Below, piece after piece: positions 1 to 64,000 of a stretch of 64,000 nt of DNA. Numbering within the stretch: position 1 is the first letter of the stretch; every line of letters begins with the position of its first letter. The notes under the pieces were generated by a model. The model had not been told where the DNA came from. It did not search any database and was given only the letters and a program-made list of their open reading frames with translations. Made by a program: the position numbers and the translations under genes. The DNA is from Alteromonadaceae bacterium (GTDB taxonomy: Bacteria > Pseudomonadota > Gammaproteobacteria > Enterobacterales > Alteromonadaceae). The stretch lies in the NCBI GenBank assembly GCA_038141035.1, contig JAYQHI010000045.1, positions 14,618-78,617 on the forward strand, in the 5' to 3' direction.

Positions 1-1361
1 GGCAACAGGGTTCATTGGGGTTAAGCCCCAATTTTGCCCTAAAGTATTCATGGCATCAGGTGGTGCGCCTACTGCGGCACCGGCAACATACACTTCTTGA
101 TCGGCCCAAACATCAACACCTGAACCATCACAACCAACGGCTAAATCTAAATATAAACCTACCGGCATATTATGACTTTGGGTAAGTTCAGTTACTTCAC
201 TTAGCTGGCGGTGTGCTTGCCATTGCAAGTAGGAAAAATAACCAACACGTGTTGCTTGCTCTTGTTGAAATGTTTGTACTGCCGCTGAGTTTGGATAATG
301 GTATTCACTCGGCCAATCGGTCCAGTTATAACAGTGTTCATCGAGGTTTCTAAAGTGCTCGAATAATGCTTCAAAGGTGGCTTGTTTAACTAAAGCATCT
401 CCTTGTTCGGCTTTAAAGTTTTTCAAAATCGGCTTTTAGGCTTTTATCCGCATTTTTAAAAATCTTTGTATAAAATCTCTAATACTTGATATTTCAGCGT
501 CGCTGTTGCGGTGTAATCGATAAAGTCACTGTTACGCGTTTGCTCAAGTTTTGCCTTAAATGCTTTGCTGTTTACTCGGCGCTGCGCCATTTTTGAACTT
601 GAATAATTATCTATTTTGGTTACATCAATATATAGCGTATTTAAAAAACAGCGACTCATTGGTGAATAAGGACTACATTGCTCAGGATTGTTTTGATACA
701 AAGGGTGCAATGGGTTTAAGCCAACAGCAGAAATGCCTTGTGGTGCGGTAGTGTTAATCAGTGTTTGTAAATCGCTAAAATCGCCAGTGCCCCAGTTATT
801 TTCACTTTTTAGTGAATATAACTGCGCAGCATAACCCCACATTTTAAAATTGGCGGCTTCACTTGGATGATAACAAGTTTTAGGCGCGTAAATTAATGGG
901 CAGCTCGCCGATATTTCACCATGATTGATCACTAATGTATGGTAGCCCATGGCTAAATTAGGCAATAGTAAATTGAATTTATTGTATTGAGCATCGTCAA
1001 ATTTTTTATACTCAACATGCTCTAAACTATGAATTGGCACACAGGCATTGAGCTCATCACCTTCTTCGGTGATAATTTTCCAACTAATGTTATCAGCAAC
1101 ATCTGACCTAATACTTAAGGTGAGTTTATGTTGATGCTCTTCAAGCTTAGCAATGTGTACCGTCGGGAGCATATTACGCCAGTGACTTTCATTCAGCGCT
1201 GTAATGCTTTGTTGTAGCTTATGCTGATCGTCCAGTTCATAGCCCATGGCGGTTAATAGAGATTGGTACGCTTCTTCTTTAGCATGCACTAAGTTGCCAA
1301 AAGAATCGTAATAACTTGGATAAAAACCAACCGCGTGTGCTAATTCATGTACTAAATTCAT
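1..1361 (-). pseudogene. malQ: 4-alpha-glucanotransferase (amylomaltase) MalQ; its 3' end runs off the window; the reading frame is broken twice
   Basis: ORF 456..1361 is the MalQ N-terminal half (GISAVGLNPLHP, SPYSPMSRCFLN). Minus-strand translation of 1..455 continues in two other frames (FEALFEHF ... MPVGLYLDLAVG ... VGAPPDAMNTLGQNWGLTPMNP, GH77 core motifs). The frame changes fall at 5-nt homopolymers near 419-423 and 458-462. Confidence 0.85.
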
Positions 1362-3495
1362 ATTCCTTTGCCTTCCTCTGCGCCAATATCACTATGGCTA
1401 TAACTTAAAACAACACAGCTATGAGCGCTTAATATATAACAATTGCTTTTAAGTTGAGTGTAATGATCCGTTGTTTCGGTAAATTCGGCCGTGTTAATTA
1501 ACACTTGCCAGCTCCCTGGTAATTCGGGTAATTGATAATTAATGGTTGAACCATGGGCATTAAAAATAACCAATAGCGCATCATCATCATGTTCATGTAA
1601 TGTTTCAGTTGGTTTATCATACTCAGTATCGGCCAGTAACATAGCAAAACATTTTAACCCGCTGTTATGCCAGTCTTTTTGACGCATTAATATGCCTTTA
1701 CAGTTCAGCCAACTAATATCAGGTAAACCTGTTTGGCTGACGTTGTTAAGCCGTGTTGATAATGCATACGGTTTAACAAAGGATGCGCTTTTCTTAACTT
1801 TATTAAGTGCTTAACAAAAGGTAATAAATCGTTCTCACTGCGGCTGTGCCAATCAAGCCAAGAAATATCGTTATCTTGACAATAGGCATTGTTATTACCT
1901 CGTTGTGAATTGTTAAATTCATCACCGGCAAGTAATAATGGCGTACCTTGCGCTAAAAATAAGGTCGCTAATAAATTACGTTTTTGTTGTAAACGTAACT
2001 GATTAATAACGATATTATCTGTTTCACCTTCAAAACCAAAATTACAACTAAAGTTGCTGCCGTGGCCATCGGCATTGTTCTCGCCATTCGCTTCGTTATG
2101 GCGTTCTTCATACGTCACTAAATCATGTAACGTGTAACCATCATGTGTGGTGATTAAGTTAACGCTGGCGCTAGGGCGACGACTAGGTTTGGCAAAAATA
2201 TCGGCAGAGCCATGAAGTCGGCGCGCAAACTCAGGCACTAAGCCTTCATCACCACGCCAAAAACGGCGGCAAGTATCACGAAAACGGTCATTCCACTCTA
2301 ACCAACTATTTGGAAAACGGCCTAATTGATAACCACCATCACCAATATCCCAAGGCTCAGCAATTAGTTTAACGCGCGATAGAATAGGATCTTGACGAAG
2401 TGCACTAAAGAAATGATTTTTATCATTAAAGTGCGGATTTTCACGGCCAAGGATCGGCGCTAAGTCAAATCTAAACCCGTCTACACCCATAATTTCAACC
2501 CAGTATCTCAGGCTGTCCATTACCATTTGTAAAACACGAGGATGAGAAATATCTAAGGTATTGCCACAACCCGAATAATTAACATAAAAACGTTTATCTT
2601 CAGGTTGTAAACGGTAATAACTGGCGTTATCTATGCCACGAAAACTTAAAGTTGGCCCTAGTTCGTTACCTTCAGCTGTGTGGTTGTATACAACGTCTAA
2701 AATAACTTCAATACCCATACTGTGATAGGTTTCAACCAACTTTTTAAAATCAGTAATATCATCTTGATGACAATATTTGGCATTTGGAATAAAAAAGCCA
2801 ATTGAGTTATAACCCCAATAATTACTTAGGTTTTTATTGGTTAAAAAAGGTTCATCAAAAAAGGTATGCACAGGTAATAATTCAACACTGGTGATCCCTA
2901 GTTCGATTAAATATTTACAAACACTTTCATGTGCTAATCCTGAAAAAGTACCACGGATATTTTCAGGTACATCGGGATGGTTTTGAGTAAACCCTTTCGG
3001 ATGCATTTCATAAAACATGGTATGGCGACGGCGCACTTGTGGATGGGTGATACATTCATCCAGCTCGTTAATGGCAATACATTTAGGCATGTATTTGGCG
3101 TTGTCACGAATATCAAAAGTTAAATCTTGTTGTGTGCTTTCTAAGTCATAACTGTAGTGAGTTTCTGACTGAATAAATTCACCAAATAATTTTTTAGCGT
3201 ACGGATCCATTAATAATTTATTGGGGTTAAAACGATGGCCATTATGTGGTTCATAAGGACCATAAACGCGATAACCGTATAAGGTACCGGCAGGTAAATC
3301 AGCAATATGACCATGCCAGACATCATCAGTAAATTCAGGTAAAGAAACCCGTTTTATTTCTTTTGTGCCGGTATTATCAAAAAAGCAAACTTCCACTTTA
3401 GTAGCATTGGTTGAAAAAAGCGCAAAATTAATACCGTCAGGTAAAACGGTAGCGCCTAACGGGTATGAGCGACCAGAGGTGACTTGATATGCCAT
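1358..3495 (-). pseudogene. glgX: glycogen debranching enzyme GlgX (GH13), one frameshift
   Basis: ORF 1705..3495 (SYPLGATVLPDGINFALFS, GFRFDLA, AEPWD, TTHDGYTL) plus ORF 1358..1687 (C-terminal beta-domain). The downstream frame is open back to about 1729 (GLPDISWLNCKGILMRQKDW), so the two join by a 1-nt shift near 1728-1731. The stop overlaps the malQ start. Confidence 0.88.
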
Positions 3496-3505
3496 GATTA
3501 ATTCC

Positions 3506-5695
3506 TTAATCAGCTAAAGTAAAAATAACGGTACTTAATGGCGGTACGGTTATTTCTATACTTGCTGGTTGGTTTTGCCAAGGTGTTGCTTGGCTGATTA
3601 TGCCAGCTGCATTACCTTGGTTACTGCCGCCGTAAATGTCAGCGTCAGTATTTAATAGTTCGATATATTGGCCATCACTTGGTACGCCAATACGGAAGTT
3701 GCGATGTACTTGTGGTGTGAAATTACATACCACGATAGCGGGTTTTTCACCCTCAGCACCAAAACGAATAAATGAATAAACCGATTGTTCGGCATTATCA
3801 TGATCTAACCAAGTAAAGCCGCTTGGATGGCAGTCATTACGATAAAGTGCTGGAAAATCTTGATAAACTTTATTTAAATCTTTAACTAATTGCTGCACGC
3901 CACTATGAAAAGGGATGTCGAGCTGAAACCAGTCAAGGGATTGTTCGTGATTCCATTCGCAGCCTTGGGCAAATTCACAGCCCATAAAGAGTAATTTTTT
4001 ACCTGGATGCGCCCACATAAAGCCATAATAAGCACGTAAGTTAGCAAATTTTTGCCAAGCATCGCCCGGCATTCTGGCGAGAATAGAGCCTTTGCCATGA
4101 ACAACTTCGTCGTGACTGAGCGGTAAGATAAAGTTTTCATCAAAAGCATAAACTAAGCTGAAGCTTAATTCGTTGTGATGATATTTACGATGAATAGGAT
4201 CGTGCGCCATGTATTCTAATGAATCATTCATCCAGCCCATATTCCATTTGTAACCAAAGCCTAAACCGCCGTATTCAGTTGGTTTAGAAACTCCGGGCCA
4301 AGAGGTTGACTCTTCTGCCACGGAAAAACAGCCTGGAAATTGACTATATAACTCTTCGTTAAAGCGTTTTAAAAAGGCAACGGCTTCAAGGTTTTCTCGG
4401 CCGCCGTGTTGGTTCGGGATCCATTCGCCATGCTCGCGACTGTAATCTAGATAAAGCATAGAAGCGACGGCATCAACACGAATGCCATCAACATGGAATC
4501 GCTCTAACCAATGCATAGCACTGGCACGTAAAAAGTTAGCCACTTCGTTACGGCCATAGTTATAAATTAAGGTATTCCAATCAGGATGGTAACCTTGACG
4601 CGGATCGGCATGCTCATATAAACAAGTCCCGTCGAATTGCGATAAACCATGCGTGTCTACTGGAAAATGTCCAGGTACCCAATCAACTAAAACGCCAATA
4701 TTGGCTTTGTGACATTCATTGACAAAATATTGAAAGTCTTCCGCGCTACCAAAACGTGCGGTGGTAGCAAATAAACCAACCGGCTGGTACCCCCAAGAAC
4801 CATCAAATGGAAACTCACTGACTGGCATAAGTTGAACATGGGTAAATCCCATGTCTAAGGTATAAGGAATAAGCTCATCGGCAATTTCGCGATAATTCAT
4901 GAATTCATTATTACTATCACGTTTCCATGATCCTAAATGTACTTCATAAATCGAGATAGCGGCATCACGGGCGTTACGTTTTTCTCGCATGGCGAGCCAT
5001 TGGTCGTCTTGCCATTGATACGGTTTATTAGCTGAAACAATTGAGGCGGTGTCAGGGCGGTATTGTGCCTGACTACCCATAGGATCAGCTTTTTGTGGTA
5101 ATAAAGCACCATGGGTGTCGGCAAGTTCAAATTTATATAAGTCACCTTCAACAAGGTTTGGGACAAAAAGGTTCCAGTAACCTGAAAAATTCACATTTTG
5201 CATTGGGTTACGACGCCCGTCCCAATTGTTAAAATGACCAATAACTGAAACCCTAGAAGCGTTTGGTGCCCATACCGAAAAGGCCACACCTGAGGTGCCA
5301 TTTTGTTCAGTTAAGTGTGCGCCAAGCACTTTATAAGGATGTAAGTGATTACCTTCCGCAAGCAAGTGAATGTCGAGATCACCTAACGTAGTGGTGTAGG
5401 CATAACTATCCTCTAGTGTATAACTATGCTCGCCTTCGGTAATTTCTAAATAATAATCAAAAACGTTTTTACGACGTAATTTTGCGTGAAAAATCCCTTG
5501 CTCGTCTAGTCGACTTAGCACCGCAACAACTTTTTTATTCTTTTTATCAATAAGTTTTACCGAGTCTGCTTGTGGTTGACTGGTGCTAAACGTTAAAAAG
5601 CCGGTCTCACTATCTAGGTGTAACCCCAATACACTCAAAGGTTGATGAATATTGTTGGCAATCTTTGAGGTTATCGCTGCGGCGTTTTTGGTCAT
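3506..5695 (-). CDS. glgB: 1,4-alpha-glucan branching enzyme GlgB
   Basis: Long ORF with GH13 branching-enzyme motifs (HVDGIRVDAVASMLY, AEESTSWPGVS, LPLSHDEVVHGK). The track ORF begins at a TTG (5740) inside glgP. The ATG at 5695 is preceded by GGAG and lies just after the glgP stop (5714-5716), so I prefer it. Confidence 0.93.
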   Translation of the reverse strand: MTKNAAAITSKIANNIHQPLSVLGLHLDSETGFLTFSTSQPQADSVKLIDKKNKKVVAVLSRLDEQGIFHAKLRRKNVFDYYLEITEGEHSYTLEDSYAYTTTLGDLDIHLLAEGNHLHPYKVLGAHLTEQNGTSGVAFSVWAPNASRVSVIGHFNNWDGRRNPMQNVNFSGYWNLFVPNLVEGDLYKFELADTHGALLPQKADPMGSQAQYRPDTASIVSANKPYQWQDDQWLAMREKRNARDAAISIYEVHLGSWKRDSNNEFMNYREIADELIPYTLDMGFTHVQLMPVSEFPFDGSWGYQPVGLFATTARFGSAEDFQYFVNECHKANIGVLVDWVPGHFPVDTHGLSQFDGTCLYEHADPRQGYHPDWNTLIYNYGRNEVANFLRASAMHWLERFHVDGIRVDAVASMLYLDYSREHGEWIPNQHGGRENLEAVAFLKRFNEELYSQFPGCFSVAEESTSWPGVSKPTEYGGLGFGYKWNMGWMNDSLEYMAHDPIHRKYHHNELSFSLVYAFDENFILPLSHDEVVHGKGSILARMPGDAWQKFANLRAYYGFMWAHPGKKLLFMGCEFAQGCEWNHEQSLDWFQLDIPFHSGVQQLVKDLNKVYQDFPALYRNDCHPSGFTWLDHDNAEQSVYSFIRFGAEGEKPAIVVCNFTPQVHRNFRIGVPSDGQYIELLNTDADIYGGSNQGNAAGIISQATPWQNQPASIEITVPPLSTVIFTLAD

Positions 5696-5713
5696 TAATT
5701 CACTACTCCGTGT

Positions 5714-8172
5714 TATTTGGAACTTGGCGTTAAATGCCAAATATTTTTAACATAATCTTCAATTGAGCGATCTGAGTTAAATTTACCCATCATCGCGGTA
5801 TTCATTATTGCCATACGAGCCCAGCGTTTTGAGTCGCGGTAGGCAAAATCGAGTTTTTGTTGGGCATCACAATATGATTGATAGTCAGCTAAAACTAAAT
5901 ATGGGTCACCACCATCTAATAAACTGTGCTTGATAGCGGATAGCTCATAAGGGTGTCCTGGCGTGAAAAAGTCACTATCTAACCAGTCTAATATCGTTTT
6001 TAGCTCAGGGTTGGAAGTATAAAAAGCGAAAGGGTTATAGCCCTTAGTACGTATTTCTTTTACTTGCTCAACCGTATTACCAAAGATAAATATATTGTCG
6101 TTACCTACTCCTTCTGCTACTTCAATGTTTGCACCATCTCAGGTACCGATAGTTACGGCACCATTCAATGCTAATTTCATATTACCGGTACCAGACGCTT
6201 CTTTACCTGCCGTTGATATTTGCTCAGAAACATCAGCGGCGGGAATGATCTTTTCAGCTAGGCTAACGCGATAATTAGGTAAAAATACAACTTTTAACTT
6301 GTTTTGAATACGCTCATCGTTATTAATTTTTTCAGCCACTTTATTAATGGCATAAATAATCTCTTTTGCTAGGTAATATCCCGGTGCTGCTTTCGCGCCA
6401 AAGATAAAAACTCTAGGTTGCATTTCGAGTGATGGATTAGCTAATAACCTATGGTACAAGGCTAAAATATGCAAAAAGTTTAAATGCTGGCGCTTATATT
6501 CGTGTAAGCGTTTAATTTGTACATCAAAAATGGCATCAGCACTCACTTTTACACCGGTTAATTTTAAAATTTCTTCGGCTAAGCTTTCTTTATTTTTACG
6601 TTTTATCGCCATAAATTCTTGCTGAAACTTGTCATCGTCAGCTAAAGTTTTTAACGAAGTTAAACTGTCTAAATTTTTCGCCCAGTCGCCATCTACATAT
6701 TTTGATAATAGCTCAGCCAATAACGGGTTACATGATTTTAACCAACGACGTGGTGTAATACCGTTTGTTACATTGGTTAATTTATCAGGCCATAAAGCAT
6801 GAAACTCAGGAAACAGATCTTGTTTCACTAGTTTAGAATGAATTTCAGCCACACCGTTAACTTTATGTGAAGCAATAACACATAAATTTGCCATGCGTAC
6901 TTGTCGTTCTTGGCCTTCGGCAATGATTGAGAGCTTACCTCGCATGTGAAAATCATTTGGCCATTTTTCTTGAACTTCTTTATTTAAAAAATCTTCGTTA
7001 ATGTGATAAAGAATTTCTAAATGGCGTGGCAACACTTTTTCAAATAATTTAACCGACCATTTTTCTAATGCTTCTGGTAATAGCGTATGGTTAGTGTAAG
7101 AAAATATTTGACGACACATAGTCCACGCGTCATCCCAAGGCATCTCGTATTCATCCACTAAGGTACGCATTAATTCCAAAATAGCAATGGTAGGGTGGGT
7201 ATCATTTAATTGTATCGCCGTTTGTTTGGTAAATTCTTGCCAATTTATACCGTGTTTTTTTCTGATGGCGGGCAATAATATCTTTAATGGAACAAGCACA
7301 GAAAAAATACTGTTGAATAAAACGTAGTTCTTTCCCGGCATCATGCTCATCGTTAGGTAAAGTACTTTCGATACGGTTTCAGCTAATACGTTTGAGTTAT
7401 GCGAACGTAAATAGTCACCCATGTTAAATAGGTGCCAGTTAAATGCTTCGTCGGCTCTACTTTCCCATAAGCGTAATACGTTCACGGTATCGGTATTGTA
7501 GCCAACAATAGGAATATCCCAAGCAACACCTTTGATCTTAGTGCTGTGGTGCCAAATAGATTTTACCTTACCGTCAGCTTGTGTTTGGTGTTCAACGTGG
7601 CCATACAAAGGAATATGCTGCGAAGACTCTGGCCGACAAACTTCCCAAGGGTTGCCATATTCACGCCAAATATCGGGCATCTCTACTTGTCGGCAGTTGT
7701 CAAAACTTTGTTTGAATAAACCGTGTTGATAATGAATGCCGTAACCGGTTGCCGGGTAATCTAACGTTGCTAAGGAATCAAGAAAACAAGCGGCCAAACG
7801 GCCTAAACCACCATTGCCTAAGGCTAAATCAGCGCCTTGTTCACATAAATCAGTTAAGTCATAACCGAGCTCGGCAACAGCTTCTTTTGCTTGTTGGTAA
7901 ATATCTAAATTATGGAGATTGTTTGATAATAAACGTCCCATTAAGTATTCAAGCGATAAATAATTAACACTGCGTAAATCTTCGTTGCTTTGACGTGAAC
8001 GAGTGGCTTGTAATTTACTGACCACTAAATCATTTACGGCTAAACAGGTTGCCTGCCAATAGGCATCACGATTATCAGTATCTGATAATTCATTTTGGGT
8101 AAATTTTAAATGATGTTCAATGGCTGCTTTTAATTGAGCACTTGTTACTTGTGAATTTGTGTTACTAACCAT
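5714..8172 (-). pseudogene. glgP: glycogen/maltodextrin phosphorylase GlgP with an in-frame TGA and a compensated double frameshift
   Basis: ORF 6139..8172 ends ...EASGTGNMKLALNGAVTIGT*. The same frame continues DGANIEVAEGVGNDNIFIFG ... FNSDRSIEDYVKNIWHL to a TAA at 5714-5716. The TGA (6139-6141) replaces the conserved Leu of the TIGTLDGAN motif. Between about 7255 and 7355 the track translation ([34 protein letters not shown]) is off-frame. The alternative frame reads the conserved [32 protein letters not shown]. Confidence 0.88.
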
Positions 8173-8384
8173 AATGATAATCTTACTCGTTATGTTGCGA
8201 TACCTCGTTTAGAATACAGCAACGAAAGTTAAGTTTTTAAATTACAAAGTAATTCTTTGGTGTTTGCGACTACTACATAATAAATGCTAAGCATAGATCT
8301 TCCTACAAGATATAGACCACAAGTAAAAATAAAATAGAAATCTGATGATGAATTATGCCGATGTCTATTCTCCGAGCAACGTAT

Positions 8385-8398
8385 TACATACGTATGCA
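8385..8398. promoter_or_regulatory. candidate LacI-family operator, near-palindrome TACATACGTATGCA
   Basis: 14-mer with a central CG and one mismatch to perfect dyad symmetry. It lies in the divergent glgP / alpha-glucosidase intergenic region, 39 bp centre-to-centre from a perfect copy. Confidence 0.5.
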
Positions 8399-8423
8399 TG
8401 CTTGATTTGTTATTATTTCAGCA

Positions 8424-8437
8424 TGCATACGTATGCA
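8424..8437. promoter_or_regulatory. candidate LacI-family operator, perfect palindrome TGCATACGTATGCA
   Basis: Perfect 14-bp dyad with a central CG, the architecture typical of LacI/GalR-type sugar repressor sites. It lies about 110 bp upstream of the alpha-glucosidase start. Confidence 0.55.
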
Positions 8438-8547
8438 CTTGGTTGCACTAAATTTGTGAGATTCCTATGATTTAAGCACTATTATAGGTAGCAGGTTTTA
8501 CTTTGTTAAGTTAAGTCTAGGTTACAAAAAGAAAACTCGGGATTATT

Positions 8548-10170
8548 ATGAAACAAGAAGCATGGTGGCGTGGCGCAGTAATTTATCAAATTTACCCACG
8601 TAGTTATATGGATGCCAATAATGATGGCATCGGTGATCTACCCGGTATTATTGAAAAATTACCTTATATTAATAGCCTCGGCGTTGATGCTATTTGGATT
8701 TCGCCATTTTTTAAATCGCCGATGAATGATTTTGGTTATGATATTAGTGATTATCGTGAAGTGGATCCTATGTTTGGCACCATGGACGATTTTGATGAGT
8801 TAGTTAGCAAAGCTAAAACCTTTGATATCAAAATTGTCATAGATCAGGTGCTCAGCCACACTTCAGATCAACATGCTTGGTTCGAAGAAAGTCGCCAAAG
8901 CCGAGATAACCCTAAAGCCGATTGGTATGTTTGGGCGGATGCTAAACCTGATGGTAGCCCGCCAAATAATTGGTTGTCTATTTTTGGTGGTGTTGCTTGG
9001 CAATGGGAGCCGCGTCGTGGCCAATATTATTTACACAACTTTTTAACCTCGCAACCGGATCTCAATTTTCATAATGAAGATGTCAGAGATGCGGTTCTTG
9101 ATAATGTAGAATATTGGCTGAAAAAAGGAGTGGATGGTTTCCGCCTAGACGCGATTAATTTCTGTTTTCATGACAAGTTATTAAGAGATAACCCTGCTAA
9201 ACCGTTAGAGGCGAGAAAAGGCAGTGGTTTTAGCGAAGATAACCCTTATGCGTTTCAATATCATTATTACAATAATACTCAGCCTGAAAATATCGGCTTT
9301 ATGGAAGATATTCGAGCCTTGATGGATATATATCCTGATGTGGTGACTTTAGGTGAAATATCATCGGAAGATTCACTGCAAACTATGGCGGACTATACTT
9401 CGGGAAATAAGCGTTTGCATATGTCTTACAGTTTTGAATTATTAGGCAATGACGGTAGCCCAGCTTATATTCAAAAAACTGTTGAAGAATTAGAAGAAAA
9501 AATGACCGATGGTTGGCCATGTTGGGCGATTGGCAATCATGATGTTGCCCGAGTTATTTCCCGTTGGGGCAATGGTGGTGCTCCTGCCGAGCAAATGAAA
9601 ATGTTAAATGCCATGTTAATGTCGTTACGTGGCAGTGTTTGTAGTTATCAAGGTGAAGAGTTAGGTTTAATCGAAGCGGATATTGCTTTTGAAGATTTAC
9701 AAGATCCGTACGGCATTGCTTTTTGGCCTAACTTTAAAGGTCGTGATGGTTGTCGGACACCAATGCCTTGGCTGAAAAATGCCAGTCATGGTGGTTTTTC
9801 AAATGCAGATAAAACTTGGTTACCCGTTAGTGAAGAACATATTAGTGGCAGTGTTGATGTTCAATTAGCTCAACCAAACTCAGTATTACAAGCCTATTGT
9901 CAATTCATTACTTGGCGCAAAGAACAAGCTTGTTTGTTATATGGCGATATTGAATTTGTTGAAACTAATAATCCAAATACTTTGGCATTTATTCGTCGTT
10001 ATCAAGGACAAGCGATATTTGCATGTTTTAATTTTAGTGGCCAAAAGCAGGTTATTAACTTACCGCAAGCAACTGAGCTCACCTTGCTAGTAGGGCATGG
10101 GCTTGAAATGGCAACGGCTGGTGATAATGAACTGTTACCTTATCAAGTGAAGTATTTTACTATGGTTTAA
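8548..10170 (+). CDS. GH13 alpha-glucosidase / oligo-1,6-glucosidase-like
   Basis: 540-aa ORF: WWRGAVIYQIYPRSYMDANNDGIGDLPGI, GVDAIWISPFF, GVDGFRLDAINF, TLGEISSED, IGNHDVARV. These are the conserved GH13 regions I-IV. Confidence 0.92.
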   Translation: MKQEAWWRGAVIYQIYPRSYMDANNDGIGDLPGIIEKLPYINSLGVDAIWISPFFKSPMNDFGYDISDYREVDPMFGTMDDFDELVSKAKTFDIKIVIDQVLSHTSDQHAWFEESRQSRDNPKADWYVWADAKPDGSPPNNWLSIFGGVAWQWEPRRGQYYLHNFLTSQPDLNFHNEDVRDAVLDNVEYWLKKGVDGFRLDAINFCFHDKLLRDNPAKPLEARKGSGFSEDNPYAFQYHYYNNTQPENIGFMEDIRALMDIYPDVVTLGEISSEDSLQTMADYTSGNKRLHMSYSFELLGNDGSPAYIQKTVEELEEKMTDGWPCWAIGNHDVARVISRWGNGGAPAEQMKMLNAMLMSLRGSVCSYQGEELGLIEADIAFEDLQDPYGIAFWPNFKGRDGCRTPMPWLKNASHGGFSNADKTWLPVSEEHISGSVDVQLAQPNSVLQAYCQFITWRKEQACLLYGDIEFVETNNPNTLAFIRRYQGQAIFACFNFSGQKQVINLPQATELTLLVGHGLEMATAGDNELLPYQVKYFTMV

Positions 10171-10212
10171 TTGTTCATCGAAAGTTACTGATTAACCTGA
10201 GTTGAGGTTGAT

Positions 10213-10240
10213 AAAAAAGCTTCTTTTAGAAGCTTTTTTT
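10213..10240 (+). terminator. rho-independent terminator after the alpha-glucosidase gene
   Basis: AAAAGCTTCT-TTT-AGAAGCTTTT hairpin followed by a T-run. Confidence 0.7.
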
Positions 10241-10428
10241 ATGCTTGTACTTTTCAGCTTAACTTATATTTAGAGTAAAAAATCCACATAAACTTGTAAA
10301 GCGTAGATTCCTGTCTTATACCTTTAATAACTCAATTTAACTTAAACATTTTTTAAAAAAATGTCTTGTTTACATTAAGTTGTAATAAATATTACCTAAA
10401 AACATGATGATTAAAGGGAAATTAAGGG

Positions 10429-13002
10429 ATGAATAAGTCTAACTATGTATCCACTAGTTCACTTGCACTAGCGATCAGTTGTGCGCTTGGAACTACTTCA
10501 TTTAATACTCTTGCACAAGAAGCTAAAGCCACCGATATTGAACGTATCGCCGTAGTAGGTTCTCGTGCTGCGCCAAGATCGATTGCTGATTCACCGGTAC
10601 CTATTGATATTGTAGGTGCTGATGAATTAGGAAAAAATGCCTCTGCCGATATGCTTGATCAATTACAGGCCGCGGTTCCTTCTTTTAATGTTCGCGCACA
10701 ACCTATTAGTGATGCAGCAACCTTAATTCGCCCGGTTAACTTGCGTGGTTTATCTAGTGATAGCACGTTAATTTTATTAAATGGTAAACGCCGACATCGA
10801 GCGTCAGTAATTGCTTTTCAAGGCGGTGGTGTTAATGATGGTGCTCAAGGGCCTGATATTTCAGTTATTCCAAGTATTGCCTTAAAACAAGTAGAAGTAC
10901 TTCGTGACGGTGCCGCGGCACAATATGGCTCAGATGCCATTGCTGGGGTAATGAATTTTGTTTTAAAAGATGATGCCGACGGTGGCTCTGTTTCACTTCG
11001 TCAAGGCGCTTATTATGAAGGTGATGGCGATACAACCGTATTAGATGGCAACATTGGCTTACCTTTCACCGATCAAGGTTTTGTTAATTTATCTATGCAA
11101 TATAAAACGGCCGATGCTACCAGCCGAAGTGTGCAACGGCCAGATGCCCAAGCTATGTTAGATGCCGGTAATACCGCTATCAGGACACCAGCTGCGCAAG
11201 TATGGGGTAATCCTGAAATTGATGATGATATTACTTTGTTTGCCAATGTCGGTTTAGATTTAGGTAATGATAAAGAATTTTATCTTTTTGGAAATTATTC
11301 CGAACGAGATGTTACCGGTGGTTTTTATTATCGAAATCCCCACACGCGGGGCAATGTTTATTCATTAGATGATGGTGATACGCTATTAGTAGGCGATCTT
11401 GATGGATTAAATCAAGGAGTGACCTGCCCAACCGTTAATATCACTACCGATAATGTGTTAACACAAGCCGATTATGCGCTAATTGCCGATCCTAACACTG
11501 CTGTAGGCCAAAATTGTTTTGCTTTTAACGAGATGTATCCTGGTGGATATACGCCTGAATTTGGTGGCAATATAACCGATACCTCTTTAGTGGTAGGCAC
11601 TAAAGGTGAAATTAAAGGCGGATTTTTAGACGAAGCTTATTATGATATTAGTGGCTCGGTTGGGCGCAATGAATCTAAATTTTTCTTAGGTAATACTGTT
11701 AATCCATCAATGGGGCCTGATTCTCCTAACTTTTTTAATACCGGTAAATATATTCAATTAGAAAAAGCATTTAACTTTGATTTAACGCAACAAGTTGATG
11801 TTGGCTTATTAGATCCGATGAATGTAGCAACAGGGCTTGAGTGGCGAGAAGATACCTTTGAAATAATTTCAGGAGAAGAAGCTTCTTGGTTAAAAGGCCG
11901 TTTAGCTGATCAAGAATTTGTTGCTGGTGCGCATGGTTTTGCCGGTTTTAGTCCTGAATCGCAAGGGGAAAATACCCGCCGAAGCTTTGCCGCTTATATT
12001 GATGTGGAAGCAAATTTAACGGAAGACTTTTTAGTGGGAGCTGCATTACGCTATGAAGACTATTCATCGTTTGGCGATACCACTAACTACAAATTAACTG
12101 CACAATATATGCTAAGTGATGAAATCTCGTTACGTGCATCTCATAGTACAGGCTTTCGAGCGCCAACTGTCGGCCAAGAAAATGTCGTTAACACACAAAC
12201 AACTAATTTTAACGGTAATTTAGTACAAGCAGCTACTTACCCACCGATGCACCCTGTCTCGGTTTATTATGGTGGTATGGCGTTACAACCGGAAGAATCT
12301 GAAAGTTTTGCTTTTGGTGTCGTTTATGAAAACAGCGGATTTTTCTTAACGGCAGATTATTACCATATTGAGGTGACGGATCGCATCGCTCAAACCAGTA
12401 AAATATCAGTTCTACCATCAGATTATGCGGGCTTGCGTAATGCCGGAGTAGAATTTCCTGAAACCTTAGATTTAGTAACTTTTTTTGCTAATGACTTTGA
12501 TACCTCCACACAAGGCTTGGATGTGGTTGCAAACTACAGTATGGGGTTATTTGGTGGCGATACAAAATTCAGCTTAGCGTATAACTACAATGCGACTGAG
12601 GTTGATAATAAGGGGCAATATACATCAGACTTCAAAGTTAGACGGTTAGAAGAAGGTATTCCTGAACATCGAGGCACATTTACCATCTATCAAAATTGGG
12701 ATGATGTTAGCATGTTTATTCGAGCTAATTATTTTGGTGAATATTTTGCCGTACATGCCGATGAAAATGATCCTCAATGGACCGAAACAGCAGACTCGGC
12801 TATCACTATTGATGCCGAAATGAGCTATTTTGTTAATGATGCTTGGAAAGTTGCCGCAGGGGCGAATAACTTATTTGACCAAGAAGCGCAAAAGCTGCAA
12901 CAAGGAGGAGCTTATGGTGAGATTGGTGGTGTGTATTATGAAAGTGGTCCGTTTGATTACAATGGCGGCTTCTATTATATGAAAGCAACTTACAGTTTTT
13001 AA
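10429..13002 (+). CDS. TonB-dependent outer-membrane receptor (probably maltooligosaccharide uptake, by context)
   Basis: Signal peptide, plug-domain motifs (LRGLSSDSTLILLNGKRR, VEVLRDGAAAQYGSDAIAGVMNF), a long beta-barrel and a terminal ...YMKATYSF aromatic residue. Confidence 0.9.
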   Translation: MNKSNYVSTSSLALAISCALGTTSFNTLAQEAKATDIERIAVVGSRAAPRSIADSPVPIDIVGADELGKNASADMLDQLQAAVPSFNVRAQPISDAATLIRPVNLRGLSSDSTLILLNGKRRHRASVIAFQGGGVNDGAQGPDISVIPSIALKQVEVLRDGAAAQYGSDAIAGVMNFVLKDDADGGSVSLRQGAYYEGDGDTTVLDGNIGLPFTDQGFVNLSMQYKTADATSRSVQRPDAQAMLDAGNTAIRTPAAQVWGNPEIDDDITLFANVGLDLGNDKEFYLFGNYSERDVTGGFYYRNPHTRGNVYSLDDGDTLLVGDLDGLNQGVTCPTVNITTDNVLTQADYALIADPNTAVGQNCFAFNEMYPGGYTPEFGGNITDTSLVVGTKGEIKGGFLDEAYYDISGSVGRNESKFFLGNTVNPSMGPDSPNFFNTGKYIQLEKAFNFDLTQQVDVGLLDPMNVATGLEWREDTFEIISGEEASWLKGRLADQEFVAGAHGFAGFSPESQGENTRRSFAAYIDVEANLTEDFLVGAALRYEDYSSFGDTTNYKLTAQYMLSDEISLRASHSTGFRAPTVGQENVVNTQTTNFNGNLVQAATYPPMHPVSVYYGGMALQPEESESFAFGVVYENSGFFLTADYYHIEVTDRIAQTSKISVLPSDYAGLRNAGVEFPETLDLVTFFANDFDTSTQGLDVVANYSMGLFGGDTKFSLAYNYNATEVDNKGQYTSDFKVRRLEEGIPEHRGTFTIYQNWDDVSMFIRANYFGEYFAVHADENDPQWTETADSAITIDAEMSYFVNDAWKVAAGANNLFDQEAQKLQQGGAYGEIGGVYYESGPFDYNGGFYYMKATYSF

Positions 13003-13047
13003 TTTTACTTAAATGTAAAACTTAACCTTAACCTTAACTATAAAATA

Positions 13048-13083
13048 AAAAGCTTAAAGCCGACTTGGTTTTTAAGCTTTTTT
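13048..13083. terminator. bidirectional terminator between the TonB-dependent receptor and cca
   Basis: AAAGCTTAAA / TTTAAGCTTT stem flanked by an A-run and a T-run, between convergent genes. Confidence 0.65.
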
Positions 13084-14341
13084 ATTTATCAGGATATTGT
13101 TGTTTTATTTGGCTAATTTTAGCTAACTTTTCATTGTCAATTGCTTGTTTGATCGCTTTGCCTTGTAACCCTTGTTCGATATAAGGTTGAGCTGATACAG
13201 CTCTGGCAGCATCAGCCGCTTTAGCTAAATATTCGGTTTGTGGATAGTCTCTATTTTCAAAGCCGGTTCTACCTCGCGCATCGGCAGTACAAGCTAACAA
13301 AAAGTCTTCAAATTCTTCAGGTTTTCGCCACACATCTAAGGCATTAAATACTCGCAAGATAGTTAACGGTTTTAATTCAAACGCTTTATGGCAATGTAAA
13401 TGAAATTCACACACTTTTAAAGCAAGTTGTTGATAGTCGTTAGGAACTTTTAAACGCTGACAAACGGCTTTCACTAATGGTAAACCATTGGTTTCATGGC
13501 CATGATGTTTTGGCCAATGTTCCTGTGGTGTTATACCTTTGCCTAAATCATGACATAAGGCGGCAAACCTAACCGATGCTTTTGGCGATAACTTAACGGC
13601 TTGCTGTAAAACTAAAAGGGTATGTATGCCGGTACAAATTTCAGGATGCCAGTTTGCCGGATTTGGTACTCCCCATAAGCAGTCAATTTCCGGCAACAAA
13701 ATAGCTAAAGCGCCACAGTCTTTGAGTACTTGAATAAAAATGTCGGGATGATCTTCTTCAAGGCTACGTTGAAGTTCTTTAAAAACTCGCTCAGCACTTA
13801 ACGCTTGTAACTCGCCGCTAGCCGCAATATCTTGCATTAAGGCCATGGTTTCTTCAGCCACGGTGAAGCCATAAGAATGATAACGAGCGGCAAAACGTGC
13901 CACTCTTAGCACGCGCAATGGATCTTCAACAAAAGCTGATGACACATGACGTAACACTTTGTTGTTTAGATCTTGTTGGCCGTTATAAGGGTCGATTAAG
14001 TCACCATTATCGGCTAATGCCATGGCATTTACCGTAAGGTCTCGGCGTAATAAATCTTCTTCTATGGTCACATCAGGCGCTGCGTAACAAGTAAAACCAG
14101 TGTAACCTTGACCGGCTTTTTTTTCCGTGCGGGCGAGGGCATATTCTGCTTGTGTTTGTGGGTGTAAAAATACCGGAAAGTCTTTACCCACTTGTGTAAA
14201 ACCAAGTGAGAGCATTTCATCAACCGTACTGCCAACTACTAAATAATCACGTTCAATAACTTCACGTTTTAATAATTGGTCGCGCACCGCGCCCCCAACA
14301 AGGTAGATATTTAGTGTGGCAGTTATTGATTGTTTTGGCAT
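13082..14341 (-). CDS. cca: multifunctional CCA-adding tRNA nucleotidyltransferase with HD domain
   Basis: [22 protein letters not shown], and a C-terminal HD region (ALCHDLGKG). Confidence 0.93.
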
Positions 14342-14488
14342 TGTTTAGACTAGAATATGTTTGAGGTTAATAACTAAATAATACCATAGACGGTTAAATT
14401 AAGGATAATCAAATAAGTTAAGCTTTTGACTTATGGCGCTTAACGGGGTAGTTTTTCATCGTTATTTAATTTCATTGACCGGTTAACT

Positions 14489-16084
14489 ATGTATACCAAT
14501 TATTTCGGCTTGCAAGAATTGCCTTTTTCCATTGCACCTAATCCTGATTTTATGTTTATGAGTGATCGCCACCGTGAGGCATTAACTCATTTAACCTACG
14601 GTCTAGGAGACACTGGCGGCTTTGTTTTGCTAACCGGCGAGGTTGGTACCGGTAAAACAACAGTAAGCCGTTGCGTTTTACAGCAATTACCTGAAAATAC
14701 ACAAGTGGCGTTTATTTTAAACCCGACCCTGTCAGCACAAGAATTATTAGCAACGATTTGTGATGAGCTTAAAATTCGTTATCGTAAAACCGGTGCTACG
14801 TTAAAAACCTTAACCGATAAAATTCAAGAAAAGTTGCTGAAAAATCATCAGTCTGGTTTAAATACTGTTTTAATTATTGATGAAGCTCAGCATTTACAAC
14901 CGGAAGTGTTAGAGCAACTTCGACTATTAACCAACTTAGAAACCAACACAAAAAAACTACTACAAGTGATCTTAATAGGTCAGCCTGAGTTACAGCAGTT
15001 ATTGCAACGACAAGATCTTCGTCAGTTAGCCCAACGCATTACCGCACGTTACCACTTAATGCCACTTACTAAGCAAGAAGTTGTGCAGTATATAAAACAC
15101 CGTTTAGATGTTGCTAAAAGTCCACGAATGTTATTTAACGACAGTGCGATTAGTTTGATCCACAAATTATCGAATGGCATTCCTAGGTTGATAAATTTAT
15201 TATGTGACCGCTCATTATTAAGAGCTTATAGCAGTAATCAAACCTTAGTAAATAAAAAAACGGTGCTTAGTGCTTCATATGAAGCGCTAGGTCAGGAAAA
15301 ACAAGCGCCAAAATGGTCGCAACAAGCATTATTTAAAGTCACCTTTGTGGTTGCTATCACTGTTGCTGTTTTAGTATCAGCGGCTTTATTTACCGGTTTT
15401 TGGTTTGCGAACCAACAAAACACTCATAATGTAGCGGCACCACCGCCACTAGTTGTTGCTCCAGAGCCAGAGCAAGTGGTAGTAAATGCCACAACAGCTC
15501 AAAAGATAACCCCGGAGCCAGTTATCAAGCCTGAAGTTTATATTGAACCTGAAGCTAACTATGCAAGTAAACAAATTTTGGGTGATGAGCAAGTAACAAC
15601 TGAACAAAAAGCCCCTGTAGAGGAAGTAGCTGAAATTCAAAAAAATAAAGAAAAACAGCTGGTGGAACCTGAACTGTTAGCGGTTGATGGTAATCCTCGA
15701 AAAGTGCCCGACTTTAAAGTGGAACAAACCGATGGTGTATCAGATGAATTATTATCGTTATTTCAAACCGCTATTGAAGAAACTAAAGCGTTAGATGCGG
15801 CAGAAACCAGCTATAAACCACCACAATCAGAAAAAACACCGTGGCAAGTGAAAACCTTAACCGACATGCCGGCTTGGGTTCAAAATGGCGTTCCAAAGCT
15901 AAACTTTGAAATGCATTTGTATGAATCAGATGGTTTTGGCTCGGTGAAAGTTAACGGCCAAGAAAAGTTTGTGGGTGATATGATCAGCGACGATCTTGAG
16001 TTGATAGCGGTAGAGCGGCAACTGGTGATTTTACAATATAAAGATGAGCAGTTTAGCCTGCCGTCTTTGTCGAGTTGGGAATAA
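14489..16084 (+). CDS. GspA/ExeA-like AAA+ ATPase fused to a GspB-like C-terminal domain
   Basis: Walker A GEVGTGKT and Walker B LIIDEAQ. There is one TM segment (about aa 285-307), then a Pro/Glu/Val-rich linker. The C-terminus is GspB-like (PKLNFEMHLYESDGFGSVKVNGQEKFVGDMI...LELIAVERQLVILQY). Confidence 0.75.
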   Translation: MYTNYFGLQELPFSIAPNPDFMFMSDRHREALTHLTYGLGDTGGFVLLTGEVGTGKTTVSRCVLQQLPENTQVAFILNPTLSAQELLATICDELKIRYRKTGATLKTLTDKIQEKLLKNHQSGLNTVLIIDEAQHLQPEVLEQLRLLTNLETNTKKLLQVILIGQPELQQLLQRQDLRQLAQRITARYHLMPLTKQEVVQYIKHRLDVAKSPRMLFNDSAISLIHKLSNGIPRLINLLCDRSLLRAYSSNQTLVNKKTVLSASYEALGQEKQAPKWSQQALFKVTFVVAITVAVLVSAALFTGFWFANQQNTHNVAAPPPLVVAPEPEQVVVNATTAQKITPEPVIKPEVYIEPEANYASKQILGDEQVTTEQKAPVEEVAEIQKNKEKQLVEPELLAVDGNPRKVPDFKVEQTDGVSDELLSLFQTAIEETKALDAAETSYKPPQSEKTPWQVKTLTDMPAWVQNGVPKLNFEMHLYESDGFGSVKVNGQEKFVGDMISDDLELIAVERQLVILQYKDEQFSLPSLSSWE

Positions 16085-16125
16085 ATAAGCTTAATAACTT
16101 AGAGCCTGCCAAATCTTTTTACAAT

Positions 16126-16155
16126 AAAAAAAACCGCGTTTCCGCGGTTTTTTCG
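16126..16155. terminator. bidirectional rho-independent terminator (gspAB / leuD)
   Basis: AAAAAAAACCGCG-TTT-CCGCGGTTTTTTC: a GC stem flanked by an A-run and a T-run. Confidence 0.8.
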
Positions 16156-16177
16156 ATATTATTCATTTTGTTAAAGC

Positions 16178-16775
16178 TTATGCCCAGCTTGGACGTTTCG
16201 CTTCATAGGCTTCAATTAAATCGATTTTATTTAATGTCCAGCCAACACTGTCAACACCTTCCGCTAAGCAGTATTTATGGAAGCCATTTAATGGGAAACT
16301 AAAGCTTAACTCACCACAAGTCACTGTTTGTGATGGTAAATCAACGGTGATGTTGATTTCTTTTTCTGCCGCGGCTTCAAATAACTGCTGAACTTCTGCT
16401 TCGCTTAGTTTGACTGGGACAATACCAATGTTGATACAGTTGCCGTAAAAGATATCAGCAAAGCTTGATGAAATAATCACTTTAAAACCAAACTCTTGTA
16501 GTGCCCAAGGCGCATGCTCACGACTTGAACCACAACCAAAGTTTTCACGTGCTAATAATATGCTAGCGCCTTGGTATTTTGGATAGTTCAAAACAAACTC
16601 TGGGTTTTGGTTTTGTGCCTTCAAAATCAAGATAACGCCAATCGTGAAATAAGTGCGGTGCAAAACCAATACGCTCAGTTTTTTGTAAAAACTGTTTTGG
16701 AATAATTTGGTCAGTGTCAACGTTAGCCATATCTAACGGAGCAACTAAACCTGTGTATGTTGTAAATTTTTCCAT
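16178..16775 (-). pseudogene. leuD: 3-isopropylmalate dehydratase small subunit LeuD, one frameshift
   Basis: ORF 16563..16775 ([30 protein letters not shown]) and the conserved part of ORF 16178..16720 ([35 protein letters not shown]) join by a 1-nt shift near 16612. Confidence 0.9.
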
Positions 16776-16785
16776 TGTTTTGCTC

Positions 16786-18207
16786 CTAAGCTGATAAGTC
16801 GGCGTTTAAGTCAACAAAGCGTGCTTCAATTGCTGCTGCTGCGGCAACTTCTGGGCTTACTAAGTGAGTACGGCTACCACGACCTTGACGGCCTTCAAAG
16901 TTACGGTTTGAGGTTGATGCACAGCGATCGCCTTCTTCTAAGCGGTCGTCATTCATACCTAAACACATTGAACAACCCGGTAAGCGCCATTCAAAACCGG
17001 CATCAATAAATACTTGTGCTAAACCTTCTGCTTCAGCTTGTGCTTTTACGCGGTAAGAGCCTGGTACAACAATCGCATCTACTTTATCAGACACTTTTTG
17101 GCCTTTTGCTAAATAACTACGAACGATGTCAGCAGCAGCGCGTAAATCTTCAATACGCGAGTTAGTACATGAACCAATAAATACTTTATTAACAGTAACT
17201 TCAGTTAATTTAGTACCAGCGGTTAAGCCCATATATTTTAAGGCATTAATACAAGACTCTTTTTCAACTGGATCTGAAAAGTCATCAGGCGATGGCACCA
17301 CAGAATCAATTGACGTTACTTGACCCGGAGTAGTACCCCAAGTCATTTGCGCTTTAATTTCTTCACCTTTTAAGGTTAAGGTAGTGTCAAACGTTGCATC
17401 GTCATCCGTTTTTAAGGTTTTCCAATAAGCAACAGCAGCATCCCAATCGTCTAACTTAGGCGCGTATTCTTTATGCTGTAAGTAATCAAACGTGGTTTGA
17501 TCTGGCGCGACTAAACCGGCTTTAGCACCAAATTCAATACTCATGTTACAAATGGTCATACGCTCTTCCATGGTTAACGCTTCAATAGCGCTACCACAGT
17601 ATTCAACCACATAACCGGTAGCACCGGCAGAGCCAGTTTTACCAATAATGGCTAAAATAATATCTTTAGCACTGATACCTTTCCCAACTTTGCCAGTCAC
17701 TTCAATTTTCATGGTTTTAGCACGATGTTGACGTAAGGTTTGTGTTGCTAACACATGTTCAACTTCCGAGGTACCAATACCAAAAGCTAAAGCACCAAAA
17801 GCACCATGTGTTGCAGTGTGCGAGTCACCACAAACGATAATTTGACCAGGTTGCGTGATCCCTAATTCCGGCCCCATAACATGGACAATACCTTGGTTTT
17901 TGTGACCCATGCCAAATAATTGAATACCAAACTCTTCACAGTTTTTCTTCAAGGTGCGTAATTGATTAGCGGCACCTTCACCAGCAGCGTCGATATCGGC
18001 TGAACGGGTAGAGATGTTGTGATCCATGGTTGCAATGGTTTGACCTGGTCTACGCACTGGACGATTATGGAATTTTAAATTTGCAAACGCTTGCGGAGAC
18101 GTCACTTCGTGAATTAAGTGGCGGTCAACGTATAAAAGTGGTGTTTCGCCTTCTTTTTCTTCAACTAAATGTTGGTAATATAATTTTTCATATAAGGTGG
18201 AAGCCAT
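16786..18207 (-). CDS. leuC: 3-isopropylmalate dehydratase large subunit LeuC
   Basis: Aconitase-family motifs [25 protein letters not shown] and CSMCLGMN; 473 aa. Confidence 0.96.
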
Positions 18208-18278
18208 CTTATAAATCCTTATTTTGTTGCTGTGCCGTTATTGCGTATTGTGCTGAGTATTGTTTTTAATACCAGCGC

Positions 18279-20991
<2,713 letters not shown>

Positions 20992-21046
20992 GCGTAATTC
21001 CTCAGTAATTTTAAAACGTATTTTTGATCACGTAAAAAGCGCAGGC

Positions 21047-21078
21047 AAAAAAAAACCCGCGAATTATAACGCGGGTTT
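21047..21078 (-). terminator. leu operon attenuator (rho-independent terminator in the leader)
   Basis: Minus strand reads AAACCCGCG-TTATAATT-CGCGGGTTTTTTTTT. It lies between the leader peptide and the leuA start. Confidence 0.8.
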
Positions 21079-21099
21079 GATGTTTATTCTTTATAAATT

Positions 21100-21177
21100 T
21101 TAAGCAATAACAAATCTTCCGCGTATTTTTAATACGAGGAGCAGTAATAAAGTTGTGTTGTTGCTTAAAATTGTCAT
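21100..21177 (-). CDS. leuL: leu operon leader peptide (25 aa)
   Basis: Minus-strand ORF MTILSNNTTLLLLLVLKIRGRFVIA. It has five consecutive Leu codons (tta tta ctg ctc ctc), plus one more after a Val, directly upstream of the attenuator hairpin. Confidence 0.75.
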   Translation of the reverse strand: MTILSNNTTLLLLLVLKIRGRFVIA

Positions 21178-21389
21178 GATTATTTAATGTATTTATTCGA
21201 TTTATTGAATCTATGGTGATGTTTTAACGTATTTAAAAATAAACTGCAAAAGTTAAGTTGAAAATTAATGTGAATAAATAAGTATTGTATGGCTTTATCT
21301 TTTGATTATGGCTGCTCAAGCTATCTTTTCAAAAGTGATGAATTATAATGGCGGGGGTATTTAAATAACCTCTTGCTGTAAAAAATAAT

Positions 21390-22438
21390 ATGAGTCAAAA
21401 ACGTTTCCTTTTTTATATTTCTCAAAACTATAGTTTTGCCATTTTACGCCCTTTGCAACAAGCTATTTTAGCGAGAGGGGATATTGCTGCTTGGTTTGTT
21501 GAAGGTAAACAAGTAAATGTAGATTTTTTGAAGAAGAAGAGGAACTGCTACTTTCAGTGAGTGATATTTTTGATTATTCCCCTCATGCTATTTTTTATCC
21601 AGCTAATTTGGCTCCTACGTTTTTACCGGGAATTAATGTTGCTGTTTTTCATGGTTTTGATGCAGGAAAGGTTGATAAAAAAGGTAATAATGATCATTAC
21701 AAATTACGGCATTGTTTTGATTTGTATTGCACGCAAGGACCTGAATCGACAGAAAAATTCACTGAATTTAAATTACAGCATGACTCATTCCATGTCAAAG
21801 AAACGGGCTGGTGTGCAATCGATCCGCTTTATCAACAGCAGAAAGCAATTGATAAAAACTCATTACCTACGGTACTGTTTTGTTCTACTACCTTTTCGAG
21901 AAATTTAACCAGTGCGCCACATTTGTTTGATGAAATTAAGCGCTTAAGTACTCAAGGGAAATACCGTTGGTTGGTGCAATTTCACCCTAAAATGCCTGCT
22001 GAAATAGTTGAACAATACAAAACAATTGAAAGTGAATATTTAACCTTTGTTGAAACGGATAATGTCATCCCGTTATTACAAGAAGCTGATTTGATGGTTT
22101 GTGATACATCGTCAGTGTTATTGATGTTTTTATTATTAAATAAGCCTGTGGTTACTTTTAACAATATTGCGCCAAAAGATTATTTAATTAATATTACAGA
22201 GCCTGATTTACTTGAGCAGTCAATTGAACATGGCTTAACAAAACCGAAACCCTTAATGGATAATATTCAACATTTTATCGAGCAAACACATCCTTATCAT
22301 GATGGCCGTTCTTCTGAGCGGGTTTTACAGGCTGTTGATGAGGTGTTATCTGGTAAGGTTTCGGTTAAAAAGCAAAAGCCGTTAAATATTTTACGTCAAA
22401 TAAAAATGAGAAAACGGCTTGGTTATTGGCAGTTTTAA
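21390..22438 (+). pseudogene. CDP-glycerol glycerophosphotransferase family (TagB/TagF-like) protein, one frameshift
   Basis: The ATG at 21390 (MSQKRFLFYISQNYSFAILRPLQQAIL...) runs to a stop at 21558-21560. ORF 21557..22438 continues in the -1 frame (FHGFDAGKV..., VQFHPKM, DTSSVLLMFLLLNKPVV). The junction is at the T6 run 21524-21529. Confidence 0.7.
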
Positions 22439-22439
22439 A

Positions 22440-23526
22440 TTACGACAATAAAGAGAGAAAATATTTTTCGTAATTTTTAATGGTTTGTTGGTGTGAAAAT
22501 TTATCATCGATGACTTTCTTGGCATTTTTTCTTAACTGTGTTGCTAACTCTCTATTTTCGTAAACCTTACGGATAGTATTAGCAAGTGCTTGGATATCTT
22601 CTGCAGGGTAAACTAAACCATTTTCGCCATCTGTAATTATTTCTAAAGACCCCTCTATATTTGATGTGATCACCGGGGTTCCATTTGATAATGACTCTAA
22701 TATTGTTCGAGGTAGCCCTTCTTTGCGTGTTGAAGGTAACAAGGTAAAGTCAGCGGCTTTTGCTAATTGCGGAACGTCGTTACGAAAACCGGTTCTAATA
22801 ATCAAATTTTTGGCAGGACTGTTTTCAATTAAGCTATCAAACGGTTCTTTTTCCATATTATTACCAACTAATAACAACCTTAAGTCGTTTAAATCGGATA
22901 ACAGTGCCATGGCATCAATAACATTTTTTGTTCCTTTATGCCCTCTAAGTGCGCCAACACACATAACATTAAAGTATTTTTCATCTGAATGAACAGATGT
23001 TAAATCGGTTGCTGGTTCTTGATACCATGAGAAGTCATGGCCTTTATAAATAGTTTGCACAAACGGGTGAATAGATTTTTTCACTTTGCTTTTAACGCTG
23101 TCTTCTACCCCTTTAGCAACACAGATAACACCATCAATTCTTGGATGTAATGTGGTGATATAATTACTTAAATCACTTCTATGAAGCCCGCCAGTTGTGC
23201 CGCGATAGGCGATCATTTTGGCTTTGGTACCTATGCAAGCGAAAGCTGCATTAGGTATGGTTCTAGATTTAGTGGCGTAGACAATATCAATGTTTTTAGT
23301 GTTAATTTGCTGACGTATTTTTTATATAATTTAATGAAAACTTTTTATCCATTGGTAAGTGAATAACTTCCATGCCCGCATCTTGATAATGCTTAACATA
23401 GGCGCTATTGAGGTCAGTCATGATGGTGATGTTATGACCAAGTTTAGCTAAACCGATATAAACTTCGGCTTCTGGTCTAACGCTGTTGTATGAACGACCA
23501 ATGTCTGGAACTACTAATATATTCAT
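22440..23526 (-). pseudogene. GT4-family (GT-B) glycosyltransferase, one frameshift
   Basis: ORF 23302..23526 (MNILVVPDIGRSYNSVRPEAE) plus ORF 22440..23216 (EX7E region RKEGLPRTILESLSNGTPVITSNIEGSLEIITDGENG). The downstream frame is open upstream (KKIRQQINTKNIDIVYATKSR...). The shift is near 23325. Confidence 0.8.
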
Positions 23527-23539
23527 AAGGATTTACTTT

Positions 23540-25041
23540 TTAAAGCTGGTAATTTATGCCAAAAGAGATGTTGGCGTCATATTGCGTATCTTGACTAATA
23601 AAACTTGATTGACTTAACTCAGTACCGATTTTGTAAGTAATATTATTGATTTTTTTAGCAATGTTACCTGATAGCATGATTAAATCTTCAGATATTTTTG
23701 TCACTGTATTGCCTTTGTTGTCATCGTTAGGGAAACTGTCTGAATTATCTTTATTTAATTCAACGAACCGTAACCGTGTATCCCACTTGATGCCGCTTTC
23801 AGTTTGCCCGATCATACCTAAGACGATTGATTCAGCGTCATTATCATATAAATGGCCTATATTACGGTTTTTATAGCGCATGCCGGTTTGGTAAATATGA
23901 TGTTCGAAAAAACAATCACCGATAACCTTTTCTTTACCGCAAATTTCATAAGTGCCATTATATTCGGCAAACCAAGTTAATGGTTGATTAAATAAGCTTG
24001 CTTGTCCATCAAGCCCTAATTGAACAGCTGGTTTAGTGATAAAGTTTAAGCCGTTATCTGCATTACCATCTTCACCAAAATATTGGCCATAAAAACTCAT
24101 CGGTGTGTTTTGGAAATTAAAGGAATAACGAAAATCAAAACCCGCTTGTTGATTACCGGGTTCATTTTCTTTATTAACACCACAATCTAAACCACCAACA
24201 TCGCAATTATCTTTACCTAAAAATAAGTCGATAAAAGTACTTAAGCTTTTTGAACGATTATCTCCCCCCATTGCGCTAGGCGAATAATTGATACTTCTAA
24301 GTTTTCAATCGGGATAAAACTTAGGCGAAAGCCCCAGAGTAAGGTATTAGGTATGTGTCGGTCTGCTTCCATTTTTCCCATAAAGGAGGTGACATTCCAA
24401 GGCACTTGATAATTATTAGTAAAAGGCACAGTGAAAGGAATAGCGACATTACGGGTAATCGCGGCAGATAAGATAGGTCGTGCATTATTGGTTAACCCTA
24501 TATTACTGTCCCAACCAGGTCCCCACCAGCGATCTTGTGTCCCCAGAGATAAATTCCAATTACCTAGTCGTAAAGCAACGTAGCTGTCATTAAATTGAAT
24601 ATTGTCTCCTTCAAGGCTTGAAGAGGTAATTGAAGGCGATAATTTGTAGGCGATATAATCAGACACGCTACTCGCGGATAACGTGATGTTATTTTTGTTA
24701 CGAAAGTCGTCACCAAAACTGGTAAAACGTTTGGCGGCAGTTGAAGTGTTAGCCGCCAGCGTAAGCTTTTTTCGACGTGCTTTATAAAAAGCATCGTTAA
24801 TATAAAAATAACTTTGTTTTTCGCTATTATTTAATCGAGTGAGATCTATTTTTTTTAATGCAGTATGAATATCAACCCACATTAAAGGGTAAGTGTTGAT
24901 CGGGGTATTGATATGGCCAGCATTGGCTAAGTGATTAATACTAGCTTTAAGAGAAAGATCCGCCGTATTAATAAAGGGCTCGGCACTAGCTATGTTTACA
25001 TAAGATAGCACGAAGAAAAGAAAAACTTTTATTTTAAACAT
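23540..25041 (-). pseudogene. wzi: capsule assembly outer-membrane protein Wzi, one frameshift
   Basis: ORF 24241..25041 (signal peptide, DRWWGPGW motif, ...RLAQWG) and ORF 23540..24271 (GDNRSKSLSTFIDLF... beta-barrel) join in the C6 run 24264-24269, which is G6 on the coding strand. Confidence 0.75.
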
Positions 25042-25067
25042 TTTATTTCTTTATCAGCTGGCTAGGT

Positions 25068-25658
25068 TTAAGTCCAAGAGGCAGGTTTGCGTTTTCTACC
25101 GATCAGGCGCGGTAACAGACCGCCTAATAATAACCCAATACCTAGCACTATGGCACCATTAAAAAACCACTGCGTTAGGATTTCTTGATCTTGATGTTTG
25201 AGTTTACTTTTGACATTGGTTAATTCGTTATTCAAATTTGCAATTTCTTTAGTGAGTTCTTCATTTTTTGACGTTAGTAAAGCAATTGTGTCGTTGGCAT
25301 TGGCTATTGTTGTTTGGTTACTTAGCTCACTTTCACTGTATTGTGCTAACTTGGTATTTAATTCGGCAATGACATTACGCAAACTTGGATTTTGGCTGAT
25401 GTACTGGCTTTCAATCCAAGTGGTTTTGCCGTTTGGTGCAATAATTTGGCTGTAGCCATTGGCTTCTTCACCGGTTATTTGAATTTCACTACCCGCTTGA
25501 ATTGTTCCTAAAATACGGTAATTTTTCCCAGCACCTGCCAGCATATAAATAAATAAGTCATCACTAATATAGGCGTTAGTGGTGGTTTCGTCTTGAGCAA
25601 TAGATGAAAAAGAAAGTAGTAAAACAGAAAAGGCAAGGAAATCTTTAAATAAGCGCAT
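25068..25658 (-). CDS. ygiM: SH3-domain protein YgiM-like (signal peptide, SH3b, coiled coil, C-terminal TM)
   Basis: 196 aa: signal peptide, an SH3b-like stretch (YRILGTIQAGSEIQITGEEANGYSQIIAPNGKTTWIESQYI), a coiled coil and a C-terminal TM. It sits next to ygiF as in E. coli. Confidence 0.75.
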   Translation of the reverse strand: MRLFKDFLAFSVLLLSFSSIAQDETTTNAYISDDLFIYMLAGAGKNYRILGTIQAGSEIQITGEEANGYSQIIAPNGKTTWIESQYISQNPSLRNVIAELNTKLAQYSESELSNQTTIANANDTIALLTSKNEELTKEIANLNNELTNVKSKLKHQDQEILTQWFFNGAIVLGIGLLLGGLLPRLIGRKRKPASWT

Positions 25659-25841
25659 TTATTAACCAATATGAAGTTTGAACAATAAAACTAAAATAGT
25701 AGGTGTTTGAGATACCTATCGCAAGCATAACTTTGTAATATTCTTTAATAAATAAAAGAAATTAGTCTAGAAAGTGTTTTGTGGTAAGGTTGTGATAAAT
25801 TTACTCGGCTAAACAGATTATTTTTAAATATTCAGGAAATT

Positions 25842-27351
25842 ATGGAAACCGAAATAGAATTAAAATATTTAGTGGTTAATGAACAGGTTGTAGAGCGCAT
25901 TAACAACTTATTAGATGAAAAAATATCACTATGCGGTTGCTAATAATACGCTAACCAACTGTTACTTTGATACTAAAGAGCTTTCTTTTCGAAAACATGA
26001 TTTTGGTTTACGTGTTAGAAGTAAAAATGAACAACGTGAGCAAACTATCAAAACAGCAGGGCAGACCATTGGTGGCCTGCATAAACGCCCCTGAATATAA
26101 TATTGATATTACCGATAACTTTCCTGATTTGTCCTTGTTTCCTGATGAAATTTGGCCAAAAAATACCAACTTAGCACAATGGCAGGATGATCTTATTGTG
26201 CTGTTTTCTACTGATTTTGTTCGCCATACTTGGACGATAACGTATGAAAAAAGTGTCATTGAATTAGCCTTTGATGTTGGCAGTGTTAGCTCATCAGGTC
26301 GAGAGTTACCAATTTGTGAAATTGAACTTGAGTTGCTCGGGTGAAGAAGCGGCGATTTTTTCGTTAGCGCAGCAGCTATCAAACGTTTTATTAATGCGTC
26401 CAGGTACTAAAAGTAAAGCTGCTCGTGGTTATCAGTTATGGCATAACCAGAGTGATGAGCAAGAGATAGCCGAATTTCCTTTTATTCCAATTTCGGGTAG
26501 TGATACTTGTGAAAGTGCTTTAATTAATGGTTTGACGTTTAGTTTGTCACATTTACAAAAAGTCATTGATCGCTATTTTAATCAGCCGTCGTTATCGTTA
26601 TTGAGTCAAATAAATCATGCATTGTTATTAATGCGCCACGCCTTTTGGTTATTTGATGATTTGATTTCTGATGAGCATTTAGCGATCCGTAAAGAGCTTT
26701 CGCATTTTTTAAAAATGTTAGCTTGGCAAAATAACGCAAAAAACCTGCATGATATTATAACTAAGCAGAGTGCTTTTCGAAAAAAATAGAATATAGCCAA
26801 AAATTAGTTAAACAACTTAAACTTGAAGAACGCCGCTTTCCATCGACAGAGCAAGTGTTAGAAATGTTAATGTCGAGCCGTTTTAATCAATTACAACTTT
26901 CTGTTTTGCAAATGATTTTAGCTGGTGAAAAAGGCTTAAAAGCAACAAGCGAACATAATCAGTCTATTTTTAGTTTTTGTGCCAGTGCTTTAGAAAAAGC
27001 TTAAATGCATTAGCTGATGATATTTCTTTTGAAAGTTCGATCAGTGCCGAGCAGTATTTAACCTATAAACGTATTTTAAACCGCAGCTTGTTAACAGGAA
27101 GTTGGTGCGGCCAATTGTTTGATGACAAAGCACGCGCTGATTATCGTGCTCCTTGGCTTGATATTATGCATGGCATCACTGAGTTAGAAACCTTATGTAT
27201 GCTTAAGCAGCAATTATTACAATTACAAGCGGTTGAAGACCAACCTGAGAAGTTAGTTAACTGGTTGGAATGTAAAATAGAAAACTTATTAACTGCGTTA
27301 GATGCTTCTCGGCAAATGGCGTTAGTGGTTCCTCCTTATTGGCGAAGTTAA
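25842..27351 (+). pseudogene. ygiF: inorganic triphosphatase YgiF (CYTH + CHAD domains), about 5 frameshifts
   Basis: METEIELKYLV start (the CYTH EXEXK motif), then YFDTKELSFRKHDFGLRVRS, PEYNIDIT...ICEIELEL, and a CHAD-like remainder. Conserved sequence hops between frames near 25925, 26090, 26340, 26780-26786 and 26995. Track ORFs 25967.., 26271.. and 26977.. are pieces of it. Confidence 0.8.
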
Positions 27352-28231
27352 TGAACAAACTTTTTTTTGTGTTTTATCGGTTTGTTGGGTTTTTGCCAGT
27401 TCAGCCAAAGAGTATGTTTTACCTGATAATGGCTTAAGAGTGATTGGTGAAAATACCTATTATCAAGTACAAAAGGGCGATTATTTTCAGCAAGTTGCTG
27501 AAGATTTTAATGTTGGATTTTTAGCATTAATGGCAGCAAACCCTAATGTTGATCCTTTTTTACCTGCGCCAAATACCGAACTTGTTATCCCTACAAAGTT
27601 GATTTTGCCCTTTATTAAGCATCATGGCATTGTTATTAATTTAGCGGAATTACGTTTATATTATTTTGAGCCAGAGCAAAATGTTGTTCATGTTTTCCCG
27701 GTGGGCATTGGTCGGGAAGGATTAAAAACACCCAGCACGGTGAGCTTTATTAGTGATAAACGTAAAGATCCTGTTTGGCGACCAACGGCTGAAATGAAAG
27801 CGCGTTATTTGCAGCAACATGGTAAACCTTTAGCTGATGTTGTGCCCCCAGGAGAGAATAATCCTTTTGGTAAATACGCATTAAGACTGGGTACTAGCGA
27901 ATATTTAATTCATGGCACTAATCAACGGTTTGGCATTGGTATGCGGGCAAGTTCAGGCTGTATTCGGATGTTTGATGCGGATATTGAATGGCTATTTAAT
28001 CATGTGCCGGTAAAAACTGCCGTTGCTATTATTGATCAGCCAATAAAAATGTCATATGAAGGTGGCCAGCAAAAGCATCTTGAAATCCATCAGCCGTTAA
28101 GTGATACCAATAGCCAGTTATATCAAAAATCATTGCAGCAGCTTCGTCATTTTGTCGGTGAAGATTTATCTGAATCGGCGTTAACTGAGCTAATCAATCA
28201 AGCATCAGGCTTAGTGGTACAGATAAAATAA
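27351..28231 (+). pseudogene. L,D-transpeptidase (LysM + YkuD; ErfK/YbiS/YcfS family), one frameshift in the signal peptide
   Basis: The ATG at 27351 overlaps the ygiF stop (TAATG). After a shift in the T8 run 27361-27368 it reads MNKLFFCVLSVCWVFASSAKE..., then the LysM segment (YYQVQKGDYFQQVAEDF) and the YkuD catalytic motif (IHGTN...SSGCIRM). Confidence 0.85.
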
Positions 28232-28281
28232 AACAGCAATAAAGCGGTTTTATAACAAGTAAATTTTACAGCCAATGTCGG

Positions 28282-28542
28282 CTATTTTTTATAGCTAGCA
28301 ACCATATTGTCAACTTTGCTATTAGCATCTTCTGCTAACATTTTTGCTTTTTCAGCTGCGTTTTTTGCAGCTTCAACTGACTTGTTGGCAGCGCTTTGCT
28401 GCTTTTTAAGATCAGCAACTTGGCTAGATAAAGTATCAACCTTATTGCTTAATGTTGATACTTGTTGCTCTAATGCTTCATTGCTGGCACAACCCGCCAT
28501 TAAAATGATCGTAGCTGCTATAGTTATTTTTTTAATTAACAT
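28282..28542 (-). CDS. lpp: Braun-type major outer-membrane lipoprotein Lpp
   Basis: 86 aa with lipobox LMAGC, heptad-repeat alpha-helical Ala/Lys/Ser-rich sequence, and a C-terminal ...SYKK (terminal Lys, as in E. coli ...YRK). Confidence 0.8.
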   Translation of the reverse strand: MLIKKITIAATIILMAGCASNEALEQQVSTLSNKVDTLSSQVADLKKQQSAANKSVEAAKNAAEKAKMLAEDANSKVDNMVASYKK

Positions 28543-28641
28543 ATTCTATTCCTGTCCTTAAGTATTCATGCAAATACAGTATGGCAGTAAATTGATAAAG
28601 CTGTCGAGTTTTATATTAACGATATATTAACACAGTTTAAC

Positions 28642-28944
28642 TTAAGCGTTATCGATGACATAACCAATCAATTCTTCCATCAGTTTCTTTTTGATTTCTA
28701 ATTGTTGATCAGGCGAGAGCTGGTATTTTTCGGCAAGTTCAATATAGTCATCAGGTGATAAACTCACGGTTAATCTTGGACGTTTTGGCCGTTTATTTGT
28801 TGTTAATCCTAAAATGGTACGAATTTGGTCTGAGGGGCTAATACCGGCTTCGAGTGCTTCTCGTCGGATCGCCATTTGAATTTTTTCATCCATATCAAAA
28901 AAGCAATTTGTGTTGCTTTTGCTGCCGTAACGGATGATTGCCAT
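28642..28944 (-). CDS. small hypothetical protein with two ribbon-helix-helix-like segments (possible DNA-binding regulator)
   Basis: 100 aa. Segment 1 is CFFDMDEKIQMAIRREALEAGISPSDQIRTILGL and segment 2 is LTVSLSPDDYIELAEKYQLSPDQQLEIKKKLMEEL. Each has the beta-strand/helix/helix pattern of CopG/Arc/MetJ folds. This is the last gene of the pspA-like operon. Confidence 0.45.
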   Translation of the reverse strand: MAIIRYGSKSNTNCFFDMDEKIQMAIRREALEAGISPSDQIRTILGLTTNKRPKRPRLTVSLSPDDYIELAEKYQLSPDQQLEIKKKLMEELIGYVIDNA

Positions 28945-28969
28945 TTCTCAGGGATTTTTCTTGCCACAA

Positions 28970-29605
28970 TTAACTTCCTGGATACATGTCGACAATGTCG
29001 GTTAAAGGTCTAAATAAGGTTAAGAATACATCAGTATCACCGTCAGACCATACTTCTACATCAATACCACGATCTTCTGCGGGATCATATAAAGTATAGA
29101 GCTCAAATTGCTCGCCAGCCTCTTTTCCTTCATAAGCACTTAATGTTTCACTGCGATGGTCTTTTTTATGAAAATAACCGACTTGGGCGAATACATGTTG
29201 TTGATAAAGATCGCTTGTCCAGCCTTGCGTTTTATCATTGTCTGCTTGGCGGGTTAATTGCGCTTGGTTATTTTCTTCAAAAATGTCAGAAAACTGCTCT
29301 AAATCAAATAAGTTTTCAACGTCTGCATGCTCAATTTTTAAAGAGAATTTTAAATAACTTTTATCATCTTCTTCAAGCGCTAGATAAAGTTCCGTTGCGT
29401 TTTCACCGGTTAATACCCACTCGGTTTGTGTTAATCGCTCATATTCATAACTATTAACCGCGGTTACTTGAAATTGTTGTTGACGCAGATTTGCAGGTAA
29501 GGCAAAGCTGTCGGTTAACACAATAATATCACCGGTAGTGAGATCTTTAACGGAATTAAGTTGGCGAATTTCTTTTTTCACCAAATATTTTTTTAGAAAG
29601 CTCAT
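28970..29605 (-). CDS. YjfK-like protein (DUF2491/DUF4178 family)
   Basis: 211 aa. The N-terminal region (GDIIVLTDSFALPANLRQQQFQVTAVNSYEY...TEWVLTGENATELYLALEEDD) matches the DUF4178-type pattern. It sits directly after a PspA-family gene, as yjfK does in the E. coli yjfIJK operon. Confidence 0.6.
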   Translation of the reverse strand: MSFLKKYLVKKEIRQLNSVKDLTTGDIIVLTDSFALPANLRQQQFQVTAVNSYEYERLTQTEWVLTGENATELYLALEEDDKSYLKFSLKIEHADVENLFDLEQFSDIFEENNQAQLTRQADNDKTQGWTSDLYQQHVFAQVGYFHKKDHRSETLSAYEGKEAGEQFELYTLYDPAEDRGIDVEVWSDGDTDVFLTLFRPLTDIVDMYPGS

Positions 29606-29640
29606 CGTAACGTTACTCTTAATGGGTTGTACTTAAACGC

Positions 29641-29676
29641 AATAAGCGGCTACCAATGACTTGGTAACCGCTTATT
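29641..29676 (-). other. intra-operon stem-loop between the pspA-like and yjfK-like genes
   Basis: AATAAGCGGCTACCA / TGGTAACCGCTTATT: a 15-bp stem with one mismatch and a 6-nt loop. No U-tract follows on either strand. Confidence 0.55.
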
Positions 29677-29689
29677 TAATAACAAAACC

Positions 29690-30379
29690 TTATTTTTGTT
29701 TTGCTTTTAAGCGCTCTAACACTGAGTTGGCACTGGCATCCGCTTGACCAATACCTGCTTCTTTTAATTTTGCTTCTAACGAGTTATCTGAGTTTTCAGA
29801 CTCTAATACTTCAGCAGCTTTCATGCGATCATCAAACTTTTGTTGTTTGGCTTTAATACGCTCTAATGAGTCTTTTGCATTTAATAACTTAGAGTTACTT
29901 GATGAAAAGTTATCTGTGATAGCTGATGTTGCTTTTTGCACGCTTTCCGTGGTTTTTACCATAGATAATTGGCGTTTGTATTCTGCCACTTGGCGTTCAC
30001 TCTTTTTCACTAACTCTTTCAAACGATTAGCGTTACCTTCAAAACTTTCTAACGCTTGTTGTTGAGTTGTTAATTCGCTTTCTAAGGCGGCAATTTTTTC
30101 AGCTACTGCTAAGGCTAAGGTTTCATCACCTTTTTCTAAAGCTTGGACAGCGTAGCCTTCGTGTTCAACAATTTCACGTTTAACGCGATCAACTTCACGA
30201 CTTGCTGCCATTTGCTGTGCCATAACGCCAGTTAAGTCACGTTTAGCTTGGGTTAAATGATTTTCGGCATCACGAATTTCTTGTTCAAAAATACGGGTTG
30301 CGTTGGCATCAACAATAGCTTCACCAACTTCAGTTGCGCCGCCACGAATTGCCGTCATAATTTTTTTAAAAATGCTCAT
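29690..30379 (-). CDS. PspA/IM30 family protein (YjfJ-like)
   Basis: 229 aa of all-helical coiled coil with the typical family N-terminus MSIFKKIMTAIRGGATEVGEAIVDANATRIFEQEIRDAENHL. Confidence 0.85.
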   Translation of the reverse strand: MSIFKKIMTAIRGGATEVGEAIVDANATRIFEQEIRDAENHLTQAKRDLTGVMAQQMAASREVDRVKREIVEHEGYAVQALEKGDETLALAVAEKIAALESELTTQQQALESFEGNANRLKELVKKSERQVAEYKRQLSMVKTTESVQKATSAITDNFSSSNSKLLNAKDSLERIKAKQQKFDDRMKAAEVLESENSDNSLEAKLKEAGIGQADASANSVLERLKAKQK

Positions 30380-30395
30380 AAAATAGCTCCTGAAA

Positions 30396-30809
30396 TTAGA
30401 TTAAGTATTCACTCATGTCATCGATAACTTCGATGGCATTGTTGTTTAGTACAGTTAACTCATGCTCAATATCATCAAATGACGAGCTAATGGCTAAGGC
30501 GCCAAAAATTACATATTTATCGCCAATTTTTGAAAACGATGATAATGGCATTGGAATATTCATTTCTAGCATGCTTTCATGCATGGCAGCAAAACATTCG
30601 GGCTTAACTTCATCCTTACCCCAAAGGTAAGTAATACAAAGAATTTGATCATCGGTTACAGATAAAAATATCGGTAATTCTTCACGGCCAATGATCGAGA
30701 TTTGCAATACGTCTACTTCGCCTGAAATTGGCTGGCAATCAAAAACCATTCCTGTGTCTGAATTATCAGCAAGTGTGTTTAAGTGATCCGCTATCTTATG
30801 AATGTTCAT
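30396..30809 (-). CDS. YjfI-like protein (DUF2170)
   Basis: CQPISGEVDVLQISIIGREELPIFLSVTDDQILCITYLW...PLSSFSKIGDKYVIFGAL. The track ORF starts at a TTG (30836). The ATG at 30809 has AGGA 5 nt upstream. It lies directly upstream of the PspA-family gene, as in E. coli yjfI-yjfJ. Confidence 0.6.
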   Translation of the reverse strand: MNIHKIADHLNTLADNSDTGMVFDCQPISGEVDVLQISIIGREELPIFLSVTDDQILCITYLWGKDEVKPECFAAMHESMLEMNIPMPLSSFSKIGDKYVIFGALAISSSFDDIEHELTVLNNNAIEVIDDMSEYLI

Positions 30810-30871
30810 GTTGTTCCTCATGTTGATAAGTAGCAAAAATTAAGGCGGATAATCGCGCGTTAATTTTTATA

Positions 30872-30890
30872 GGTGACATATTATGTCACC
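30872..30890. promoter_or_regulatory. 19-bp perfect palindrome GGTGACATA-T-TATGTCACC (candidate operator, promoter-proximal)
   Basis: 9-bp arms around one central base. It lies 7 nt downstream of the predicted -10 of the yjfI-pspA operon promoter. Its core, GACATAnTATGTC, is shared with two other sites. Confidence 0.55.
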
Positions 30891-30897
30891 AGAGTTA

Positions 30898-30925
30898 AAT
30901 GTAGCATTAAGACATAATATGTCAA
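30898..30925 (-). promoter_or_regulatory. predicted sigma70 promoter of the yjfI-pspA-yjfK-RHH operon with an embedded palindrome (30911..30923)
   Basis: Minus strand reads TTGACA-tattatgtcttaatgc(16 nt)-TACATT. The -35 hexamer is part of the palindrome GACATATTATGTC. Confidence 0.5.
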
Positions 30926-30935
30926 CAACTAAATA

Positions 30936-32656
30936 CTAATTATTTTTGTTAATTTGCAAATAGGCATTATTTAGCCCTTGTTGATCTCGCCATGCTTGTT
31001 GATGCAATTGGTATATTGCATGGCTACCGAGATAGTTTATTGGCACCTGAGCGGCATGCTTATAAAAGTTTTCAGGAAAAATAAAGGCCGCTCTTATTAA
31101 ATCAATATTTAACCAATGGCCTGTTACCGGTAATTTTTCAATATTAGCTAAGCGTGTTGAAGGCTTAGCGCCAATTTTACTGGCAATGGTCCAGCCCCAT
31201 TCGCCAAAGCTAGGGACATTGTCATGGTATTGCTCTACGGCAGTAAAGTCAGCGGCCGCGACAGTCTTAGCAATAGCAATAAAAGCATCTTTGGCATGAT
31301 AAGGGCTAGTTGATTGAATGCCAATTAAGCCATCTCCTGCTAAAAGTTGTTTTAAGCGAGCATAAAAGTTCACTGAATATAACTTATTGAGATCAGGATG
31401 GCTTGGATCGGGTAAATCGACAATAATGGCATCAAACACTTCACCACTGGCTAATAGTTCATCAATGGCTAGAAAAGCATCCGCGGTAATAATATGAGCA
31501 CGTTTATCTAACAGGCTATTTTCGGTCAAAAGAGTTATTTGCTTAGCAATATCGGGAGCTAAGTGGTTTTCAGGATATTTAAATAATTCAATCAACTGCT
31601 CATCAAGATCAATTAAAGTGACTTTGTTTGGCTGCCATTTAAGTACATCCCTTAATGCTAAGCCGTCTCCACCTCCGATAATTAAAATATTATCTTGGCG
31701 TGCCGAGCCGGCAAGTACGGGGGTGACTAAATAATCGTGGTAAATAAACTCATCACTGGAAGAAAATTGTAAGCGGCCATTTAAATAAAAATTGATCACT
31801 GATGAATGGCTTGAACCCATGTTACGTTCGGTAAAGGTTAGCTGTTGATAACGGGTTTTGTCGCTGTAAACGACTTTATCGAGATACAACATATTGCTCA
31901 TTTGATTAAGCCAAGCATTACCTTGATAAAAAATCACGACAATAAATAAAGCTAATAACAAGTGTAAACTGACTAAGGTTTTACGCCATGTTAATTGTGG
32001 CCAAAAACGATATAAAAATACGCCACCAATAAGTAAATTAAAGCTTGCGGTAATAGCGGATGCTTTACTGATATCAATACTGAGTAAAAATATAACCCAA
32101 ATTGCTGCGCCGATACCGGCACCAATATAGTCAGCACCGTACATAGTACCTAAATTATTTTCTAAATGTTTTTTGTGGAGAATTTCACGTACTCTGGCAA
32201 TTAAAGGAATTTCCATACCAATAAAAAGCCTAAAGCAAAGCCAAAAAAGTAAGGGGAATTAATAGCTAAAAAGCTTAGCTGTTTGAAGATGCCACCTTTA
32301 GGTAGTGCATCGGGTGGTAGCGTAAAGGTTTCCGCTAACATTTGTGGCATTAACTGAGTAATGGCGATTAACCCGCCGATCAATAAAATCGCGCTAGTAC
32401 CTAATAAGGCAATGATCAGCTCTAACCAAATAAAACCATTAAAGGCGCAGCGGATATGACGTGCGGCAAATGCGCCCATGCCCATAGCGACAATCATTAG
32501 ACCTATCATGGTGTATATCGTACTTTCCATTACGCCCAGCACTCGGCCAGCGTAATGAGAAAGTAAATACTCATAAATCAAACCACAGCCGGCTAATACG
32601 GCCATGGTTAAGATCAATAAACTATCGTCTAGTAATAATCGACGAGCGGCTTTCAT
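30936..32656 (-). pseudogene. membrane-anchored polyamine aminopropyltransferase (spermidine-synthase-like, multi-TM N-terminal domain), one frameshift
   Basis: ORF 32201..32656 plus ORF 30936..32216 together give about 7 TM helices, then a SpeE-like catalytic domain (ILIIGGGDGLALRDVL, AIIVDLPDPSHP, GEWGW). The junction is near 32216. Confidence 0.8.
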
Positions 32657-32703
32657 TAGTAACTAAAATTATTCAATAAAATGTAATTAACTTTAGTCAT
32701 TTA

Positions 32704-33606
32704 TTACGCCATTAACGCTGTTAAAATTAACGCAATAGCAATGCTGATCGCCATTTCTACAGCAGCAACACCAATGTTGTGTTGTTGATCAACTTCTTCT
32801 ACTAAATTAATACCGAATAAAACAATGCGTTTAGCAATGTTGGTTAATAAAGCCACTAATAAAGTCATCACTAAACCAAATAATAACCAACCTAATAAGT
32901 TATTAACTAAGGTTTCTGGGCTGTAGGTAAAAAAGTGGCTAGCAGCGGTGATCGCTAAAGCTGTGCTGATCACTTGGCCGGCATAACGTAATGCTAATGC
33001 AACTTGACCATTTTCAAAGGCTTCTTGTAAACAATCGTCTTGATTATATTTGGCATATTGACGCTCTTTAATACGAGTAACAATAACCAACATAGTTTGA
33101 GCCACCAAAAATCCACTAATAATAGCGATAAAGGTACTTACGGTTAAACCATGCACCCAAAGTAAAACTGCGCGGATCACTATAGCAGTGGCAATAACAC
33201 CGGCGGCATCAACAATACCCACCGTTAGGTTTTTTGCCTTAATTTGTGCGGTTTTATCTAATTTTTGTAGCGCTACACGATCATGAATAATACGGCCAAT
33301 TTTTATCAGTATTAAACCAAATATGCCATAAGCTGACATGCCAATTGCTTCCATGAGGTAACTCTCGGCATTTTCACCGGTGATCGCCCCTGTTAATACT
33401 ATGCCTAAGGCAGCAATGCTGCCCGCAACACTAATACCGAAAGCAAAGTTATCTTCTTTCGATAGCTCGTCGGTGGTATTTACGTTGGCAGATAACCCTG
33501 AAATAAATCGCATTGCGCCTAATAAAATAATGGCAATGGTTACATCAATGATTAAATAAATGAGTAAGTCTTGGGTCAGTCCGGTCATTTCTATTATGTT
33601 ATTCAT
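32704..33606 (-). CDS. integral membrane protein with four DUF350 (YjfL-like) repeats
   Basis: 300 aa. Four repeats each pair a polar loop and an N/Q residue with a TM helix: TTDELSKEDNFAFGISVAG, DKTAQIKAKNLTVGIVDAAG, LQEAFENGQVALALRYAG, VEEVDQQHNIGVAAVEMA. Confidence 0.65.
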   Translation of the reverse strand: MNNIIEMTGLTQDLLIYLIIDVTIAIILLGAMRFISGLSANVNTTDELSKEDNFAFGISVAGSIAALGIVLTGAITGENAESYLMEAIGMSAYGIFGLILIKIGRIIHDRVALQKLDKTAQIKAKNLTVGIVDAAGVIATAIVIRAVLLWVHGLTVSTFIAIISGFLVAQTMLVIVTRIKERQYAKYNQDDCLQEAFENGQVALALRYAGQVISTALAITAASHFFTYSPETLVNNLLGWLLFGLVMTLLVALLTNIAKRIVLFGINLVEEVDQQHNIGVAAVEMAISIAIALILTALMA

Positions 33607-33627
33607 CTTTTCTTCCTAAAATTCTGC

Positions 33628-34603
33628 TTATTTACCACGAGAAAAACCGCGAGATGTTGTGGTACTACTGTTTCTGAAACTTGAGCTACTTGATTTACTG
33701 TAGCTACTTTTATTGGTCGAAGTGCTTCTAAATTTATTTAAACTGCTTTGGGCTTGTTTACTTTTACTTGAAATACCAGAAGCACCGGCGCGATTTTTAT
33801 CGTAAGCACTGGTAAATTTTTGCCCTCTTTGCGCGAATGATTTACGCGTGCGAGTATCAAGATCTGTTTGTTTTTTTAATTGCGAAGGGGAGCTGTAACG
33901 GGTGCGGCCATAGTCATTATAATAACTGTAATTTCTGTTTTGACCCCAACTACTGTATGAGTGACGGCGAGAGCCAAATAAATCGCCCATCATAGAATAC
34001 ATGCCATACCATGCCCAAAACGACATGCCACTACTATCAGTTTGCCAACTGCCATAACTTGGGTTGCCAATCAGCTGTTCACCAACACCAAAATCTTGTG
34101 CCTTGTTCGCTTGCATACTTTGGCTTTTGGATAAGGCATTTACTCTTGGTAATTGACCATCTGACATATCAGCTAAAACATTTAACGGATCACTTAAGGC
34201 ATCTGAATATAATACCGGATCAGCTGCTTGATATAAGTTTAAGGTCTCTTCGTATAATGCTTGGCTGGAAGTGAACATTTGCGGATTGGTTTTTTATGGT
34301 ATTTAGTCGATCAACTAAAGCTAAAAACATTGGCCCTTGCGGGGTCGCATCTTTTTTAAATTCATTAATTAATGGTGCTAATTCAGGTTTTAGTTGTAAG
34401 ACCTTAGTAGCATATTGTTTAATTAAATTTGCATTACGAACGGTGCCATTTTCTAGCGCTTGGCTTAAGGCATTAATTCGTTGTTCAGTAATGGGAATCT
34501 GTTGAGTGATTTGTTCTTTGACTGGGTCTGAACATGCGCTTAATAACATGGTCAAGTAAAAAACAATATCCGAGAAAATGGCATTCCGTGATCCTATTTC
34601 CAT
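33628..34603 (-). pseudogene. lipoprotein of unknown function with a Ser/Arg/Tyr-rich C-terminal tail, one frameshift
   Basis: ORF 34220..34603 (lipobox LLSAC) and ORF 33628..34278 join in the T6 run 34290-34295. The tail reads ...SWGQNRNYSYYNDYGRTRYSS...STSTNKSSYSKSSSSSFRNSSTTTSRGFSRGK. Confidence 0.6.
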
Positions 34604-34624
34604 AAATTCTAATAGAGATCGATA

Positions 34625-34653
34625 TATGTAACATTTGAGACATAATATGTCTA
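34625..34653 (-). promoter_or_regulatory. predicted sigma70 promoter of the lipoprotein-DUF350-aminopropyltransferase operon with an embedded palindrome (34639..34651)
   Basis: Minus strand reads TAGACA-tattatgtctcaaatgt(17 nt)-TACATA. The layout and 13-mer (GACATATTATGTC) match the promoter at 30898..30925. Confidence 0.5.
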
Positions 34654-34766
34654 ATGGTTTGTTTGTTCTAAGGGAAATTAGTTTGTAACGTTTTGTGCTT
34701 GCTGTATATAAAATAAGGCTCTACAGTAGAGGGCGTTACGCTTTGAATACTAGTTAAGGAAACATA

Positions 34767-37620
34767 GTGGCTGTGCTTATTGAAAATGATCTTTTATTAA
34801 CTATGCAATTAACAAGGTGGCAGCAATTAGTTGCTTGTCATCAAGCAGAACTCGCTACCTTAACCGATGAACAAACCGCTTTATTAAAACAAGCGATCAG
34901 TTTAAGTGATTTTGTTTATCAAAGTATTGAACGGGCTGCCGCTGACATTATTCCATTATTTCAAGCTGAAACGCTTTTCCCTAAAGCTGATATTGATTAT
35001 TTAAGCGCGTTGCGTAACAAGCTTAAAACATGCGAAAGTGAAAGTGAGCTTCACAAAATATTGCGCCTTTTTCGTTGTCAAGAAATGGTGCGGATTGCCG
35101 TTGGTGATATTCTTGGCCAATTACCGTTAAAAAGGTCGTTATCGGCATTATCTGAACTGGCGGAGGCGTTAATTATTGCCGCCCAAGAGTGGTTAACTAA
35201 CTTATGCCAAAAACAATGGGGGATACCGCAAGATAAGCAGGGTAATCGACAAACCTTATTAGTATTTGCTATGGGAAAACTTGGCGGTAAAGAACTTAAC
35301 TTTTCGTCTGACATTGATTTGATTTTTAGTTATCCAGCTGGCGGTGAAACCGTAGGCACAAGACGTGCTTTAGATAACCAACAGTTTTTTATTCGCTTAG
35401 GACAAAAGTTAATTACAGCATTGCATCAAGTCACCGAGCATGGTTTTGTTTATCGGGTTGATATGCGTTTACGGCCGTTTGGAGAAAGTGGCCCGTTAGT
35501 GATGAGTTTCAGCGCACTTGAAAGTTATTACCAAGAGCAGGGCCGAGATTGGGAACGTTATGCCATGTTAAAGGCGCGTTTAATCGGTGATAGCCCTTAT
35601 CATCAAACATTAGAACAACTAATTAAACCTTTTGTTTATCGTCGATATATCGACTTTAGTGTGATTGAAAGTTTACGAAAAATGAAACGCATGATTGCAC
35701 AAGAAGTTCGGCGTAAACATTTAATCAATAATATAAAATTAGGCGCGGGTGGAATTAGAGAAGTTGAATTTATTGTCCAAGTATTCCAGTTAATTCGTGG
35801 TGGCAGAGAGCCTAAATTACAGCAGCGTAATTTATTAACGGTTTTACCCCTGTTATTCGAACACGGAGAAATAGAGCACGAAAGCTATAAAACGTTAGAA
35901 AATGCTTATTGTTTTTTAAGACGTGTTGAAAATATTATTCAAGCCTTGGCGGATCAACAAACCCAAACTTTACCTGATGATGAACTCAATCAAGCACGAC
36001 TAATAACAATTTTAGCTTACCAAAGCTGGTCTGATTTTTTAGTTGATGTTAATCAACATATGCAGGCGGTTCATCAAGCATTTAGTGAAATGATTGGCGA
36101 AGAATCGCCTAATCATCAAGCGCATGACGAGCATTGGCAAACCTTATTGTTAAGTGATTGGAGTGCCGAAGAGTCGATTGAATATATTGAAGAATATGCG
36201 CCATTTTGGTCGGGCACGGAAGTATGGCAATTGCTTAAGCAATTCACTGATGACATTAATAAGCGGGCAATTGGTCTTCGTGGGCGGCAAGTACTTGATA
36301 AATTATTACCTCTATTGTTATGGCATTTACAACAAAACAAAGCGTCAATCACGGTTTTTGAGCGGGTTAGTCATATTTTAAAGTGTATTATTACCCGTAC
36401 GGCTTATTTGGAATTATTATTTGAAAATGAGGGCGCGCTTAAACATTTAATTAAATTATGTAGTGCGAGTAATTGGGTAGCGGAGCAAATTGCTAACCAC
36501 CCCATTTTGTTGGACGAATTGATTGACCCACAATTACTGCATAACCCGCCAGCGTTAAGCCATTACGCTTCTGATTTGCAACAAGTGATGCTGCGAATTC
36601 CTGAAGATGACTTAGAAGCACAAATGAATATTTTGCGACAATTTAAGCAAGCGCAGCAATTACGGATAGCGGCGGCCGATATTTCAGGTGTATTACCGAT
36701 CATGAAAGTAAGTGATCACTTAACGGCTTTAGCGGAAGCTATTTTGGCGGAAGTGATTAATATTGCTTGGCGACAATTAACACTAAAACATGGTGTACCT
36801 AATAGTTTGTTAACATCTAATGATAAAGGTTTGTTAGTGATAGGTTATGGTAAAATGGGGGGACTCGAGCTGGGTTATAGCTCTGATCTTGATTTGGTTT
36901 TTATTCACAATAGTGAACTAGATGATAAAACCACGGGCAATAAACCGCTGACGGCGTCACATTTTTTATATCAAGTTAGCGCAAAAAATGATGCTTATTT
37001 TTAATACCCGCATGGCGAGCGGTATTTTATATGAACTGGATCTACGTTTAAGGCCATCGGGAAATTCAGGCTTATTAATGGTTAATATTGATAACTTTGC
37101 CAAATATCAACAAGTAGAAGCATGGATATGGGAACACCAAGCGTTAGTTAGAGCTCGTGCTATTTATGGCAGTTTGGATTTAGTAAATAAATTTAATCAT
37201 ATTCGTCAAATGATTTTATCTTTACCTCGTAATACCGACGAACTTAAAACTGCTGTTGTTGATATGCGAGCTAAAATGCGCAGTCATTTAGATAAATCTA
37301 GCGAACTTATTTTTGATGTTAAACAGGGGAAAGGTGGTTTGGTGGATATTGAGTTTTTAGCACAGTATTTAGTGTTAAATAATAGTCATCAACTCCCTGA
37401 CATTACTGAATATTCAGATAATGTGCGAATTTTTGAGTTATTGGCAAAATATCAGTTAATTACACCAGAAGAGGCCGAGCAATTTATTGCGACTTATTGT
37501 CAGTTGCGAGATTATGGCCATCGCTTAAGTTTACAAAACCAGCCGAATCAAAGTGAGCCTGAATTATTTGCTGAACAAACTCAATCAATAAGCCAAATCG
37601 TGAATAAATATTTAGCTTAA
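34767..37620 (+). pseudogene. glnE: bifunctional glutamine synthetase adenylyltransferase / adenylyl-removing enzyme GlnE, one frameshift
   Basis: GTG start. It has two nucleotidyltransferase domains (GKLGGKELNFSSDIDLIF and GKMGGLELGYSSDLDLVFIH). ORFs 34767..37004 and 36988..37620 join at the T6 run 36962-36967 (HFYIKLAQKMMLIFNTRMASGILYELDLRLRPSG). Confidence 0.92.
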
Positions 37621-37655
37621 TTTACAATGGATTCGGAAATTTTAATAAATTATTT

Positions 37656-38362
37656 TTACCAAGTAGATTGTTGATTAGATAAGTGAGTACACTCAGCCGT
37701 TAAGTAGCTATTGGGCTCTGCAATCAACACTAGGGTTCGATGTTTATAACAAAAATAAATATCGACACCGTGTTCAAAGTGGCCTTCAATTGCTTTACCT
37801 ACTTGAAATGCAGTTTTGACAATATCTTTATCAATACGAAAGGGATCTTTTACTAAAAAGTCACGATTAAGCCACCACATTACTTCGACACCTTGCTCTT
37901 GGCCGTATTCGGATAGTTTTTGATACAAGGTTTCACCGACTCTAAAAGGCCTTGCTTCGCGGTTACCTCGCCAATTTTTACGTAGTGGGCGAGTGACTTT
38001 TTTCGCGCTTCTAAGATCTCGCTTAAGTTGCCTTTGGGATCTGGTAAATAAACAATGTTTTCACGAATACGTGGGCCTTTTTCATTAAAACTTGGGTTAA
38101 TGCTAGCGTAAAAGCGTGATAAGCCTTCAGCTGCTGCGTTGCCTGAGTTTTTAACTATTTTTTTGGGAGCAGGTGTTGAGGCTAATCCTGTTACATCTTC
38201 AGAACTCGTACTTTCAGATACTACTATTGTTTCTGCAACTTCTTTTTCATCACTTTCAAATAGCTCAATGATATCAACCAGTAACTCTTGGTTGGCAAGT
38301 AGAATATATGCGGCTGCAGCTAAAATAACGCCAAAAATTAAATTGCGTATCCAAAAACCCAT
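37656..38362 (-). pseudogene. membrane-anchored hypothetical protein, one frameshift
   Basis: ORF 37880..38362 has an N-terminal TM helix and an acidic/Ser-rich linker. ORF 37656..37928 is in a frame open upstream to at least about 38030 (...NWRGNREARPFRVGETLYQKLSEYGQEQGVEVMWWLNRDF). The shift lies somewhere in 37965-38005. No confident family assignment. Confidence 0.5.
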
Positions 38363-38427
38363 ATTAAATAAATCCCTTGATAGTTCAGGTTAGTTATCGT
38401 TATTTAGCTAACCATACTTAATAATCT

Positions 38428-39362
38428 TTATTTATACAATGACGGATCGTTTTCATTTTCGCGAGTTTTAAAGCGTCGATGTACCCACATGTATTGCTCT
38501 GGTTTATAAGAAATCGCTTTTTCTAGTTCTTGGTTCACCCGTAGTAGATCTGCTGCGTCATCACCACTTGGAAAGTTTTGCCAAGGTTTGGAAAATGAAA
38601 TGGTATAGCCGCTATCGTCATCATTTCGTGTTGGTGTCATCATTAACACTTGGCAGTTTTTTTGTTTGGCAAAAATTAAGGTGCCGGTTGTGGTTGCGGC
38701 ATCAATCCCATAAAAAGGAATAAACAAACTTTTATTTCGACCATAATCTTGATCTGGTAAATAAATACAAGACTCACCGTCTTTTAAAGCTTTTATCAAA
38801 CCCTTAACATCACGTTTGCCCAGCATATATTTATTGGCACGATTACGTCCTCTAAATTGAAAATACTCCATTAAGGCATTGTTGTTTGGTCGATAAAAAA
38901 CCACCATAGGCTCTGCAGCACCAGCACCTCGACAGTTCATCTCGGTACTAAGATAATGCATGGTTAAAATTAAAACCCCTTGGCCTTGAGCTTTAATTTT
39001 TTCAATGTTTTCTATGCCTTCAATGGTCACTTTTCCTTTAAAACGCCAATCTGGCCACCACCAGCCCATACCAGTTTCTAGCAAGGCAATACCAGTGTTT
39101 TCGATATTTTTTTCAATAAGGCGGTTCGTTCTGCTTCACTTTTTTCAGGGAAACATAATGCTAAGTTACGTTTAGCAACTTTGATTCGACTGTAGCCTAA
39201 TTTATAGAGCAATCGGCCAATCATGCGGCCCAGCCATAATTGCCAGCGATAAGGTAACCAAGATATTGTGTATAGAGTGATAACCCCTAACCAGGTTAGC
39301 CAATACTTAGGTAAAAAATACGATAGTTTGAAGTTGGGCTGTAAAACTTTGTTGCTACTCAC
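38428..39362 (-). pseudogene. lipid A biosynthesis lauroyl/myristoyl acyltransferase (LpxL/LpxM, HtrB/MsbB family), one frameshift
   Basis: ORF 39078..39362 (FLPKYWLTWLGV...NLALCFPEKSEAER) and ORF 38428..39084 (LILTMHYLSTEMN, IYLPDQDYG, PEQYMWVHRRFK) join at the T7 run 39107-39113. Confidence 0.85.
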
Positions 39363-39547
39363 AATATATTCATCATAGTTACTCGCAAGCGCTACGCCTT
39401 GCGTTTGTTATGTTTGGCGTTAATTATATCGGGTAAAGGCCGAGGTATGAAAGCATAACCTGTTTCTTTTGGCAAAAAGTGTTGCGGTGGTTTTTTTCGC
39501 GTAGAATATGCAAAATTAAAAGTCATCATACTTCTTGAGAATACTGA

Positions 39548-40640
39548 ATGAGTCAGCAAATAGATAATACTCAAATTAAAGAAATAGAATTAATTATCGG
39601 TAATTCTAATTCGAACTTTTCTGGAGTCACTTCCACTATGTTACAGCTCCTTTCAGAGCAACAGAAACACATTAATTTACGGGTCATGGGGAAACACCAT
39701 TTACCTGATAAATCGTTAAATATTAGTTTTTGGCAAGTGGTTAAATTGTGTTTTAAGCCGTTATCAGATGGCCGATTCAGAGTTTTTCATGCGCGCCGAG
39801 TTGATGAAATGATCCAAGCGTTAATTTTAAAACATATTTTTAGAGCTAAAATCAAAATTATTTTTAGTAGTGCTGCTCAGCGATATCGCAGTGGCTCTAC
39901 GTTATGGATCACCAATAAAATGGATGCGGTTTTAGCCATGTGTAAAGCGTCGGCAAGTTATTTACATCGTCAACCGGATGCCATTATTTATCATGGTGTT
40001 AAAACCAATGAATATGTTCCTGCTCAAAATAAATCAGCAGCGTGGCAAGCGTTAAATTTATTACCGGAATCTGCGCAAAAAAGGGAAACTGGGTATTGCA
40101 ATTTTAGGACGAGTTAGAGCACAAAAAGGGGTGCATTTATTTGTTAAGGGCTGTATTGCTGTTTTGGATAAATATCCTGATTACACTGCCGTGGTAGTTG
40201 GCTCAATTAGCGCAAGCAACGAAAGCTTTGTTAAAGAACTACAGGCAGAAATTGAACAAGCTGGTTTAAGTGAACGCATTATTTTCGCAGGTGAGCAGGA
40301 CTTTTCTGATATCCCTAAAATTTTTAGTGCTTTATCACTAGTGGTGGCGTTAAGTGATAATGAAGGTTTTGGTTTAACGGTTCTGGAAGCTATGAGTAGT
40401 GGCGCAGCTGTATTAGCAAGTGAAGCTGGTGCATGGCCTGAAGTCGTTCGTCAAGGAACAGACGGTTATGTGGTGCCGATTAATGATTTACCGGCCGTGG
40501 TGGAAAAAATGGATTTATTGTTAAGCGATCAAGAAGGCTTAACAACGATGGGAAAAAATGGCCGTGAACGTGTGCTTGAGCATTATTCGGTTGAGCGAGA
40601 AGCTAAGCAGTTGGTGGATTTCTACCGTAGTTTGATGTGA
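39548..40640 (+). pseudogene. GT4-family glycosyltransferase (LPS core-type, by context), one frameshift
   Basis: ORFs 39548..40117 and 40131..40640 join at the A6 run 40077-40082 (...GIAILGRVRAQKGVHLF...). The EX7E region is NEGFGLTVLEAMSSGAAVLASEAGAWPEVV. Confidence 0.8.
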
Positions 40641-40698
40641 TGACTTAAGAAAGTGTCTAAATCACGTTATTTTAGGTTAATCTGATAAAATCACGCTA

Positions 40699-40740
40699 AA
40701 AATAAAAAGCCTCTCTGGTTTAAACTAAAACGAGAGAGGC
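40699..40740 (-). terminator. rho-independent terminator of the PEP-CTERM gene
   Basis: Minus strand reads GCCTCTCT-loop-AGAGAGGC followed by CTTTTTATTTTT. Confidence 0.7.
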
Positions 40741-40775
40741 GACATAGGGAACACTATGTTGTTTTTTAAATAAGA

Positions 40776-41333
40776 TTACTTAGCGATTTTTCTTCTATTT
40801 AAGCCAATGAAAATACACACTAGCGCAAATAATGCCATTGATGAAGGCTCAGGTACTTCGCTAGCGGTGAATTGGAAGTCAGAAATTTGAGCTCTTGCTG
40901 AACCTTCTGTTGAATCAACTGAAACCATTCTAAAACCAAAAATATCACCTTGTTCGACTGCGAATGCTGCACTGCCTTCTTGTCTACTCTCAGCGTTAGC
41001 ATCTCGATCTGAAAGCAAACTAAAATCACCATTTAATAACCAGCCAAAATAATCGGAGAAAGGAAAATCGTCAGAGTTGTATAACCAATCAAATGAAACG
41101 ATACCGTCTGCATGAGCACTGCCAAAAATTGCATCGGTAATTGCATTTTCTGTTTGGCCATCATTGCTACTAACTAAAGTTAATGCGGTTTTATCGTCAG
41201 AAAATTCAGCTGAACCATGATCTTGGGTAAGTTGCCAATTGCTCGCATCATATTCTGCGGTAAAGGCATTAATAACATCAGCGTTTGCTGTACTAACAAA
41301 TAAAGCTAAAACTAAGATAAAAATATTTTTCAT
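40776..41333 (-). CDS. PEP-CTERM sorting-signal protein (secreted, exosortase substrate type)
   Basis: Signal peptide, then the C-terminal VPEPSSMALFALVCIFIGLNRRK. This is a PEP motif, a TM helix and a basic tail. Confidence 0.85.
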   Translation of the reverse strand: MKNIFILVLALFVSTANADVINAFTAEYDASNWQLTQDHGSAEFSDDKTALTLVSSNDGQTENAITDAIFGSAHADGIVSFDWLYNSDDFPFSDYFGWLLNGDFSLLSDRDANAESRQEGSAAFAVEQGDIFGFRMVSVDSTEGSARAQISDFQFTASEVPEPSSMALFALVCIFIGLNRRKIAK

Positions 41334-41528
41334 TATTATTTCCTTTATTACTACTTATCTATAAGGATATTCAATTAATACTTATAAAGCTATTACTGTG
41401 CCAACTTTTTAAGGTGTTGTTTTTAAAGGTTTTAATTTTTTTGTTAAGTTGGCTTTATTCGCATGTAAAGTATTTTGACAAAATAACCAAAAAATTAACT
41501 TTTTATTAACATTATCACTTTGTTTTGC

Positions 41529-41939
41529 TTACATAATTTTACTTCGCATGGTTTTTACTTGTGATCTTTGCTTCTTTTTATCCATGCGTTTTAATTGTGA
41601 ACTTCGGCTGGGTTTTGTCGCTCGGCGTATTTTTTCTACTTTATTTACGCTTTGAATTAACAACATTAAGCGCTCGATAGCATCAGATTTATTTTTATCT
41701 TGGGTACGAAATTGTTGCGCTTTGATGATCACCACGCCATCTTTAGTGATGCGGCTATCTTTTAACACTAACAAACGTTCTTTTAAAAATTCAGGTAAAG
41801 ATGATTTATTAATATCAAAGCGTAAATGTATGGCGCTCGATACTTTATTAACGTTTTGTCCTCCAGCGCCTTGTGAACGGATGGCAGTGAGTTCATAGTC
41901 ATCATCGGGAATAGTAATACTGTTACTGATCTGGAGCAT
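41529..41939 (-). CDS. arfB: alternative ribosome-rescue factor ArfB (YaeJ, peptidyl-tRNA hydrolase)
   Basis: 136 aa with the GGQ motif (RSQGAGGQNVNKVSSAIHLRF) and a Lys/Arg-rich C-terminal tail. Confidence 0.9.
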   Translation of the reverse strand: MLQISNSITIPDDDYELTAIRSQGAGGQNVNKVSSAIHLRFDINKSSLPEFLKERLLVLKDSRITKDGVVIIKAQQFRTQDKNKSDAIERLMLLIQSVNKVEKIRRATKPSRSSQLKRMDKKKQRSQVKTMRSKIM

Positions 41940-41951
41940 TATAAGGTCTTT

Positions 41952-43339
41952 TTAATTGATTAAAGCTATTAATTCATGAATGGTTTTTATCGCGGTAATT
42001 TTCGCGCCAAGCCCTTCCATGGATTTATGGTAATTACGAAATGGAATGAATATTTCGGTAAAGCCATGTTGGGCGGCTTCTTTTACTCTCGGAACACCAC
42101 TGTCGATAGGACGAACGTCACCATTTAAACTGAGTTCGCCCATAATGCAGGTAGTGCGTGGCACAATAAAATCATTAAGGCTACTTAATAAGGCCGTTAC
42201 TAAGGCTAAATCAATACAGGTTTCAGACTCGTCAATTTTTAAGCCACCAACAATATTAAAAAAGGTATCGTGATAAATTTTCGTTTTAGTATGTTTACGC
42301 AAAATACCGGTTAACATTTTTATTCGGTTCATATTTAACCCAACACAAACACGCTGAGGAAATTCAGCTTCGGTTTCTGTTGTTAAACATTGAATTTCCA
42401 ATAATAAATTGCGGTTACCTTTGCGAATACAAGTTATAGCTGAACCTGGGGAGTCAGTGGTCGAGCCAGATAAAAATATTTCGCTGGGGTTATCAACGCT
42501 AATCATGCCACGTTCGCTCATACGGAAAATACCAACAGTATCAATATCACCAAAGCGATTCTTATTTGCCCTTAAGGTACGAATTTGGCCGTCGTTGGTA
42601 TCAATATGTAATAAAGCGTCAACAATATGCACTAAGGTTTGTGGACCTGCAATTTCATTGTTTTTATTGACATGTGCAATAATAAACATGGTTACGTCAT
42701 GCTGTTTACAATATTGGGTAAGGGCTTGAGCCGCACTTTTTACTTGAGAAGGTGAGCCAGGGCTACCATTGGCATTGTCAGTAATAACGGCTTGAATAGA
42801 GTCAATAACGGCAAATTTAATTTTGTTGGCGTCTAACTCTTCAATAATCGCTTCAACACTCGTTTCCGACAGGAGGTATAATTCATTTTCGTTATATTCT
42901 AACCGTAAGCGATTTACTCGGTTTTTAAACTGCGACAGTGATTCTTCGGCTGTACAATAAAGTGATGCCATGCGCTGTGACATACGAGCAACTAAATCGG
43001 ACAGCAGTGTTGTTTTACCTGCACCAGGGTCTCCCGAAATAATATTGACAGAGCCTGTAGTAACACCACCACATAACACACGGTCTAATTCTCCGATGCC
43101 AGTAAGTTGCTTTTCTGCTTCAATTGATTGAATATCATTGATTTTTTTGAGCCGCCACCAATACCACCAGCATAGCCTGCAATGGCCGTACGAGATTTAT
43201 TTGCTACTTTATTGGTATTACTTGAAATTTTCATTTCTGCCAAGGTATTCCATGCGCCACAGCGACATTGTCCTTGCCAGCGATTGTAATTCATTCCACA
43301 ATCAGTACAGACAAATTCTATTTTTGACGTTTTTGCCAT
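41952..43339 (-). pseudogene. radA: DNA repair protein RadA/Sms, one frameshift
   Basis: ORF 43085..43339 (Zn finger FVCTDCGMNYNRWQGQCRCGAW) and ORF 41952..43079 (Walker A GDPGAGKTTLL, KNRFG, Lon-like C-terminal domain) join at the T7 run 43142-43148 (...SKKINDIQSIEAEKQLTGIGELDRVLCGG). Confidence 0.92.
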
Positions 43340-43685
43340 GTTGGCGATACCTACCTTATCAATAATTTTGCTATTATTTAAAATAATATAATTGTTACTT
43401 TTATGTTATTGATATTATATTGTTTCTAATGATAGTGTTTAATGAATACAATATTAAGCCTTGGTTTTAGGGGATAAAATATTGTCTTATTAAATAAATG
43501 AGTTAAATATTAAAAGGCATATTTATTGCTTTTGTTTATAAATGGATTTTCATTATATTATAAGTTAACTATTCTAATGATATAAGTTCACAACACTAAT
43601 TAGTAAAATGAATTATTTACAGTTCAGCTAGATACCATTTAAACACAAAAACAATTGATAAACTAAGTGATAATTTTTCAAACTC

Positions 43686-46129
43686 ATGATTAAAGATTTT
43701 TCAAAGTACGCTAAGATTATAAACAACTTCCGTGGTGAAGTGCTTTCTCATGGCTTTGATGCTAAATTTGCCGCCGCAACAAAACAATTGCCTAAATCAG
43801 AAAGTTTTTTATTAAAAATGGAACTGAAACGTTTGGCTCAACCTTGTACTCGCTTGATCGATTTACGGGGGTTAGTTGATGGCGAATGCAAGACTTATGA
43901 ACATAATGAGCGTCCTCATTATTTAGATGATATAGCGATTAAAGTTTTTGAAGAAAATGTCGCTTATTACGGCGGTTATACTTTTGGTGTGTATGAAGCT
44001 GTTACTAACACGGAATATAATTTTCGTGTTATCTATCATCGTGAAAAATCGAATACGGCAGCAATACAAAATGTTGATGCTAAGCAAATAGAAAAAACTC
44101 AATATCCCGCTAAGCTTTATAATTTTGGTCCATATTATAATCGCATCGAAGAACGCATGAACTTTGCTATTCCTTTTGAAGTGACTATTGGCAAAGAGAA
44201 GACCGAGTGTGTTAGTTCAGATTTAAGTGTTAATGGTTGTAAATTTCGTTTAACAAAACCAATTAAATTAGCCATTGGCGATACTATCAATATTCGCTTT
44301 ATTGGGCTTGAACAAGATTTTCAATTTGATGACGAAAAAGGCTATAGCTACGAAATAAAAAATATTCAACAAATTGAACGTTCGCAACTGATCGGTACTG
44401 AGCGTATTTATAGTGGCGATAAAAACAGGGATAGCTTTCGACGTTTTTTACTTGGTTTTATTCAAGGTAACAAACGCCGCTATAAAATCAATTTAGACAA
44501 TACCATTAATGCCCTCCAATCAAGAACATTTGAACAATATTTATTACCTAAAATTAATGAGTTACCGGTATTCTTTACCAAAAATAAAGAGCAGCTTATT
44601 CCTCGTTATGCCTTAACCTGTCATGACAACCGAAGAACATTTGAGTATTGGTCAAATGAAAGTAAGCAATCAACCTTATATTGTTTATTTACCCCTGAAC
44701 GTATTGAAAAGCTACTTAAAGCACAAAAGTTGGGTAAGCCGTTAATTGTTTATAGCTTTATTCATGAAAATAACGGGCAGAGTTATTTTTATACAGCCGA
44801 TGACAAACAATTAGCGGAAGACCTTGTCTTTATGAAGCAATTTTTAGGCTTTGCTGCGGCCAAAAATAGTTTTGCAATTACACAATTGTCTTTATTAGAT
44901 GTTGAACAATCCTATGCTCATTCACCAATCACTTTGTCTGAAAGTTTAGAAAAAAAGACGCTTATTTAAATGAGCCCTTTTCTAAAGATGTGTTAGAAAT
45001 TATTGCTAACCTTGCTGCCATTGGGGTGGTTACTGATATTACAACAGATAGTTTGATTGAAGAGTACCGCCAGTTTAGTTTTGAAGGTATTCTTACTGAC
45101 AAATTAAAGCGCTTTGGTCATAAACGTCTACCACTTGAGCAACCGGTTGATGCGGTAGGCATTAATTATAGTAATCACCGCAATGAACCGCGCTTTTATT
45201 ACACTACCCCTGTAGTGGTTGAAGCAGAAAAAGTGACTTGGAAAGGTACTTCAAAAGATTTCTCAATTTCAGGGATGAAAGTCGAGTTAGAAAAGTCAGC
45301 GGTGTTAATGAAAGGTGATATTGTTTATTTAACCTTTCCTAATTTACAAAAAATCACCTCAAGTTTTGAATTGGCTAAATTACCTTATGAAGTGATGCGG
45401 ATTAACAAAGCTAAAACCATCGTTAATTTGAGGGTTCATGTTAAGCAGCATCAGCATATCGGACGTTCATTTTTTAAGCTGTTAATTGAAAAGAACAAAG
45501 ATAAATTAACAGCAGATGAATATGTCATGATGACACCAGGTTTGGCAAAGTCATTACGTAATATCTACAGCCGAACCATGTTGTCATCAGCCGTTGTTAT
45601 TCAAACAAGTGGTAGCCGTTATAAATTTGAAGCATTAACCTCTAGTAAAGTTGATAGCCCATTTATTTCTGCTATGAATCAACTAAGTGATAAACGGGGT
45701 GCTTATAATTTATATCCACTACTAAAAAATCATATTATTGATAATGTTATTAGCCAAAACTTAAAAAAACAGCAGGTTGGTGATGCTCCGTTTACAGAAG
45801 TGCTTTACATCGCCATTGATCCTAGTATTGAATCATTAGAAAAGGCGGTTATCACAAAAGTCAGTTCTGAGTTAGCTAGCGCTAAATTAAAGCAAATGTT
45901 CATCAGTAATGCCTTAAAAAAAGGGCTGTTTTTCTGTATTGAAATTAAGGTGTTTAGAGTAGATAAGCCGGATATTAAACATTTAAATCCAGAGATCAGT
46001 TATGTCGGCTCTTATGCAATACATAGAGGTAAACAATTAGAGCAAGAAATTTATAGTGTTGCCGGTATGATGCAGTTTTATGATATTACTCAAGAAGCGA
46101 TGTTAAAGCATAAGCTCCAATTGCAATAA
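43686..46129 (+). pseudogene. large (about 810 aa) protein with two PilZ-like domains, one frameshift
   Basis: ORFs 43686..44969 and 44990..46129 join at the A7 run 44950-44956 (...LEKKDAYLNEPFSKDVLEIIANL...). The PilZ signatures are NRIEERMNF...SSDLSVNGCKF and HRNEPRFY...SKDFSISGMKV, which match RxxxR...DxSxxG. Confidence 0.7.
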
Positions 46130-46174
46130 ATTCGCAACTAAGTGGGGAATTCTTGAGGAAATATACAAGTTAAA

Positions 46175-46207
46175 ATAAAAAAGGTAACGATTAGTTACCT
46201 TTTGTTT
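46175..46207. terminator. bidirectional terminator between the PilZ gene and serB
   Basis: AAAAAAGGTAAC-GATTA-GTTACCTTTTGTTT. Confidence 0.7.
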
Positions 46208-46224
46208 GGTTAAGCATGATTATA

Positions 46225-47283
46225 TTATTTTAACCAATGTAATAAACAATCTAAGCCTAAAATGTTGATGCCAACATCAGCTTTATCAACTACTAGCTGT
46301 TTTGCATGAAAAGCAACTCCTAATGCAGCGGCATCCATCATCACTAAATCATTAGCGCCATCGCCCATAGCTACCGTTTGTCGTTCATCAATATCAAAGG
46401 TTTCAGCTAAGGCTAATAAATTATCAGCTTTCGCTTTCGCATCAATAACATCACCTAAAACCTTACCGGTGAGTTTACCGTCAACAATTTCGAGGGTATT
46501 GGCAACGGCAGAGTCGAGATCTAATAATTCTTTTAAATGATCAGCAAAAAAGGTAAAACCACCGGAAGCGATAGCGACACGCCATTGATGTTTTTGTAGC
46601 TCGGCAACTAAGGTTTCTAATCCTTCCATTAAAGGTAATTGCTTTACTACTTTTTCTAATATTGAAACCGGTGAACCGGCTAATGTAGCAACACGCTGAT
46701 GTAAGCTTTGGGCAAAATCTAATTCACCTTGCATAGCAAGTTCCGTGACTTCAGCCACTTGTTCACCCACACCAGCTAGTTTTGCTAACTCGTCAATACA
46801 CTCAATTTTTATGGTTGTTGAATCCATATCCATTAATAACACGCCAGGGCTAGCAAGTTTTGGCGCGTTTTCAATTAAGATCGATTCAATTTTATGGTCT
46901 AGGTTAAACTGTACTAACTGCTGACGAGCTAAGGCAAGATCTTGTACTTCGACATTAAAACGATAACTGGTTAATTGATTACGACAATTTATAGCATTTA
47001 AGCTGGTTAGCGTGAGTTGGCATTGCTTGGCTAAGCTTGAAAATTTATCTAAGGTTAAGTTTGAAAAAACCACTAGTTCAATACTGTCTTTTATCGGAGA
47101 AAGCGCTACCGAACTAGCAGTAAATTCAGCTGTTAAAGGAAACGTAGCTTGGATAAAAAGGTGATCTTGTTCAATAAATAGCGCGCAAGGTAAATTACCT
47201 GCTGCTTTTTCAATAGGGAGAAGTTGAGCTAAAGTTGTCGTTGTTAAATTGGCTATTGCCACTTTATTTACCGCAGTTGTCAC
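46225..47283 (-). CDS. serB: phosphoserine phosphatase SerB
   Basis: HAD motifs LLMDMDSTTI, ASGGFTFF and MGDGANDLVMM, with an N-terminal ACT-like regulatory region. GTG start. Confidence 0.92.
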   Translation of the reverse strand: MTTAVNKVAIANLTTTTLAQLLPIEKAAGNLPCALFIEQDHLFIQATFPLTAEFTASSVALSPIKDSIELVVFSNLTLDKFSSLAKQCQLTLTSLNAINCRNQLTSYRFNVEVQDLALARQQLVQFNLDHKIESILIENAPKLASPGVLLMDMDSTTIKIECIDELAKLAGVGEQVAEVTELAMQGELDFAQSLHQRVATLAGSPVSILEKVVKQLPLMEGLETLVAELQKHQWRVAIASGGFTFFADHLKELLDLDSAVANTLEIVDGKLTGKVLGDVIDAKAKADNLLALAETFDIDERQTVAMGDGANDLVMMDAAALGVAFHAKQLVVDKADVGINILGLDCLLHWLK

Positions 47284-47416
47284 GTTAAGTCCTTGCTGTA
47301 ATTAAGCAATTATTGAAAAGAAAAGATATTATCTAAAGCGATTTTTTAGTTAATACGTTTCATTCATGATTAATTAGATTTATAGTTAACTATAGATTAT
47401 TTGAGATCTTTAGTTT

Positions 47417-48018
47417 ATGAAAAATTCTGAGTTGCCTTTATACCTTAAAATATCACCGATTTATAATAAAATTCTGCAATTAGCTATAGCTGTTATTTTT
47501 ATTATCGTGTTATTGAATATGTTAATTCATAGTCAAAATCAACAACAGCAAGTAATAACAGAGCACTTTTCACAGCTAAGTAAAGCACAGTTGCAGCAAG
47601 CAGTGAGCGGTTTAAAGGTACTTTTACCACAAAAAAATACACAGCTCATTAATGACTATGTTAATAGTTTAAGTGAGTCGGCTATTATTTATGATATTCA
47701 TTATTATGATCAGACCGGTCTATTATTAGCGAGTTCGGCCAATGCTAAAAATATTAATTCGTTATATGGTATTGATGAATTAACCGAAGATGAAAGTGAT
47801 ACTTATGTAACTTTTGTTGAAGAAGTTAGAAATGATGAGCTGCTTGGCTATTTACGTTTTACCGTTAATAAAAAATGGTGTCAAAACCGCTATTAAATGC
47901 AAGCTTTGATGTCCATGAAGTGATGCGTTTGTTAGTACTTTTTGCTGTTGTTATTGGATTTTTATTAACTCGTAGTTTTAGTCGTTTTAGCCGTCAAGGT
48001 TTTAGGGTTGCCAAGTAA
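47417..48018 (+). pseudogene. ytjB: YtjB/Smp (AhpA) family membrane protein, one frameshift
   Basis: It is divergent from serB, as in E. coli. ORF 47417..47896 continues after the A6 run 47870-47875 as ...VSKPLLNASFDVHEVMRLLVLFAVVIGFLLTRSFSRFSRQGFRVAK (second TM) to a TAA at 48016-48018. Confidence 0.7.
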
Positions 48019-48039
48019 GCTTAATCGGCAAGAATGATT

Positions 48040-48112
48040 AAAAGCTAAAAGCTAAAAGCAAGACACTATTCCTGTAAGTTTAGTATTTTTCCTCAAGCCT
48101 CTAGCCTCAAGC
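48040..48112. repeat. two short heptamer tandem repeats in a convergent intergenic region
   Basis: AAAAGCT x about 2.7 (48040-48059) and CCTCAAG/CCTCTAG/CCTCAAG (48091-48112). Confidence 0.6.
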
Positions 48113-48147
48113 TTTAAGCGTCTGCTACCAAGGCATCAGTTAAAGTG

Positions 48148-48936
48148 TTATAAGGAAAATACCGCTTTTACATTAAATTCTAACTGCGCTGCAATTTGCT
48201 CCGGTGGTTCAGCTCTTAGCTGACAAAGGCTATTAAATACTTCGACCAATTTGCTTGGTGAATTTGCTTGCCCTTGATAGCCATAAAGTGGCATAGCAGG
48301 CGCATCGGTTTCTAATACCATGGCATCTAATGGTAGTTTTTTTACTGTTTTAAGAGTTTTTTCAGCTCTTGGGTAAGTGATAGTGCCACCAATACCTAAT
48401 TTATAACCGAGATCAAGGTAGGCTTTAGCTTGTTGATAGCTACCAGAAAACGCATGAATAACACCCGTTTTATCCACAGTTATCTTTTTTAACAAAGGCA
48501 CAATATGCTGATGTGATTTTCGATGATGAATAATGATTGGCTTGTTACTGCTTTTAGCTAGCTGTAAATGAAATTCAAAAAACGCTAGCTGCTTGGTTAA
48601 ATTATTTTCTTGTTCTGCAATCTTGCCATCAATACCCGTTTCTCCAATCGCGATAATATCCTGTGGCTGGCTTTTTACTGCGATTTCAAGTTTATTAAGG
48701 TCTTTGCTGGTTAGCTTGTTTAAATACCAAGGGTGAATGCCTAAGCAGGCGAATAAGCGACAATTTTTATGGTGATGTTGTTTAGTTAAGTTTAATACTT
48801 GTTGCCAGTTATCAGGCGAGACACTAGGAATAATAATTTGATGAATATTGTCAGCGGCACATTGACTGATTACATCAGCCAAATTTTCCGACAGTTCAGG
48901 GAAATCTAAGTGGCAGTGGCTATCAGTAAATTTCAT
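48148..48936 (-). CDS. yjjV: TatD-family metal-dependent hydrolase (YjjV-like)
   Basis: MKFTDSHCHLDFPE..., IGETGID, IIHHRKS, VLETDAP. Confidence 0.88.
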   Translation of the reverse strand: MKFTDSHCHLDFPELSENLADVISQCAADNIHQIIIPSVSPDNWQQVLNLTKQHHHKNCRLFACLGIHPWYLNKLTSKDLNKLEIAVKSQPQDIIAIGETGIDGKIAEQENNLTKQLAFFEFHLQLAKSSNKPIIIHHRKSHQHIVPLLKKITVDKTGVIHAFSGSYQQAKAYLDLGYKLGIGGTITYPRAEKTLKTVKKLPLDAMVLETDAPAMPLYGYQGQANSPSKLVEVFNSLCQLRAEPPEQIAAQLEFNVKAVFSL

Positions 48937-48977
48937 GCCAGTTCCTGTTTTTGAAGGCTATTTAATCCGAGCTTAGA

Positions 48978-50097
48978 CTATTTAAAACGCGCGGCTTTTT
49001 TCTCTATCGTAGCGATATTATCAGCAAGCTTAAAATGTTCAACAAATGACTTATCAAGTTCGCTGTCAGTTAATAACCCATTGGCTAAATATAGCGCTTG
49101 CGCCACGCCAAAACTATCTGTTAATAATTTTTTAGGTTATGGTGATGTAACACCGCTTCAATAATATGGTATGGAAAGCTCCAAACATGCATTAAATAAG
49201 CACCAATTTGACAGTGATCGGTAGCAAATATTTTTTGCTCTAATAAAATATCATCGGCGGTTCTGGCACAATTATCAAAGTACTTTAAGGTTAAAGTGTT
49301 ATCTATCTCAAATAATACTAACTTGCCAATGTCATGTAATAAACCGGCAAGTAAGGCGTCATGCTTTAATGTTTCATCAACCAAGCTTGCGGTAAATCGA
49401 GCGGTAGCTAAACTATGCAGTTGCTCGTCTTGTAATGAAAAGTTGGGAATGTTGGGTTGATAGGAAAATAATTCCGCCGTCATCACAATGCAGCTTAAGG
49501 TTTCAACCCCATTTTAGTAATCGCTTCGGTAATGTTAGTAAGCTTTTTACCGTTAGGCATAAACGAAGTGTTTGAAAACTGTAAAACTTTAGCAACAAGT
49601 GCAGGATCTTGGCTGATGATCTCGGCAATTTTTTCGGAGTCAGTTGTATTGTTTTTTAATATAGCATTGAGTTGTAAATAAACTTTTGGCGGGCTAGGTA
49701 ATGTTTTAACGTTGGCAACGGCTTTAACAATTACCTCTTTGGTGATAATTTTTTTACTGTCTTCAAAAGCTTTAATCGTACTCAAAACGTGCGCCGCTGA
49801 TGTATTTTGTTCAAAAACATAATGGCTAACATTATCAAGATCGTGTTCATTATCCGTGGTTAATAACACGATACGAACAACAGTTGGAAATTTAATTGCC
49901 AGTGCTTTAAATAAATTTAACGCACTGGTTTTATTGATATCTTGTGCGCAAATAAGAACATCAAAGTTATATTTTTTTAAGGCGTTAAGTGCTTTGATTG
50001 GATCATCTAAATAAGCGGTTTGATATTTTTGCTTAATTAACAGATCAGTTAATTTTACTAGCGATTGTTGTTTACCATCGAGTAATAAAATTTTCAT
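48978..50097 (-). pseudogene. response-regulator receiver + HDOD domain protein, two frameshifts
   Basis: ORF 49495..50097 carries the REC domain and the HDOD start (LPSPPKVYLQLNAIL). ORF 49121..49486 carries LLHDIGKLVL. A further C-terminal piece (PKKLLTDSFGVAQALYLANGLL...KKAARFK*) ends at 48978. The shifts are near 49503 and 49127. Confidence 0.8.
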
Positions 50098-50165
50098 TTA
50101 CAACTTTCCGCCTTAATTTTAAGTTTTATCAGTAAGGTATTTAACCTGAACTCAGGTTATTTAAA

Positions 50166-51932
50166 CTACATACGTTCCATGACATCGATACCTAAAATAT
50201 CTAAGCCTTGTTTTAAGGTCTTACTGACTAATTTACATAATACTAAACGGGCGGTTTTTACCTCGTCGCTGATACCGTCTTTTAAGATTGGGCAAGCTTC
50301 GTAAAAGCTCATGTATAAACTTGCTAATTCGTATAAGTAATTACACAGTAGGTTAGGTGTACCTTCAGCAATAACGGCATCAAGCACTTCTTCTAATTGT
50401 AATAACTTCATTGCTAAGGCTTTTTCCTGTGGCTCAGCGATACTTGGCTCACTTGGTAAGTCAGCAGGGTTAATACCGGCTTTGGTAAAAATACTTTGAA
50501 TACGCGAATAAGCATATTGTAAATAAGGAGCGGTTGCGCCCTCAAAACTTAGCATGGTTTTCCAGTTGAAAATGTAATCACTGGTACGGTTTTTAGATAA
50601 ATCGGCAAACTTAACTGCGCCAATACCTACTTTTCGTGAAATCTCTGCTAATTGCGCTTCACTAATATCCGGATTTTTCTCTTTGATCAGCGTGGTTGCA
50701 CGAGTGACAGCTTCTTCTAATAATTCGGCTAATTTTATCGTGCCACCGGTACGCGTTTTAAACGGCTTACCGTCGTCACCCATCATCATGCCAAACGGAC
50801 AATGATCATAAGCGACATGCTCTGGTAAGAAGCCTGCTTTACGGGCAACTATTTCCACTTGTTTAAAATGAAGTGCTTGGCGGGCATCAGTAAAAATAAT
50901 AATGCGATCAGCGTTTAATTCACCGGCACGGTAACGACAGGCGGATAAATCTGTGGTGGCATATAAATAACCACCACCTGATTTTTGCACGATAAATACC
51001 GAAGGATCACCGTCTTTATTTGCCATTTCTTCAATAAACACAACTTTTGCGCCTTGGTCTTCAACAGCAATGTTTTGTGCCATTAACTCATCAATAACTT
51101 TTGGTAAATCTGGGTTGTAGGCACTTTCACCCATAATATCGCTACGTTTTAAAGTAACGTTAAGTTGTTCGTAAATTTCTTCACTGTGCTTAATTGAAAT
51201 ATCAATAAATTGTTGCCATAAGGTCGCGCATTCTTCGTCACCACCTTGCAGTTTTACTACATAATCACGTGCTCTATCGGCAAAGCCTTCTTCATCGTCA
51301 AAACGGATTTTGGCTTCACGGTAAAAGTTTTCTAAGTCAGCTAGCGCCGTTTCAGCCACTTCATCTGAGGCGAGTTTGTCACTTAAATGGGCGAGAAGCA
51401 TACCAAATTGTGTGCCCCAATCACCCATGTGATTTTGACGAATAACCTTATCACCACGGAATTCTAAAGCGCGAACGACAGCATCACCAATAATAGTGGA
51501 ACGTAAATGACCAACATGCATTTCTTTGGCAAGGTTAGGCGCTGAATAATCAACCACGACGGTTTGTGGTTTTTCACCTGGAAGCGAGCCACGTTGGCTA
51601 ACACCTAATTTTTCATCATTGGCGGTGTCACTTAAACGAGCACTTAACCATGATTTAGCTAAATGAATATTAATAAAACCTGGGCCTGCTAATTCAATTT
51701 TTTCAGCAATACCACTGGCAACTAGCGTGGGCTCTAATTGCTCAACAACTTTCGCCGCTAATTCTCGTGGATTAGTTTTTAACTTTTTCGCCGCACCCAT
51801 TACGCCATTCGCTTGGTAATCACCAAAATTGGCTTTAGTTGATACGCTAACCGCTGGGTTTGTCCCCTCAGGTAAGCCCGCAGCTGTCATTGCTTCTGAA
51901 ACGATGTTGGCAAGTAAGTTTTTAATATTCAT
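50166..51932 (-). CDS. argS: arginine--tRNA ligase ArgS
   Basis: 588 aa with an N-terminal Arg-tRNA-synthetase add-on domain, a class I HIGH-type motif (HVGHLRS) and a C-terminal anticodon-binding (DALR) domain ending ...MERM. Confidence 0.96.
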   Translation of the reverse strand: MNIKNLLANIVSEAMTAAGLPEGTNPAVSVSTKANFGDYQANGVMGAAKKLKTNPRELAAKVVEQLEPTLVASGIAEKIELAGPGFINIHLAKSWLSARLSDTANDEKLGVSQRGSLPGEKPQTVVVDYSAPNLAKEMHVGHLRSTIIGDAVVRALEFRGDKVIRQNHMGDWGTQFGMLLAHLSDKLASDEVAETALADLENFYREAKIRFDDEEGFADRARDYVVKLQGGDEECATLWQQFIDISIKHSEEIYEQLNVTLKRSDIMGESAYNPDLPKVIDELMAQNIAVEDQGAKVVFIEEMANKDGDPSVFIVQKSGGGYLYATTDLSACRYRAGELNADRIIIFTDARQALHFKQVEIVARKAGFLPEHVAYDHCPFGMMMGDDGKPFKTRTGGTIKLAELLEEAVTRATTLIKEKNPDISEAQLAEISRKVGIGAVKFADLSKNRTSDYIFNWKTMLSFEGATAPYLQYAYSRIQSIFTKAGINPADLPSEPSIAEPQEKALAMKLLQLEEVLDAVIAEGTPNLLCNYLYELASLYMSFYEACPILKDGISDEVKTARLVLCKLVSKTLKQGLDILGIDVMERM

Positions 51933-52234
51933 TCGTTATCTCTTTCTCTGTGCTATTTCACTCAATAGTTGCATCCGTTGTGCTCACATACATGCGTATG
52001 CTTCGCGCACCTTCTTAACTCTTGAGCGAACCAGCTGTGAGAAAGAAGTAACTCACAGCTAGATAAGTTTTTTTAAGGAGCTGTTAAGCTCTACTCTAAA
52101 TATTTTATGTTAAATTTCAAAGTAGATAGCTATTAACAAAGCCGAAGAGATGTTTCTTGTGGGAGCATAGGTTTCTATGTGACTACAAAAAACAACGATA
52201 GCAATGCCGTTAAATACCTATCTAAGCAGAAAAT

Positions 52235-53815
52235 TTAGTGTTCACGAGTTTTATGGAACTCAATATCCGGGTGGCGTTCCTGCGCCAAACTCAAATTGAC
52301 CATGGTAGGTGCAATATAAGTTAAGTTATCACCGCCATCTAATGCCAAGTTATCATAAGCTTTTTTCTGAAACTGCTCTAATGTACGTTCATTATCACAA
52401 GTACACCAACGAGCTGTCGCAACACTTATTGCTTCGTAAATAGCGTCAACGTTATATTCGGTTTTTAAGCGTTGAACGACCACTTCAAATTGAAGCACAC
52501 CCACCGCACCAACAATCATTTCGTTAGAGTTAAATGGGCGAAATACTTGAACGGCACCTTCTTCAGAAAGTTGAATTAAGCCTTTTTTGTAATTGCTTGG
52601 CTTTTAATGGATCACGTAAGCGAATACGGCGGAACATTTCAGGGGCAAAGTTTGGAATACCGCTAAACTTCATGTCTTCACCAGCGGTAAAAGTGTCACC
52701 AATTTGAATGCTACCATGGTTATGTAAACCAATAATATCACCGGCAAAAGCTTGTTCAACGTTAGAACGATCTCCTGCCATAAAGGTTACGGCATCAGCA
52801 ATTTTTACATCTTTACCAATACGCACTTGTTTCATTTTCATGCCTTTTTCATATTTACCTGAGCAAATACGCATAAAAGCGATACGGTCACGATGTTTAG
52901 GGTCCATGTTCGCTTGAATTTTAAAAACAAAACCTGAGAATTTTTCTTCTTCAGCGTTCACTACGCGAGTTGAGGTTTCTCTAGGTAAGGGCTTCGGAGC
53001 CCATTCGGTTAAACCATCTAGCATATGATCTACACCAAAGTTACCTAAGGCAGTACCAAAATAGACGGGTGTTAACTCACCTTTTAAAAACTCGTCTAAA
53101 TCAAACTCGTGTGAGGCACCTTGTACTAATTCTAATTCTTCACGTAATTCATCGGCATAAACACCAATAGCAGCATCTAATTCAGGATTATCTAACCCTT
53201 TAATCACACGTTTTTCTTGTATTGTATGGCCTTGACCTGAAGCGTATAAAATAGTTTCATTGGTCATTAAGTTGTACACCCCTTTAAATTCTTTACCCAT
53301 GCCAATTGGCCAAGTAATAGGGGCACACTTTATTTTTAAGACATCTTCAACTTCGTCCATCACTTCCATAGGATCACGAACATCACGATCCATTTTGTTC
53401 ATAAAGGTAATGATAGGCGTATCACGTAAGCGAGTAACTTCCATTAATTTAATGGTTCTGTCTTCCACACCTTTAGCAACATCAATAACCATCAAGCAAG
53501 AGTCAACCGCAGTTAAGGTACGATAAGTATCTTCCGAGAAGTCTTCATGACCTGGGGTATCGAGCAAGTTGACTAAACATTTGTTATAAGGAAACTGCAT
53601 TACCGAGGTAGTAATTGAAATACCACGATCTTTTTCCATTTCCATCCAGTCAGATTTGGCATGTTGTCCCGATTTTTTCCTTTTACAGTGCCAGCTTTTT
53701 GTAAAGCTTGACCAAATAAAAGAACTTTTTCGGTGATGGTGGTTTTACCCGCATCCGGGTGAGAGATAATCGCAAAAGTGCGGCGTTTATCGACTTCCTG
53801 CTGTTGTACAGACAT
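52235..53815 (-). pseudogene. prfC: peptide chain release factor 3 (PrfC), two frameshifts
   Basis: Three track ORFs (53600..53815, 52563..53645, 52235..52519) carry G1 [21 protein letters not shown] and the C-terminal domains. The junctions are at the homopolymers 53673-53678 and 52583-52588. Confidence 0.92.
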
Positions 53816-53985
53816 GCTAGTTACCTGTGAAGAATATCAAAATTTAAAGCGCGATATTATAACGGAAAGCATTGCATTGAGCAGCAACTAATCTAGTTAA
53901 TATATAAATAATTTTATTTATTTGAGCGGACAATTTTATGAGTCAGAGAAAGTTGATTAATGAAACGAATGATTGAAGAAAGTAT

Positions 53986-54040
53986 ACAACTACATTAGTA
54001 ATGTATAAATAAACATTTACTAATGTAGTTGTGCTTTTTT
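53986..54040. terminator. long hairpin (19-20 bp stem) with a T6 tract on the + strand, 24 nt beyond the MFS gene stop
   Basis: ACAACTACATTAGTAATGT-ataaataa-ACATTTACTAATGTAGTTGT-GCTTTTTT. Confidence 0.6.
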
Positions 54041-54063
54041 ATATGAGATGTATTAAGTAGAAC

Positions 54064-55335
54064 TTATTCTCTATCGGCTGATTTTAAATCAAAAATAGCA
54101 TAAGCCCCGACAACACAAAAACATATAGCAGGGACAATATAAGACGTGGCTGTGTTGTAACTATCAATTACAGCTCCTTGAACCATAGGCATTAATGCGC
54201 CACCTAATATCGCCATTACTAAACCAGCGGCACCAAATTTTGTATCTTCGCCAAGACCATGTAATGAAATAGCATAAATAGTAGGAAACATTAAAGATAA
54301 ACATGCAGATATAGCAATTAAAGCCCAAACACCTGATTCATTAGGACTCATAACCATAAATAGACAAAGAAAAACTGCAATCATAGTGGTGGTTGTAAGT
54401 AATAGTGCTGGTTTAATAAAACCCATCAACCAAGTCATAACAAATCGTGATATTAAAAAGGTGATCATACTGTATTGTAAAACCTCACCACCTTTAACTT
54501 CATTTGCTGATAAAGCTTCCATCACATATCCAATGGTAAATGTCCAAACACATGTTTGAGCTGCGACATTAAAAAACTGAGCAATAACGCCAAATTTATA
54601 ATGGCGATTATGAAATAAGCGTTTTAATGTTTTATAAAAATTTAAATCATGTTCACTAGCAACTTCTTTATCTTTAATTGGGTTTTTAGTAAAAGCTATG
54701 GCTAACCAAATTAAAACTAAAACACAAGCCATGCCAACATATGGCGTCATAACTGCTGCTAATTCATTTGCTTGAATTTTTGATAGCTCATCTATAGGCA
54801 TAGATAATCTTTCATCAGCTGTTGCGGAGTGTAAATTGGGTAAAATTAATGTAGCGGCTAAAAATACGCCTATATTAGTACCTACAGGGTTAAAAGCTTG
54901 TGCTAAATTTAATCGTTTAGCTGAATTTTCATTGGGTCCCATTGCAATAACATAAGGATTTGCAGATGTTTCTAATATAGATAAACCTGCTGCTAGAATA
55001 AAAAGAGCAGCAAGAAAAAAGCCATATGTCATTGCTTGGCTTGCCGGATAAAACATAAATGCGCCAAGAATTGCAAAACCTAAACCTGTTAATACACCTA
55101 CTTTATATGAGTAACGTTTGTTAATAAAAGCCGCGGGCAGTGCTAAACAAAAATAAGCCCCATAATAACAAAACTGAACTAATGACGATTGTAGTGTATT
55201 CATCGTAAAAATTTTACTAAACACCTTTACTAACGGATCTGTCATATTTGCCGCAGTTCCCCAAGCGGCAAAACACAAGGTTAATAAGATAAAAGGGAGT
55301 AACATTCCTTTTGAAATGATGGGTGACTTTTTCAT
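54064..55335 (-). CDS. MFS sugar transporter, FucP/GluP (fucose / glucose-galactose:H+ symporter) family
   Basis: 423 aa, 12 predicted TM helices, and the family-typical N-terminus (FILLTLCFAAWGTAANMTDPLVKVF...LQSSLVQFCYYGAYFCLALPAA). Confidence 0.85.
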   Translation of the reverse strand: MKKSPIISKGMLLPFILLTLCFAAWGTAANMTDPLVKVFSKIFTMNTLQSSLVQFCYYGAYFCLALPAAFINKRYSYKVGVLTGLGFAILGAFMFYPASQAMTYGFFLAALFILAAGLSILETSANPYVIAMGPNENSAKRLNLAQAFNPVGTNIGVFLAATLILPNLHSATADERLSMPIDELSKIQANELAAVMTPYVGMACVLVLIWLAIAFTKNPIKDKEVASEHDLNFYKTLKRLFHNRHYKFGVIAQFFNVAAQTCVWTFTIGYVMEALSANEVKGGEVLQYSMITFLISRFVMTWLMGFIKPALLLTTTTMIAVFLCLFMVMSPNESGVWALIAISACLSLMFPTIYAISLHGLGEDTKFGAAGLVMAILGGALMPMVQGAVIDSYNTATSYIVPAICFCVVGAYAIFDLKSADRE

Positions 55336-55396
55336 TAGTAAATCCTAATTTATTTTTATAATTTTAATATATTTAAGCAGTAGTAAATAGAATAGT

Positions 55397-55423
55397 CAAT
55401 AAATCACTTAAATTGATTTATTG
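55397..55423. promoter_or_regulatory. inverted repeat CAATAAATCA-N7-TGATTTATTG (candidate ROK/NagC-type operator)
   Basis: Perfect 10-bp arms in the divergent MFS / ROK-regulator intergenic region. It shares AATAAAT-N11-ATTTATT and the 10-mer TTGATTTATT with the site at 57074..57104. Confidence 0.5.
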
Positions 55424-55662
55424 TTTTTTATACTTGCCCATCACTTTTTAGTGGTCAAAATATCACTAAATCAGCCTCTTTAGTGTATTATACAAAATGT
55501 ATTACACTCTTTAGGTGGTTGATGTTATTGACTCTTTCTTATTTATTGTGAAATGAACATGCATAATGTCACAGTAAAATAAAAATAAGTAGAATAAAAA
55601 TATTGAATAAAACCTACCCTGTAATTTAAATATGAGGTTTTGTTTAGGAAATGGAATTATAA

Positions 55663-56875
55663 ATGAAGAAAAAAGAAAGCTCTGCAGTTGAAAAGAAAAC
55701 ATTGAAGGGTCGTAATCAGACAGGGTTACGGTTACATAATGAGAGACGTATTTTATCCATTATTCGAGAAAAAAATCGGCACCTAAAGCTGAAATATCTA
55801 AAGACACAGGGCTTTCTGCCCAAGCTTTAACCGTTATAATAAATAATTTAGAAAACGAACACCTATTAATTAGAAAACCGCCCCAACGAGGCCGTGTTGG
55901 CCAACCATTAGTACCTTTTGCGCTTAACCCTGAGGGGGCATTTAGTATAGGCCTTAAAATTGGTCGAAGAAGCTTTGCTCTTACGTTAATTGATTTTGTT
56001 GGTAATGTGCGTGCAACCTTGCATGAAAACTTTATTTATCCTGATGTTAAGCAATTGCTTTTATTTATTGAAAAAGGCATAGCAGCTTTAACATTAAGCC
56101 TTTCTGCCGAATTAGCTCAGCGTATTAAAGGTATTGGTATTGCAATGCCTAATGAGATATGGAATTGGCCTGAAGAAGCAAATGTTCCTACTGATATTTT
56201 AAATGAATGGAAAGAGTTTGACTATTCTAGCCGTATTTCTGAAATAACTCACTTACCTGTTTTTTTATGCAATGATGATTCAGCGGCATGTTCAGCAGAG
56301 CTTAGCTTTGGTAATAGACATGGATTTAAAGACTTTTTTTATGTTTTTATTGGTACATTTATTGGTGGGGGAGTTGTTATTGGAGGAATTTATTAACCGG
56401 TAAAAAAGGCAATGCTGGTGCTATAGGTTCATTGCCATTGCCTGTTTTATCGCAAGATGGAAAAATTGAAATGCAGCAATTAATTAATAAATCATCTCTG
56501 TTTGTTTTAGATAATATGCTAAAAGCTGAAGGCTATGATACTAATATGATTAGGAGTTCATTTGAGTACTGGGCTGATTTTGGCGGAATTGTCGACGAAT
56601 GGATCGAGCAAGCTGCCGAAGGTATTGCTTATGGTGCGATTTGTTCATCAGCTGTTTTTGAATTTGAAGCGATAGTTATTGGTGGTGCAATTCCAGAGTC
56701 GGTCAAAGAAAAAATAATATCTTCAGTTAGAAAGAAAGTTAAGTCAGCTGATTTACGTGGTTTAACTCCTTTTAATATTGTTACTAGTTCTTTAGGTAAA
56801 GATGCTCAATCAATTGGAAGTGCAAACCTGCCTTTATTGGCGCTTTTTTCTAAGGAAATTCAGTCAGTAAAATAA
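55663..56875 (+). pseudogene. ROK-family transcriptional regulator (NagC/Mlc-like), two frameshifts
   Basis: The ATG at 55663 opens an N-terminal wHTH (NQTGLRLHNERRILSIIRE...SKDTGLSAQALTVIINNLENEHLL). ORFs 56007..56396 and 56432..56875 form the ROK sugar-kinase-like fold (GIGIAMP, NDDSAACSAE, GTFIGGGVVIGG...GNAGAIG). The shifts are at the A7 run 55769-55775 and near 56388. Confidence 0.82.
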
Positions 56876-56987
56876 GTGTGTAATTAATTTTTTTTTCAGC
56901 TGACTTAAAAAAACAATAAAATCTGTTGCCGATTTAATTCTAATTTCTTTAAATATTTGTTGTTTTCCCTTGCATATCAACATTTCT

Positions 56988-57021
56988 CAGCTACTTTTTG
57001 TTTGATAATAAAAAGTAGCTG
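56988..57021 (+). terminator. hairpin after the ROK regulator gene (12-bp stem)
   Basis: CAGCTACTTTTT-gtttgataat-AAAAAGTAGCTG. The downstream sequence is T-rich but is not a clean U-tract. Confidence 0.5.
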
Positions 57022-57073
57022 CCAACTTAATTCTCATCTTTTTTAACTATTTTTAGATTTTTCATTGTATAAA

Positions 57074-57104
57074 AATAATAAATAACAAAAGTTGATTTAT
57101 TATT
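57074..57104. promoter_or_regulatory. inverted repeat AATAATAAAT-N11-ATTTATTATT (second candidate ROK-type operator)
   Basis: Perfect 10-bp arms about 105 bp upstream of the TonB-dependent receptor start, with the same half-site and spacing as 55397..55423. Confidence 0.5.
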
Positions 57105-57208
57105 TTTTGTCCTCTATAGTAAATATGCACTTTATAAAAAGTGTGTAAAAAGTAAAAACAAAACAAAACAAAAATAGTTTATAAAACTTATATCGGGGAG
57201 AGTAAGTT

Positions 57209-59809
57209 ATGCAATTATCAAAATTAGCATTAATAATATCTGCAACATTAGCCACGTCGTTTTCGGCTGTGTCTTTTGCAGAAGAAAAAGAAAAGAAAGA
57301 AAAAGAAGCGAGTGATTCATTAGGTTTTGAAACCATTATTGTTACAGGTACTGGCCGACCAAAAGAAAAGCTAGAATCAACCAATGCTATGACTACATTT
57401 GATCCTAAAACAATTGAGCGTTTAGCTCCTAAAAGTGTAGGTGAATTAGTACGTAGTATTCCTGGTTTTCATGCTGAAGATACAGGTGGTGAAACAGGTA
57501 ATAATGTTGCGCCAAGAGGTTTTCCTCTTTCAACTCAAACAGAGTTCACTGCATTATTAAGAGATGGTATGACTGTCTTTTATAATCAAGATGTCTTATT
57601 TACTCAAAATGATAGATTTACTCGATTATCAAACTTTATTGGTAACGTTGAAGCTATTCGTGGTGGTGCGTCTTCAATATTTATCGGTAATGCTCCAGCA
57701 GGTTATATTAACTTTATTTCTCGTGAAGGTAGTGATGATTTAGAAGGTGATGTGTTTTTTGAAACCAATAGTAATAATCGTCTAGGTGGACAAGGTTGGG
57801 TTAGTGGCTCTATTAACGACCAAACTGTTTTTGCGCTTGGTGGATGGTATAGACAAGACGATTCTGCGAGAGATCCAGGTTATGTTGCTAACCAAGGTGG
57901 TGAGATAAACGGTAATATTAAATACTTTTTTGATAATGATAATGGTTTCACACGTTTTGAATTTAATAAACAAGATGATAAGTCATTTTTCTTCATTCCA
58001 CAGCCATTAACTGGTTCGACAACTGATGCTCAAACAATACCTGGTGGTATGGATATTCGTGACGGTACAACGGGTAACTCTGCAGGAGCAAGGTTATTAC
58101 GATTACCTAATACTCCAAGTGGAGATATTAATTTAGATGTAGCAGATGGGAACTATGCCGATGTTACTTATATTGGTAACACAACAGAATATGATATTAA
58201 TGAGTTTTTAGTATTTTCTAATCAAATGCGTTATACCGATATGTTTACTACCTTTACGGGTATTATTAATGTTGGTAATGCAGAGTCTTTAGATACTAAA
58301 GCACAATCTATTTTTGATGCTAATAGTGGTGCTTTAAGCGGAGCATATGTTAATAATGTTTTAAATTATGACATTAGAAATGCAGGTACAGGGTTAAATG
58401 TAGCTGATCATACCAATGTTGATAGTTATAATACTAATGGCTTTGGTATTAATGCTGGTTTTTGGCATAGACGTTTTGATGGTGATAACTTTCAAAATGA
58501 AACTAAACTTAGTTACACCATTGAAGGATTAGGTGAAGGCGACTTATATTCTACGTTTGGCTTTTTCGTATCAAATATCAACGGTAACGTAACAGATTAT
58601 CGAATTAATACTTTACAATCAGTCGAGCCTTTACCTCAGCGCTTAGATATTGTTTTTGTTGATGAGTTTGGTGAAGATATTGCTAGCGGTACATATAAAG
58701 GTATTCAATCAGGATCTCATGGTTTTGCGAATATTGTATATAGTGAACGAACGATAGCCACTTATGCTGATTTTGAATATGAACTTGAAGATCTAACTTT
58801 AAATGCTGCTGTTCGATATGAATCATTATCAGCTAATGGTGAAGCAGAAAATGGTGCAAACTATAAAGTTAATACCTTCGCAAGTGATTCAAATGCTGTT
58901 AATGGTGAAATAGAATTACCATTCGGCACAGGTACTTATCGTAACTTTAATATCGAGCATGACGAATTAGCATGGACGGTTGCGTTTAACTATAATGTTA
59001 ATGAAGATCTTGCTGTGTTTGGTCGTTATGCTGATGGCTTTAGAATGCCAGATGTTGATAAGTATATGGCTATTACTGGGTTAACAACTTCAGCTGAAAT
59101 TGAAGCGTTTAATAATTCAGAGCGTCGCGAAACTGAACCAACATCAACGGTTATGGCTGAAATGGGTGTTAAATATAATGATGGGGATGTATCAGCATTT
59201 GTAACAGGATATTTTGCCGCTGCTGATGATTTATTTTTCAATGTACCTACTGTTGTTAATGGTGAAGTTATTCAGCGTCAAGCTTTTCGAAACACCGAAA
59301 CTCTTGGTTTAGAAGCCGAAGTGAGCGTTAATATTACAGATGCATGGAAAGTTGGCCTTTCAGCAACATATCAATCTCCTGAATTTGTCGATACTCCTGC
59401 AGCTGAGTTTATTGATGGAAATGGTAACTTAGGTACTGTTGATATTAATGGTAACTTACCTGTTCGTGTACCAGAGCATTTTGGTCAACTAACAAGTAGT
59501 TATGAATTTAATGAGTTTGATTGGGGCTTTGCTTCAGTTTATGGTAGTTACTCATGGAGTGGTAAACGCTATGCAGATGACGCGAATACTGCAGAATTAC
59601 CTACTTACGGAATGCTAAATTTAGGTGCTTCAGTTGAATTTAATGAAGGTTTTTATATACGAGCTGATATTAAGAACGTGAATAATTCTGAAGGTTTATC
59701 TGAAGGTGACCCAAGAGCTGGTGAAACAGTTGCAGGTCAAACTAATACATTTAATGCACGTGTAGTATTACCACAAACCTTTAGTTTAACTATCGGTAAA
59801 CGCTTTTAA
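57209..59809 (+). CDS. TonB-dependent outer-membrane receptor (sugar/oligosaccharide uptake, by context)
   Basis: Signal peptide, plug motifs (IIVTGTGRPKEK, VEAIRGGASSIFIGNAPAGYINFISR), a long barrel and a terminal ...LTIGKRF. Confidence 0.9.
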   Translation: MQLSKLALIISATLATSFSAVSFAEEKEKKEKEASDSLGFETIIVTGTGRPKEKLESTNAMTTFDPKTIERLAPKSVGELVRSIPGFHAEDTGGETGNNVAPRGFPLSTQTEFTALLRDGMTVFYNQDVLFTQNDRFTRLSNFIGNVEAIRGGASSIFIGNAPAGYINFISREGSDDLEGDVFFETNSNNRLGGQGWVSGSINDQTVFALGGWYRQDDSARDPGYVANQGGEINGNIKYFFDNDNGFTRFEFNKQDDKSFFFIPQPLTGSTTDAQTIPGGMDIRDGTTGNSAGARLLRLPNTPSGDINLDVADGNYADVTYIGNTTEYDINEFLVFSNQMRYTDMFTTFTGIINVGNAESLDTKAQSIFDANSGALSGAYVNNVLNYDIRNAGTGLNVADHTNVDSYNTNGFGINAGFWHRRFDGDNFQNETKLSYTIEGLGEGDLYSTFGFFVSNINGNVTDYRINTLQSVEPLPQRLDIVFVDEFGEDIASGTYKGIQSGSHGFANIVYSERTIATYADFEYELEDLTLNAAVRYESLSANGEAENGANYKVNTFASDSNAVNGEIELPFGTGTYRNFNIEHDELAWTVAFNYNVNEDLAVFGRYADGFRMPDVDKYMAITGLTTSAEIEAFNNSERRETEPTSTVMAEMGVKYNDGDVSAFVTGYFAAADDLFFNVPTVVNGEVIQRQAFRNTETLGLEAEVSVNITDAWKVGLSATYQSPEFVDTPAAEFIDGNGNLGTVDINGNLPVRVPEHFGQLTSSYEFNEFDWGFASVYGSYSWSGKRYADDANTAELPTYGMLNLGASVEFNEGFYIRADIKNVNNSEGLSEGDPRAGETVAGQTNTFNARVVLPQTFSLTIGKRF

Positions 59810-59834
59810 AATAGCGCCTTTATATAATCAAATC

Positions 59835-59868
59835 ATAGCTTGTAGTTTTTACTACAAGCTATTTTTTT
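59835..59868 (+). terminator. rho-independent terminator after the TonB-dependent receptor
   Basis: ATAGCTTGTAGT-TTT-TACTACAAGCTAT followed by T7. Confidence 0.8.
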
Positions 59869-59893
59869 ATCACATTTTTAATAGGTCTATAAA

Positions 59894-60853
59894 ATGAAAA
59901 TTTTGTCTTTTGGTGAAGCTTTAATTGATTTACTAGCAAGTAAATATCAAAAGGAAGGTGAGCTTGTTACTGAGGCATTTATTAAATATGCCGGAGGAGC
60001 TCCTGCTAATGTGGCTGTAGCAGCTGCGAAACAAGGAATAGAGAGTTACTTTGTTGGTAAAGTAGGTAAAGACAATTTTGGCGATTTTTTAATTGAATCG
60101 CTTAACCATTTTGGTGTTTCTACTCGATATACTAATTATTCACAAATAGGAAAAACAGCTTTAGCTTTTGTATCATTAGATGATTTAGGCGAAAGAAGTT
60201 TTCAATTTTATGATGGTAATGCAGCCCATAATGACTTTCGTTTACGTGATTTTGATCAAATTAGTTTTGATGCCCCTGTAATATTTAATTTTTGTTCTGG
60301 ATCTTTATCTAAACCACATTTGAAAAAAGTAGTTGATTATGGATTTGAAAAATTAATAAAGTCAAATTCAATTATTTGTTTTGATATTAATTTTCGCCCA
60401 GCCTTTTGGCTTAACCCTAAAGAAGCTTCTGATATAGTTTTAGAAATTGCTACTCAGGTTAATATTATTAAAGCGAGCAATGAAGAATTAATTGAGTTAT
60501 TCGGAATTGAAAATACAGATTTAATTATTGAGCAGTTATTAGCTGCAGGTGTACAGCTGATATTAATTACGAATGGCTCTGAGCCTATTTCATATTATAC
60601 GAAGAACTATAGTGGTACTTATACCGCTCCTAAGGTTGATGTTGTAGATACAACTGCTGCGGGAGATGCATTTGTTGGCGGCTTTTTAGCCCAGATAGCT
60701 TTGAGTAATAGCTCATTAAAAACATTTGATTCTTGGATATTAAATTTTGAAAATATATTAAATAGTATCGATTTTGCGTCAAAGTGCGGTGCTTTCACTG
60801 TATCAAAATTTGGTGCTTTTGCAGCGTTGCCATATAAATCTGATATTGCATAA
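59894..60853 (+). CDS. PfkB-family carbohydrate kinase (fructokinase-like)
   Basis: ILSFGEALIDLL, GGAPANVAVAAAKQG, and PfkB signature 2 (DTTAAGDAFVGGFL). Confidence 0.85.
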   Translation: MKILSFGEALIDLLASKYQKEGELVTEAFIKYAGGAPANVAVAAAKQGIESYFVGKVGKDNFGDFLIESLNHFGVSTRYTNYSQIGKTALAFVSLDDLGERSFQFYDGNAAHNDFRLRDFDQISFDAPVIFNFCSGSLSKPHLKKVVDYGFEKLIKSNSIICFDINFRPAFWLNPKEASDIVLEIATQVNIIKASNEELIELFGIENTDLIIEQLLAAGVQLILITNGSEPISYYTKNYSGTYTAPKVDVVDTTAAGDAFVGGFLAQIALSNSSLKTFDSWILNFENILNSIDFASKCGAFTVSKFGAFAALPYKSDIA

Positions 60854-61347
60854 AATTATTTTAAAAATAGTGTATAACTATATAGTTGATGTATTGAATT
60901 TTAATAGGTAAATAATTAAGGATATTAGAAGTACCTTGGTACTTTAATTATTTAAATAATTAGTCATCATTCAATATATTGTATTTCTGCAGAGCAGCCT
61001 TTTTGATTAATAATAGAAATACTAAATAAAGTCACCTTGGTAGGCTAACTATCGTTTGTAAATTATTCCCATGCTTATATGTGTTGTTTTTTCTTTCTCA
61101 ATTTATTCATTAAAATTTTTGTTATTAGACTGCTATATTCGAGACTCTTTGATAAACAGAAATATTTTAAATATTAATGGTTTAGTAACCCCTCTAAACT
61201 AGATAAATTAATGTAGTGTTTAGTGATGTTAATAATAAGCCTAAATTACTCTATACTCTTATTATCTTCTTAGATATTATCTAACGCCAAAATTTAGTTT
61301 TTAGCTAAACTTTGGTGTTTATATATTCTTTAGATGTTAGGATAATT

Positions 61348-63412
61348 ATGACAGGCTTACGTGAAAGCTCTCTTCCTCAAAATGTAATTAAAATATTTGA
61401 CGCAACGCCTTTACCTACTGTTTTAACTCGTACCGATGGCAGCTTAGAATATGCTAATCCAGCTTTCATTAATTTATTAGGCTATGATGCCCGCGAAATT
61501 TATGCCCCAGAGGTTATTTTTTCTCATCCTGATGATCTAAGCACCAATAAAAAAATTAGAGAGCAATTACATAGCAACCCCTTTGTTCCTATTTTAATTG
61601 AAAAGAATTACCAGCATAAAACGGGGCGTAAAATTCCAGGTTTATTAACGATTGTTGCGCAACCTGATGAAAACGGAAAAGCCATTCGTTTTATTTCTCA
61701 AATGATCGATTTGACCGAAAAAAAACAAACTGAAAAGTCACTCTCATTATTAACAACCTTATTGAATCAGTCTAATGACGCTATTTTAGTGATTAACTCA
61801 GATACTGGCCAAATTATTGAGAGTAATAAAAGTGCTTACCGTTCTTTAGGTTATGGTAAAAATGAATTGCTGGCGATGACATTGCCTGATATATGCCAAG
61901 AATTAAATTTTGATAGCGGCTGGTCGCAATTTAGCCAAATTATTAAGCAACAAGGTACGGCATTACAAGAGATTTTATTTACTAAAAAAAATTGTACACA
62001 ATTAGAAACTGAAACAAGCATAAGTTACGTAGACTTAGGTAAAACAGCTTATATATTAGCTATTTTACGTGACATAACTTACCGTAAACAAAATGAAAAA
62101 CTCATTTGGCAACAAGCTCATTTAGATACTTTAACTAATCTTCCTAATCGCCGACTGGCAAATGATCGTTTAGAACAAGAAATTAAAAAAGCTTCTCGCT
62201 ATCAGCATAAAGTTGCCGTGTTGTATTTAGATCTTGATAATTTTAAAGAAGTAAACGACAGTTTAGGCCATTCTGGTGGTGATCAGCTATTAATTGAAAC
62301 GGCACAGCGGTTACAAAATTGTATTAGAGAAATTGATACCTTAGCTCGTCAAGGTGGTGATGAATTTACGCTTATTTTAAGTGAACAAAATAATAGAAAA
62401 GATACTCAAAAAATTATTCAAAACCTGCTTTATGAACTAAAAAAACCATTTCAATTAGGTGAGGGGGAAGCTTATGTAACAACAAGTATTGGTGTTGCGT
62501 ATTACCCTGATGATGGTGTTGATACAACCACGTTATTTGAACACGCAGATCAAGCGATGTATGCAGCGAAGAAAAAAGGTAAAAATGGCTTTGAATTTTT
62601 TACGGCTTCTATGCACCAAGAAGCATTATTACGAGCTCAATTAATCAATGACCTACGTAAAGCTATTAACGAAGATCAATTTCATTTGCTCTATCAGCCC
62701 ATTATTGATTTATCTTCAGGTAAAATTTGTAAAGCAGAAGCCTTGCTTCGTTGGCTACATCCCAAACATGGGGTGATTAGCCCGACTGAGTTTATTCCAT
62801 TAGCAGAAGAAACTGGCTTGATTTGTGAAATAGGTGATTGGGTATTTAAGCAAGCGGTATTACAAGTAAAAGAATGGCGTAAACGTTTTAAAAGTGATTT
62901 TCAAATCACAATTAATACCTCTCCAGTACAGTATTTAGATGAGCATGACAGAATTTCAGAGTGGATCCCTTACTTGCATACTCATCAATTACCTGGTGGA
63001 GCTATCTCTATTGAAATTACTGAAAGTGTATTGATGGATGCACATGCTAGTATTGTTGAAAAGTTGTTAGCATTTCAAATTGCTGGCGTTGATGTATATC
63101 TTGATGATTTTGGTACAGGCTATTCTTCACTATCATATTTGAAAAAATTTGATATCGATTATTTGAAAATAGAATCGCTCATTTGTTCATAATGTTGCGA
63201 AAGATGAAAATGATAAAGTGCTTTGTGAAGCAATAATAATTATGGCTAAAAAGTTAGGGGTTAATGTTGTTGCTGAAGGTATAGAAACTGAAAAACAAAG
63301 ACAGTTATTAATAGCTGCTAATTGTAATTATGGCCAAGGTTACTTATTTTCTAAACCGCTTGAACCATTAAGCTTTGAAAAATTATTGCTAAATCACCAA
63401 ACATGTTATTAA
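61348..63412 (+). pseudogene. PAS-PAS-GGDEF-EAL signalling protein, one frameshift in the EAL domain
   Basis: The ATG at 61348 follows AGGA. It has two PAS-like modules, a GGDEF domain (RQGGDEFTLIL) and an EAL domain (EALLRWLHP, DDFGTGYSSLSYL). ORF 63218..63412 is the EAL C-terminus (VAEGIETEKQ...GQGYLFSKP). The frame is restored (KIDRSFVHNVAKDENDK) by a 1-nt change near 63173. Confidence 0.85.
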
Positions 63413-63447
63413 TAGAACGCTAAGTTTAGCGAAATTGTTTAGTTAAA

Positions 63448-63900
63448 TTAGTTAAGTATTTTACTCATGATAATTGCGTCTTCATAACCAAAACCTTTTG
63501 CACTTGGGTAATAACCAACTCTTCTATTAATTTCAGTAAAACCATTATTTATATATAACATTTGTGCAGCAAAATTACTCGCTCGTACTTCTAGAAAAAC
63601 TTTTTCAGCGCCTTGTTCTTTTGCTTTACTTAAAAAGGTATGTAAAAGCTGTTTACCAAAACCTTTGCCTTGCTCCGTTGGGGTAACACAAATCTCCATT
63701 AATGTTGCTTCACCGGCCACATATTCAGCAACATAAAAACCAATAACATCTTTATTGTTAACAGCATAATCACCAAAGTACCTGCCACCAATACAGCTTT
63801 TAAATGTTTTTTTACTCCACGGGTGTGGGTTACATGCTATTTCAATTGGCATTAGGGTATCAATATCATCTAAGGTAATACTTTGAAGTTGCATAGCCAT
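63448..63900 (-). CDS. rimI: ribosomal-protein-alanine N-acetyltransferase RimI (GNAT)
   Basis: 150 aa with the GNAT acetyl-CoA motif (VTPTEQGKGFGKQLL). It lies directly downstream of a holD-like C-terminus, as in E. coli holD-rimI. Confidence 0.85.
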   Translation of the reverse strand: MAMQLQSITLDDIDTLMPIEIACNPHPWSKKTFKSCIGGRYFGDYAVNNKDVIGFYVAEYVAGEATLMEICVTPTEQGKGFGKQLLHTFLSKAKEQGAEKVFLEVRASNFAAQMLYINNGFTEINRRVGYYPSAKGFGYEDAIIMSKILN

Positions 63901-63901
63901 G

Positions 63902-64000
63902 TTATTTAATACCTGATAATAATTGCCACAGTTGCTTTTTTAATTCAATAGAATTGGCGATAACATTTAACGGAGGGTGATTAATTGCTGTTTTGAAAAT
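63902..64000 (-). CDS. holD: DNA polymerase III psi subunit HolD, C-terminal 32 codons only (the gene continues past the window end)
   Basis: The open minus-strand frame ...IELKKQLWQLLSGIK* stops 1 nt before the rimI ATG. The assignment rests on position and the short C-terminal similarity only. Confidence 0.5.
   Translation of the reverse strand: MFKTAINHPPLNVIANSIELKKQLWQLLSGIK

Follow-up and report, generated by a model that had tools for sequence, protein, structure and literature searches.

A Colwelliaceae PspA–aminopropyltransferase module with a shared putative operator, a probable repressor, and an enzyme predicted to face the periplasm

Seven co-directional genes (g1–g7) occupy positions 28642–34603 on the minus strand of the 64-kb window, i.e., the whole stretch of DNA analyzed here. 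The locus raises two questions: what a PspA/IM30-family protein does beside a membrane-bound, spermidine-synthase-like enzyme, and how such a gene set is controlled. Our ORF calls for the window returned the seven genes as originally predicted. The module is the Colwellia-family (Colwelliaceae) copy of an operon type that is already described in print and is functionally uncharacterized; our literature search found no experimental study of this operon class. In gene content, it corresponds to the CesT/Tir-PspA operon that Ravi et al. 2024 (mSystems; PMC11237479) call "group 2" (e.g., Shewanella AAN56744.1–AAN56747.1). That operon encodes DUF2170 next to a yjfJ-type PspA, a lipoprotein, a YjfL/DUF350 protein with 8 TM helices, a 7TM domain fused to a spermidine-synthase-like domain, DUF4178, and optionally a ribbon-helix-helix (RHH) protein at the end; the DUF4178 and RHH counterparts here are the weaker assignments (see below). 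The original prediction that comparative genomics had noted this association was right but understated, since these authors describe exactly this six-to-seven-gene operon, and they already propose a link of PspA to polyamine/aminopropylation chemistry. The group 2 lipoprotein is described with a 'Ctha_1186 domain'; g1 shows a lipobox and conserved core motifs.

What is new here is a shared DNA control site, a probable repressor, and a predicted periplasmic-facing enzyme. Relative to Ravi et al., the additions are the two-promoter split, the palindromic operator that both promoters have in common, the connection of g7 to this operator, the dyad-less variants, and the topology predicted for the enzyme. 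The explanation that we favor, with moderate confidence for the whole, combines the published operon type with an operator shared by both units, repression by g7, a periplasmic enzyme, and indels that are errors.

Composition and conservation of the module

The genes form two transcription units. P_g1 serves g1 (lipoprotein), g2 (DUF350), and g3 (enzyme), and P_g4 serves g4 (YjfI), g5 (YjfJ), g6 (DUF4178-like), and g7 (RHH-like). This two-operon layout had been predicted, and a conserved sigma-70 promoter located 10 nt past the g3 stop codon bears it out. All seven genes were present and colinear in 78 of the 78 informative Colwelliaceae loci, and complete modules were also found at different genomic positions in two more distant taxa (L082 and L086); the gene-neighborhood analysis thus identified a real, co-conserved unit. 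The median identity in the relatives was 86.5% for PspA (g5), 83% for YjfI (g4), and 77% for DUF350 (g2), while the flanking glnE (60%) and ygiF (37%) were below the module proteins. The original prediction had the module inserted in the ygiF–glnE interval. It does lie there, but the location is constant across the Colwelliaceae and the composition shows no anomaly; therefore, any insertion must be ancient. Two further genes, one Lpp-like and one LdtE-like, share this interval.

Table 1. Genes, promoters, and putative operators of the module (window coordinates).
Feature	Position	Strand	Description
g1	33628..34584	-	Lipoprotein, ~318 aa after correction; true start ATG at 34584; homologues in L082, L086, L083
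g2	32704..33606	-	300-aa inner-membrane protein, 4 x DUF350 = two YjfL-like units, ~8 TM helices
g3	30936..32656	-	7TM domain and SpeE-fold aminopropyltransferase, 573 aa after correction
g4	30396..30809	-	YjfI-like DUF2170, CesT/Tir-type chaperone fold, homologous to BacA; ATG at 30809
g5	29690..30379	-	PspA/IM30 family, YjfJ subtype
g6	28970..29605	-	Soluble, 211 aa; weak similarity to DUF4178; not YjfK/DUF2491
g7	28642..28967	-	~107 aa, tandem RHH-like; start GTG at 28967, 3 nt past the g6 stop
P_g1	34625..34653	-	-35-like TAGACA 34653-34648; palindrome GACATATTATGTC 34651-34639; extended -10 TGtTACATA, -10 at 34630-34625
P_g4	30875..30925	-	-35 TTGACA 30925-30920; -10 TACATT 30903-30898; operators O1 and O2
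P_g4 O1	30923-30911	-	GACATATTATGTC, exact palindrome match
P_g4 O2	30887-30875	-	GACATAATATGTC, within the 5' UTR

The domain assignments of the original prediction held for most of the products. The lipoprotein g1 contains the lipobox LLSAC with Ser at position +2; its N-terminal part is helical and is followed by a conserved aromatic/Gly core and by a tail rich in Ser, Thr, Lys, Arg, and Tyr, whose terminus is always ...RGK. No Pfam family matched g1. The 4xDUF350 call for g2 was confirmed by a PF03994 match (E = 2.9e-35) in two stretches along a profile of 133 positions and by four visible DN.A.G-type 2-TM repeats; the protein has about eight TM helices. The g4 product matched PF09938 (DUF2170; E = 1.9e-37), E. 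coli YjfI (E = 4e-9), and the BacA structure (PDB 8q8o; E = 6e-6), and its N-terminus, MNIHKIADHL, is kept in the relatives. This DUF2170 gene lies directly upstream of the yjfJ-type PspA gene, with a gap of 16 nt. As had been proposed, g5 is a YjfJ-like PspA/IM30 protein: it matched PF04012 (PspA_IM30; E = 1.3e-38) and aligned along its full length with E. coli YjfJ at 30% identity (E = 6e-28).

For g6, the "YjfK-like (DUF2491/DUF4178)" label fared differently in its two parts. The YjfK/DUF2491 assignment was rejected, with an hhalign probability of 0.6% against E. coli YjfK, which itself matches DUF2491 only. The DUF4178 match was below threshold (E = 0.0057; 17.2 bits vs a cut-off of 25), spanned most of the profile, and was reproducible, appearing in 11 of 13 relatives (best 8e-5).

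Four homopolymer indels break g1, g3, and g7 as sequenced. The frame shifts lie at the T-run 34563-34558 and the A-run 34295-34290 in g1, at the T-run 32227-32223 in g3, and at the T-run 28902-28897 in g7. They are most probably sequencing or assembly errors and not module-specific decay, because at least 15 frame switches occur between 21.5 and 39.2 kb, nearly all on homopolymers of at least 6 bases, and these also affect ygiF as well as glnE and other housekeeping genes. It is very improbable that the module is a decaying pseudogene cluster, with real frameshifts and nothing functional left. Three of the seven genes are indeed interrupted, and the public g7 protein record is a truncated 100-aa form, but neither stop codons nor a loss of conservation follow the shifts, and the promoters and operators are perfect. 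The relatives have single ORFs for the broken genes, and a metagenomic g7 with 96% identity is intact.

Fold and predicted orientation of the aminopropyltransferase

The g3 product matched Pfam Spermine_synth (E = 3.3e-29). The frameshift-corrected protein scored 579.8 bits against NCBIfam PRK03612 (cut-off 472) over the full profile length, and 111 bits against the canonical SpeE equivalog TIGR00417, below the cut-off of 249.55. It contains the motifs GGGDG, IDLD, VDLPDP, and DEFIYH. In a family alignment of 64 homologues, 27–49% identical to the reference P0121, the residues DE..YH, GGGDG, D.D, and DLPDP were invariant or at least 90% conserved; the GGGDG/DLPDP set named in the original prediction is kept, not lost. 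Judged from the alignment, g3 retains every residue that defines a decarboxylated-SAM (dcSAM)-dependent aminopropyltransferase. A Foldseek comparison with SpeE structures gave target-normalized TM-scores (TMt) of 0.73–0.81, corresponding to the full SpeE fold. The closest structures were broad-specificity polyamine aminopropyltransferases, e.g., 1uir/3anx and 7xif.

The AlphaFold (AF2) model of P0121 (pLDDT 93.4) has seven TM helices and, together with the Spermine_synth and PRK03612 matches, it bears out the call of a membrane-bound SpeE-like enzyme on about seven TM helices. Acidic and polar residues are conserved within the membrane domain; the soluble domain of g3 in the window has zero cysteine. 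We assigned the topology from the predicted structure of P0121, which is 51% identical to g3, and from the statistical positive-inside rule. In 64 of 64 homologues, the Lys and Arg residues were biased toward the side of the membrane on which the N-terminus lies (mean 10.4 vs 0.95 on the opposite side). Because seven TM helices are combined with this positive-inside pattern, the catalytic domain is predicted to be periplasmic.

The original prediction, a membrane-damage response that makes or modifies a polyamine at the membrane surface, is plausible. Read with the other orientation, g3 would be membrane-anchored and cytoplasm-facing, would synthesize spermidine or a similar polyamine on the inner leaflet, and would leave the export of the product to the 7TM domain and the DUF350 protein, for envelope protection in a PspA-type damage response. 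The intact dcSAM-type residues, the full SpeE fold, and the nearest structures speak for this orientation; the helix count and the charge bias place the domain opposite the cytoplasmic loops, and the TIGR00417 score also counts against a canonical synthase. The donor, dcSAM, is a cytoplasmic metabolite, which favors a cytoplasmic active site; a periplasmic one therefore needs a delivery route, so far hypothesized. DUF350 proteins recur beside polyamine enzymes, including the E. coli peptide-spermidine ligase YjfC, and surface spermidine made by PA4773-4774 protects the outer membrane of P. aeruginosa; both points speak for this reading. Set against this, the membrane–SpdSyn fusions of Li et al. 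2019 reportedly fail both to produce spermidine and to complement a speE mutant, which would suggest that they act on something different from putrescine. On balance, we consider the cytoplasm-facing synthase rather unlikely.

The same fusions are said to be linked to AdoMetDC and DUF350, and aminopropylation of a non-putrescine substrate was reportedly proposed for them; their membrane part is said to have been called MFS-like, with the focus on the AdoMetDC partner. As reported, the Li et al. 2019 fusions resemble g3 in joining a membrane domain to a SpdSyn-like domain and in clustering with DUF350. In the module here, by contrast, we identified no gene for AdoMetDC.

The predicted periplasmic orientation of g3 has a precedent in the fungal N-terminal histidine methyltransferase NHMT (AN4663), a 7TM and SpdS-like protein that modifies secreted proteins in the ER (PMC10349129). 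In both proteins, a domain with the spermidine-synthase fold comes after seven TM helices, and the ER is a periplasm-equivalent compartment. They differ in the GxG(D/E)G motif, where NHMT, which methylates with SAM, has Ile, whereas g3 keeps the Asp (GGGDG), which is the dcSAM-binding signature. According to its authors, the fungal 7TM sequence is fungus-specific (PMC10349129).

A palindrome shared by both promoters and its candidate repressor

The putative operator is a 13-bp palindrome, GACATAWTATGTC, which overlaps the conserved sigma-70 promoters of both units. P_g1 has one copy, over the -35 element and the spacer; P_g4 has two, over the -35 element and over the early transcribed region. 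These three are the only exact copies in the 64-kb window, and the same three sites, with nearly no others, were found in 80 relative loci of ~21 kb each (~1.6 Mb). Upstream of g1, the site and the promoter layout are conserved in 74 of 80 Colwelliaceae loci. The conserved promoters of the two units have the form TTGACA/TAGACA, a 16–17 nt spacer, and TGnTA..T. In metagenomes, the palindrome pair lies directly upstream of g4–g5 (yjfI–pspA) in 110 of 120 matches. L082 and L086, where g7 is only 37–50% identical, have the pair as well. The palindrome upstream of g1 is absent from these two; therefore, the control of both units by one site may be restricted to the Colwelliaceae. In another locus (L098), the same promoter and palindrome pair drives only a g7 homologue (43% identical) and a rhomboid gene. 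A few pairs precede unrelated genes, e.g., one encoding a carbonic anhydrase and one encoding a peptidase S10.

Among the module proteins, only g7 has a plausible DNA-binding topology according to AF2, with a beta-alpha-alpha unit occurring twice (pLDDT 68). The top Foldseek matches of the model were the tandem-RHH regulator AvtR (PDB 4hv0) and the engineered single-chain Arc (1u9p), which likewise have two beta-alpha-alpha units in one chain; these matches were non-significant (E 0.4–1, best 0.43; TM 0.35–0.39) and showed no sequence similarity. A search for RHH by sequence gave no Pfam or PDB match in g7. The proposed tandem RHH-like character thus stands for the predicted topology and not for the sequence. 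One UniRef name labels a g7 homologue RHH/CopG. Because one metagenomic palindrome pair precedes a lone g7 homologue, g7 is a likely autorepressor, and its co-occurrence with the palindrome makes it a candidate for the control of both promoters.

Alternatively, the palindromes could be bound by another factor or be no operators, and g7 could be, e.g., an adaptor or an antitoxin-like protein. The missing significance of the RHH matches, in both sequence and fold, would suit this reading, and so would the 7-bp half-site spacing, an unusual distance for a classical dimeric regulator. In some cases, moreover, the stretch examined around a palindrome pair contains no g7 gene. It is nevertheless an improbable reading: the site is module-specific in the window and in the related loci, its copies overlap -35 and +1 regions that are conserved, and it accompanies g7 down to 37% identity, as well as g7 alone in L098. 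The topology of g7, unique among the module proteins, points the same way, toward g7 as the repressor.

Relation to known PspA systems and proposed function

That the module is a variant phage-shock system under canonical sigma-54/PspF control is effectively refuted for the window. Like the module, the canonical pspF-pspABCDE system has an effector of the IM30/ESCRT-III type whose N-terminus is an amphipathic helix, and the PspA_IM30 domain of g5 is the feature that would speak for such a variant, as would the putative sigma-54 site reported for the P. aeruginosa bac operon (PMC10948618). However, g5 scored 20.1 bits against the canonical PspA model TIGR02977, far under the equivalog cut-off of 242.95. 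phmmer found no match to E. coli PspF, PspA, PspB, PspC, or PspD among all window ORFs, and neither intergenic region contains a TGGCAC-N5-TTGC site (≤2 mismatches), i.e., the -24/-12 element; conserved sigma-70 promoters are present instead. A pspF gene located elsewhere would also require such an element in order to act here. The absence of pspF, pspB, pspC, and a sigma-54 promoter noted originally is thereby confirmed within the window.

The E. coli yjfIJKLMC operon, which is up-regulated in heat-evolved strains (PMC12492005), is similar in having adjacent YjfI and YjfJ, a DUF350 protein, a lipoprotein, and an enzyme of polyamine chemistry. The differences are considerable. The E. coli enzyme, YjfC, is an ATP-grasp peptide-spermidine ligase and not an aminopropyltransferase, YjfK is DUF2491 and not DUF4178, YjfL consists of only one 4-TM unit, YjfM (DUF1190) has no relationship to g1, and the operon has no RHH gene. 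YjfK, YjfM, and YjfC had no phmmer match in the window. The P. aeruginosa bacA-F operon (PA3732-PA3727), whose mutants show biofilm, rhamnolipid, and virulence phenotypes (PMC10948618), also has a DUF2170 protein, BacA, followed by the PspA-like BacB. According to its authors, it has no spermidine-synthase-like gene (PMC10948618), and the putative sigma-54 site reported for it is missing here.

In the mechanism that we propose, the tandem-RHH product of g7 would bind the palindromes and repress the whole module, including its own gene, and an envelope signal would relieve this repression. Because its catalytic domain is placed on the periplasmic face, g3 would most likely aminopropylate an envelope-side amine, rather than serve bulk cytoplasmic spermidine synthesis. 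The 7TM domain of g3 and the DUF350 protein may handle the cationic donor or the product, and the g1 lipoprotein may be a partner or a substrate. On its cytoplasmic face, the same membrane would be stabilized by YjfI, as a chaperone, and by YjfJ, which is ESCRT-III-like.

Gene content and reading frames

In profile searches, genes g2–g5 of the module matched curated families, and g1, g6 and g7 reached none. The original prediction of a seven-gene module kept most of its domain labels (DUF2170, PspA_IM30, DUF350 and Spermine_synth), and four repeated motifs were visible in g2. The YjfK-like label of g6 was dropped, because a profile comparison with YjfK was negative. The window g6 protein showed a weak match to DUF4178 (E = 0.0057), which was seen again in 11 of 13 relatives (best E = 8e-5). 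PDB entry 8q8o (BacA) matched g4. Gene g5 is YjfJ-type (30% identity to E. coli YjfJ, E = 6e-28), and E. coli PspA as a phmmer query gave no match to it. A phmmer search over the window ORFs found no encoded PspF, PspB, PspC or PspD, in agreement with the predicted absence of the canonical phage-shock genes. Phmmer was used for these absence tests because tblastn with E. coli proteins missed the g5–YjfJ match found by BLASTP and phmmer. An antisense ORF within g5 appeared "conserved" in relatives (87% identity to the related locus L005); the strong g5 conservation and coiled-coil codon bias most likely account for this, without the ORF being a gene.

Features of the module, its surroundings and the related loci
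Feature	Position	Strand	Observation	Source
Module, seven co-directional genes	28642-34603	-		
g1, lipoprotein	ATG at 34584	-	corrected 318 aa, lipobox LLSAC; indels at 34563-34558 and 34295-34290	
g2, 4xDUF350 protein		-	DUF350, E 2.9e-35, two stretches of the 133-position profile	profile search
g3, 7TM aminopropyltransferase		-	Spermine_synth, E 3.3e-29; NCBIfam PRK03612; corrected 573 aa; indel at 32227-32223	profile search
g4, YjfI		-	DUF2170, E 1.9e-37	profile search
g5, YjfJ-type PspA		-	PspA_IM30, E 1.3e-38	profile search
g7, tandem-RHH-like	GTG at 28967	-	corrected ~107 aa; indel at 28902-28897	
Antisense ORF within g5	29823-30065	+		
LdtE-like (+) and Lpp/OprI-type (-) genes	27440-28542	+/-	between module and ygiF	
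Triad-only variant	L083:6467-10722			
Variant without YjfI-PspA	L085:314-4151			
g7 homologue and rhomboid gene	L098:3767-4932			
g7 homologue and rhomboid gene	L082:6033-7016			
Potassium-channel gene	L086:13343-14383			
Double palindrome, other genes	L138:6508-7023			
Double palindrome, other genes	L106:4346-6033			
Double palindrome, other genes	L164:2336-2381			
Double palindrome, other genes	L108:2323-2369			

As sequenced, g3 consists of two ORFs (151 and 426 aa), g1 of two pieces with a shifted signal peptide, and g7 is without its N-terminus. In a DNA alignment to the closest relative, runs of A or T differed in length by one base. The relatives have single ORFs where the window genes are split, and an intact g7 exists in metagenomic sequence at 96% identity; a public protein record is identical to the truncated g7 ORF of the window. 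Between 21500 and 39200 (21.5–39.2 kb), comparison with orthologues showed at least 15 frame switches, in ygiF (four to five), glnE, g1, g3, g7 and others, nearly all on A, T or C homopolymers of at least six bases. Since genes outside the module are hit as well, and nearly always on homopolymers, we read the frame switches as sequencing errors in homopolymer length within the source assembly. Corrected g3 passed the PRK03612 model (579.8 bits, cut-off 472) and scored 111 bits against the canonical SpeE model, far under its cut-off of 249.55. The observation of the module is real, subject to corrections on labels, broken ORFs and prior description.

Promoters, palindrome and the g7 protein

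The g3–g4 spacer contains a strong sigma-70 promoter for g4–g7 (P_g4; TTGACA-16-TACATT with an upstream TG), beginning 10 nt past the g3 stop. Exactly three copies of the perfect 13-bp palindrome GACATAWTATGTC are present in the 64 kb. Two of the copies fall in this spacer, one covering the -35 and the other the start region, and the third is located 36–48 nt upstream of ATG 34603, the g1 start of the original prediction. These three sites were likewise present across 80 related loci, nearly always with 0 mismatches, and practically no further match was found in ~21 kb per locus, even with one mismatch. Alignment yielded the conserved cores CTTGACATAwTATGTC...TGnTAAATT for P_g4 and TAGACATAwTATGTC...TGnTAtTAA for P_g1, the promoter of g1–g3. 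A sigma-54 element was absent from both regions, which carry these sigma-70 cores instead; the claim that the module lacks a sigma54 promoter therefore holds. No terminator was found in the g3–g4 spacer or downstream of g7, so transcription from P_g1 may read through into the second unit.

The palindrome pair was retained in two loci with divergent g7 proteins (L082, 50% identity; L086, 37%). Scanning metagenomes for the pair gave 120 loci, with 110 of the pairs directly upstream of yjfI-pspA and a centre-to-centre distance of mostly 34–36 bp. Double palindromes were also detected upstream of other genes at four loci, three of them with a TTGACA -35. In L138 the downstream gene encodes a periplasmic alpha-carbonic anhydrase, and in L106 it encodes a peptidase S10; the L164 site adjoins an ECF sigma factor gene, and the gene downstream in L108 is cut by the contig end. 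The palindrome may control a larger regulon in certain organisms. In L083, which has no g7, a single near-palindrome with 1 mismatch lies upstream of the enzyme gene and was treated as probable chance.

In locus L098, the same promoter and palindrome pair precedes a g7 homologue (43% identity, E = 2e-31), then a rhomboid gene and nothing else. Gene g7 is the sole gene common to the Colwelliaceae, L082, L086, metagenome and L098 operator contexts. Its model contains two beta-alpha-alpha units with an invariant KRPKRPR linker between them. The best Foldseek matches, which were not significant, were single-chain Arc and the tandem-RHH regulator AvtR, and a profile search against the PDB gave nothing even at E 10. 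Based on the shared contexts, the model and the Arc and AvtR matches, we infer that g7 is probably an operator-binding autorepressor. L098 and L082, two unrelated contexts, share a gene for a rhomboid-family protease immediately after the g7 homologue.

Membrane-bound enzyme and lipoprotein

Alignments of g3 to solved SpeE structures and to 64 homologues (27–49% identity to P0121, the g3 homologue of L082) showed that DE..YH, GGGDG, D.D and DLPDP are kept. In the membrane domain, the 64-homologue alignment revealed conserved polar residues at E37, the GxEIPL motif, D184-Y185 and N215. The Asp of GGGDG distinguishes enzymes that use decarboxylated SAM (dcSAM) from SAM methyltransferases; the fungal NHMT, one of the latter, has Ile at this position (PMC10349129). 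A methyltransferase role by analogy with NHMT was rejected on the conservation of this diagnostic residue. For P0121, which belongs to a full operon and has 51% identity to g3, the AlphaFold model (pLDDT 93.4, pTM 0.89) displayed seven long TM helices and, after them, a complete SpeE fold. Foldseek comparison of this model with SpeE structures gave target-normalised TM-scores (TMt) of 0.73–0.81, and none of the best 50 matches listed extended beyond the catalytic domain.

The mean Lys+Arg count was 10.4 in the N-terminus and loops 2, 4 and 6 versus 0.95 in loops 1, 3 and 5, a pattern seen in 64/64 sequences. Together with the odd number of spans, this asymmetry points to a catalytic domain on the periplasmic side. 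The soluble domain of the window g3 has zero cysteines. Such membrane-domain fusions reportedly do not make spermidine (Li et al. in 2019), which fits the periplasmic reading, as does the fungal NHMT, which has the same architecture and acts on secreted proteins (PMC10349129).

The g1 homologues share three conserved motifs and a tail of approximately one third Ser/Thr and one quarter Lys/Arg. The C-terminal RGK is invariant, including in the distant L082, L086 and L083 loci. The Ser or Gly directly after the lipid-modified Cys suggests an outer-membrane location by the E. coli sorting rule. The constant Gly-Lys end of g1 recalls the C-terminal Lys of Lpp, its link to peptidoglycan. The lipoprotein may serve the enzyme as partner or as substrate.

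A periplasmic catalytic domain creates a dcSAM supply problem. A tentative reading, which we regard as rather unlikely, is that the spermidine-synthase-fold domain works in the periplasm, that the conserved acidic 7TM domain, possibly with the DUF350 protein, passes dcSAM across the inner membrane, and that an envelope-side amine is aminopropylated and not free putrescine. Candidate substrates would be the lysines in the Lys/Arg/Ser-rich tail of the co-encoded lipoprotein or, alternatively, a peptidoglycan or lipid amine. If true, this would be a bacterial extracytoplasmic aminopropylation with RHH repressor control and a dedicated PspA.

Conservation, modularity and significance

The best 80 genomic relatives were all Colwelliaceae (Thalassotalea, Colwellia, Cognaticolwellia and Pseudocolwellia), the nearest being a Thalassotalea MAG with 82% identity. 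All seven genes were present, colinear and adjoining glnE in 78/78 loci long enough to judge. Module proteins were markedly more conserved (74–87%; PspA 86.5%, YjfI 83%, DUF350 77%, g7 74%) than the flanking glnE (60%) and ygiF (37%). A recent horizontal insertion was rejected, given GC and skew without anomaly and a fixed position across Colwelliaceae. In L082 and L086 the module is far more divergent and occupies a different genomic site, near ligA in L086, where an Ion_trans_2/TrkA_N potassium-channel gene follows it. Such a channel is listed for a related ATP-grasp operon type (Ravi et al., PMC11237479). Between the module and ygiF, the window carries genes for an LdtE-like L,D-transpeptidase and an Lpp/OprI-type alanine-zipper lipoprotein ending in ...YKK; L001 and L002, the two closest relatives, do not have this pair at the corresponding position.

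Two variants demonstrate that the enzyme triad (g1–g3) and the YjfI-PspA dyad (g4-g5) are separable sub-modules. L083 has just the lipoprotein, the DUF350 protein and the enzyme. L085 combines DUF350 and the enzyme with DUF4178 and g7, and lacks both YjfI-PspA and the internal spacer. The internal promoter travels with the dyad.

Exactly this arrangement was described by Ravi et al. in 2024 as the second group of CesT/Tir-PspA operons. In that group, the 7TM and spermidine-synthase-like fusion is accompanied by a YjfL/DUF350 protein with 8 TM helices, a novel lipoprotein and DUF4178, and in some cases by an RHH at the end of the operon. The authors put forward a role for the PspA system in monitoring polyamines, or else aminopropylation of other substrates (PMC11237479). 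In E. coli, the related yjfIJKL genes are still uncharacterised (PMC12492005), and the only studied YjfI/YjfJ-like pair is P. aeruginosa BacA and BacB (PMC10948618). Our literature search turned up no experimental study of operons of this kind. The module is a further example of a published, functionally uncharacterised operon class, and its original interpretation is a reasonable hypothesis, largely published before. The main additions here are the operator and candidate repressor assignment and the predicted enzyme topology.

Both PspA/ESCRT-III proteins and polyamines have a central role in membrane integrity. No function is yet known for the gene sets linking the two (this operon, E. coli yjfIJKLMC and P. 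aeruginosa bac). A defined 13-bp operator with a candidate repressor offers handles for reporters, derepressed mutants and signal screens, and the separable enzyme-DUF350-lipoprotein and YjfI-PspA parts provide a second experimental handle. The predicted extracytoplasmic location of the aminopropyltransferase domain, if correct, would alter which substrates to look for.

Follow-up and report, generated by a model that had tools for sequence, protein, structure and literature searches.

A conserved 13-bp palindrome at the two promoters of a YjfI-PspA-polyamine module, and a putative tandem ribbon-helix-helix protein as its candidate repressor

Introduction

The canonical Psp response runs from a sigma-54 promoter under the activator PspF, which is held by PspA. 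How are the modules built around YjfJ-type PspA proteins controlled? We found no description of their control in the searchable literature. One such module lies in the 64-kb stretch of DNA from an Alteromonadaceae bacterium analyzed here (the whole stretch is called the window below). The initial annotation of this DNA proposed that two operons of the module share a palindrome at their promoters and form one regulon under a dimeric DNA-binding protein. Here, we investigated the palindrome, the promoters, and the gene that might encode the binding protein. Our best reading of the sequence is a self-regulated local repressor-operator circuit of the YjfI-PspA-polyamine module.

Results

Genes of the module

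The module is read from the minus strand as an upstream operon (operon 1) and a yjfI-pspA operon. The genes are:

33628-34584, minus strand: operon 1 gene 1, lipoprotein of ~320 aa, its reading frame broken, compared with relatives, by homopolymer indels at 34557 and 34290
32704-33606, minus strand: operon 1 gene 2, membrane protein with two DUF350 (YjfL-type) domains (Pfam PF03994, E 2.9e-35)
30936-32656, minus strand: operon 1 gene 3, 7TM-spermidine/spermine-synthase-like (Pfam PF01564, NF002956)
30396-30809, minus strand: yjfI-like gene (DUF2170, CesT/Tir-like; Pfam PF09938, E 1.9e-37)
29690-30379, minus strand: PspA/IM30-family gene of YjfJ type (Pfam PF04012, E 1.3e-38)
28970-29605, minus strand: DUF4178-like beta-rich protein in the YjfK position (weak Pfam PF13785; homologs named DUF4178)
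28642-28967, minus strand: putative tandem ribbon-helix-helix (RHH) protein of ~107 aa, candidate regulator, with a GTG start at 28967 (aligned with intact homologs)

By Pfam and NCBIfam, the gene set of DUF2170, PspA_IM30, DUF4178, DUF350, 7TM-spermine-synthase-like, and lipoprotein is complete here, and Shewanella, Gallaecimonas, and others have the identical gene order. The same scans detected no AAA+ enhancer-binding activator among the module proteins. Several reading frames are interrupted. A lipoprotein signal, MPFSRILFFALTMLLSAC, appears after correcting the homopolymer at 34557, and intact lipoprotein genes in Shewanella encode 316-327 aa. The 7TM-spermidine/spermine-synthase-like gene is split by an A that is missing at 32222 in comparison with relatives, leaving the N- and C-terminal parts of NF002956 on two open reading frames. 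The yjfI-like gene truly starts at the ATG at 30809, and its homologs begin MNIH. Two surplus T in the run at 28897-28902 shift the reading frame of the RHH gene; three DNA and four RNA runs of relatives carry a 2-nt deletion relative to this T run, and the +2 frameshift is probably an assembly error.

Palindrome and promoters

The putative operators and predicted promoters are:

34639-34651, no strand: site A, GACATAATATGTC on the plus strand, exact match, overlapping the -35 of the operon 1 promoter
30911-30923, no strand: site B, exact match, overlapping the -35 of the yjfI-pspA promoter
30875-30887, no strand: site C, 13-mer extended to a perfect 19-bp dyad at 30872-30890, about +1 to +19 of the yjfI-pspA transcript
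34625-34653, minus strand: promoter P1, -35 TAGACA (34653-34648), 17-nt spacer, TG (34633-34632), -10 TACATA (34630-34625)
30898-30925, minus strand: promoter P2, -35 TTGACA (30925-30920), 16-nt spacer, TG (30906-30905), -10 TACATT (30903-30898)

The minus-strand readings of 30925-30898 (TTGACATATTATGTCTTAATGCTACATT) and 34653-34625 (TAGACATATTATGTCTCAAATGTTACATA) are both as first annotated. The shared dyad, GACATA-W-TATGTC (GACATANTATGTC), has three exact matches in the window, the number that had been found by eye. None are expected by chance, and 100 of 100 dinucleotide-preserving shuffles contained no copy. Allowing up to two mismatches adds one further site, at position 164, which is within chance. 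At both promoters, the dyad occupies positions -33 to -21 with its center near -27. In the yjfI-pspA operon, the 13-mer core of site C spans about +3 to +16.

The initial annotation also described a 19-bp dyad at site C. It is present where it was placed, begins 7 nt past the -10, and reads GGTGACATAATATGTCACC on the minus strand (the plus-strand form had been quoted), but the extension is lineage-specific and not conserved. An extension of at least 3 bp occurs in only 5 of 75 distinct site-C flanks, and we dropped the 19-bp form as the true operator. What is conserved is the 13-mer itself, next to flanking positions that weakly prefer Y...R. The central base (A/T) was likewise dropped as a mark of site orientation, as every combination occurs.

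Each operon is preceded by a predicted promoter of strong, near-consensus sigma-70 type with an extended -10. A promoter scan independently picked P2 as TTGACA-16-TACATT, with 10 of 12 matches plus the TG before the -10; the predicted start is ~30890. The P1 consensus over 74 loci is TaGACATA.TATGTCat.a.TG.TAtTAaT and that of P2 in relatives is cTTGACATAtTATGTCa...TGcTAaAT; the elements kept around the sites across loci are TTGACA/TAGACA, TGn, and TAaAT. High-depth metatranscriptome contigs of yjfI-pspA, assembled from a ~97%-identical strain, end at 30870, 30888, and 30909. These assembled-contig ends are compatible with the proposed -10 and -35, and one RNA contig of the same strain reads through P2 as far as 31080. 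RNA depth over yjfI-pspA is 16-44x vs 3-5x for neighboring genes. No sigma-54 -24/-12 element (TGGCAC-N5-TTGC, up to two mismatches) was found on the minus strand of either intergenic region (30837-30935 and 34604-34766), in keeping with the original suggestion that control differs from sigma54/PspF.

Conservation in related loci

We compared 87 syntenic loci (1.34 Mb) from Colwelliaceae, Shewanella, Gallaecimonas, and others. They hold 245 exact 13-mers against a chance expectation of 0.14, and every one sits at position A, B, or C. That no further copy turns up in this 1.34 Mb of flanking DNA points to a dedicated local factor and, with three copies in 64 kb, speaks against a common genomic repeat. 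The comparison covers the syntenic loci, and regulon members or a regulator elsewhere in the genomes may exist. The flanks vary around the fixed 13-mer, with 65-75 distinct flank combinations.

An exact site A occupies the syntenic position in 77 of the 87 loci. Site B is exact in 84 of 87; of the other three, one has a single-base change, one is N-masked, and one is truncated. Sites B and C occur as a pair in every related locus with a readable yjfI promoter region, although one site of one locus has one base changed. One locus (L072) was considered as an exception lacking sites B and C and was dropped, as its record has a run of N there. The spacing between sites B and C runs from 31 to 39 bp, with 36 bp in 43 loci and 35 bp in 27. 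Across families of Alteromonadales, the 13-mer is conserved in sequence, number, and placement, and ~90 other marine bacteria keep its every letter. Conservation upstream of orthologous clusters, which the first reading of the DNA had left to be checked, is borne out. The proposed joining of both operons in one regulon would apply to the loci that have site A; Paraferrimonas and Psychrobium lack site A and with it this layout.

A blind metagenome scan with a 14-mer returned at least 120 loci, mostly chance-like, and is no census of a regulon. PspA/YjfI genes adjoin the motif in at least 11 of these. Among them are lineages whose RHH proteins share just 31-48% identity, and a high-GC organism in which the AT-rich 13-mer is unaltered. 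Searches of the literature for the motif strings returned only unrelated eukaryotic and organelle sequences.

The putative tandem RHH protein and its proposed link to the sites

The three palindromes are probably operators of a local repressor, most likely the tandem RHH protein that ends the yjfI-pspA-DUF4178-RHH operon. This gene is present wherever the contig extends far enough: in 80 genome loci picked by the RHH protein itself, in 6 of 6 picked by the DUF4178 protein, and in 5 of 5 long-enough loci picked by the motif alone. We found no spermine-synthase-type module without it among the loci examined. Across ~100 loci in which other neighbors change, it is the sole DNA-binding candidate that travels with the sites.

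Further support comes from modules of the same kind whose RHH protein belongs to a distant branch (25-33% identity), where the palindrome becomes G(C/G/T)CAT-N3-ATG(G/C/A)C. Locus L213 has two copies of GCCATATTATGGC and, upstream of the first operon, a third that is nearly the same; L212 carries GGCATATTATGCC and GTCATAATATGGC, and L208 carries GCCATTAAATGGC and GTCATTTAATGGC. The dyads of this branch are still 13 bp, paired 29-32 bp apart upstream of yjfI, so that dyad length, number, and placement are kept. Because the dyad changes along with the divergent protein, the RHH protein is supported as the binder. Residue 3 of the second beta-strand varies with operator position 2: Thr/Ser goes with A, and Gly/Ala with a variable base. 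Loci L148 and L211 retain GACATA despite a divergent first strand. This co-variation rests on few lineages, which may share one ancestral change.

The RHH assignment itself is suggested by models whose matches have weak statistics. One AlphaFold2 model has two beta-alpha-alpha units (E19-21 H27-40 H44-52 and E67-69 H71-80 H88-106). A second (pLDDT 80.3) also has two units but no assigned strands, and the two disagree on how the units pack within one chain, those of the second being unpacked. The best global Foldseek match is AvtR (4hv0_D; TM 0.49/0.52, rmsd 3.5 Å, 106 columns), followed by single-chain Arc (1u9p) and TraY in 9f0y. A single unit of the second model fits CopG (1ea4_B) with an rmsd of 0.7 Å over 34 residues, and single units also match Rv0298 (probability 0.97), NikA, and FitA; every one of these Foldseek matches has E >0.1. 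Pfam and NCBIfam returned no family for the whole protein or either half at E up to 10, and PDB sequence searches with the whole and halves gave no usable match. The best PDB profile match of the N-terminal half is NikA (E 0.26), and hhalign detected no similarity between the two halves (probability 1.1%). One source labels a homolog "Ribbon-helix-helix protein." The dimeric binder first envisaged is modified: the likely binder is a single chain with two RHH units in place of a simple homodimer.

It is unlikely, though worth weighing, that a factor other than the module's RHH protein binds the dyads. Some contigs without the RHH gene (L091, L153, L166, and L193) carry motif pairs, which precede Band_7, YidC-like, and short PspA genes, and in Psychrobium the RHH gene is displaced and unlinked, with no operator upstream of it. 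The weak fold statistics would also fit another binder. However, such a factor would have to account for the constant company of the RHH gene and the sites, for the shift of the dyad in the divergent RHH branch, and for the lack of copies elsewhere in the flanking DNA.

Repression, activation, or RNA structure

Regulation by the RHH protein would most probably be repression. Activation is possible for some RHH proteins and for many small regulators, and the yjfI-pspA transcript is abundant in situ, but we consider it very unlikely that the dyad-bound protein is an activator or dual regulator of both promoters. Both promoters are already near consensus (TTGACA, 16-17 nt spacer, TGn, TAnAT), the dyad center lies inside the core promoter, and the second site is downstream of the start. 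Operators within the core promoter or downstream of the start are placed in a way typical of repression.

We also looked at RNA structure in the leader and at the transcript ends. The hairpins outside the sites are:

30834-30869, minus strand: second leader hairpin, followed by GCTACTTAT, in part of Colwelliaceae only
29641-29676, minus strand: 16-bp hairpin directly 3' of pspA (fold z -3.86)

The leader folds at -22.2 kcal/mol (z -5.2); GCTACTTA occurs in 22 of 84 leaders, and the stems differ between species. The RNA contigs stop at 29600-29660, past pspA, where depth drops from 16-44 to 3-5, and the hairpin there is a candidate partial terminator or 3' stabilizer. Rfam gave a single sub-threshold sRNA match over the module, which we treated as chance.

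Site C, at the predicted 5' end of the mRNA, would itself form an 8-bp hairpin as RNA in the window, and complementary site-C flanks are seen 36-40 times against 23-31 expected (n=75). That the dyads are RNA or DNA hairpins (a 5' stabilizer, attenuator, or terminator) and not protein sites is nevertheless highly improbable: sites A and B precede the start, falling within the -35 and spacer, and in other lineages the two copies are 18 bp apart and both precede the -10. The primary sequence does not vary and shows no stem-like co-variation, the core stem leaves a loop of just 1-3 nt, and the flank pattern fits the symmetric Y...R base preference. A small mobile or repetitive element (REP or MITE-like) would also leave remnants that are short, palindromic, and repeated, but the present data contradict this, as the three copies in 64 kb are fixed at syntenic promoters in dozens of genera with none elsewhere in the 1.34 Mb.

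Discussion

In the repressor circuit that we propose, each dyad would be bound symmetrically by two RHH DNA-reading units, provided either by a swapped dimer or by a pair of single-chain protomers. The protein would block sigma region 4 at the -35 when bound to sites A and B, and open-complex formation or promoter escape when bound to site C. Autoregulation would be negative, since the operon under repression ends with the gene of the regulator itself. The leaky hairpin 3' of pspA may hold regulator expression ~ten-fold under that of yjfI-pspA. As for the inducing signal, our guess is that membrane or polyamine stress lifts repression through a module protein or ligand.

By analogy, the RHH protein could be the switch of a sigma-70, repressor-based counterpart of Psp, removed from the dyads during stress by the PspA-like, YjfI, or DUF4178 protein or by a polyamine-derived ligand, with the operator also gathering SPFH/Band-7, YidC-like, and short PspA genes into one membrane-homeostasis regulon in some bacteria. 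We regard this wider scheme as speculative and, taken whole, rather doubtful.

The work gives a precise handle on control of the module: a putative 13-bp operator, two predicted promoters, and a candidate repressor that can be named. Each of these is conserved in tractable organisms, Shewanella among them. A PspA-family system may run on sigma-70 repression instead of sigma-54 activation. The models would add a bacterial chromosomal candidate to the short list of single chains with two RHH units. The natural operator variants could be used for specificity studies, and further regulon members could be sought with the operator sequence.

Compared with canonical Psp, the module likewise appears to place a PspA/IM30-family effector under a dedicated regulator of the same locus. 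It differs in having predicted sigma-70 promoters with an extended -10, no -24/-12 element, and no enhancer-binding protein, and its logic would be repression, not activation.

The closest parallel in operator layout is CopG/RepA of plasmid pMV158, an RHH repressor that acts at its own promoter through a 13-bp pseudo-symmetric operator covering the -35. The two systems share a symmetric element of 13 bp over the -35 and an autoregulated operon (autoregulation being proposed here), and the second strand of the tandem RHH protein, RLTVSLS, is similar to CopG's N-terminal strand. The Pfam/NCBIfam and PDB searches gave no sequence-level match. CopG has 45 aa and one unit and dimerizes, whereas the protein here is modeled with two units per chain, and the system is chromosomal, with a PspA-type membrane module, two promoters, and three operators. 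Two beta-alpha-alpha units in one polypeptide, as modeled here, are known from AvtR of archaeal virus AFV6 (PMC6547453) and are shared by TraY of the F plasmid; these differ in having no sequence similarity and in their roles as viral regulator and relaxosome factor.

The E. coli yjfIJKLMC cluster (YjfJ iModulon) has homologous YjfI, PspA-like, and DUF350 genes, but an ATP-grasp peptide-spermidine ligase replaces the 7TM spermine-synthase-like gene. As a negative control, it has neither the RHH gene nor the GACATA dyad and is a cluster of another type. A 1-nt promoter deletion turns the E. coli cluster on; the study names no regulator and ascribes the switch-on to the promoter mutation (PMC12492005).

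The identical gene set appears in the accessible portions of Ravi et al. 2024 (mSystems, PMC11237479) as a CesT/Tir-PspA polyamine-linked group 2 operon, with an RHH transcription factor noted as the last gene of such an operon. Those portions, including a full-text search for the motif strings, describe no operator, promoter, or regulon. Relative to them, what is added here is the split of the module into two predicted transcription units, each with its own putative operator.

Three palindromes at two predicted promoters

The module comprises two operons:

34584 to 30936, minus strand: operon 1, three genes, encoding a lipoprotein, a membrane protein with two DUF350 domains and a 7TM-spermidine/spermine-synthase-like protein
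30809 to 28642, minus strand: operon 2, four genes, encoding a DUF2170 (YjfI-like) protein, a PspA/IM30-family protein, a DUF4178-like protein and a small protein, a candidate ribbon-helix-helix (RHH) regulator

The glutamine synthetase adenylyltransferase gene glnE diverges from operon 1 and has its start ~115 bp away from site A (window 34653-34767); glnE also sits beside operon 1 in Shewanella, Gallaecimonas, Paraferrimonas and Psychrobium. The RHH gene is followed by an lpp-like lipoprotein gene (28282-28542). Compared with contigs of close relatives, the window has indels of 1-2 nt at 28897, 29572, 29587, 32222, 34290 and 34557, which split the RHH, lipoprotein and 7TM-spermine-synthase-like genes and the N-terminus of DUF4178. 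All lie within A or T runs of at least five bases and are therefore probably assembly (homopolymer) errors. The small gene has two surplus T in the run 28897-28902 relative to its homologs; three DNA and four RNA runs of relatives lack them. glnE is split too, at an A6 run, probably at about 36990.

Exact matches to GACATANTATGTC, a GACATA-W-TATGTC dyad, occur at 34639-34651 (site A), 30911-30923 (site B) and 30875-30887 (site C). The initial annotation counted only these three copies by eye in 64 kb, and the search agrees; 100 dinucleotide-preserving shuffles of the 64 kb gave 0 matches versus the 3 real ones. Allowing up to two mismatches added one site in the window, at position 164, which is at chance level. 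Re-reading the sequence returned the same minus-strand promoter reads at 30925-30898 and 34653-34625 that had been described, as well as the perfect 19-bp dyad at 30872-30890, 7 nt 3′ of the -10.

A promoter scan found TTGACA-16-TACATT, with TG 5′ of the -10, at 30925-30898. Among related loci, the consensus is TaGACATA.TATGTCat.a.TG.TAtTAaT for the site-A promoter and cTTGACATAtTATGTCa...TGcTAaAT for the site-B promoter. Since these elements are conserved around both sites, both promoters appear to be strong sigma-70 promoters with an extended -10. The dyad at sites A and B spans about -33 to -21 of the predicted promoters, and site C begins ~3 nt 3′ of the predicted start site. Transcription is predicted to begin at ~30890 for the site-B promoter and at ~34618 for the site-A promoter.

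The sites are conserved at syntenic positions

We fetched 80 genome loci, one per species, by alignment of the small protein (Thalassotalea, Colwellia, Cognaticolwellia, Pseudocolwellia, Litorilituus, Shewanella and others) and six further loci by the DUF4178 protein (Shewanella putrefaciens, S. algae, S. frigidimarina, Gallaecimonas, Paraferrimonas and Psychrobium). These 86 loci and the window make up 87 loci and 1.34 Mb, which hold 245 exact 13-mers against a chance expectation of 0.14. All are at three syntenic places, with none elsewhere in the 1.34 Mb, so the 13-mer is not a common repeat. The proposed sites are likewise kept in orthologous promoters: B and C are both exact in 84/87 loci, and site A in 77/87. 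The other three for B and C are Gallaecimonas (one site, one base changed), L072 (N-masked in the record) and L068 (a truncated locus). B and C are 31-39 bp apart, mostly 35 or 36. The 12 fixed letters are invariant among exact copies, and the flanks show 65-75 distinct combinations. The 19-bp form of the dyad holds for the window, but its extension is not general among related loci.

Site A is clearly absent in Paraferrimonas (L086, 3187-3264) and Psychrobium (L087, 8671-11919), so the operators there lie only on the yjfI operon. In the Psychrobium locus, EamA and pseudouridine-synthase genes push the RHH gene 3 kb downstream, and no dyad lies upstream of it.

A small protein is the likely binder of the dyads

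The small protein is the sole DNA-binding candidate to accompany the sites, and we predict it as their likely binder. Its homologs are 105-110 aa long, begin M-x-RKIPEKWQSSVKA-x-KA-x-QVAFDMDEK and form a small family of 107 representatives at 50% identity. It has no Pfam or NCBIfam family match and no PDB sequence match. An AlphaFold 2 model from 43 close homologs (pLDDT 69) contains strand-helix-helix twice, at residues 19-52 and 67-106. Its best global PDB match in Foldseek is AvtR (TM 0.49/0.52), a viral regulator whose single chain carries two RHH units (PMC6547453), followed by single-chain Arc and TraY, all with E-values that are not significant. In a second model from a more diverse alignment (pLDDT 80), the two units are unpacked; single units match CopG at 0.7 Å over 34 residues and the RHH antitoxin Rv0298 with a probability of 0.97, and also superpose on NikA and FitA, again without significant E-values. 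The two halves of the protein have no detectable similarity to each other. Given the E-values, the lack of a sequence match and the dissimilar halves, the modeled RHH fold is likely but not proven.

Blind scanning of metagenome contigs with TGACATATTATGTC gave at least 120 loci, and most of those listed look like chance matches. PspA or YjfI genes adjoin the motif in 11 of the loci listed, and the five of these that are long enough all code for the small protein (31-73% identity). One of the contigs, L148, is from a high-GC organism and retains the AT-rich 13-mer exactly. In three lineages among the loci listed, two copies are separated by 18 bp; the first provides TTGACA, and the center of the second (TATTAT) falls where a -10 would be expected. 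Locus L099 (2730-10830), from a distant lineage, has two dyads at this 18-bp distance upstream of yjfI-pspA-RHH, followed by genes for a membrane protein of 212 aa and two proteins of 668 and 1765 aa; none of these downstream proteins that were scanned has a Pfam match. It is a different module with the same operator. No such dyad occurs at E. coli yjfIJKLMC, where the small gene is missing.

A distant branch of the small protein (25-33% identity; first strand LKKIQ-x-HF, second strand RPRIG-x-SF) sits in the same module, with an AdoMet decarboxylase gene before and K-channel and rhomboid genes after. A K+-channel-like gene (Ion_trans_2) follows the RHH gene in many lineages (L208-L213, L082-L086).

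Dyads at loci of the distant branch
L208: GCCATTAAATGGC and GTCATTTAATGGC, 32 bp apart
L209: GCCATAATATGTC
L210: GACACTTTATGTC
L211: GACATATTATGTC and GTCATATTATGTC
L212: GGCATATTATGCC and GTCATAATATGGC
L213: two GCCATATTATGGC copies 29 bp apart ahead of yjfI, and GCCATATTATGGA before the first gene

These dyads are altered at position 2 (mirror: 12) and retain length, odd symmetry, copy number and placement. Across lineages, operator position 2 is A where the second strand has Thr or Ser as its third residue (main group, L099, L133, L167 and L148), and C, G, T or mixed where that residue is Gly or Ala. This co-variation would tie the protein to the dyad, but is suggestive only, as the lineages are few and related.

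The main alternative is a regulator encoded elsewhere than in the module, and some contigs that carry the motif are without the small gene:

L091, 2101-2132: pair of 13-mers upstream of an SPFH/Band_7 gene
L153, 8922-8962: pair upstream of a YidC-like (60KD_IMP) gene
L166, 4691-4703, and L193, 2284-2296: the 13-mer upstream of short (~165 aa) PspA-family genes

The factor can therefore at least act in trans. The genes beside these motifs hint at a wider membrane-homeostasis regulon.

Transcripts and a model of repression

The RNA data, from four estuarine metatranscriptomes, are assembled contigs of a strain ~97% identical to the window, rather than mapped 5′ ends. Each contains one high-depth contig (16-44x) spanning only yjfI-pspA. 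Upstream ends fall at 30870, 30888 and 30909, around the predicted start at ~30890, and one contig continues through the promoter to 31080; these ends are compatible with the proposed -10/-35 but are no proof of it. Two predicted hairpins lie in this region:

29641-29676, minus strand: 16-bp hairpin immediately 3′ of the pspA stop codon
30834-30869, minus strand: second strong yjfI-leader hairpin, its 5′ arm rich in A and its 3′ arm rich in U, then GCTACTTAT

Downstream ends (29600-29660) coincide with the 16-bp hairpin. Past it, the DUF4178 and small genes are at 3-5x, a decrease of about ten-fold, and operon 1 is also at 3-5x. The second leader hairpin may be an attenuator or a stabilizer. 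GCTACTTAT is found in 22/84 related leaders, whose stems vary between species. Shewanella leaders lack it, and their ribosome-binding site comes 12-14 nt after site C.

Proteins bound over the -35 and spacer of near-consensus promoters, or just past the start site, repress. A protein bound to the dyads, which cover the -35 and spacer and, at site C, lie just past the start, would thus repress both operons. CopG binds its 13-bp element symmetrically with two RHH reading units, and we infer that each 13-mer is bound likewise. The bound form may be a pair of packed single chains or a swapped dimer. The regulator, as the last gene of an operon it controls, would repress itself, and the hairpin after pspA would hold its level low. 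A role of the dyads as RNA hairpins is compatible with site C only and cannot account for sites A and B. Activation by the bound protein is unlikely, as the positions of the sites speak against it. A mobile repeat is excluded, since the copies are syntenic.

Comparison with known systems

Ravi et al. 2024 (PMC11237479) present the same gene set as one class of CesT/Tir-PspA operon, which in some cases ends with the gene of an RHH transcription factor; the operon type and its RHH gene are thus already published. We found no description of the operator, promoters or regulon of this module in the literature, including the available text of that paper. As a type of circuit, a small autorepressor acting at palindromic operators in its own promoters is nothing unusual. 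The new elements are the operator, the extreme degree to which it is conserved, together with its natural variants, and its link to a module of the PspA family via a protein with two predicted RHH units. Neither a sigma-54 promoter in the two intergenic regions nor an enhancer-binding protein among the module proteins (Pfam, NCBIfam) was found. Control of the module therefore differs, as the initial annotation had proposed, from that of canonical psp, which uses sigma-54 together with an enhancer-binding protein.
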